Assembly (NCBI GenBank): GCA_030601665.1
Contig: JAUWBP010000002.1
Span: forward strand, 1 to 32,666
Length of the DNA stretch: 32,666 nucleotides
Direction of reading: 5' to 3'
DNA from: Hadesarchaea archaeon
GTDB taxonomy: Archaea; Hadarchaeota; Hadarchaeia; Hadarchaeales; Hadarchaeaceae
This document shows, piece after piece, positions 1 through 32,666 of the stretch (position 1 is the first letter of the stretch; each line of letters opens with the position of its first letter). The notes beneath the pieces are model-generated. The model had not been told where the DNA came from. It did not search any database and was given only the letters and a program-made list of their open reading frames with translations. A program made the position numbers and the translations under genes.

Positions 1-1
1 C

Positions 2-235
2 CGAAGGCGGGAAGGCGGGAAAGAGTCGCGTCTGTCTGTGGAGAGCGAGACCGAAGAGATGATCTTCGAAAATGAGTGGTTGAGAATGAGACTCTCCTTC
101 GACTTTCGAATCAAAAGCATGAAATTGAAAAAGGATTTCCGGGGAGAGTTTTCCTTGGTCGGCCCAGCGGAGATGTACGTAATCCTCAAGGGGGTTACCG
201 CCTCCTTACCTTTCCTGCCTTTTGCCCGAAGCTAA
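2..235 (+). CDS. Possible 3' end of a gene entering from the left edge (unknown product)
   Basis: Frame 2 is open from the window edge to TAA at 233-235 (..EMIFENEWLRMRLSFDFRIKSMKLKK..). No diagnostic motif. Confidence 0.3.
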   Translation, partial: RRREGGKESRLSVESETEEMIFENEWLRMRLSFDFRIKSMKLKKDFRGEFSLVGPAEMYVILKGVTASLPFLPFARS

Positions 236-413
236 TATCTCTGTTGAGGCTACCAGCACCCATCAGAGGAAAACCAGTGCACGAAAAAACCAACTCCTCC
301 AATGTGCTTCATCTGCGACCTACGGAATCCGGCGTGACAGAAACGGCCTTCTACGAGGGGCCCGAGGCAGGCGAGTGTTCGCACGGTCAGGGAAACTTCC
401 ACGGCTATCTCGT

Positions 414-427
414 GAAAGTTTTTATTG
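414..427 (+). promoter_or_regulatory. Putative BRE/TATA promoter of the ssnA-like gene
   Basis: AAAGTTTTTATTG about 40 nt upstream of ATG 465; GGAG at 451-454 as an RBS. Confidence 0.5.
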
Positions 428-464
428 CAACTAGTAAATAATGTAAAATAGGAGTGCTAAAAAT

Positions 465-1793
465 ATGGCAAGTTTAGCGATAGAAAACGGGCTAATTGTA
501 ACTATGGATAAGGAACGGCGGATTCTCAAGCGAGGAAACGTAGCTATCGAGGATGGGAAGATCGTAAGTGTTGAAAAGGCAGGGGAAGCTAGGAGCAAGT
601 ACCGGGCCGAGGAGATCATAGACGCAACGGGAAAAATAGTAATGCCCGGCCTAATATGTGCCCATCATCACCTCTATTCTACCTTTGCAAGGGGCATGGC
701 CATTCCTGGCGAACCAGCGAAGAATTTCGTTGAAATATTGGAGAAGCTCTGGTGGAAATTGGATAACGCCCTGACCAAAGAAGATATCTATTACAGCTCC
801 TTGATCCCCCTAATCGAATGCGTAAGAAATGGGACTACCACAATTATTGACCACCACGAGAGCCAATCTTATCAGAAGGGAAGTTTGGAAGAAATTGCCA
901 GAGCAGTAGAGGAAGTTGGAATTCGTGGCTCCCTCTGCTTGGGAACCTCTGACCGCTACGGAAGGGGTAAAGAAGGGGTGGATGAAAATGAACGCTTTCT
1001 TTCTCTCCTCAGTTCTCGATCGTCCCAACTTCTGAAGGGGTTGGTTGGTCTGCATGCCACCTTTACAGTAAACGACGATACATTGGATAAGTCGGTTAAA
1101 CTGGCAAAAAAATACGGGGTTGGAATTCACGTTCACTGCGCTGAGGACAAGGCTGACGAAGATGAAAATTTGAAAAAATATAATATGAGAGTGGTTGAGA
1201 GATTGAATTCGCATGAAGCTCTGGGAGAGAAGTCCATCGCTGTTCACTGTGTTCACGTCGATGAAAAAGAGATGGATATTTTGAAATCCACGAGAACTAA
1301 CGTGGTTCACAACCCTGAATCAAATATGAACAATGCCGTGGGCTGTGCCGATGTCCTAGGAATGATGGGAAATGGAATCGAGGTTGGCCTGGGCACCGAT
1401 GGAATGAGTTCAGATATGCTCTCTCAAATGAGATGTTCCTATCTCATCCATCGCCACGTAAAAAAGGACCCTCGGGTTGCATTTTTGGAAGCACCTGCAA
1501 TGCTACTGGACAACAACCCTAAAATTGTGAAGAGGGTCGCTGGCTGGAGAGTGGGAGAAATTGCAAAGGGTGCCTTGGCAGACATCATTTTAATTGATTA
1601 CCTTCCCCCCACCATCTTAAATGAGAATAACTTCCTAGGCCATCTGATCTTCGGTTTGGTTGATGCAACCGTAGACACGACAATATGTAATGGAAAAATT
1701 TTGATGCGGGATAAGAAACTGGTAGACTTGGACGAGAAATCCATCACCAAAAAGACTTCTCAATTGGCTTCGGAACTTTGGAAACGTTTATAG
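465..1793 (+). CDS. ssnA: SsnA-family metal-dependent amidohydrolase (putative aminohydrolase)
   Basis: PGLICAHHHLYSTFARG, LWWKLD, GTTTIIDHH, GLHATFT, HVHCAE, VHNPESNMNNAVG and GLGTDG match SsnA-type amidohydrolases; all metal ligands are present. Confidence 0.85.
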   Translation: MASLAIENGLIVTMDKERRILKRGNVAIEDGKIVSVEKAGEARSKYRAEEIIDATGKIVMPGLICAHHHLYSTFARGMAIPGEPAKNFVEILEKLWWKLDNALTKEDIYYSSLIPLIECVRNGTTTIIDHHESQSYQKGSLEEIARAVEEVGIRGSLCLGTSDRYGRGKEGVDENERFLSLLSSRSSQLLKGLVGLHATFTVNDDTLDKSVKLAKKYGVGIHVHCAEDKADEDENLKKYNMRVVERLNSHEALGEKSIAVHCVHVDEKEMDILKSTRTNVVHNPESNMNNAVGCADVLGMMGNGIEVGLGTDGMSSDMLSQMRCSYLIHRHVKKDPRVAFLEAPAMLLDNNPKIVKRVAGWRVGEIAKGALADIILIDYLPPTILNENNFLGHLIFGLVDATVDTTICNGKILMRDKKLVDLDEKSITKKTSQLASELWKRL

Positions 1794-1797
1794 ATGT

Positions 1798-2886
1798 TTA
1801 GAACCGGATCGCCCTCGTCGGGCAAACAGAAACACACATCCCACATCCATAACACTTAACTGGGTCGACCCTTGCAATTCGTCTCACCACTTTAGCCGCT
1901 TCGTAAACGCAGTACTGCTCGCAGAGCCCGCAGCCCGTGCATCTAGACGCTATGATCTCCGGTGGTTTAGCGGTAGTACGAAAAGGCTGCTCTGGCAGGT
2001 GGCGGAGCGCAATCCCCTTGAAATCCGCAATTGAGTTGTAGCCTTTGGCGCGCATGAACTTGACCATTCTATCTGCTATGAGCCCGTAGATTTTGTACCC
2101 TCGAATTATCGCTGCGGTTGAGAGTTGCACCGCTGAGGCCCCAAGCATGATGAATTCAATGGCATCGCGTTCATTACTGATTCCACCCACCCCGATGACC
2201 GGTATCTTCACCGCACGGCAAATGTCGGCCACACACCGCATCGCGAGCGGCTTGATGGCTGGGCCCGAAAGCCAACCGTAGCCGGAAACGCTTCCGAGCA
2301 TTGGCATCGTGTTTTCTATGTCAATTGCCAAGCCCGGCCCCAGCGCGTTTGTCGCCACTATTCCATCCGCCCCTGCCCCTTCCACCGCTCGCGCGAACTG
2401 GGCCACGTCGAATGCGCCCGGGCTGAGCTTCACGAACACTGGGATATCGACGACCTCTTTCGCCGCCTTCGTGGCTTCAGTCACTAGTTCCAAGTCCCTT
2501 CCGAGGTGTTGTGTCGATAGTTCAAGGGCATCCACTCCAGCCGCTTTTACCTTCGGGGCAACAGCTCGGATTTCATCGGCTTTGTAGCCCACGCTCGCTA
2601 TCAACGGCAGCCCCTTCTTTTTCGCCTTCGCATACTCGGAGCGGAGCCATTGCTCGAGTGGCAAATCGCTCCAGAGCTCAGCGTTCAGGATGCTATCTTT
2701 GACTTTCACCATGTTAGGGCGAGGCACATGGGCTGGGGAAACGCTCACCGTCTTCGCGACCAACCCGCCGGCGCCTCCATCAGCAGCTTTTACTAATGCA
2801 TCGCCATCGCGCACCGTCGGGCCAGCTGCAGGCAGAATGGGGTTGCGGAATTTTAAACCACATATTTCCACGGATAGGCTGACCAC
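1798..2886 (-). CDS. Dihydroorotate/dihydropyrimidine dehydrogenase-fold FMN oxidoreductase with C-terminal 2x[4Fe-4S] domain (PreA/YgfK-like)
   Basis: FRNPILPAAGP, AKTVS, VFVKLSP, GWLSGPAIKP, IGVGGI, GASAVQ; C-terminal CTGCGLCEQYC and CYGCGMCVSVCP. Confidence 0.85.
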   Translation of the reverse strand: MVSLSVEICGLKFRNPILPAAGPTVRDGDALVKAADGGAGGLVAKTVSVSPAHVPRPNMVKVKDSILNAELWSDLPLEQWLRSEYAKAKKKGLPLIASVGYKADEIRAVAPKVKAAGVDALELSTQHLGRDLELVTEATKAAKEVVDIPVFVKLSPGAFDVAQFARAVEGAGADGIVATNALGPGLAIDIENTMPMLGSVSGYGWLSGPAIKPLAMRCVADICRAVKIPVIGVGGISNERDAIEFIMLGASAVQLSTAAIIRGYKIYGLIADRMVKFMRAKGYNSIADFKGIALRHLPEQPFRTTAKPPEIIASRCTGCGLCEQYCVYEAAKVVRRIARVDPVKCYGCGMCVSVCPTRAIRF

Positions 2887-2890
2887 TCTA

Positions 2891-4240
2891 TCATCTCCGC
2901 CCTATCGCCCCAAGCTTCTGCCAGAGCTTCTCCGCCGATTTCCGCGACACCTTCACCGTCTCCGCTTCGTCGAGAGTCTGCATCTTTCGCTCGCGCATCA
3001 AGATTTTGCCACCGACGATGACCGTTTCGACATCATCGCCATCAATGGTGTTAACGATGTGTCCGACGACGCTCTCGGGACGCACGGGTGTAGGTGCGGT
3101 GGCTGGATTTATGATGATGATATCAGCTAGCTTCCCGGACTCAATCGAACCCAGCTCATTCCCCAACCCGTAGAGTTCCGCTCCACGGATCGTTGCCATC
3201 TCGAGTGCCTCCATGGATGAAATCACGCGGGGATCGCGGAGGGAAACCTTGTGCAACAGGAAGGCGGCACGGAGGTTCTCGAATCCGTCGAAAATATAAC
3301 CATCATTACCTAATCCCACAGGTATTCCCATCGAGAGCATTTTTACCACTGGTGCAACTCCGACCGCATTTAGCATGTTACTCAAGGGGTTGTGGGCCAC
3401 TTTTGCTCCGGTCTTTTTGAGGATTGCCAGCTCATCACCGTTGATTTGCACGCAATGAGCAAGCACGACATCTTGCGCGAGTAATCCTTCATCGTTCAGC
3501 CGTTCGATTGTGCGTTTGCCGAACTGCTCTAAACTGTGATAGAGGTCCACCAGCCCCTCGCAGGTGTGGATGGTTATGGGCACCTTGTAGCGACTCGCGA
3601 GCTCTCTGACATGGTGGAAAAGCTCGTCGGAACCCGTGAAAGAAGAGTGGATGCTGAACATCCCCTGCACCCGGCGCATGCGCTCCTTCTTGACCTTCCG
3701 GATGAATCGTTCATTCTCCTTCGTGCCCTTCGCCCCCTCAGCGTGGGTGTGACGCTCGGTTGCCTCAAACGCTATGATGCCCCGCATCCCCGATTGCTCG
3801 ACCGCGGCAGCGATCCGATCAAGCACGCCGGTTACGGCGTTCGGACCCGAGAAGGTGTCAGCAAACATGGTTGTACCAGTTTTGATGAACTCGAGGCAGG
3901 AGATAAGGGCACTCGCATACGCGTCCTCGCGAGTTATTGCCTCGTCCATTGGCCACCAGATACGCTGCAGAATCTGCGAGAAATCGGTAGGGGGCTCAAT
4001 CTTCAAAGGGGCGCCGCGCAAGAGTATGCCGTAGAGATGGGTGTGCGAGCAAATCAGGCCGGGCATGACTATTTTGCCGCGAGCGTCAATGACTTCTTCA
4101 GGCTTGCTTCTGGTTTTTGCTTCGCCGCGCTTGACCGAAACAATGCGGCCGTCCTCGACAGCAATCGAGCCATTAGCGATGATTCGACGATCCTTATCCA
4201 TCGTGAAAATCAAACCGTTTTTAATCAACAGGTCAACCAT
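2891..4240 (-). CDS. Second SsnA/MtaD-like amidohydrolase (nucleobase deaminase superfamily)
   Basis: PGLICSHTHLY, IHTCEG, LAHCV, AHNPLSNMLNAVG, GLGNDG, GKLADII. Start moved to ATG 4240 (MVDLLIKNG) by alignment with the paralog at 465. Confidence 0.88.
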   Translation of the reverse strand: MVDLLIKNGLIFTMDKDRRIIANGSIAVEDGRIVSVKRGEAKTRSKPEEVIDARGKIVMPGLICSHTHLYGILLRGAPLKIEPPTDFSQILQRIWWPMDEAITREDAYASALISCLEFIKTGTTMFADTFSGPNAVTGVLDRIAAAVEQSGMRGIIAFEATERHTHAEGAKGTKENERFIRKVKKERMRRVQGMFSIHSSFTGSDELFHHVRELASRYKVPITIHTCEGLVDLYHSLEQFGKRTIERLNDEGLLAQDVVLAHCVQINGDELAILKKTGAKVAHNPLSNMLNAVGVAPVVKMLSMGIPVGLGNDGYIFDGFENLRAAFLLHKVSLRDPRVISSMEALEMATIRGAELYGLGNELGSIESGKLADIIIINPATAPTPVRPESVVGHIVNTIDGDDVETVIVGGKILMRERKMQTLDEAETVKVSRKSAEKLWQKLGAIGRR

Positions 4241-4342
4241 CCAATCCCTAACAACAAAAACACCAGCACACATTTAAGCTTTCGGTGAAATGGCGAATCA
4301 AAGGTGAACCGCTCCCAAAAAGAAAAAGGTTGCCCGTGGCGG

Positions 4343-4378
4343 TTTATTTAAACCCCGTAAATTACTTGAGTATGGTGA
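4343..4378 (+). promoter_or_regulatory. TATA box and RBS of the histone-amidohydrolase unit
   Basis: TTTATTTAAA at 4343-4352; GGTGA at 4374-4378, 7 nt before ATG 4386. Confidence 0.55.
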
Positions 4379-4385
4379 TTTAGAT

Positions 4386-4598
4386 ATGCCAGAATTTTCA
4401 GCTTCCATAATGAATCAACTCATCCGAAAAGCGGGCGAAGTCCGCGTGTCGCGTAGCGCCGCCCTCGAGCTCAGCGCAGTCCTCGAGGAATATGCGATTG
4501 AGCTGTCAAAGGAGGCGATAAAGCTAACTAAACATCGCAGCGCGAAAACCGTAAACGAGAGTGATATTCGGGCAGCTGCATCAAGAATACGCGCATAA
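4386..4598 (+). CDS. Archaeal histone (HMf family, divergent variant)
   Basis: 70 aa; LIRKAGEVRVS..LEEYAIELSKEAIKLTKH..KTVNESDI aligns without gaps to the HMfA/B histone fold. Confidence 0.9.
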   Translation: MPEFSASIMNQLIRKAGEVRVSRSAALELSAVLEEYAIELSKEAIKLTKHRSAKTVNESDIRAAASRIRA

Positions 4599-4621
4599 CT
4601 TTGCCTTGACTAGGTGATGTT

Positions 4622-5956
4622 TTGGTCGATTTAGTTATTCGAAATGCGCGCTTAACCTTGCCCGAGGGAATCATCCGCGGAGAACTCGCGGTCGATAAAG
4701 GACGCATTTCTGAAATCGCTACGAGTGGGCTGCCCAAAGCCGATCTAGAAATCGATGCGAAAGAGAAAATTGTGATGCCTGGAGTTATCGACACCCACGT
4801 CCATTTCTATGATAGCCATTACCTCCCCCGAGAGGACTTTCAAAACGGTAGTGCCGCAGCCGCAGCGGGAGGCGTCACCAGCGTGATCATGATGCCCCTC
4901 GATACTCCGATGCTGACGCCAAGAACGATAAAAACTATCATCAAGCTCGGGCAGAATGAGAGCCTCATAGATTTCGCCCTCCACGCGGGAAACATGACCG
5001 CAGAGTCTATCAAAAATATTCCCAATATCGCCTCGCTCGGCATTAAATCATTCAAAGCGTTCACGTGTGCCCCCTATGGCATCAAAGACCGGATGTTGGA
5101 AGAGCTGATGACCGCGATAAAAAATGTTGACGGTACAATATTTGTCCATGCGGAGGACGACAAAGTTCTACAGAAACAAACCAAGCGGCTCCTTAAGGAA
5201 GGGCGGAAGGATCCATTAGCTCATACGGAATCACGCCCGAATGAAGCCGAAGAAAAAGCCGTTGCAAAAGTGATCAAGCTCACCCAAAGGACTGGCTGTA
5301 AATTGCATCTAGCCCACATCACGACACGTCAGGGTGCTGAGCTCGTCAAAAAGGCGAAGGTCAAGCGAGTGCCGCTAACTGCTGAAACATCTCCGCACTA
5401 CTTGTTTTTCACACAAAAAGACATGAAAAGGCTGGGGCCGTACCTGAAGGTGAACCCAGCGTTGAAGACGAGCGAGGATTGTACGGCGCTCTGGAAAGCA
5501 TTGTCCAAAGGAGTGATTGACATCGTCGCGACCGACCACGCTCCCGGCACTAAAGAGGAGAAGGAAATCGGGTGGAAAAATATCTGGACGGCGCAAATTG
5601 GGATACCTGGGGTAGAAACCCTGCTACCGCTCATGCTCGGCGAAGGCGTCGCAAAGGGCAGGCTGACGTTCGAGAGGCTGGTCGATGCCCTCTGCACCAA
5701 ACCCGCGCAGACCTTCGGCCTTTACCCGCGCAAAGGGGTCATCCGCGAGGGCTCTGACGCCGACCTCGTGCTCGTGGACCTCAAAAAAGAAGTAACGATA
5801 ACAGCTGAGAGATTGCACTACAAGGTTGGATGGACCCCCTACGAGGGAGTGGGAGTTAAAGGGGTGCCGGTGACGACAATCTCACGGGGCATTATAGTGG
5901 CTGAAGATGGGGATGTAGTCGGAAAACCAGGGCATGGACAGTTCCTGAGTAGATAG
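4622..5956 (+). CDS. Cyclic amidohydrolase (allantoinase/dihydropyrimidinase/dihydroorotase family)
   Basis: PGVIDTHVH, AAAAGGVT, FKAF (carbamylated Lys), VHAED, HLAHIT, ATDHAP, GSDADLV, GWTPYEG; TTG start preceded by GGTGA. Confidence 0.88.
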   Translation: MVDLVIRNARLTLPEGIIRGELAVDKGRISEIATSGLPKADLEIDAKEKIVMPGVIDTHVHFYDSHYLPREDFQNGSAAAAAGGVTSVIMMPLDTPMLTPRTIKTIIKLGQNESLIDFALHAGNMTAESIKNIPNIASLGIKSFKAFTCAPYGIKDRMLEELMTAIKNVDGTIFVHAEDDKVLQKQTKRLLKEGRKDPLAHTESRPNEAEEKAVAKVIKLTQRTGCKLHLAHITTRQGAELVKKAKVKRVPLTAETSPHYLFFTQKDMKRLGPYLKVNPALKTSEDCTALWKALSKGVIDIVATDHAPGTKEEKEIGWKNIWTAQIGIPGVETLLPLMLGEGVAKGRLTFERLVDALCTKPAQTFGLYPRKGVIREGSDADLVLVDLKKEVTITAERLHYKVGWTPYEGVGVKGVPVTTISRGIIVAEDGDVVGKPGHGQFLSR

Positions 5957-5970
5957 ATTCAAGCAAAATA

Positions 5971-7305
5971 TCAAACGCCTTTTTCAACCCTCGTGCGAGT
6001 TTTCCAGTAAGAGCGAAGCGCATCCAACGCTAGAACAGCTTTCTCTGGAGAGTCGTAAACGGGGATGTTTTTGCCCTTCACCGCCTCCCGCACCAGAACG
6101 CCAGCCCCCACTGCCATTGTCACGCTGACGACCGGCTTATCCTTAGACTTTTCCGCCACCTCCGCTATTGCTTGAACATCTTCGGGCTCGAGGAAACTCA
6201 ACTTGAGCTCGTTCATCACCACTACACCATCCACACCATGATCCGAAAGCACCTGTTCGAGGACGAACTTGTACCGATCGGCCTTCGCGCCGATGCCCAG
6301 GTCCACCCATTCCACAATGTTGATATCTTGATATTTCCTGGTGATCTTCTTCGTGACCTTATCAGAGAGCTTCGCCAACGCAAACTCCTTGCGGGAAAGG
6401 GCATCCGCAACCAAAGTCGCTGCTCCATCGGCATTGGTAACCACTGCCACCCGATCGCCCGGCATGGGGGGCTGTTTTGCCAATGCATCCGCAACTCCCA
6501 GGAGCTCCTCGACAATGTCAACCCGAATAGCTCCGACCTGTTTGAGATAAGCGGCGAATATTTTATCTCGCTCATCCTGCGCTGTGCCTCCCTTCATTAC
6601 GACGACAGGCTTCTTTTTCACCGCTTCACGAATCAACCCGAGAAACCTCCGCCCATCGCGAACGCTCTGCAAATAAATGCAAATTACTTTCGTTTCCTCG
6701 TCGTGCATTAAAAATTCGAGCAGGTCCGCCTCAGTGACATCGACACTGTCGCCAGTCGATGCAAACTTGCCCACACCCACACCGTGAAAACGGGCCCAAT
6801 CGAGTATCGCCATGCCAACTGCGCTATCCTGCGAGATCACTGCGATGCCTCCGCGTGAGGGCATGAAACCGCGCTCGAGTGTCGCGCACAGACCCTTCGA
6901 TGTGTTGATTACCCCCGCCGTCGCGTTCGGGCCGAGAATGCAGACCTTTCGCTTAGCGACCCCGCGCGCCAGTTCCTCACGCTGCTGTTGGTCAAAACCC
7001 CCGGCGACTAAAACAATCGCCTTCATTACAAGATTAAGTAAATTTCGCCAATTCTTCATGACGAGCTTTGAAGGGAGCACCACTACGGCGAGATCGCGTC
7101 CCTTTGGCACCTGATTCAAATTTTTGATGGCGCCCTCAAGTTTCCCGCTCAGGTCCACAACGTAGGTCTTGCCCTCGAAGCGATGCATATTGTGAACGAG
7201 CGAGTGAAAGAACGCTGGCGAAACTATACCTTCTCTAATCCCATCGGAGGCACCTACGAGCACGACTGACTTGGGCTCGAAAATCGCCTTAACTTCGTTA
7301 GACAT
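5971..7305 (-). CDS. acdA: Acetate--CoA ligase (ADP-forming) alpha-subunit homolog, degenerate active site
   Basis: IFEPKSVVLVGAS, DLAVVVLP, ILGPN, IAVISQ, KPVVVMKGG, RVAVVTN, IPVYDSPEKAV. The SHTG phospho-His motif is absent. ATG overlaps the acdB stop (TAATG). Confidence 0.8.
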   Translation of the reverse strand: MSNEVKAIFEPKSVVLVGASDGIREGIVSPAFFHSLVHNMHRFEGKTYVVDLSGKLEGAIKNLNQVPKGRDLAVVVLPSKLVMKNWRNLLNLVMKAIVLVAGGFDQQQREELARGVAKRKVCILGPNATAGVINTSKGLCATLERGFMPSRGGIAVISQDSAVGMAILDWARFHGVGVGKFASTGDSVDVTEADLLEFLMHDEETKVICIYLQSVRDGRRFLGLIREAVKKKPVVVMKGGTAQDERDKIFAAYLKQVGAIRVDIVEELLGVADALAKQPPMPGDRVAVVTNADGAATLVADALSRKEFALAKLSDKVTKKITRKYQDINIVEWVDLGIGAKADRYKFVLEQVLSDHGVDGVVVMNELKLSFLEPEDVQAIAEVAEKSKDKPVVSVTMAVGAGVLVREAVKGKNIPVYDSPEKAVLALDALRSYWKTRTRVEKGV

Positions 7306-8033
7306 TACTTGCTCTCCACAAGGATTATCCGGGCATCGGCTACCATTGCGCCCTTTCCGTCATCGAATGTAAAAATCGGGTTCAAATCCATCTCAGCTAT
7401 CTCGGAAAACTCATGTGCGAGCTGCCCGACCTTTTGAATGATGTCGACGAGCGCACCGACATCGGCCGGAGGCGTCCCCCGGATGCCCGCTAGGACCGGG
7501 TAGCCCTTGATCTCTTGAATCATTTCGCGCGCGTCCTCAGCACTGAGCGGGGCCAGCCTGAAACTGATGTCATCAAGCACCTCGACCCACACGCCGCCCA
7601 GTCCGAACATCACCGTGGCGCCGAAAGAGGGGTCCTGAAGAGCACCCACGATTACCTCGCGGGCGGGGGGGAGGTACTCCTGAATTGTCACCCCTAGGAT
7701 TTTTGCGTCTGGCTTGTATGCACGAGCGTTATCGATCAAATCGCCAAACGATTGTCTAATCTCCAGCTCCGAGCTCAACCCCACCCTGACGCCCTTCGCC
7801 TCGCTCTTATGGATGATGTCAGGGGAAGCAATTTTCAGAACGATAGGATAACGAACTTCTCGTGCAAATTTAACCGCTTCACTTATGTCGCGGGCTAGCT
7901 CCGTCCGGTTAACCGGCACCCCCCATGCAGCGAGAACCCGCTTAGACTCTAATTCCATCAGCTCACGTCTGCCCTCCTTGCGGGTTGAATTGAGGATTTC
8001 AGCCACTTTTCCCTTCTCTGCAGCCAAGCCCAT
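7305..8033 (-). CDS. acdB: Acetate--CoA ligase (ADP-forming) beta subunit, ATP-grasp
   Basis: YPIVLKIASPDIIHKSE, DPSFGATVMFGLGGVWVEVLDD, EMDLNP, DARI. Start is ATG 8033 or TTG 8027 (after GGTGA). Confidence 0.9.
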   Translation of the reverse strand: MGLAAEKGKVAEILNSTRKEGRRELMELESKRVLAAWGVPVNRTELARDISEAVKFAREVRYPIVLKIASPDIIHKSEAKGVRVGLSSELEIRQSFGDLIDNARAYKPDAKILGVTIQEYLPPAREVIVGALQDPSFGATVMFGLGGVWVEVLDDISFRLAPLSAEDAREMIQEIKGYPVLAGIRGTPPADVGALVDIIQKVGQLAHEFSEIAEMDLNPIFTFDDGKGAMVADARIILVESK

Positions 8034-8236
8034 CACCCAAGAACAAGCTAAATTGTGGCAAGTGCTATAAAGATTTTCCCTCAAATTACCAAAATCTGGG
8101 TATTTTTAACTCTTTTGACAGAAATAGCCATATATCCTTGCTTAAATAGTGAAATCAGGGAATATAGTTTTAAAAACTAAAAATAAAGGGCATATTAAGG
8201 GACTAAGGATTAGCTCAGAAGTAGAGAGCAGGGAAT

Positions 8237-9328
8237 TTAGAACGCTATGGTTGGGTGTTTCATTCTAATGTTGCATGCACCCTCTGTGGTCACGGCGCAC
8301 GGTCCTACTGGGTGCTCTGGAGTGCACGCTTCGTTAAACAGCGGACATTCACGTGGGTTAATCAGCCCCCTGAGAACATCACCACATCTGCATCCCCTTG
8401 CGAAGTCTTCTACCTCCCCTATCTGAAAGTCAAATTTTTTATGTACATCATACCCTTCGAACTCTCGCCTGAGTTCTAGAGCGGATCTTGGAACCATTGG
8501 AAACCCACGCCATTTTTTATCAACGACTTTAAACACTTGAGCTATCTTCTCCTGTGCCACCACATTGCCCTCGGGACGGACCGCGCGGGTGTACCCAATT
8601 TCTACTTCGTGCCTGCCCTCGCGCAATTGCTTCAGTAGCATCCAGATACTAAGCAGGACATCTATGGGCTCAAACCCGGCAATTACCTGTGGCACCCCGT
8701 AGTGATCCGAGAGATGCTCGTAGGGTTTGGACCCAATTATCGTCGAAACATGCCCGGGACATATGAACCCGTCAAGTGCAACCTCGCCGGACCCGAGCAG
8801 GAACTCCATCGCCGGGGGGATCAGGCGGTGGCACACGAGCAAGCTGAAGTTCTCGGGGGGCCCGCGAAGAACCTCAGCGGCAGTCGTGGGTGCAGTTGTC
8901 TCGAACCCAACAGCCGCGTGAACGACCTCCCGCCCTGGATTTCGTCTCGCCATCTCGACTGCATCAGCCACGCCATAGACTATCCTGACATCCGCGCCGT
9001 CGGTCTTGGCCCCGGCCAACGATGTCCCCGTACCCGGGACGCGAAACATGTCCCCGAAGGTGGTAATGAGGTAACCGCGCCTGGCGAGCTCGATCGCTTC
9101 GGCGATTTCCGCGGTGCTCGTCACACAAACTGGGCACCCCGGGCCGCTGATCACTTCGAGCCAATTGGGAAGCAGGGAGCGGAGACCGAACTTGGTGATG
9201 GTTACCTCGTGACTCCCGCACACGTGCATGAATTTTACCCTGCGATTTGGGTAGAGCCCGCGTATCTCCCGCAGGATTCGGGCCGCTATTTCACGGTCTC
9301 TAAATTTTTTCAACGTTGCGCTCGCCAT
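8237..9328 (-). CDS. hypD: [NiFe]-hydrogenase maturation protein HypD
   Basis: MHVCGSHE, SGPGCPVC, GFETTAP, PGHVS, GFEP and the C-terminal CRCG..CPLF..CTP..PVGPC..EGAC Fe-S motif. Confidence 0.96.
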   Translation of the reverse strand: MASATLKKFRDREIAARILREIRGLYPNRRVKFMHVCGSHEVTITKFGLRSLLPNWLEVISGPGCPVCVTSTAEIAEAIELARRGYLITTFGDMFRVPGTGTSLAGAKTDGADVRIVYGVADAVEMARRNPGREVVHAAVGFETTAPTTAAEVLRGPPENFSLLVCHRLIPPAMEFLLGSGEVALDGFICPGHVSTIIGSKPYEHLSDHYGVPQVIAGFEPIDVLLSIWMLLKQLREGRHEVEIGYTRAVRPEGNVVAQEKIAQVFKVVDKKWRGFPMVPRSALELRREFEGYDVHKKFDFQIGEVEDFARGCRCGDVLRGLINPRECPLFNEACTPEHPVGPCAVTTEGACNIRMKHPTIAF

Positions 9329-9385
9329 TTTTAAGACCCAAAACGTTTTTAATGCCTCATACTGCCTATAAGCTTCGGTGGACGA

Positions 9386-10042
9386 TTGAAAATTTTAGTG
9401 GCAGCCGACTTCCACGGAGCGCCTAATGCCGAAACCAATCTCTCCAAGTTCCTTAAACGCGGTTATGATTGCCTTGTGCTCATAGGCGACCTCACAAACT
9501 TCGGCCCAGCTAATCTATCGAAAAGCATGCTTGAGCGGATCAAGACAATGGGGATACCCACGTTCGCGGTGCCGGGCAACTGCGATCCGAAGGAGATTCT
9601 GCAGGTGCTCGAAAAGTACGGAGTTAACCTTCACAGCAAGTGCGAGCAGCTCGATAATATCACATTCGTTGGACTCGGGGGCTCAAACCTGACCCCCTTC
9701 AACACCCCATTCGAGCTCACCGAAGCGGAGATCCAAGAGGAACTTGCGGCGCTGACCTGCACCACCGGCACCAACTGGGTGCTAGTCACCCACGCCCCGC
9801 CCCACGGCACCAAGCTCGACCAGAGCGACGAAGGTACTCACGTGGGGAGCAAGAGCATTCGCAAGTTCATCGAGCAGAAGCAGCCCCTCGTGGCGCTTTG
9901 CGGCCATGTGCACGAAGCCCGAAATACCGAAAAGCTTGGGCGAACCCTGATGGTCAACCCCGGGCCAATTAGCAAGGGTTATGCTGCTGAGATAACTGTA
10001 GATAAAAATGACGAAATTCAGGCCAAACTGCTCGAGCTCTAG
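9386..10042 (+). CDS. Calcineurin-like metallophosphoesterase (Icc-related)
   Basis: ADFHG, GDLT, PGNCD, THAPP, CGHVHE, NPG. Confidence 0.9.
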   Translation: MKILVAADFHGAPNAETNLSKFLKRGYDCLVLIGDLTNFGPANLSKSMLERIKTMGIPTFAVPGNCDPKEILQVLEKYGVNLHSKCEQLDNITFVGLGGSNLTPFNTPFELTEAEIQEELAALTCTTGTNWVLVTHAPPHGTKLDQSDEGTHVGSKSIRKFIEQKQPLVALCGHVHEARNTEKLGRTLMVNPGPISKGYAAEITVDKNDEIQAKLLEL

Positions 10043-10065
10043 CGGTCGCAAAAATGATGAAATAA

Positions 10066-10254
10066 ATGCCTAAAATGACATGCTGCCCCCGTTGCGGTTC
10101 TTCAAAGCTCAAATGTGCTTCGGGGCTCCCCCATCTCTGGTCCCTTTATGACTGCCAAGAATGCGGGTACCGAGGTTCCCTGATCATCGAGGATGGGGCG
10201 CTCGCAAGAAAAATCAGAAAGCGATGGTTGGGTGAACAAGGGGATAAAGGCTAG
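10066..10254 (+). CDS. Small zinc-ribbon protein
   Basis: CPRCGS..YDCQECGYRG, 62 aa, follows the phosphoesterase after 23 nt. Confidence 0.7.
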   Translation: MPKMTCCPRCGSSKLKCASGLPHLWSLYDCQECGYRGSLIIEDGALARKIRKRWLGEQGDKG

Positions 10255-10571
10255 GTCGGCAGGCAAAATACTCTCTTGGTCATTTTCGAGATTTTCGCTT
10301 GCACCATTTCTTTTTCGACCCCTGCAAACTCATCTGCACTTAGCATCTGGCCGCGTTTGTCCATGTAGTAAATTCTCAAGCTCTTTCCGCTGAAAATACA
10401 GATAAAGTAGTGTGTTCCTCTCACCATCCACACCCTCAGGTCAGGCAACTTGCCTTTCCTCATCACCGACCCCATCTTTACCTGGCGTACATCGATGAGG
10501 TCTACACGTTTTTCCTTAAGCTCGCGCGCGGCGAAATTTCGAAGGGATTTCAAAACGGCTCTTGGCCACAT
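10251..10571 (-). CDS. Hypothetical basic protein (106 aa)
   Basis: Fills the gap 15 nt downstream of egsA on the same strand; 4-nt stop overlap with the convergent ORF; no recognised motif. Confidence 0.55.
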   Translation of the reverse strand: MWPRAVLKSLRNFAARELKEKRVDLIDVRQVKMGSVMRKGKLPDLRVWMVRGTHYFICIFSGKSLRIYYMDKRGQMLSADEFAGVEKEMVQAKISKMTKRVFCLPT

Positions 10572-10586
10572 AGCAAACCCGTCGAA

Positions 10587-11633
10587 CTAAATTACCCCTG
10601 TCGCGCGAGCCAGCCGTTCCGACACCCGCCTGCTTAAACCGCTACCGAGCACGGTATAGCGCTCGGGTCGTATGCGATGCGCCATGGTGAGAGCTCTAAC
10701 CACATATTTCGCCGGGATGCCGAGCTCCTTCGCGTTTGTCGGACATCCTATCGTCCGAAGCGCCTCTCGAGTTCTCTGCCAATCTTCCCCCTGTAAGTAA
10801 GCCATCAATATCGCCCCGACGCCACACTGCTCACCATGAAGAGCAGGTTTGGGAGCGATCTGATCGAGTGCGTGGCTAAACAAATGTTCTGCACCGCTCG
10901 CGGGACGGCTGCTCCCAGCGATCGCCATGGCCACACTGCTTGAAATCAAAGCCTTCACGACCTTGCGTACGCTCTCCTCGGTGTGGCGGTGTACGAGTTT
11001 TGCGTTCTCCATTATGATCTGAGCGCTCAAGAGCGAGAGGGCTACAGCGTATTCGCTGTAGGGTTCACCAAACAATCGATGCGCAAGCTGCCAATCGCGA
11101 ACCGCGGTGAAGTTCGCCACCAGATCACCGCACCCTGCTGCGAGCAGACGATGGGGCGCGCGTTTGATAATGAGCGTGTCAGCGACTATTGCGATTGGGG
11201 GATGGGTTTGGATCGATGTTGGCTTTCGCCCATCCTTGATCGATGCCCGGGAGGATGATATCCCATCGTGGGATGCCGCAGTGGGCACCGAGATAAAAGG
11301 CTTACCTCCATCGAACGAAGCCATTTTCGCTACATCGATGCATGTGCCGCCCCCGACCCCAAGCAGGAAATCAGCTTTGCCCTTGGCCAACTTTCGGACC
11401 CTCGCAACCGTCGCTAGATTTGCCTGCTTGATTAAATCATAGTCTACCTTAAACCCGGTGTGCTCGAGCAGACGCTTGACCCTGCTACCGACCAGTTTGA
11501 AGGTCGTTGAGTCGGCCACGACCAAAGCACGCTCACCAAGACTGAGGCGCTCAGAAACATCCACAACCCGCCCGATCACCCCCGGGCCTATCCAGACCTC
11601 GCGGGGGAGCTCGATGCGTTTGGGCTCTTTCAT
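10587..11633 (-). CDS. egsA: sn-glycerol-1-phosphate dehydrogenase (archaeal lipid backbone)
   Basis: IELPREV, GVGGGTCIDVAK, PTAASHDGISS, SSRPASGAEHLFSHALD, LHGEQCG, RPERYT. Start corrected to ATG 11633. Confidence 0.95.
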   Translation of the reverse strand: MKEPKRIELPREVWIGPGVIGRVVDVSERLSLGERALVVADSTTFKLVGSRVKRLLEHTGFKVDYDLIKQANLATVARVRKLAKGKADFLLGVGGGTCIDVAKMASFDGGKPFISVPTAASHDGISSSRASIKDGRKPTSIQTHPPIAIVADTLIIKRAPHRLLAAGCGDLVANFTAVRDWQLAHRLFGEPYSEYAVALSLLSAQIIMENAKLVHRHTEESVRKVVKALISSSVAMAIAGSSRPASGAEHLFSHALDQIAPKPALHGEQCGVGAILMAYLQGEDWQRTREALRTIGCPTNAKELGIPAKYVVRALTMAHRIRPERYTVLGSGLSRRVSERLARATGVI

Positions 11634-11639
11634 TTTACT

Positions 11640-11692
11640 TACCAGCTCTTCTGTTGGCGGATAAACTTTATATACAAATAATACCAGCTCTT
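11640..11692. repeat. 11-bp direct repeat TACCAGCTCTT flanking the TATA box of the egsA/psmB divergent promoter
   Basis: Exact copies at 11640-11650 and 11682-11692, with CTTTATATA between them. Confidence 0.6.
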
Positions 11693-11736
11693 TATTGCTG
11701 CTTCTAGTGCAGCATCTTTTCAAGCGAGGTATAAGC

Positions 11737-12360
11737 TTGGAGAAACCAAAACTCAAACATCTCAAAGGCACGACAACCGTCGGGCTTGCGTGCAGGGACG
11801 GCGTGGTGTTCGCCACCGATAGCCGGGCCACGATGGGTTACTTCGTGGCGAGCAAGCAGGCGCGAAAGGTGTTCAAGATAACCGACACCATCGGTGCCAC
11901 CACTGCTGGAGGAGTCGCGGATACCCAGAGTTTAGTGAACACGCTCCGAGCTGAGGCAGGATATTATCTGATGCGCGAGGGAATCCCCATAGGCGTGCGA
12001 GCAAGTGCTAGGCTCGTCGCCAATATCGTCCACGCGTACAGCCTATTCCCTTACATCGCGAACCTGCTGGTCGGGGGTACAGATGCCTCTGGTCCCAGGC
12101 TTTTCTTCGTCGACCTTGACGGTGCCCTAACTGAGGAAACCATGATAGCTACGGGATCAGGCTCGCCGGTTGCCTATGGTGTGCTCGAAACCGAGTTCAG
12201 GGAGGGTATGAGCATCGAGGAAGCCTCGCCCATCGTAATCAAGGCAGTGCGAACAGCGATAAAGCGCGACATCGCTACGGGCAACGAGATCACGGTCGCA
12301 GCGATAAACAAGCGAGGATATCGTGAGCTTTCACCCGAAGAGATAAAAAAATTGGCTTGA
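11737..12360 (+). CDS. psmB: Proteasome subunit beta
   Basis: Propeptide ending KG|TTTVGL, DSRAT, TGSGSP, RDIATG; TTG start at 11737 after GAGGT. Confidence 0.95.
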   Translation: MEKPKLKHLKGTTTVGLACRDGVVFATDSRATMGYFVASKQARKVFKITDTIGATTAGGVADTQSLVNTLRAEAGYYLMREGIPIGVRASARLVANIVHAYSLFPYIANLLVGGTDASGPRLFFVDLDGALTEETMIATGSGSPVAYGVLETEFREGMSIEEASPIVIKAVRTAIKRDIATGNEITVAAINKRGYRELSPEEIKKLA

Positions 12361-12387
12361 TCCAAGCTCTGCTTAAAAGGTGACCGC

Positions 12388-14295
12388 ATGGCTGCGGATG
12401 AACTGTTGCAAGAAATAAAACGCATTATGCGAGAGGAGACTCCCTTCGCCAAGGCGATCTCCGACATCGATTTCGAGGGACCCAAGGTGGTGCTTTATTG
12501 TAATAAACTTGACCCGCTCATGGACAACGGTGAAGTGATAAAGGAGCTCGCGCGTAAGATTCGGAAGCGGATAATCCTACGCCCCGACCCCGGAATTCTG
12601 ACCGAGCCTGATGATGCCGAAAAGGACATCCGGCGCCTCGTCCCCGCAGAGGCCGGGATAACCGATGTAATTTTCAGCCGAGATGTAGGAGAAGTCACCA
12701 TCGAAGCGCAGAAGCCCGGAATAGCCATAGGTAAGGGAGGCTCCCTACTCCGCGAGATAATGCGGGAAATCAACTGGACACCCCGGATAGTCCGGGCGCC
12801 CCCCATTAAGTCTGACATCGTGCGAAACATCCGTCGCTCGATGATCCAAGCGGGTGCCAAGCGACGCGATATCCTGCGGAAGATCGGCAGGCGGATTCAT
12901 CGAGAGCCCAAGGCGAAAGGAGACTGGATCCGGTTCACGACCCTCGGGGGGTCGCGCGAGGTTGGACGTTCATCATTTTTGCTCCAAACCCCTGAAAGCC
13001 GGGTCGTGATCGACTGTGGTGTAAACGTCGCATCCGAGGATCGAGCTTTCCCCCACCTCGAAGTCCCCGAAATCAGGCTGCAAGAACTGGACGCGATGAT
13101 TCTCACCCACGCTCACCTAGACCACTGCGGTTTTATTCCCTACCTCTTCAAGTACGGGTTCGAAGGTCCCGTCTACTGTACTCCCGCCACGCGTGACCTC
13201 GCCGTGCTCCTACAGCTGGATTACGTGGACATAGCAGAGCGCGAGGATCGACCGCTCCCTTACAACAAGCGAGACATCATCAATTTCCTTCGCCACTGCA
13301 TCCCACTCGAGTACGGCGATGTCACCGACATCGCGCCCGACATCCGGATTACCCTCCACAACGCAGGGCACATTTTGGGCTCCTCCATCGTGCACGCCCA
13401 CATCGGTGAGGGGCTTTACAACCTCGTGTACACGGGCGACTTCAAGTTCGACCGCACGCGTCTCTTCTCCCCCGCCGTTTGCATGTTCCCTCGCTTGGAG
13501 ACCCTCGTCATGGACAGCACCTATGGGGGTTCTGAGGACATCCAGCCCTTTCGCGCGGACGCCGAAAGAGAATTCATTCGAATCGTGACCGAGACCACGA
13601 AGCGAGGGGGCAAGGTCGTCGTACCGGCATTCGCGGTCGGGCGCGCGCAGGAGATAATGGTCCTGCTCGAGGATTTCAGTAGAAAAGGAATGCTTGACGG
13701 GATACCCGTTTACTTGGACGGGATGATATGGGAAGCGACGGCTATCCACACGGCTTACCCAGAATACCTGTCCCAAGAGTTGCGGGAGCGGATATTCCGG
13801 GCAGATGAAAATCCATTCCTGTCCAAACTCTTCGAGAGAGTGAAAGGCCCTGACCAGCGAGCGCGGGTAATCGACGGAGGCCCGGCGGTGATCGTGTCGA
13901 CGGCGGGGATGATGGCCGGAGGGCCCGTGCTCGAGTACTTCAAGACCCTCGCGCCCGACCCACTCAACACCCTTATCTTCGTCGGGTACCAGTGCGAGGG
14001 CTCCCTCGGGCGTCGCATCCAAAAGGGATGGCGCGAAGTCCCCCTGCGCGGCGAGAAGGGGAGGGTAGTGGAGGCGAAGGTTAACATGGAAATCCGAACG
14101 GTCGAGGGATTCAGCGGGCACTCAGATCGAGCCCAGTTGCTGAACTTCGTGCGGAGGGCCTCACCCAAACCTCAGCGTGTCATATGTGTCCACGGCGATG
14201 AAAACAAATGTACCGATTTGGCAAGTGCGCTGTACAAACTTTTCAGGGTCGAGACGAAGGCGCCCCGGAATTTGGAGACCATTAGGCTCCACTAG
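12388..14295 (+). CDS. fttA: Beta-CASP ribonuclease aCPSF1 / transcription termination factor FttA
   Basis: N-terminal KH domains (IGKGG), LGGSREVGRS, THAHLDHCG, NAGHILGS, YTGD, FSGHSD, VHG, C-terminal NLETIRL; conserved psmB-aCPSF1 pairing. Confidence 0.95.
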   Translation: MAADELLQEIKRIMREETPFAKAISDIDFEGPKVVLYCNKLDPLMDNGEVIKELARKIRKRIILRPDPGILTEPDDAEKDIRRLVPAEAGITDVIFSRDVGEVTIEAQKPGIAIGKGGSLLREIMREINWTPRIVRAPPIKSDIVRNIRRSMIQAGAKRRDILRKIGRRIHREPKAKGDWIRFTTLGGSREVGRSSFLLQTPESRVVIDCGVNVASEDRAFPHLEVPEIRLQELDAMILTHAHLDHCGFIPYLFKYGFEGPVYCTPATRDLAVLLQLDYVDIAEREDRPLPYNKRDIINFLRHCIPLEYGDVTDIAPDIRITLHNAGHILGSSIVHAHIGEGLYNLVYTGDFKFDRTRLFSPAVCMFPRLETLVMDSTYGGSEDIQPFRADAEREFIRIVTETTKRGGKVVVPAFAVGRAQEIMVLLEDFSRKGMLDGIPVYLDGMIWEATAIHTAYPEYLSQELRERIFRADENPFLSKLFERVKGPDQRARVIDGGPAVIVSTAGMMAGGPVLEYFKTLAPDPLNTLIFVGYQCEGSLGRRIQKGWREVPLRGEKGRVVEAKVNMEIRTVEGFSGHSDRAQLLNFVRRASPKPQRVICVHGDENKCTDLASALYKLFRVETKAPRNLETIRLH

Positions 14296-14861
14296 CGTGA
14301 CGGACCTCCCCTGAGTGATGCCAACTCCCGTTTGGTCAGCTCGCGTTTCTTAGCCCGCTTATCCACAATCGTGCTGTGTCCGAATGGGTCCATGAGAATC
14401 AGCCTAACCCTACGCTTCCCTACATACACCTCATCGAGCTTTTTGATTTTTACCTCACCCCGTCGACGCCTCGGAGCATCAACTTTTTCGATTGCCAGCT
14501 TTATCGCCGCCTTGACGCGATCGAGCACTCCCTCGACATTCGACACATAGCCCTGGCTCGCTGGCCCTGGCTCCACGGTCACCCCAAGCTCCGGCAACTT
14601 GATCGTTCCCGTGCTCGATTTCACGACCCTGACCTTGAGGTCTTCTTCAGATGTGATTTGAAACTCGTGGCGTGCAGGGGGCCGCTCGCCCAATGACATG
14701 ACATCCGCATGCTTGAACTTGCAGCTGGTGCAGCTCGCAGAGGTCTCCATTATCTCACCGAAATATGGAATGTTGTCGACTCTGCCCCTGACGCGAAAGG
14801 TGCCCTTAGCTCCGCATATTGGACAACGATCAATAGGGAGTAAAAACTCCCTCTTCCGCAT
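14292..14861 (-). CDS. ZPR1-type zinc finger protein
   Basis: CPICG, IPYFGEI, CTSCKFKHAD, VVKS, PELG, NVEGVL, DPFGHS. Confidence 0.92.
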   Translation of the reverse strand: MRKREFLLPIDRCPICGAKGTFRVRGRVDNIPYFGEIMETSASCTSCKFKHADVMSLGERPPARHEFQITSEEDLKVRVVKSSTGTIKLPELGVTVEPGPASQGYVSNVEGVLDRVKAAIKLAIEKVDAPRRRRGEVKIKKLDEVYVGKRRVRLILMDPFGHSTIVDKRAKKRELTKRELASLRGGPSR

Positions 14862-14875
14862 GAGTTCACCGAAAG

Positions 14876-15259
14876 TTATGCGGCGGTTCTTTTAAATTGG
14901 ATATTGATTAACCTGGGAGTGGCTATTACCTTTGACTCCGTCAAGCGACCCACGTCCCCACCTATGACCTGGCAAATCCCCTTCAGCTGGTCGATCGCTC
15001 GCTTGAGCTCTGCTGGGTCCTGGTTCATTAGCGTAGTGATGTCGAGAATCATGATGTTGCCAGCTCGAAGCTCGTCCGCGACCTCTTGAACGTCAACGAG
15101 ACTGTGAAGGTCCATGCTCTTGACGTAGATGGGCTCGAGCGCGTGAATACCCCTTGGCCTACCAACAGCCTCTTCCTCAAGCTCCATGATCGGTATTTCA
15201 TCGACCGTTTCAGGCCTTACCCCGGACTTTGCCTTGAACAACTTTTTTAAGGATCTCAA
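14876..15259 (-). CDS. sepF: Cell division protein SepF (archaeal)
   Basis: ELRAGNIMILDI..LKRAIDQLK..GGDVGRL..VIATP; typical ZPR1-SepF-PUA context; TTG start after GGAGG. Confidence 0.85.
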   Translation of the reverse strand: MRSLKKLFKAKSGVRPETVDEIPIMELEEEAVGRPRGIHALEPIYVKSMDLHSLVDVQEVADELRAGNIMILDITTLMNQDPAELKRAIDQLKGICQVIGGDVGRLTESKVIATPRLINIQFKRTAA

Positions 15260-15299
15260 ACATTCGCCTCCTAATAAATGGTCGAGGCTTTCAAGCTAT

Positions 15300-15785
15300 T
15301 TAACCTTTCGCTAGAAACCGCCACATTTCATCTCCGACATGGTGCAGGTTCTTGATCACTTTCCCCCTCGAGCCCTGCATCTCAGCCCCGGGCACGAGCG
15401 CTTGCCCAACTGCGATGGGCTTGCCGTGTCGTTCGTCCACGATCGCCACGTTCTCCCCTAGAGTGACTCCCCCGTCCGCAGAAACCACCCCCGGGGCCAT
15501 AATATCGGCTCCGTTGGCGACATGAGGCACCGCCCCCATGTCAACGACCACCCGCTTTAACGGAATTCGATCGAGTGATTTCAACGTCGGAAAAATCTTG
15601 TCGCTCGATCTGACCAAGAGCGCTTCACCCGCAGCCAAGATGATCTCCCCTCCCTCCTCCAGCTCCAAAGCCTCGATCGGCCCCTTCAAAAGTTCAGCAG
15701 CGGACTCACCAAAGCGATCGATGACTTCCCGTGTAAGTTGCCTGAGCAAAGCTTTTCGTAAATGATAACGGCGCTTTATCGGCAT
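15300..15785 (-). CDS. PUA-domain RNA-binding protein (DUF1947/MCTS1-like)
   Basis: FPTL, VVVDMGAVPHVANGADIMAPGVV, KPIAVG, GKVIKNLHHVGD. Start corrected to ATG 15785. Confidence 0.9.
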   Translation of the reverse strand: MPIKRRYHLRKALLRQLTREVIDRFGESAAELLKGPIEALELEEGGEIILAAGEALLVRSSDKIFPTLKSLDRIPLKRVVVDMGAVPHVANGADIMAPGVVSADGGVTLGENVAIVDERHGKPIAVGQALVPGAEMQGSRGKVIKNLHHVGDEMWRFLAKG

Positions 15786-15843
15786 CAAACAAAAGTGGCT
15801 CGATACGCTTAAATACGCAGCTAGCGAGAAGTTGATGATTTTC

Positions 15844-16068
15844 ATGGCGCAGCGACCTCTCGATGTGCTCAACCGTGCCCTTGAATCGTCGGTGCTCGTG
15901 GGGCTCAAGGGCGGACGAGAGCTAAGGGGAAAACTGAAAGGCTTTGATGTGCACGTCAATTTGGTGCTGGAGGATGCAGAGGATATCCAAGGTGGCGAAG
16001 CGGCGAAACGTTACGGGACAATGGTGATCCGAGGCGACTCGGTCGTCTTCATCTCTCCGGCTGAGTGA
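15844..16068 (+). CDS. Sm-like (Lsm) archaeal protein SmAP1
   Basis: [43 protein letters not shown]; upstream of L37e as usual. Confidence 0.95.
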
Positions 16069-16073
16069 GGGAC

Positions 16074-16259
16074 ATGGTCAAAGGTACCCCATCGATGGGC
16101 AAACGCCACAAAGTCGTGCACATCCGTTGTCGGCGCTGTGGAAGGCGCGCCTATCACGTTCAACGAGGCGTGTGCGCGGCTTGCGGCTATGGTCGATCGC
16201 GTCGCATCAAGCACTACAACTGGAAGGTAAAAACTATTCAGGGTTTGCGGCTCCGATAG
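16074..16259 (+). CDS. rpl37e: 50S ribosomal protein L37e
   Basis: [26 protein letters not shown]. Confidence 0.96.
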
Positions 16260-16310
16260 CCATACGGAAGTGTCAAACGTTGGATACTGCCTCCTCTTGC
16301 GCTAATTAAG

Positions 16311-16320
16311 AATTTAAGCA
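16311..16320 (+). promoter_or_regulatory. TATA box of tRNA-Ala
   Basis: TTTAAG ends 26 nt before the first tRNA base. Confidence 0.55.
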
Positions 16321-16365
16321 TGGAGTTTCCAACATTGATTGGTGGGCCGGTGGATCAGCCTGGAA

Positions 16366-16396
16366 ATGAAGGGGAAACATCTCCTCGTCAACAGAA
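16366..16396 (+). other. tRNA-Ala intron 1 (D-loop, about 20a/21, 31 nt, relaxed BHB)
   Basis: Internal hairpin AGGGGA/TCTCCT plus TGA/TCA; central helix CTGG/ACAG with one G-A mismatch; bulges AAA and AAT. Boundaries could shift by 1-2 nt. Confidence 0.7.
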
Positions 16397-16413
16397 TGAT
16401 CGTCCGCTTGGCA

Positions 16414-16430
16414 AATTATAATATCTAAAT
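16414..16430 (+). other. tRNA-Ala intron 2 (canonical 37/38, 17 nt)
   Basis: Exon U32-U33-G34-G35 pairs with intron CUAA; bulges CA|A and AU|U. Confidence 0.85.
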
Positions 16431-16482
16431 TGCGGGAGGTCGCGGGTTCGAATCCCGCCCGGTCCACCACTCAAAATGAGTA

Positions 16483-16492
16483 AGTTTTATTG
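16483..16492 (+). promoter_or_regulatory. Possible TATA box of tRNA-Val
   Basis: TTTTAT at 16485-16490, 26 nt before the tRNA. Confidence 0.45.
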
Positions 16493-16515
16493 CTCTTGAT
16501 TCCAAACACAAGTCT

Positions 16516-16620
16516 GGGCTCGTGGTCTAGTGGTTATGAGGGAGTTGGCGTAGCCGCACCCTAACAAACGTCGCCTTGACATGGCGAAGTTCCGGGGTTC
16601 GAATCCCCGCGGGCCCACCA
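16516..16620 (+). tRNA. tRNA-Val(GAC) with a non-canonical intron (16539-16567); CCA encoded
   Basis: Acceptor GGGCTCG/CGGGCCC, A73; anticodon arm TCGCC-TTGACAT-GGCGA; T arm CGGGG-TTCGAAT-CCCCG. The D stem is restored after removing 29 nt. Confidence 0.92.
16539..16567 (+). other. tRNA-Val intron (D-stem, 23/24, 29 nt, strict BHB)
   Basis: Central helix GTTA/TAAC, bulges TG|A and AA|A, flanking helices GGG/CCC and TG/CG. Confidence 0.85.
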
Positions 16621-16630
16621 TCTATTTTTG
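16621..16630 (+). terminator. Oligo-T terminator after tRNA-Val
   Basis: TCTATTTTTG directly after the CCA. Confidence 0.4.
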
Positions 16631-16657
16631 TGTATAGTGTGAGTTTTTAACGATCTG

Positions 16658-17449
16658 ATGAAGCTAGTCCTCGCCTCCACGAGAGACCCGGCAGCCAAAA
16701 ACATCACCGCGCGACTGCTGGAGCTCTACGACTTTGAAAAATCACCAACATCGCCGAACGCACACAGGTGTGGGGATGTTATGCTAGTAACGACTGCGAG
16801 CAGCATAACTCAAATCACCGAGCCACCCATGGACGTGGAGGAAGTCATCGTTGCCTCCAGACATGCCAGCGAATCAGGTAGACCCACGCTCACTGTGCAC
16901 GTGCCGGGTAAACTCGAAAAGATGGAGCTCGCTGAAGCTTCCCCGCCGACGGTAAAAACTGCCCTCAAGGCCCTTTTGGATATGCGCGACGAACTCGGGG
17001 TGACCTACGATGTCTCCCTCGAGGCCACCCACCACGGCCCAACGCAGCTCAATGTCCCGGTGACATTCGTGGAGGTTGGCAGCTCACCCGAACAGTGGCG
17101 CGACGAAAAGGCCGGAGAAGCTGTTGCTCGAGCCATCATGGCCGCGGCAACCACGTCGATAAAGTGTCGCCATGCTATAGGTCTCGGTGGCCCACACTAT
17201 GCCCCCCGCCACACCGACGTGGTCCTGCACACCGACGTTGGGGTAGGACACATCCTTCCAAAGTACGCGAGCATTGATGAAGCGCTGCTCGAGCAGGCGA
17301 TCGTTCGCACCAGAGGGGGCATCGAGCTGCTTGTACTCGACTGGAAGGGCATGAGCAGCGAACAACGTCAGATTTCCCAGCGGGTTGCCAGCAAGCTGAG
17401 CATTCAGGCACTGCGCCGGAGAGAAATCCTTTCCCAAGCAAAGGTTTAA
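16658..17449 (+). CDS. dtdA: D-aminoacyl-tRNA deacylase (archaeal DTD2)
   Basis: STRDPA, SRHASES, LTVHVPG, LEATHHGPT, FVEVGS, GGPHYAP, GHILPKY, DWKG; position upstream of ftsZ. Confidence 0.93.
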   Translation: MKLVLASTRDPAAKNITARLLELYDFEKSPTSPNAHRCGDVMLVTTASSITQITEPPMDVEEVIVASRHASESGRPTLTVHVPGKLEKMELAEASPPTVKTALKALLDMRDELGVTYDVSLEATHHGPTQLNVPVTFVEVGSSPEQWRDEKAGEAVARAIMAAATTSIKCRHAIGLGGPHYAPRHTDVVLHTDVGVGHILPKYASIDEALLEQAIVRTRGGIELLVLDWKGMSSEQRQISQRVASKLSIQALRRREILSQAKV

Positions 17450-17478
17450 ATTAACTCGAGGGAAATTTATTAACATAA

Positions 17479-18636
17479 GTGATAAGGGGGATTTGTTTGC
17501 GGAATGCTGAGTCGGCTGTGTTTACTCCTGAAACGGGATTTGAACTCACGAAGCCGGGAATTTCACCCGTCGCTAGGGTCAAAGCGCCCGAGGCGGTTTC
17601 CACGCTTACCAACGAAGAGCTCGAACAGGTTTTACAACAGGCGCAGGCTCGGATTGCCATCGTCGGTTGCGGCGGCGCAGGTTGCAATACCATCTCTCGC
17701 ATGGTGGGGGTTGGCATCCAGGGCGCTGAGACGATAGGCCTCAACACCGATGCTCAAGACCTGCTTTACACGACTGCCGATCGAAAGATCCTCATTGGGC
17801 GCGATATAACGGGGGGCCTCGGAGCTGGCAACGACCCAGAGAGGGGAGAAGCCGCCGCGCGCGAGAGTGAATCGATTGTGAAGGATCATATCTATGGCAC
17901 CAACATGGTCTTCGTGACCTGCGGTCTAGGAGGGGGGACTGGGACCGGTGCGGTACCAGTCGTGGCAGAGATCGCGAAAAAGCTCGGGGTGCTTACCATT
18001 GGCGTCGTTACCCTGCCGTTCACCGTCGAGGGGACGCGCCGGAGGCAGAACGCCGAACAGGGACTCCTGCGCCTGCGGGGGGTCGCTGATACGGTAGTTG
18101 TGATCCCTAACGACAAGTTGCTCCAGCTTGCCCCAGACCTTCCCATTGGCGCGGCATTCAAGGTAGCCGATCAACTCCTGATGGATGCGATCAAGGGGAT
18201 AACGGAGATGATTACAAAACCCGGGCTCATCAACCTAGATTTCTCCGACGTGCGCGCGGTGCTCCAGAATGGCGGGGTTGCGATGTTAGGCATTGGCGAA
18301 TCAGACACCGACAATCGCGCCAAGGAAGCCGTCGAAGAGGCGTTGACCAGCCCGCTGCTAGACGTCGACATCACCGGGGCAAAAGGAGCGCTTGTAAACG
18401 TGGTCGGGAGCCTTGACATGACGCTCGAGGAGGCGGAGCGGATAGTCTCCCAAGTCTCCGAAACCTTAGACCCAGAAGCTCAAATCATTTGGGGCGCGCA
18501 GATCTCTGAGGATATGAAGAACGAGGTGCGGGTAATGGTCGTGCTCTCCGGCGTCCATTCACCCTATGCGCTTGGCCCGGGCGAGCAACCCCCGCGGGTT
18601 GGCGGGCTCACCGATCTCGGATTGGAGTCCTTGTAA
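17479..18636 (+). CDS. ftsZ: Cell division protein FtsZ (FtsZ1 context)
   Basis: VGCGGAGCN, NTDAQDL, GLGGGTGTG, PFTVEG, IPNDKL, INLDFSDV. The start may be TTG 17497. Confidence 0.97.
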   Translation: MIRGICLRNAESAVFTPETGFELTKPGISPVARVKAPEAVSTLTNEELEQVLQQAQARIAIVGCGGAGCNTISRMVGVGIQGAETIGLNTDAQDLLYTTADRKILIGRDITGGLGAGNDPERGEAAARESESIVKDHIYGTNMVFVTCGLGGGTGTGAVPVVAEIAKKLGVLTIGVVTLPFTVEGTRRRQNAEQGLLRLRGVADTVVVIPNDKLLQLAPDLPIGAAFKVADQLLMDAIKGITEMITKPGLINLDFSDVRAVLQNGGVAMLGIGESDTDNRAKEAVEEALTSPLLDVDITGAKGALVNVVGSLDMTLEEAERIVSQVSETLDPEAQIIWGAQISEDMKNEVRVMVVLSGVHSPYALGPGEQPPRVGGLTDLGLESL

Positions 18637-18810
18637 ATGCGCAGGTTCCTCTCGAACTGTAAGCGAGTGCTGCGGATAGCACGAAAGCCGGGCAAAGATG
18701 AATACCTACAGGTGGCGAAAATCACCGGGCTTGGGATTACACTCATAGGTTTCATTGGGTTCCTGATATTACTCGTCGGCGTTTTCCTCGGCACGACGAC
18801 AGCCCCGTAA
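18637..18810 (+). CDS. secE: Protein translocase SecE/Sec61-gamma (57 aa, not in the ORF track)
   Basis: [57 protein letters not shown]; RKP..EY motif plus a TM helix; lies between ftsZ and spt5. Confidence 0.93.
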
Positions 18811-18819
18811 GGTGATGGG

Positions 18820-19299
18820 ATGGAGGAAGTCCAGAAGCTGAGCGTGTTCGCTGTCCGTTCAACCATAGGTCAAGAGAAGAACACCACAGACATGATTGCT
18901 ACACGCGCGAAAAATTTTAACTTACCAATCAAGGCCGTGCTCGCGCCCCCTGGGATAAGGGGCTATATATTTGTTGAGGCCATAGGCAAATCCACCGTGG
19001 AGCAAGCACGAGTCGGAATCAAGCACGCGAGGGGTGTCGTCTCGGGGGAAATCCCGATGGGCGAGGTCGAGCACTTTCTCGTGCCGAAGCCTGTCGTCGT
19101 GGGCATGGAGATCGGTGACATCATCGAACTCACCTCAGGTCCCTTCCGAGGGGAGCGCGCAAGAATAATCCGTATCGATGAACCGAAGGAGGAGGTCACC
19201 GTCGAGCTCTTCGAGGCAACCGTGCCGATCCCGGTCACGGTTCGAGGTGACTTCGTGAAGGTGATTCAGAAAAAAGAAAAGGAGGAGGATGCTGAGTGA
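18820..19299 (+). CDS. spt5: Transcription elongation factor Spt5 (NusG)
   Basis: GQEK, GYIFVEA, KOW motif GDIIELTSGPFRGE, VELFEATVPIPVTV. Confidence 0.96.
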   Translation: MEEVQKLSVFAVRSTIGQEKNTTDMIATRAKNFNLPIKAVLAPPGIRGYIFVEAIGKSTVEQARVGIKHARGVVSGEIPMGEVEHFLVPKPVVVGMEIGDIIELTSGPFRGERARIIRIDEPKEEVTVELFEATVPIPVTVRGDFVKVIQKKEKEEDAE

Positions 19300-19586
19300 A
19301 AACAAGCGATGTAAAGCCGGAAATGCGACGCGTCGATTTAGACATGAAAATCGTCGAGATCGAGGAACCACGCTCGTACGCCAGCCGGACCGGGAAAGAA
19401 GGCAGGGTGACCACCGCGATCGGAGAGGACGACTCAGGGCGTATAAAGATCTCAATCTGGGACAAAGATATTGATCGCGTCAAGGTAGGTAACACGGTCA
19501 AAATCCGTAACGGCTATGCGAGACTCTTCCGCGACGAGGTCCATGTCAGTGCGGGCATGTACGGCAAGCTTGAAGTCGTCGAGTAG
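19296..19586 (+). CDS. Single OB-fold ssDNA-binding protein (SSB/RPA-like)
   Basis: KIVEIEEPR..GRV..EDDSGRIKISIWD..VKVGNTVKIRNGY..G.YGKL; GTGA overlap with spt5. Confidence 0.85.
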   Translation: MKTSDVKPEMRRVDLDMKIVEIEEPRSYASRTGKEGRVTTAIGEDDSGRIKISIWDKDIDRVKVGNTVKIRNGYARLFRDEVHVSAGMYGKLEVVE

Positions 19587-19659
19587 TCGGCTACACCACA
19601 GCGCTTTTTAGCGCTTGAAGCCTACTTTTTGAGAGGATTACACCTCTGGTAAGGTAGTC

Positions 19660-20139
19660 ATGATGAAATCGAGGGTTAAGGTATTAGTTGAAGGTGGGAA
19701 AGCCAGTCCCGGGCCGCCTCTGGGTCCAGCCTTGGGGCCGCTCGGCATCAACATTGGGCAGGTAGTAGCGAAAATCAACGAGCAGACCGCCACATTCGAG
19801 AGCATGAAGGTCCCAGTGAGCGTGATCGTGGACAAGAAGACCAAGCAATTTGAAATCGTGGTTGGTTCTCCCCCCATAGCCGCGCTGGTCAAAAAGAAGT
19901 TGGCTCTCGAGAAGGGGGCGAAGACCTCAGGCACGGAAGTCGTCGGGAACCTCACCCTAGCTCAAGCGGTCGAAATCGTGAAGCTGAAGGTTGAGGGCAC
20001 GCTGGCCAAAGGGCTGAAGGCCGCGGTCAAGGAGATCCTCGGGACATGCGTGAGCATGGGCGTGACGGTCGATGGGAAGGACGCCCGCGAGGTGCAGCGT
20101 GAAGTGGATGAGGGGAAACATGACGAGGTGTTAAAGTAA
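19660..20139 (+). CDS. rpl11: 50S ribosomal protein L11
   Basis: GGKASPGPPLGPALGPLG, KVPV, KEILGTCVSMG. Confidence 0.97.
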   Translation: MMKSRVKVLVEGGKASPGPPLGPALGPLGINIGQVVAKINEQTATFESMKVPVSVIVDKKTKQFEIVVGSPPIAALVKKKLALEKGAKTSGTEVVGNLTLAQAVEIVKLKVEGTLAKGLKAAVKEILGTCVSMGVTVDGKDAREVQREVDEGKHDEVLK

Positions 20140-20786
20140 TGCCGGTCTCCAGCGAAAACTTGCTCAAGGCGATTAAGGAGATGAGGGGGAGCAGCCCGCA
20201 GCGAAAATTCGCGCAGGGTGTCGACCTATCGATTAACCTGAGAGACATCGACCCGAAGAAACCAGAAGGGCGCATCGACCTGGACATTACTCTCCCCCAC
20301 GAGGTCGGCAAGCCGTATAAAGTCTGCATTTTCGGTGAGGGGGAGCTCGCGCGCCGGGCACGTGATGCCGGTGCAGACCTCGTGCTTGGACGCGAGGATA
20401 TCGAGACCCTCCAGCAGGAGCGAAAGCGAGCGAAGAAGCTGTCCGACGAATTTCACTTTTTCCTCGCTCAAGCCGATTTTATGGTCAGGATAGGTAAAGC
20501 GCTCGGACCTGTGCTGGGGCCGAGGGGAAAAATGCCAAAACCGATTCCACCCACGACCGACCCAAAGCCACTCATCGAACACCTCAAGAAGACCTTGAAA
20601 GTGCGAACGAAGGACCAGCCGACCCTGCACGCTCATATCGGTGTTGAAAACATGAGTGATGAGGAGCTCGCCACGAACGCGCGAGCGGTGCTCGATGCAA
20701 TCGAACACAGGCTGGATGGCCTCAGCAAGGTCCGCTCGATCCACCTCAAGACGACGATGGGGAAACCAGTGAAGGTCGAGGTGTGA
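20139..20786 (+). CDS. rpl1: 50S ribosomal protein L1
   Basis: RKFAQGVDL, LPH, LGPRGKMP, KTTMG. Confidence 0.97.
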   Translation: MPVSSENLLKAIKEMRGSSPQRKFAQGVDLSINLRDIDPKKPEGRIDLDITLPHEVGKPYKVCIFGEGELARRARDAGADLVLGREDIETLQQERKRAKKLSDEFHFFLAQADFMVRIGKALGPVLGPRGKMPKPIPPTTDPKPLIEHLKKTLKVRTKDQPTLHAHIGVENMSDEELATNARAVLDAIEHRLDGLSKVRSIHLKTTMGKPVKVEV

Positions 20787-20788
20787 GA

Positions 20789-21787
20789 ATGGCTGTAAAA
20801 GCTGAACGAGTTGCACCTTGGAAGCAGGAAGTCGTCAGCGAGCTCATCGAGAAACTCAAACACTACCCGGTGGTCGGGGTGCTCGACGTCGCGGACCTCC
20901 CTGCCGCGCAGTTCCAGCAGATGCGCCGGAAGCTGAGGGAACAGGCAGATATCATCGTCTCCAAGAACACCTTGCTAAGGCTCTCGCTCGAGCAAGCAGC
21001 CGAGCGAAAGGACCCGAAGCTCGAGGAGTTAATCGACCACTTGAGCGGCCCAACTGCCCTGATCCTCGCCCACCTGAACCCTTTCAAACTCAACAGAATC
21101 CTCCGCGAGAGCAAGACCAACGCCCCCGCGAAGCCGGGTTCCCGTTCCCCTCACGATATCGTAATCCCTGCCGGGGAAACCGGCTTCGCCCCGGGGCCCA
21201 TGGTTGGGGACCTTCAGCGCGTCGGGGTCAAGGCCAGAATCCAAGGGGGGAAGGTCGTCATCCTTGAGGACTGCCCAATCCTGAAGGAGGGAGACGTAAT
21301 ATCTAAGGAAATCGCCAACGTCCTTGCGAAGTTTGGAATCATGCCGCTCGAGCTCGGGCTGAAGCTCCGAGCCGTTTATGAGGCCGGCATGGTGTTTTCT
21401 GGTGAAGTTCTAGAGATAGACGAAAAGATGGTCATCGGGCAGGTCCAAGAAGCCAGCGTGAGCGCCCTGAACCTCGCGGTGAACGTGAATTACCCGACCT
21501 CCGTGACTATCAGCCTGATGATCGTGAAGGCGAGCGCCGCCGCTCGGAACCTAGCGCTGAACGCCTATCTACCTGTCTCCCAAATCATGCCCGTGTTGCT
21601 GGCTCGCTCCAGCGCGGAAATGCTGGGCCTTGCAGCGGCCGTGGGTGCGAAGGATCCGCGCGCGTTGGACGAGGATTTAATGAAAATGTTGGGAGTGGAG
21701 CCACCTGCGAAGGCCAAGCCGGAAGAGAAACCTAAAGAGGAACCCACGCCAGAGACAAAGCCAGAAGAAAAGCCTAAAGAGGGGTAA
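20789..21787 (+). CDS. rplP0: 50S ribosomal protein L10 (P0)
   Basis: WKQEVV, QMRRKLR, KNTLL, NPFKL, PAGETGFAPGP, LAKFGI, LNLAVN. Start at ATG 20789. Confidence 0.95.
   Translation: MAVKAERVAPWKQEVVSELIEKLKHYPVVGVLDVADLPAAQFQQMRRKLREQADIIVSKNTLLRLSLEQAAERKDPKLEELIDHLSGPTALILAHLNPFKLNRILRESKTNAPAKPGSRSPHDIVIPAGETGFAPGPMVGDLQRVGVKARIQGGKVVILEDCPILKEGDVISKEIANVLAKFGIMPLELGLKLRAVYEAGMVFSGEVLEIDEKMVIGQVQEASVSALNLAVNVNYPTSVTISLMIVKASAAARNLALNAYLPVSQIMPVLLARSSAEMLGLAAAVGAKDPRALDEDLMKMLGVEPPAKAKPEEKPKEEPTPETKPEEKPKEG
21716..21782 (+). repeat. Imperfect coding repeat (KPEEKPKE x2) at the end of P0
   Basis: AAGCCGGAAGAGAAACCTAAAGAGG and AAGCCAGAAGAAAAGCCTAAAGAGG, 42 nt apart. Confidence 0.6.
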
Positions 21788-21838
21788 AAGTAAGGATAAA
21801 TGTCAAGATGTGCCATTCGAACGATGGAGGGATAACAG

Positions 21839-22135
21839 ATGGAATATGTCTACGCCTCGCTCGTGCTGCATGCGGCTGGAAAGAAAGTGGACGATGCAGG
21901 GCTAGCGAACATTCTAAAGGCAGCGGGAGCTCAGGTGGACGAATCCCGAATTAAGGCAATGGTTGCAGCACTTGAGGGAGTGAACATCGACGAGGCGATC
22001 AAGAGTGCTGCAGTCCCTGCGGTAGCTGCACCTGCGGCGGCTCCAGCGAAGGCCGAGAAAAAGAAGGAAGAGAAAGTCGAAGAGGAGAAGAAGGAAGAGG
22101 AAGCATTAGCCGGTCTTGGCGCGCTGTTCGGTTGA
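21839..22135 (+). CDS. rpl12: 50S ribosomal protein L12 (P1)
   Basis: [36 protein letters not shown]. Confidence 0.97.
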
Positions 22136-22239
22136 TACCAAGCCCCAGCTCTCGGTTATTTTCCTGAGCGAAAATCGTTTAGCTTTGACCAGCGAAATTT
22201 TTAACCTCTGCCCCGATATCTGCTTGGCGAGGCGAGCGC

Positions 22240-24972
22240 GTGAAGGACATCTACAAGGCAGCTCTCTTCAAGCAAGAGGGCTTCGAGCGTAGGCAGTGCC
22301 AAAGCTGCGGGCGCACCTTCTGGACACTCGAGTCAGGACGAAAGACATGCGGCGATACCCCCTGCGACGAGTACACATTTATTAACAACCCCCCGATGAA
22401 GCGAAAATATTCGCTGGCGGGAATGGAACGAGCCTTCCTGAAGTTCTTCAGGCGCCAGGGCCACGAGGTCATCAAGCGCTACCCCGTGGTCGCGCGGTGG
22501 CGTGACGACATCTTCCTCACAATCGCCTCAATCGCGGACTTCCAGCCCTGGGTGACCAGCGGCTTGGTTCCGCCCCCCGCAAACCCATTGGTCGTAAGCC
22601 AGCCCAGCATCCGACTTAAGGACATCGATAACGTCGGGCGGTCGGGGCGGCACTTCACCCTCTTCTTCATGGGCGGCCACCACGCCTTCAACTCACTCCG
22701 ACAACGGGTCTACTGGAATGACGAAACCGTTGCCCTCTGCCATAAGTTCTTGACGAAGGAGCTAGGGATCCCTCCTGATGAAATTTCTTACATCCAAGAC
22801 TTCTGGGAGGGTGGAGGCAACGCGGGGGAGGACTTCGAGGTAAACGTACGCGGGCTGGAGCTCGCGACGCTCGTGTTCATGCAATACATGAGCGAAAACG
22901 GCAAGTACTCGCCGTTGCCTTTGAAAATCGTCGACACGGGCTATGGTCTGGAGCGACTCGCCTGGCTATCGCAGGGTACCGCCTCGAGCTATGATGCCAT
23001 TTTTGGTCCAATGGTCAAGCACCTGTGCAAGCTAGCTAGCGTTAGTGCACCACCTGCCGATGTACTCCGTGAGAACTCAAAACTCGCTGGGATAATGGAC
23101 ATCGAAACGGGACGAGACTTGCTCACGCTCCGCAACAAGGTCGCGGCCCGCACGGGTGTGAGCGTGGAGGAGCTCAACAAACTCCTAGCGCCTCTCGAAG
23201 CCATCTACGCCATCTCAGACCACCTCCGATGCCTTGCCTTCATGTTCGGGGACGGGATAACTCCGAGCAATGTCAAGGAAGGCTACCTCGCGCGCGTGGT
23301 GCTCCGGCGCACCCTACGCATGATGCGAGAGCTTAAAATTCACAACCCTCTCGCGGAGCTCATGGCGCTCGAGCTCAAGCACTTGGGTCCACAGTTCCGC
23401 GAGTTGAGAGAACGAGAGGGTTACATCATCGAGGTAATCGAGCTCGAGGAACGACGATACCGGGATGCAATCTCGCGGGGGAGCAAGCTAGTCGAGCGGC
23501 TAGCAGGTGGGCTTCGCGCCGAGGGCAAACCCCTACCCCGCGAAAAGCTCATCGAGCTCTACGACAGCCATGGGCTACCACCAGAAATCGTGAGGGAAGT
23601 CGCCGGTAAGGAAGGCGTCATGGTGGAGGTTCCAGAGGATTTCTACATCAAGGTTGCGAAGTTACATAGTCGGGCCCGACATGTGCCCGCGGCTGTGGCC
23701 CCCGTCCCGAAGGGGCAGCTCCGCCGCCTGCCCCCCACTAAAGCCCTTTACTACAAGGACCCGTACGCCTTGGAGTTCGGGGCGAAGGTGCTGCAATGCT
23801 TCGGCGGCTACGTCGTGCTCGACCAGACTACCTTTTACCCCGAGGGCGGAGGGCAACCAAGCGACGTGGGCTCGCTTGAAGGTAGTAGAGGCAGAGGGGA
23901 AGTTCTGGATGTAAAAAAAGCCGGCGATGTCATCCTGCACCACGTGAAGCCGAACCCCTTCAAGACTGGGCAGCACGTGCGTGGGAAAATCGACTGGGCG
24001 CGCCGTAGCTCGCTCATGCGCCACCACACGGGAACCCACATTCTGCTGGGGGCAGCCCGGCGCGTGCTGGGCGATCACGTCTGGCAGCATGGGGCACAGA
24101 AGGGAGTCGAGCGTACCCGCTTAGATCTCTCTCACTTCAAGCGCATCGAGCAAAAGGAGCTGCGGGAGATCGAGCGCTTGGCTAACGCGGTTGTTATGGC
24201 GGACCGACCCGTTGGTACGAGCTGGATGGACCGAAACGAAGCGGAACGAAAATATGGTTTCGACCTTTATCAAGGAGGCATCGTGCCCGGCAAAAAAGTT
24301 CGGGTGGTGGAAGTGGAGGGGTGGAACGCCCAAGCCTGCGCGGGGACCCACTGCACGCGCACGGGTGAAGTCGGGTTCATCAAGATTGCACGAACTGAGC
24401 GAATTCAAGACGGCGTCGAGCGAGTCGAGTTCGTGGTAGGGGATGCCGCGCTGAAGTTCGCGCAGGCGCAGGAGAGACAACTCGCCAAGGCGGCTGAGGT
24501 CCTGCGCACCACTCCTGAGCGGGTAGCAGCAGCGACCCAGGAGCTCTTCGACGAGTGGAAGACCGCGCAGAAGGAACTCGACCGGTTGCGCGGGCGGCTG
24601 GCTGAACTCCGACTCATCGAGCTCCGTTCAAAAGCGAGGCAGGTGGGGAAAGTTCGCGCGATATGCGAGGAGATCGAGGGTGCCAGCGCGGATGAGCTGA
24701 TCAAGATCGCGAGCGCCCTGACGAGAGAGGATAAGAGGCTAGTCGTCGTGCTGGGAACGCGCGATGCCACGGCCAAGCTGGTGGCGATGGCCGGAGAGGA
24801 AGCCGTGCGCGCGGGGGCTGACTGCGGCGGGATAGCTGCAGAGGCCGCGCAGGTGCTGGGTGGCGGGGGTGGTGGAAAGCCGGAGCTCGGCCAAGGGGGA
24901 GGCCCGAAAGCGGATTACCTGGTCGCCGCGCTCAGGAAAACACTTGAAACGTGCAAAAAGCAACAAGCGTAG
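22240..24972 (+). CDS. alaS: Alanine--tRNA ligase (archaeal type)
   Basis: YPVVARWRDD, IASIADFQP, MGGHHAFN, DTGYGLER, FYPEGGGQ, editing motifs HHTGTH and QACAGTH, C-Ala GGGGGKP. TTTTTAA at 22198-22204. Confidence 0.98.
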   Translation: MKDIYKAALFKQEGFERRQCQSCGRTFWTLESGRKTCGDTPCDEYTFINNPPMKRKYSLAGMERAFLKFFRRQGHEVIKRYPVVARWRDDIFLTIASIADFQPWVTSGLVPPPANPLVVSQPSIRLKDIDNVGRSGRHFTLFFMGGHHAFNSLRQRVYWNDETVALCHKFLTKELGIPPDEISYIQDFWEGGGNAGEDFEVNVRGLELATLVFMQYMSENGKYSPLPLKIVDTGYGLERLAWLSQGTASSYDAIFGPMVKHLCKLASVSAPPADVLRENSKLAGIMDIETGRDLLTLRNKVAARTGVSVEELNKLLAPLEAIYAISDHLRCLAFMFGDGITPSNVKEGYLARVVLRRTLRMMRELKIHNPLAELMALELKHLGPQFRELREREGYIIEVIELEERRYRDAISRGSKLVERLAGGLRAEGKPLPREKLIELYDSHGLPPEIVREVAGKEGVMVEVPEDFYIKVAKLHSRARHVPAAVAPVPKGQLRRLPPTKALYYKDPYALEFGAKVLQCFGGYVVLDQTTFYPEGGGQPSDVGSLEGSRGRGEVLDVKKAGDVILHHVKPNPFKTGQHVRGKIDWARRSSLMRHHTGTHILLGAARRVLGDHVWQHGAQKGVERTRLDLSHFKRIEQKELREIERLANAVVMADRPVGTSWMDRNEAERKYGFDLYQGGIVPGKKVRVVEVEGWNAQACAGTHCTRTGEVGFIKIARTERIQDGVERVEFVVGDAALKFAQAQERQLAKAAEVLRTTPERVAAATQELFDEWKTAQKELDRLRGRLAELRLIELRSKARQVGKVRAICEEIEGASADELIKIASALTREDKRLVVVLGTRDATAKLVAMAGEEAVRAGADCGGIAAEAAQVLGGGGGGKPELGQGGGPKADYLVAALRKTLETCKKQQA

Positions 24973-24980
24973 GGACAGGC

Positions 24981-27872
24981 ATGGCAAAGTTTCAGGAGCT
25001 GGACGCCAAATGGCAGCAGGCATGGCGCGATGTCAAACTCTTTGAGGCGGAACCGGATAAGCGACCGAAGTTCTACCTGACCGTTGCCTACCCATACGTC
25101 TCGGGTCCCATGCACGTGGGGCATGGGCGTACCTACACTGTGCCCGATGTGATCGCGCGCTATAAGCGGATGCGGGGGTTCAACGTGCTCTTTCCCATGG
25201 CCTACCACTTCACGGGAACCCCAATCGTCGGGGCCGCCAAGCGGGTCGCCCGCCGGGAGCCGGAGTTCGTAAAAGTGCTAACCGAGCGCTACGGCGTCGC
25301 GGAATCTGAATTATCAGAGTTCGAGAACCCTCACCACTTCGCCGCCCACTTCGCCCGCGAGAGCGACCTGAGCTACCGAAAGGGGATGGAATGGCTGGGG
25401 TACTCGATCGACTGGCGCCGGGAGTTCACCACAGTCGATCCCCACTATCAGAAATTCATCACCTGGCAGTACCGCAAGCTGTACGATGCTGGGCTGATCG
25501 TCAAGGGCAAGCACCCGGTGAAGTGGTGCCCTAGATGCGGGAACCCGGTGACCGACCACGACCTGCTTGAGGGTGAGGGCGTCGGGATAGTCGAGTTCAC
25601 CCTGCTGAAGTATCGAGCCGGCGAGTACATACTTCCCGCCGCCACGCTTCGACCCGAGACCGTCTTCGGCGTCACCAACCTCTGGCTGAACCCCGACGTG
25701 AAATACGTCAGTGCTCAAGTCGGCAGCGAGCGATGGATCGTCAGCGAGCAGGCGGTCGAGAAGTTGCGCCAGCAGGGATACAGCGTCGAGGAGGTTTCTC
25801 CGATCCGCATAGACTTCAGTTGGGAGGTCGAGGTTCCACTCACCCACAAGCACGTTTCCATCCTGCCCGCGAAGTTCGTCGACCCAGAGAGCGCCACGGG
25901 GGTGGTAGGATCGGTCCCCTCGCACGCCCCCTATGACCATGTGGCCCTGCTGGAGCTCCAGATGCACCCGGAAGCGCTCAAGCCCTACGGCATAAGCCCC
26001 CAGGCGGTCGCGGAGCTCAAGCCCATCTCGCTCATCGAGGCCGAGGGATTCGGCGAGTCTCCCGCGATAGATGTCGTCAACCGGATGGGGATCAAGAATC
26101 AGACCGACCCCAAGTTAGAGGAGGCCACCGCCGAGGTCTATCGTAATGAGTTCGCCAAAGGTCGAATGCGTGAATGGGTATCGAAGTATGGAGGCATGCC
26201 CGTCTCGCGGGCCAAGCTTGCCGTTCGCGATGATATGCTCGCCGACAACGAGGCCGCAACGATATATGAGTTCTCGGCGAAGCCCGTCGTCTGCAGGTGC
26301 AACACACCTGTGACGGTGAAAATAGTCGAGGACCAGTGGTTCCTGAACTACGCCGACGAGGGCTGGAAGGAAAAGGCGCGGGGCTGCCTGGCGCGGATGG
26401 ACTTGGTGCCCCCCGAAACGCGAGGGCAGTTCGCGCACACAATCAACTGGCTCCACGAGTGGCCGTGCACTCGCAACATTGGGATGGGGACACCCGCACC
26501 CTGGGACCCGAAGTGGATGATCGAATCACTCAGCGATTCCACTATCTACATGGCCTACTACACCATCGTCCACATCCTGAAGACCATCGACCCCGCAAAA
26601 CTCACCGACGAGGTCTTTGACTACGTATTCCACGGCAAGGGCGACGCGGCCTTGATCTCATCCACCACGGACATCCCCCAAGAAACCCTCGAGCAGATGC
26701 GCCGCGAATTCGAGTACTGGTACCCGCTCGACTACCGAATGTCAGCGAACGAGCTGATTCCAAACCACCTCACCTTCCACATTTTTCATCACGCGCTGAT
26801 CTTTCCCGACCGCTGCCCCCGCGGCATCGTCTCATTCGGCATTGCGGTGCTCGAGGGGGAGAAGATGTCCTCGTCGAAGGGGAACATCATCGCGATCAAC
26901 GAGGCGGTTCGCAAGTACGGTGCGGATACGGTGCGGCTATATTTGATGTCGACCGTGGAGCCCTGGCAAGATCTAGATTGGCGAACCAACGAGGTCGAGG
27001 CGATGCAGAGGAACCTCGAGCGATTCTACTCGCTAGCGGAGAGTATCATCGTCCCACCAGCTGCAAAGCGCCCGAGCTTCGCCCAACCCGAGCGATGGAT
27101 GCTCAGCCGACTTCAGGAACACATCCGGGTGGCGACCGAGGCGCTCGACGCATTTGAGACGCGCAAGGCCGCACAGCATGTTTTCTTCCAGCTCATGCAT
27201 GATCTGCGGTGGTATACCAAGCGTGCACGGCAGCCCAAGGCGCGCACCCACATGCTGAAGCGAGTCCTCGAGGTGTGGCTTCGCCTGCTCGCCCCATTCA
27301 CGCCACACATCTGTGAGAACCTCTGGGAGCGCATGGGAGGAAGCGGCTTCATCTCAGCAGCCCCATGGCCAAAAGTGGAGGAAGGATTGGTCGACAAGGG
27401 TGCCGAGTTGATCGAAAGCTACCTCAGGCGCGTGCTTGAGGATGTGGGGAAAATCCTTCGCGTGACAAAGGTGAAAAAACCGAAGCGGGTTTGCCTGTAC
27501 GTGGCGCAGGATTGGAAATGGCAGACCTATCGCATTGCCATGAAGCGTGTAGGAGAGGGAAAGGTCGACTTAGGTGCGCTGCTTCGGGAAATCGGGGAGA
27601 CACTCGGGCTCAGGTTACACAAATCCGACCTGTCGAAGTTCCTCCAGCAGACGGTGAAGGAGCTTCGCGGGATGCCCTCGGAGGAGCTTGAGATCTTGGA
27701 AACCATCGAGACGGATGAATTACAGATCCTGCTTGAGGCCGCCGACTTCATCCGAGAGCAGCTGAACGTGAAAGAGGTGCGTGTGTTTAAAGCCGATGAC
27801 GCCGCGAGATACGACCCGCAGGACCGTGCTAGGCTCGCGGTTCCGATGAGGCCAGCGATCTTCATTGAATGA
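24981..27872 (+). CDS. leuS: Leucine--tRNA ligase (archaeal type)
   Basis: AYPYVSGPMHVGH, DWRREFTT, ATLRPET, SVPSHAPYD, IESLSDSTIY, NHLTF, KMSSSKG. Start at ATG 24981. Confidence 0.97.
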   Translation: MAKFQELDAKWQQAWRDVKLFEAEPDKRPKFYLTVAYPYVSGPMHVGHGRTYTVPDVIARYKRMRGFNVLFPMAYHFTGTPIVGAAKRVARREPEFVKVLTERYGVAESELSEFENPHHFAAHFARESDLSYRKGMEWLGYSIDWRREFTTVDPHYQKFITWQYRKLYDAGLIVKGKHPVKWCPRCGNPVTDHDLLEGEGVGIVEFTLLKYRAGEYILPAATLRPETVFGVTNLWLNPDVKYVSAQVGSERWIVSEQAVEKLRQQGYSVEEVSPIRIDFSWEVEVPLTHKHVSILPAKFVDPESATGVVGSVPSHAPYDHVALLELQMHPEALKPYGISPQAVAELKPISLIEAEGFGESPAIDVVNRMGIKNQTDPKLEEATAEVYRNEFAKGRMREWVSKYGGMPVSRAKLAVRDDMLADNEAATIYEFSAKPVVCRCNTPVTVKIVEDQWFLNYADEGWKEKARGCLARMDLVPPETRGQFAHTINWLHEWPCTRNIGMGTPAPWDPKWMIESLSDSTIYMAYYTIVHILKTIDPAKLTDEVFDYVFHGKGDAALISSTTDIPQETLEQMRREFEYWYPLDYRMSANELIPNHLTFHIFHHALIFPDRCPRGIVSFGIAVLEGEKMSSSKGNIIAINEAVRKYGADTVRLYLMSTVEPWQDLDWRTNEVEAMQRNLERFYSLAESIIVPPAAKRPSFAQPERWMLSRLQEHIRVATEALDAFETRKAAQHVFFQLMHDLRWYTKRARQPKARTHMLKRVLEVWLRLLAPFTPHICENLWERMGGSGFISAAPWPKVEEGLVDKGAELIESYLRRVLEDVGKILRVTKVKKPKRVCLYVAQDWKWQTYRIAMKRVGEGKVDLGALLREIGETLGLRLHKSDLSKFLQQTVKELRGMPSEELEILETIETDELQILLEAADFIREQLNVKEVRVFKADDAARYDPQDRARLAVPMRPAIFIE

Positions 27873-28528
27873 GTGATCTCATGGCCAATGTTTCAGATGC
27901 CGTGCGGGATCTTCGCTACCTACTCAATCGAGGTTACCCCCGCGACTCAGCCGTGAACTTCGTCGCGAACCACTACCGACTCCCGCTTAACCAACGCCAC
28001 CTGCTGGCACGCTGCGTGTTTTCGAGGCGGGAGGTGGCTAAACATCGCCGAAAATCTGTCAGAGCAAGTGCCGTTCGAGGCAAGCACCTAGGTGTTGATG
28101 GCTACAACGTCTTGATAACCCTCGAAAGCATCCTCATCCGCAAACAAGTCGTGCGATGCGACGATGGCTACGTCCGAGACCTACGTGCGATTTTCGGCAA
28201 GTATCGCGTATCCCCCGCGACCTCCCGAGCGCTTACCGCACTTTTGCGAATCATCGCCAGGGCAAAGCCGAGTTACGTCGAGCTCTTATTCGACAAGCAA
28301 GTGAGCATGAGCGGTGAGCTCGCGGGCATGGTGAGGCAGCGACTCGAGCAAATGAAGCTGAAGGGCGATGCTCAAGCGACTGGTGGGGTTGATTTGAAGC
28401 TCAGCTCATTTGACGTGGCCGCAAGCAGTGACCGCGCGATAATTGGGCGGGCAAAGGAAATTTGGGACATCCCGGCCGAGTTCCTGAAAGGGAGGACAGC
28501 AAAGATTGTCAATTTGACGGTACTTTAA
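27869..28528 (+). CDS. DUF434-domain protein (PIN/NYN-like)
   Basis: DLRYLLNRGYP..FVANHY.L, VDGYNVLITLES, CDDGYVRDL, SMSGELA, ASSD. Confidence 0.85.
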   Translation: MSDLMANVSDAVRDLRYLLNRGYPRDSAVNFVANHYRLPLNQRHLLARCVFSRREVAKHRRKSVRASAVRGKHLGVDGYNVLITLESILIRKQVVRCDDGYVRDLRAIFGKYRVSPATSRALTALLRIIARAKPSYVELLFDKQVSMSGELAGMVRQRLEQMKLKGDAQATGGVDLKLSSFDVAASSDRAIIGRAKEIWDIPAEFLKGRTAKIVNLTVL

Positions 28529-28598
28529 GCTTATTAACCACAAAAACGAATAATATTTAACCTAAAAGATGAACAAATGCTAGGAGGTGGGGTGTAAA

Positions 28599-28796
28599 AT
28601 GGCTAGGGCTAAAAGGAGAAGGGCGCTAACTACCGACGAACCCGGATACATATGTCTTAGATGCAGGAAAACAATGGAAACAACAGATTTTCCATCAACG
28701 AATGTCGTAGTACAGACCCCAGGGTTTGCATCGTTTAAACATGCCAACGCTTATGTGTGCCCAAAATGTGGCTTGGTTGAACTTTACGTCGAATAG
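28599..28796 (+). CDS. Small zinc-ribbon protein
   Basis: CLRC..AYVCPKCGLVELY; GGAGGTG RBS at 28583-28589 and TATTTAA at 28554-28560. Confidence 0.75.
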   Translation: MARAKRRRALTTDEPGYICLRCRKTMETTDFPSTNVVVQTPGFASFKHANAYVCPKCGLVELYVE

Positions 28797-28915
28797 GGAA
28801 AATTAACTTCCGTTTGACGTTTTATGCATCTGGGCGGGGAAATATTCGGTTTATCTTAATTTCCAAACCATGGTAGTTTCGCAAAACCTGATTTGACCAC
28901 GCTTTAATGAGATAG

Positions 28916-29476
28916 CTATGCCAACGATTTCAGGACCGATCCAAGTTTCCTGAAATCCGCCTGCAGCCTTTGCTTCGTTTCGGCACCATAGAGGGCTGCG
29001 GCTGGATGGTAGGTGAGGAATAGCTTGAAACTCGCGCTGGCGTAGGTGCGGTCCAGCAACCTGCCGTGTTCCTTTCCTATCACCACGTATCGACCGAGCA
29101 ATGTGCGCCCAGCTATTCGGCCGAGGGCGACGACGAGCTTTGGCTTTATCATTGCGACCTGCTTTTGGAGGTAGTTTGTCGTGCAAGTTTCGATTTCATC
29201 GTCAGCCGGGTCGCGGTTTTGGGGCGGGCGACACTTGACAACATTGGTGATGTAAACTTCCTCGCGCCGAAGCCCTGCAATTTGAAGGAGCTCGTTCAAA
29301 AATTTTCCTGACGAGCCGACGAATGGCTTCCCCTGAATGTCCTCGTTGTATCCGGGGCCCTCGCCCACGAACATGACTTGAGCATCGAGAGGGCCATCAC
29401 CTAGGACGGCATTCTTGCGTGAGCGATGGAGCCTGCAAAGCGTGCACACCATTACCCTTTTCGCGAGCTCCTCCGT
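28916..29476 (-). CDS. udg: Uracil-DNA glycosylase family 4 ([4Fe-4S])
   Basis: CTLCRL, FVGEGPG..ED..G.PFVG, NVVKCRPPQNRDP, LGR.A, YHPAAALY. First ATG is at 29452; homology extends to ACG 29476. Confidence 0.93.
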   Translation of the reverse strand, partial: TEELAKRVMVCTLCRLHRSRKNAVLGDGPLDAQVMFVGEGPGYNEDIQGKPFVGSSGKFLNELLQIAGLRREEVYITNVVKCRPPQNRDPADDEIETCTTNYLQKQVAMIKPKLVVALGRIAGRTLLGRYVVIGKEHGRLLDRTYASASFKLFLTYHPAAALYGAETKQRLQADFRKLGSVLKSLA

Positions 29477-29489
29477 GGGAATCCCTCTA

Positions 29490-30005
29490 TTAGGAGCGCT
29501 CCAGCTGGGGCTCGAGCCTCTCGTAGACGCGCTTGAGTAACAATAGGTCTTCCTTGCAGTGGTCGACTATCAGCTTCCGCGCCTCGTGGTCGCCCCGCGC
29601 GACCAGCTTGAAAAGGGCCGATACGTCAGCCCCGTGAAACTCGAGTATCCTCCGAAATCCGAAAAATCGCGCAACTGATTCAAGCCTGTAGCTGGAGAGA
29701 AGCAAGTGCCCGCGGGACCACTCGCAGAGGTCGAGCATCGGGATTTCGATCAACTTGCTGAGATCAACTTGGTGGAAGGCCGCGCGCGCAAGCAGGAAGG
29801 GAATGTCGAAACCTGGGCCGAACCAAGTCACGAGTTTGTTGCAGCCCTCCAGCTCATCGCGGAGCCATTCGAGCACCTTTCGCTCCTCCTCAGGAGTATC
29901 CGCAAACTTAACTTCTGGTTCCTCCCCTTTCAGCAGGCCGACCGCCACGACCATACCCCGATCGGCTTTTACGGCGCTGGTCTCGATGTCCAAAAACATT
30001 ATCAT
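29490..30005 (-). CDS. YprB-like RNase H-fold (DEDD) exonuclease
   Basis: FLDIETS, FDIPFL, LDL, Y.LESVA..FG, HCKEDL. Start at ATG 30005, just after the yjbQ stop. Confidence 0.85.
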   Translation of the reverse strand: MIMFLDIETSAVKADRGMVVAVGLLKGEEPEVKFADTPEEERKVLEWLRDELEGCNKLVTWFGPGFDIPFLLARAAFHQVDLSKLIEIPMLDLCEWSRGHLLLSSYRLESVARFFGFRRILEFHGADVSALFKLVARGDHEARKLIVDHCKEDLLLLKRVYERLEPQLERS

Positions 30006-30007
30006 TA

Positions 30008-30418
30008 TCACTCCCCCATCACGAAGACCACGAGTCTGCGGGTTCGGGGACCATCCTGCTCGATTACGAGAAAACTCTGCCAAGTGCCTCGAACCACTCG
30101 CCCATCGGCAATCGGCAGAACCCGCGATGATCCAATAAATGCCGATTTTAGGTGCGCGTGGGCGTTGTCGTCGATGCTATCATGCTGGTAGCCCCCACGT
30201 GCGGGCGCGAAATCTTCGAGCTTGTTCAACAAATCCTGTTTGAGGCCGCCTTCGTTCTCGTTCAACACGAGCGAGGCCGTCGCGTGAGGCAGCTGGGCGA
30301 TGAGCAGCCCGTTCTTGATGCCAGATTTGCGAACTGCGTCAAGTATTTGGTCAGTGATATCGATGATCTCGCGCTGCTTCCGAGTCGAGAAACTGAACTC
30401 CTTGAACCACGTACGCAT
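30008..30418 (-). CDS. yjbQ: YjbQ/UPF0047 family protein
   Basis: DIT, HATASLVLNENE, Y.HD..DDNAHAHLKS, GTWQ, EQDGPR.R. Confidence 0.92.
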   Translation of the reverse strand: MRTWFKEFSFSTRKQREIIDITDQILDAVRKSGIKNGLLIAQLPHATASLVLNENEGGLKQDLLNKLEDFAPARGGYQHDSIDDNAHAHLKSAFIGSSRVLPIADGRVVRGTWQSFLVIEQDGPRTRRLVVFVMGE

Positions 30419-30485
30419 CGAAACCCAAACTTACTGATACTTCGCCTATTTTAACATACGCACGGAAATAGAGGAAAGGGAGCGA

Positions 30486-31421
30486 ATGCGAGTCCTCGTA
30501 ACAGGTGGAGCTGGCTTTATAGGCTCGCACTTGGTCGACGCTTTGTTGGCCAGGGGTGATGCGGTTACCGTGCTTGACAATCTCTCCAACGGTAGCATGG
30601 AAAACCTAAAAAATCACACAACCAATCCGGCTCTCCGGTTCATTCAAGGCGACATTAGAGATGCCAAAGCGATCGAAAACGCTGTGGCTGGTGTCGATGC
30701 AATTATTCATGATGCAGCGATGATAAGTGTACCCCTTTCGATCAAGGACCCAGAACTCGCCCACAGCGTGAACGCCGGGGGCACGCAGGCGCTGCTCAAT
30801 GCCAGTTTGGAGCGCGGCGTCAAGCGATTTGTCTACGCTTCGTCCTGTGCAGTCTATGGTGAACAAGCCAAACTCCCGATAAGCGAGGATGCGCCGCCCA
30901 ATCCGCTTTCACCCTACGCGAGCTCCAAGCTCGTTGCGGAGCAAAGCTGCCGCACTTTCAATGAGTTGGAAGGGTTGGAAACCGTGTGCCTGCGCTATTT
31001 CAATGTCTACGGGGCTAGACAGACTGGCGAGTATGCAGGGGTCATGACAAAATTTATGGAACGCCTCCGCGCCAACCAACCCCCCATGATTTACGGCGAC
31101 GGCGAGCAGACACGCGATTTCATCCATGTTGGCGATGTCGTCGATGCCACCTTGCTGGCGCTGGAACGTAACAGAGTAGCCGGAAAAACGTTAAACGTCG
31201 GGACCGGCAGGACTACTAGCATCAACGAGCTCTGCAAGATATTTTTGAGATTAACAGGTAAAACCGGACTCAAGCCCACCTACGAGGCCCCTAGGTCCGG
31301 AGATATCAGGCACAGCCAAGCCGACATCGCGAAGATAAGAAAACTCCTTGGCTACGATCCGAAAGTATCGATCGAGCAGGGGGTTGAAAAATTGTTGAGG
31401 GCCTTCGAGGTTGTGGAATGA
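30486..31421 (+). CDS. NAD-dependent nucleotide-sugar epimerase (GalE/WbpP-like)
   Basis: VTGGAGFIGSHL, ASSCAVYG, YASSK, LRYFNVYG, GDGEQTRDF, R.GDIRHS. Confidence 0.93.
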   Translation: MRVLVTGGAGFIGSHLVDALLARGDAVTVLDNLSNGSMENLKNHTTNPALRFIQGDIRDAKAIENAVAGVDAIIHDAAMISVPLSIKDPELAHSVNAGGTQALLNASLERGVKRFVYASSCAVYGEQAKLPISEDAPPNPLSPYASSKLVAEQSCRTFNELEGLETVCLRYFNVYGARQTGEYAGVMTKFMERLRANQPPMIYGDGEQTRDFIHVGDVVDATLLALERNRVAGKTLNVGTGRTTSINELCKIFLRLTGKTGLKPTYEAPRSGDIRHSQADIAKIRKLLGYDPKVSIEQGVEKLLRAFEVVE

Positions 31422-32074
31422 CGAAAGACTGGATCGTGATGCCGGCCTATAACGAAGAGCGCTCGATAGGCAAGGTACTCGATGCCCTGAAGCGTGAGGG
31501 ATGGCACAAGATTATTGTTGTGGACGATGGATCGCACGACCGAACCGCTGAGATTGCTCGTTCGAAGGGGGCTCTTGTCGTCAGCCACGAGAAAAACATG
31601 GGGCTAGGGGCAGCGCTCCGGAGTGGCTTGGCAAGGGCCCGAAAGCTGGGTGCAGACCGCGTGATCACTTTCGACGCCGATGGGCAGCACGACCCAAAAG
31701 CAGTCGAATCCCTCGCAAAGGCCTTGAAAAATGCCGACCTCGTGATCGGCGTTCGGCGGCACTTGGAAATCCCTCTCCACAAGCGGGTCGGCAACTCCGG
31801 CCTGAACTTGATAACGTGCTTGTTCAGTGGAGTACTCACGGACTCACAATCGGGTTCGAGGGCTTTCAACAAGCGGGCGCTCGAGCTAATCCGAATCAGA
31901 AGCAACCGCTACGCAGTTTCCTCCGAGATAATAATCCAGGCGAGAAAGCTGGGGCTGAGGCTTCAATGGGTGCCGGTCGAGTGCTTTTACACTAAATACT
32001 CCAAGGCGCGGGGAACCACCATCCTCAGCGGGTTCAGGATATTTTTGGCCCTGCTGAAGCAGAGGTTGAGCTAA
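31418..32074 (+). CDS. Family 2 glycosyltransferase (Dol-P-mannose synthase-like)
   Basis: MPAYNEE, VVDDGS.D.T, N.GLGAA, TFDADGQH, TDSQSG.RA. Confidence 0.92.
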   Translation: MTKDWIVMPAYNEERSIGKVLDALKREGWHKIIVVDDGSHDRTAEIARSKGALVVSHEKNMGLGAALRSGLARARKLGADRVITFDADGQHDPKAVESLAKALKNADLVIGVRRHLEIPLHKRVGNSGLNLITCLFSGVLTDSQSGSRAFNKRALELIRIRSNRYAVSSEIIIQARKLGLRLQWVPVECFYTKYSKARGTTILSGFRIFLALLKQRLS

Positions 32075-32666
32075 TGCGCATCTTGATGGCCTCAGATCTC
32101 TTCTACCCTTCTCTGCTGGGCGGTGGGGAAACGCGAATGTACGAGACGGCAAGAAGATCGGCTAAAAAACATGAAATTCATGTCCTCACTCGAAGATTCA
32201 AAGGGTTGCCAAGCTACGAGGCGCATGAAGGCATGCACATCCATAGGGTCTTCGTCCCCTCCGAGGGGGTAAAGCTTGAGTCACCCACTGATGGCTCCAC
32301 TTTCATGGCGGGCGCTCTGCTCAAGGGGCTAAACTTGGGGGATTTTGATCTCTACGCCCCGCAGCAGTTCTTTCCCATTTTTCCCTTGTGGTTAATCGCA
32401 AAGGTAAAACGGAATCCATTCGTTGCGACTATTCACGATATCTATCGTGAGACATGGCTGCAGAAATATGGACTCAAGGGGCACTCCATGGCTGCTTTTG
32501 AGAGGGTGATGCTGAAACTTCCGTACACCAAGGTAATCACGGTCTCGAACTCCTCGAAGAAGAAGTTGATCGAGAGCGGTGTTCCCGAACACGTGATAGA
32601 AATAATTCCAAATGGCGTCGATTTAGGGAAGTATGACGAGGTAAAGGTCAGGAAATCCGATAAACC
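32074..32666 (+). CDS. Family 4 glycosyltransferase, N-terminal part (runs off the window)
   Basis: TAATG coupling; MRILMASDLFYP..GGGE..HVLT..TIHD..ITVS..IIPNGVD; frame open to the edge. Confidence 0.9.
   Translation, partial: MRILMASDLFYPSLLGGGETRMYETARRSAKKHEIHVLTRRFKGLPSYEAHEGMHIHRVFVPSEGVKLESPTDGSTFMAGALLKGLNLGDFDLYAPQQFFPIFPLWLIAKVKRNPFVATIHDIYRETWLQKYGLKGHSMAAFERVMLKLPYTKVITVSNSSKKKLIESGVPEHVIEIIPNGVDLGKYDEVKVRKSDK

Follow-up and report, generated by a model that had tools for sequence, protein, structure and literature searches.

The locus described here is probably the core of an archaeal reductive pathway for the degradation of purines (uric acid or 2,8-dioxopurine). It lies within the window, that is, the whole stretch of 32,666 nucleotides that was analysed, from a Hadarchaeota genome of deep/marine sediment origin with an 80% complete assembly (hereafter G000; G019 denotes its nearest relative, and Cn a contig of a given genome). 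The purine reading is based on family membership, phylogenetic placement, conserved adjacency, co-distribution with xanthine dehydrogenase (XDH), and exclusion of pyrimidine biosynthesis. The locus appears to hold two pairs of a reductase and a ring-opening amidohydrolase that differ in origin, one being ygfK-ssnA1 and the other ssnA2 with a UacX-type reductase. If this reading is true, genes that are usually annotated as pyrimidine-synthesis enzymes belong to an archaeal purine-breakdown cluster.

In gut bacteria, the oxygen-free pathway of purine and uric acid breakdown was not elucidated until 2025. As described in the passages of PMC12507026 on these enzymes, YgfK or UacX acts together with SsnA to convert 2,8-dioxopurine to ureidomethylhydantoin, which is opened by HyuA; UacX belongs to PF01180, lacks an FAD domain and was assayed with reduced methyl viologen. 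The corresponding portions of a preprint (10.1101/2025.04.24.650524) agree with this pathway. In bacteria, SsnA acts on reduced 2,8-dioxopurine, whose six-membered ring it opens. We found no publication describing a reductive purine-degradation pathway in archaea.

Gene content and integrity of the locus

Open reading frames, Pfam and NCBIfam place four clustered genes for heterocycle-processing enzymes at positions 465-5956. A sequence-only reading had listed the same four enzymes, and this was borne out: they are a true SsnA, a second SsnA-like protein, an FMN/2x[4Fe-4S] reductase of the dihydroorotate dehydrogenase (DHOD) fold, and a hydantoinase-type amidohydrolase. That reading had overlooked the end of ygfK and a histone gene, and had called the module compact, which it is not by design, the contig being cut inside ygfK with the remainder of the gene beyond it. 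The features are as follows.

2-232, plus strand: 3' end of ygfK, the last 77 codons, stop codon at 233-235 (tblastn)
465-1793, plus strand: ssnA1, bona fide SsnA-family amidohydrolase (NF005540, TIGR03314)
1798-2886, minus strand: UacX-type reductase, FMN DHOD-fold domain and C-terminal 2x[4Fe-4S] (PF01180, Fer4 families)
2891-4273, minus strand: ssnA2, deep-branching archaeal SsnA-like amidohydrolase
4386-4598, plus strand: archaeal histone gene, 70 aa (PF00808)
4622-5956, plus strand: hydantoinase-type cyclic amidohydrolase, a HyuA analogue, not an ortholog
5971-7305 and 7305-8084, minus strand: ADP-forming acyl-CoA synthetase, alpha and beta (Pfam, NCBIfam)

Logan contigs from four runs of four studies span the gene junctions, with coverage in all 30 bins, which shows that the gene order did not arise in assembly; three of these contigs extend 726 to 3842 bases beyond the first base of the window. 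Archaeal housekeeping genes (aCPSF1, FtsZ, Spt5, L11/L1/L10, proteasome beta, G1P dehydrogenase) lie on the same contig. The open reading frame at 76-441, which overlaps that of ygfK and matches no family, looks spurious. The histone gene, whose product scores 45 bits with PF00808 (cut-off 21.4), occupies the same spot in all seven aligned loci, where its substitutions follow a coding-type pattern, and is probably a syntenic bystander. Six relatives (G010, G018, G019, G024, G026 and G030) have both acyl-CoA synthetase subunits in synteny with the cluster, and G050 and G054 have only the beta subunit.

Two reductase-amidohydrolase pairs and a hydantoinase-like enzyme

The translated start of the window matches the C-terminal end of the YgfK fragment of G019 with 97% identity over 77 aa, and residues 1021-1097 of the full-length YgfK of G030 with 78% identity (tblastn), the latter protein scoring 1011 bits with TIGR03315 (cut-off 835). 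As in E. coli, ygfK lies directly upstream of ssnA1. SsnA1 exceeds both curated SsnA cut-offs (equivalog NF005540, 562.1 bits against 444; TIGR03314, 524.9 against 455.5), is 33% identical to E. coli SsnA and 44-63% identical to bacterial SsnA, and is nested, in trees of 102 and 59 rows, within the bacterial SsnA clade that includes the assayed E. coli enzyme. The GC content of ssnA1 is 45.4% (GC3 48.8%), compared with 52-57% (GC3 60-65%) for the genes of the reductase, SsnA2, the hydantoinase-like protein and the acyl-CoA synthetase alpha subunit. This low GC content, together with the nesting among bacterial SsnA, suggests a transfer of ssnA1 from bacteria, and the ygfK-ssnA1 pair as a whole seems to be of bacterial origin. 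In some relatives, PreA (466 bits, cut-off 335) and a GltD-like PreT adjoin ssnA1 in place of YgfK.

The reductase of the second pair, labelled "dihydroorotate dehydrogenase B catalytic subunit" in public annotations, combines a DHO_dh domain (PF01180, 143 bits) with a C-terminal ferredoxin domain containing eight cysteines, and has no FAD/NAD domain. It falls below every equivalog cut-off (PyrD 1B, 215 against 269; PreA, 213 against 335; archaeal PyrD, 144 against 330). It is 43-51% identical to proteins of 362-371 aa that adjoin SsnA in 8 of the 80 fetched loci, and forms one clade with seven of these bacterial SsnA-adjacent reductases (SH-aLRT 98), apart from PreA and canonical PyrD; by this placement, it is orthologous to them. 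All these proteins lack the catalytic-Cys loop, which PreA keeps. The enzyme appears to be of the type of the assayed Clostridioides difficile UacX and is probably ferredoxin-dependent.

For SsnA2, the best NCBIfam family is SsnA, yet its scores lie below the cut-offs (402.5 against 444; 386.2 against 455.5). In two trees, it is the sister of all true SsnA and not of MtaD or GuaD-type deaminases, which identifies it, at the level of phylogeny, as a deep archaeal sister lineage of SsnA. The HxH and HxxE metal/catalytic motifs align with those of SsnA, and SsnA2 retains 52 of 84 conserved columns and 16 of 34 SsnA-signature columns; the 18 missing signature residues include the Glu of the HNPESNM motif. 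Because the SsnA cut-offs are missed and signature residues are lost, the substrate of SsnA2 may differ from that of SsnA. The lineage is narrow, given that, among 1.84 billion representatives, only one 50%-identity cluster is more than 43% identical to SsnA2.

The cyclic amidohydrolase finds its best PDB relative in the Arthrobacter L-hydantoinase 1GKR (311 bits), dihydroorotases scoring about 188 bits. It misses the equivalog cut-offs for D-hydantoinase (324 against 393) and allantoinase (326 against 358) and passes the broad pyrC_multi domain model (331, cut-off 279). The metal ligands are kept; compared with the canonical PyrC of the same lineage, Tyr stands for the Arg of HxHxR and Leu for the Asn of MPN, which we take to be dihydroorotase substrate-binding residues. 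Their loss had been noted in the sequence-only reading, and the alignment agrees. The protein is 30% identical to E. coli HyuA, of which it is not an ortholog, and 25-38% identical to hydantoinase-family proteins of bacterial SsnA loci; it is predicted to open a five-membered hydantoin ring.

Distribution and companion genes

Adjacency was counted by hand from the listed rows for 66 Hadarchaeota genomes. An SsnA-like gene and the reductase gene are adjacent in at least 43 of these and are joined by the hydantoinase-like gene in at least 34, so that the genes do co-occur in other genomes. Wherever found in Hadarchaeota, ssnA2 adjoins the UacX-type reductase, and the triad of these two with the hydantoinase-like gene is the old, phylum-wide part of the locus. 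XDH-type genes occur in all 12 genomes with a true SsnA and in 17 of the 54 others, and carbamate kinase in 9 and 19, respectively, relatives not being independent samples. The triad is also found in genomes without XDH-type genes, carbamate kinase, true SsnA or YgfK and with a full pyrimidine-synthesis cluster (for example G024, 94% complete), and is thus independent of the rest of the proposed pathway.

Several variants bring the components together. In G050 and G054, an OTC-like gene (70% identical to that of G000:C24), adenine deaminase, a ThrC-like gene, ssnA1 and carbamate kinase (402 bits, cut-off 358) lie together, with the rest of the cluster nearby; the region fetched contains no second reductase, leaving the UacX-type enzyme as the sole local reductase available to SsnA1. 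Carbamate kinase adjoins the triad in G010, and G037:C6 carries XDH, two OTC-like genes, an SsnA-like gene and a PreA-like gene. On G019:C43, the order is XDH, MoaB-like, MocA/YgfJ-like, XdhC-like and ygfK; this XDH is 93% identical to that of G000:C41, which ends just past the MoaB-like gene.

Companion genes exist in G000 or in its nearest relative; they encode XDH-type enzymes, carbamoyltransferases, carbamate kinase, adenine deaminase and factors for Mo-cofactor maturation. G000 itself encodes two XDH-type molybdoenzymes (the C15 copy shares 39% identity with E. coli XdhD and 34% with XdhA) and an adenine deaminase (608 bits, cut-off 472), and XdhC-like and MocA-like factors, carbamoyltransferases, carbamate kinase and a ThrC-like PLP enzyme occur on other contigs or in close relatives. 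This 80% complete assembly yielded no YgeX, YqeB/YqeC homologue, NCS2 permease or carbamate kinase, no SelD above the cut-off and, by tblastn, no YgeY homologue, with one weak M20-family match (25 bits). G000:C40 ends inside an OTC gene that in G019 precedes carbamate kinase. Carbamate kinase adjoins an ornithine carbamoyltransferase-type gene in G019 and 14 further genomes (rows read by hand), the G019 transferase being bona fide (451 bits, cut-off 281), and may instead serve arginine or citrulline metabolism. The cluster-linked ThrC-like proteins are not set apart in the tree from housekeeping threonine synthase, and the C24 protein passes a threonine synthase cut-off (335 against 303). The genome also contains a uridine phosphorylase-like gene.

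A candidate pathway, its alternatives and known systems

In the pathway that we propose from homology and gene context, an oxopurine, most likely 2,8-dioxopurine, would be produced by the XDH-family molybdoenzymes of other contigs. It would then be dearomatised by either reductase, the NAD(P)H-type YgfK or the UacX-type FMN/Fe-S enzyme of a low-potential, ferredoxin type, and the six-membered ring would be opened by the partner amidohydrolase, SsnA1 with YgfK and SsnA2 with the UacX-type enzyme. The hydantoinase-type enzyme would open the remaining hydantoin ring to give a diureido acid, the ureido groups of which could yield ATP via OTC-like carbamoyltransferases and carbamate kinase. In place of YgeX, a ThrC-like PLP enzyme would release pyruvate and ammonia. 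Further ATP could come from the neighbouring ADP-forming acyl-CoA synthetase, a possible outlet from acetyl-CoA to acetate whose functional link is conjectural.

A reductase and ring-opening hydrolase set for a purine or a pyrimidine, as the sequence-only reading had it, is supported by placement, co-occurrence and companions, and the clustering with biosynthetic PyrD/PyrC and MtaD that would have spoken against it is not seen for SsnA1, SsnA2 or the reductase. It is highly improbable that PyrD, PyrC and nucleoside deaminases of the MtaD/DadD type lie together here by chance, notwithstanding the public name of the reductase, the pyrC_multi score, and the fact that these are the sole DHO_dh-family and DHOase-like genes in the G000 assembly. 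Every PyrD and PyrC equivalog cut-off is missed, neither the catalytic Cys loop nor the HxHxR/MPN residues are present, and MtaD-type paralogs are encoded elsewhere, on C30 and, beside SAH hydrolase, on C77. A separate canonical PyrD is present in 39 of the 66 genomes (hand count) and PyrB above the cut-off in 41, and the 25 genomes without PyrB include five at 90-92% completeness. Biosynthetic PyrC/PyrD identity was excluded since relatives carry a separate canonical pyrB-pyrC-pyrD-pyrF cluster, within 6 kb in G024, which also has the triad, and the G000 assembly lacks PyrB and OMP decarboxylase (pyrB, pyrF).

It is unlikely that ygfK-ssnA1 alone is the purine module and the triad a reductive pyrimidine pathway, in which the UacX-type enzyme would reduce uracil or thymine like PydA, the hydantoinase-like protein would be a dihydropyrimidinase, and SsnA2 a cytosine deaminase or a ureidopropionase stand-in, possibly yielding beta-alanine. 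Such a division would fit the DHOD/PreA fold with Fe-S clusters, the hydantoinase/dihydropyrimidinase affinity of the cyclic amidohydrolase, the many genomes with the triad and no XDH or carbamate kinase, the absence of about half of the SsnA signature from SsnA2, and the uridine phosphorylase-like gene; an FAD-less, ferredoxin-dependent PydA exists in clostridia, according to a passage of PMC7332683. However, the PydAc described in that passage has two ferredoxin domains (16 Cys) versus one (8 Cys) here, and the missing catalytic-Cys loop is kept by PreA-type uracil reductases, including the PreA of Hadarchaeota relatives. The reductase belongs with partners of true SsnA from XDH-containing bacterial loci rather than with PreA, SsnA2 falls within the SsnA superclade and not with deaminases, and haloarchaeal counterparts adjoin an XDH gene (pHTUR01) or a xanthine/urate-type permease gene (pNG700). 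Quite unlikely, too, is a triad that acts on some other N-heterocycle (another oxopurine, a pterin or flavin fragment, or a hydantoin-type compound), with a transferred ygfK-ssnA1 inserted beside a loosely related resident module. The independence of the triad from XDH, carbamate kinase and SsnA1 across the phylum, the narrowness of the SsnA2 lineage, and the fact that neither SsnA2 nor the hydantoinase-like protein is an ortholog of an assayed bacterial enzyme are compatible with this; the orthology of the reductase to bacterial SsnA-adjacent enzymes, and the locus shared by the triad with ssnA1, carbamate kinase, adenine deaminase and the OTC-like gene in G050 and G054, argue against it.

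Judging by sequence similarity and gene order, cultured haloarchaea carry a related cluster. In both Haloarcula (pNG700) and Haloterrigena (pHTUR01), a gene of SsnA type (37% identity to SsnA2) forms a divergent pair with a hydantoinase-like gene (38% identity to the Hadarchaeota hydantoinase-like protein). The pair is accompanied on pNG700 by genes for a ThrC-like protein, an LLM flavin oxidoreductase and an NCS2 permease (36% identical to XanQ), and on pHTUR01 by those for a ThrC-like protein, an LLM oxidoreductase, XDH with a 2Fe-2S protein, an F420 reductase and a D-aminoacylase.

A candidate ring-degradation cluster in an archaeal contig

The four genes claimed in the sequence-only reading are all present as open reading frames (ORFs) with matching family models, and its interpretation as an archaeal set for purine ring degradation is supported: judged by sequence, the locus appears to be a novel archaeal form of a pathway that has been known since 2025. 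Two features absent from that reading, the end of a ygfK gene and a histone gene, are added here.

Features of the cluster in the window
2-232, + strand, 3' end of ygfK (last 77 codons), 97% identical to the gene end in the nearest relative, G019
465-1793, + strand, ssnA1, above both curated SsnA models
1798-2886, - strand, UacX-type reductase (DHOD-fold FMN domain and C-terminal 2x[4Fe-4S]), misses every PyrD and PreA cut-off
2891-4273, - strand, ssnA2, best family SsnA, under the cut-off
4386-4598, + strand, archaeal histone gene (70 aa), PF00808
4622-5956, + strand, hydantoinase-like cyclic amidohydrolase, under the dihydroorotase, allantoinase and hydantoinase equivalog cut-offs

The histone gene occupies the seeming 348-base gap between ssnA2 and the hydantoinase-like gene and is kept at the same spot in 7/7 aligned Hadarchaeota loci; at 70 aa, it escapes ORF lists that use an 80-aa cut-off. 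An ORF of 121 aa at 76-441 (+), which matches no family and overlaps the ygfK frame 2-232 in a different frame, is most likely not a gene. Elsewhere in the window, Rfam reports a tRNA at 16516-16617 (+), which probably contains an intron because it spans 102 bases for a 71-position model; ARAGORN finds no tRNA in the window.

The assembly comprises 881 kb in 111 contigs and is rated 80% complete. The 32.7-kb contig carrying the cluster also encodes archaeal housekeeping proteins (aCPSF1, FtsZ, Spt5, L11/L1/L10, proteasome beta, G1P dehydrogenase and HypD), which rules out a mis-binned bacterial fragment as the origin of the cluster. Independent Logan contigs (4 runs, 4 studies), which bear on contiguity only, cover the cluster stretch and bridge its gene junctions, and 3 of them extend 726 to 3842 bases beyond window base 1. 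Near-identical DNA was found in runs of 11 studies; for positions 1-6000, no RNA run was listed as containing it. One contig of the run X1 joins position 274 to 1721 with 18 other letters between them, at a depth of 14 versus about 47; this junction would imply a variant lacking ssnA1, but with only 28 bases fitting on its shorter side it is treated as weak and may be another organism's.

Family assignment of the enzymes

SsnA1 passes both curated models (NF005540, 562.1 bits against a cut-off of 444; TIGR03314, 524.9 against 455.5). Phylogenetic placement, proposed in the sequence-only reading as a check, puts it within the clade of the assayed E. coli SsnA and the SsnA of bacterial urate clusters. 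This true-SsnA clade holds 82 of the 102 rows of a tree whose members were gathered by scanning a genome collection with an SsnA1 alignment (SH-aLRT 98), and 32 of the 59 rows of a second tree, enlarged by a Haloarcula protein and by the closest representatives at 50% identity (SH-aLRT 99). In bacteria, SsnA acts on reduced 2,8-dioxopurine, whose six-membered ring it opens hydrolytically; the same reaction is predicted for SsnA1. Outside Hadarchaeota, the nearest relatives of SsnA1 are bacterial: Elusimicrobia (63% identity), Clostridia (57-59%), Anaerolineae (54-58%) and Clostridium/Desulfosporosinus (44-50%). In the 102-row tree, seven Hadarchaeota SsnA1 sequences form one clade nested in bacterial SsnA, and the copy of another Hadarchaeota genome, G040, is placed apart from them, among Bacillota, which suggests that ssnA1 was transferred into Hadarchaeota more than once. 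The GC content of ssnA1 is 45% (GC3 49%) versus 52-57% (GC3 60-65%) in its four neighboring genes.

ssnA1 starts 229 bases downstream of the ygfK 3' end, so that the window preserves a tandem ygfK-ssnA1 arrangement, as in E. coli, in a cluster cut by the contig end. YgfK is an Fe-S flavoprotein of about 1000 aa; the 77 residues encoded here share 78% identity with the C-terminus of the complete protein of the relative G030, which scores 1011 with TIGR03315 (cut-off 835). The N-terminal part of YgfK was found nowhere in the 80%-complete assembly.

SsnA2, encoded 4 bases from the UacX-type gene, stays under the SsnA cut-offs (NF005540, 402.5 < 444; TIGR03314, 386.2 < 455.5) and retains 16 of 34 signature columns, that is, residues conserved in true SsnA and not in related deaminases; the replaced ones include S72, E285, N351 and Y379 (SsnA1 numbering). 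It is therefore filed as SsnA-like rather than SsnA. Both trees place it outside the true-SsnA clade as a sister lineage; in the 102-row tree, the SsnA2 sequences form a clade of their own, which is the sister group of true SsnA as a whole and stands nearer to SsnA than to GuaD or MtaD-type proteins. In the 59-row tree, the SsnA superclade splits into four groups: true SsnA, the lineage of SsnA2, a pair labelled Asgard and a pair from Haloarcula, with the branching order among the last three not settled. Two MtaD/DadD-type amidohydrolase paralogs lie on other contigs of this genome, C77 (locus L025:7425-9004) and C30 (L024:6594-9905), one beside an SAH hydrolase gene and one near a uridine phosphorylase-like gene, so housekeeping deaminase roles are already filled outside the cluster.

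The reductase gene carries the public label dihydroorotate dehydrogenase, and the amidohydrolase resembles dihydroorotase. Clustering of the two proteins with biosynthetic PyrD and PyrC, one of the refuting outcomes named in the sequence-only reading, was not what we found, and separate canonical copies exist in the phylum. The reductase, of 362 aa, combines a PF01180 domain (143 bits, residues 4-278) with Fer4 families (308-361) containing two CxxCxxCxxxC motifs and has no Pyr_redox domain, which is the architecture of UacX (a PF01180 FMN domain and Fe-S clusters without an FAD/NAD(P) domain). It is 43-51% identical to proteins of 362-371 aa adjoining SsnA in 8 of 80 fetched loci, including those of Paraclostridium, Clostridium, Cetobacterium and Acidobacteriaceae, and forms a single clade with seven of them (SH-aLRT 98), apart from PreA and canonical PyrD; it is thus orthologous to the reductases beside SsnA in bacterial urate clusters. 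Its best PDB match is Lactococcus PyrD B (131 bits), against which a 9-residue gap replaces the SCPN loop; PreA of relatives keeps SFSCP. The missing loop bears the catalytic Cys of PyrD B, DPD and PreA; its deletion is common to the window reductase and the SsnA-adjacent proteins. A homologue search with the reductase returned close relatives only (>=55% identity), the named ones almost all from Hadarchaeota or MSBL1, and did not reach bacteria. From the described features, we read it as a UacX-type enzyme. PMC12507026 presents UacX of C. difficile as a PF01180 protein with no FAD domain, assayed with reduced methyl viologen. An uncharacterized DHOD-family clade, 'X1', whose genes lie beside hyuA, ssnA and xdh genes, already appears in a 2013 paper (PMC4016543).

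For the cyclic amidohydrolase, the top match is the L-hydantoinase 1GKR of Arthrobacter (311 bits versus ~188 for dihydroorotases); its identity to E. coli HyuA is only 30%. Because it misses the D-hydantoinase model TIGR02033 (324.3 < 393.25), with which a bacterial SsnA-linked HyuA scores 613, it is filed as a hydantoinase-type cyclic amidohydrolase and not as HyuA. It also misses PRK02382 (370.6 < 452) and passes no dihydroorotase model but the broad pyrC_multi domain model (331 > 279). The ligands of the binuclear metal center (HxH, carboxylated Lys, two His, Asp) can all be matched to those of 1GKR and other hydantoinases. Where the canonical PyrC of the lineage has HVHFR and MPN, the window protein has HVHFY and MPL: the Arg of HxHxR and the Asn of MPN, which we take to be substrate-binding residues of dihydroorotase PyrC, are replaced by Tyr and Leu.

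The window proteins share their folds with PyrD (class 1B) and PyrC and differ from them in model cut-offs and active-site residues. With the equivalog cut-offs missed and the catalytic Cys loop and HxHxR/MPN residues absent, identity with PyrD and PyrC is rejected. Canonical PyrD (~300 aa) occurs in 39/66 Hadarchaeota genomes by hand count of the listed rows. PyrB exceeds its cut-off in 41/66, leaving 25/66 without it, including this genome and five that are 90-92% complete; in the relative G024, pyrD, pyrC, pyrB and pyrF lie together and the UacX-type, SsnA2 and hydantoinase-like triad is present as well. PF00215 gave 0 matches to OMP decarboxylase (PyrF) in the 80%-complete assembly. Across the phylum, this family also catches fused proteins of greater length and, in genomes that lack PyrB/C/D, including G019, a class scoring 115-120 bits, so the argument on biosynthesis rests on PyrB, not PyrF. 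Metabolic reconstructions should be corrected accordingly: in the PyrB-less genomes, the cluster genes would falsely imply pyrimidine synthesis.

Distribution among Hadarchaeota and companion genes

True SsnA, over the cut-off, is present in 12/66 Hadarchaeota genomes. By hand counts among the matches listed, an SsnA-family gene directly adjoins a UacX-type gene in at least 43/66, and the hydantoinase-like gene is added in at least 34/66; both the pair and the triad thus co-occur in other genomes, against one of the refuting outcomes named in the sequence-only reading. Ten fetched loci share the order ACD beta - ACD alpha - hydantoinase-like - ssnA2 - UacX-type (ACD, ADP-forming acyl-CoA synthetase), followed optionally by ssnA1 and a second reductase. 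The latter is YgfK in the window and in G019, G030 and G031, PreA (466 > 335) with a GltD-like PreT in G018, G026, G027 and G040, and missing in G050 and G054, so that within one phylum the reductase in front of SsnA is exchanged among three types (YgfK, PreA+PreT and UacX-type). The loci of G050 and G054 add an OTC-like carbamoyltransferase (70% identical to that on contig C24 of this genome), adenine deaminase, a ThrC-like PLP enzyme and carbamate kinase. Carbamate kinase adjoins the triad in G010, and contig C6 of G037 encodes XDH, two OTC-like proteins, an SsnA-like protein and a PreA-like protein. XDH-type genes occur in 29/66 genomes (12/12 with true SsnA versus 17/54 others) and carbamate kinase in 28/66 (9/12 versus 19/54), in counts where relatives are not independent samples. 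G037 and G038 have 13 and 10 XDH-family Mo-binding genes and 12 and 16 SsnA-family matches, respectively; heterocycle-hydroxylase and amidohydrolase genes have expanded in this one genus.

According to PMC12507026 and a preprint (10.1101/2025.04.24.650524), an XDH homologue in bacteria reduces urate to 2,8-dioxopurine, which YgfK, or UacX in C. difficile, dearomatizes; HyuA opens the hydantoin ring, the ureido groups are removed by YgeW with carbamate kinase and by YgeY, and YgeX yields pyruvate. Companion genes were proposed to lie elsewhere in this genome, and XDH-type enzymes, a carbamoyltransferase and adenine deaminase are indeed encoded on other contigs. Of the fuller list to be searched for, the XDH-type enzymes were found, and YgeX, YgeY, YqeB/C, SelD above its cut-off and an NCS2 permease were not. 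Specifically, tblastn with E. coli YgeX, YgeY, YqeB, YqeC, XanQ, UacT and GhxQ gave one weak YgeX-like match only, PF00860 gave 0 matches, all selD matches fell under the cut-off, and the search for YgeY gave a single weak M20-family match (PF01546, 25 bits). As the assembly is 80% complete, missing companions are not proof of absence.

The two XDH-type enzymes are encoded on contigs C41 and C15, the C15 protein sharing 39% identity with E. coli XdhD and 34% with XdhA. Adenine deaminase is well above its cut-off (608 > 472); a uridine phosphorylase-like protein is slightly under (275.5 bits against 280.3). In G019, the order is XDH (93% identical to that on C41) - MoaB-like - MocA/YgfJ-like - XdhC-family - ygfK, and C41 stops just past the MoaB-like gene; C41, a gap and the cluster contig are therefore probably contiguous, as predicted from the G019 order. 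Contig C40 stops inside an ornithine carbamoyltransferase gene, which in G019 precedes carbamate kinase. Since carbamate kinase often adjoins an ornithine carbamoyltransferase-type gene (bona fide in G019), it is not specific evidence for the pathway.

On C24, an OTC-like carbamoyltransferase adjoins a ThrC-like enzyme and a 190-aa protein. In a tree that left out housekeeping bacterial ThrC, the C24 ThrC-like protein groups with the SsnA1-adjacent proteins of G050/G054 and also with the two other ThrC paralogs of this genome, so a pathway-specific clade is not shown, and the link of this enzyme to the pathway would follow from gene neighborhood only. The 190-aa protein belongs to the following set:

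L021:6063-6635 (contig C24), L123:2127-2693, L027:6690-7295 and L034:16662-17237, proteins of 190-200 aa with no family match

These proteins begin with a membrane helix, continue with a coiled-coil-like middle and end in a part that resembles a winged helix. Homologues flank the cluster, beside UacX-type or PreT genes, in G010, G026, G040, G050 and G054, and the protein may be the regulator of the cluster. Two divergent AOR-family (tungsten-type) oxidoreductases (233-280 bits, cut-off 868) are encoded on C15 (L023:1088-3040), directly adjoining the XdhD-like Mo enzyme, and on C24 (L021:299-2191), three genes from the OTC-like/ThrC-like pair.

Substrate of the cluster and comparison with known systems

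Some genomes that have the triad, such as G024, lack XDH, carbamate kinase, C24-type carbamoyltransferase and SsnA1, so the substrate of the triad may differ from 2,8-dioxopurine, and it may serve a reductive pyrimidine route or act on another heterocycle. A purine-type substrate for archaeal SsnA-like/hydantoinase-like pairs is supported by haloarchaeal megaplasmid genes, which are among the nearest named relatives of SsnA2. On pNG700 of Haloarcula marismortui (L124, 266896-273881), an SsnA-like gene (37% to SsnA2, 31% to SsnA1) is divergent from a hydantoinase-like gene (38% to that of the window), with ThrC-like, NCS2 permease (36% to XanQ), LLM-class flavin oxidoreductase and BMP-family ABC transporter genes as neighbors. 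The same pair on pHTUR01 of Haloterrigena turkmenica (L125, 198704-214639) is accompanied by ThrC-like, LLM, NADPH-dependent F420 reductase, D-aminoacylase, Zn-dependent hydrolase, and XDH-type and 2Fe-2S genes. The Haloarcula SsnA-like protein matches 28 plasmid records at E<=1e-40, at least 15 of them haloarchaeal by listed genus. These neighborhoods resemble an F420-type variant of the pathway, mentioned for Chloroflexota in PMC12507026, and are probably F420-type reductive purine clusters. They occur in cultured haloarchaea (Haloarcula, Haloterrigena, Natrinema), where genetics is feasible.

A more far-reaching reading can be set beside this one. Deep branches outside the true-SsnA clade are formed by SsnA2 and by the SsnA-like lineages of Asgard type and of haloarchaea; true SsnA itself is bacterial in our sample apart from the transferred Hadarchaeota copies. 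An archaeal-type scaffold may therefore underlie the gut-bacterial pathway. Genomes that have gained XDH, YgfK or PreAT, SsnA1, several OTC-like carbamoyltransferases and carbamate kinase have no YgeY and could for this reason phosphorolyse the two ureido groups of the diureido acid, yielding up to two ATP per purine, which, if true, would matter to energy-starved sediment archaea. The joint proposition, in which the triad would be an old archaeal ring-degrading module that needs neither XDH nor carbamate kinase and acts on a substrate other than 2,8-dioxopurine, with the gut-bacterial pathway perhaps built on such a scaffold and this ATP yield, strikes us as rather unlikely.

The reductive purine pathway, solved in 2025, is reported for bacteria, mainly host-associated ones; in the text of PMC12507026 and 10.1101/2025.04.24.650524, the word archaea does not occur, and the preprint survey covers bacterial taxa only. 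Supplementary SSN node lists and MAG tables aside, our literature search found no description of this pathway in archaea. For Haloferax, an oxidative, uricase-type purine pathway is proposed in PMC8305020, not a reductive one. The presence of the reductive pathway in Hadarchaeota would extend the known range beyond bacteria, to marine sediment and subsurface metagenomes, and would offer a testable route by which energy-limited sediment archaea obtain ATP and nitrogen from nucleic-acid bases.

The E. coli K-12 order (PMC12507026; 10.1101/2025.04.24.650524) is ygeW-ygeX-ygeY-hyuA-yqeA ... yqeB-yqeC-mocA-ygfK-ssnA-ygfM-xdhD. The archaeal cluster resembles it in the placement of ygfK directly upstream of ssnA, in an SsnA1 above the SsnA equivalog cut-off, in a relative's YgfK that matches the E. 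coli protein at 40% identity across 1040 aa, in the MocA-like, XdhC-family and XDH-type genes upstream of ygfK in G019, and in the existence of carbamoyltransferase and carbamate kinase in the lineage. It differs in its host, an archaeon of marine sediment or the subsurface, in its second reductase/SsnA-like pair, and in a cyclic amidohydrolase that is no HyuA ortholog; no YgeX/YqeC homologue or NCS2 permease was found, and a ThrC-like enzyme and OTC-like carbamoyltransferases (33% to YgeW) stand in place of the missing enzymes. With the F420-type variant it shares SsnA-family, hydantoinase-like and ThrC-like PLP genes, the haloarchaeal pair being the closest named context, but the haloarchaeal reductase is an LLM-class flavin oxidoreductase, whereas the window has UacX-type and YgfK-type enzymes.

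Like the C. difficile variant described in PMC12507026, the window combines an FAD/NAD-less PF01180 FMN/Fe-S protein with adjacent SsnA-family and cyclic amidohydrolase genes; unlike there, the partner of the UacX-type enzyme is SsnA2, of the SsnA sister lineage, rather than true SsnA, and no UacY-type D-aminoacylase was seen in the annotated Hadarchaeota loci. The reductive pyrimidine (Pyd) pathway (PydA/PreAT or PydAc, the dihydropyrimidinase PydB and the ureidopropionase PydC; PMC7332683) draws on the same superfamilies and likewise proceeds by ring reduction and then hydrolytic opening, and true PreA and PreT adjoin ssnA1 in some relatives. The window reductase differs from that system in lacking the catalytic Cys loop and in having one ferredoxin domain versus two, and the SsnA-family partners mark the purine route.
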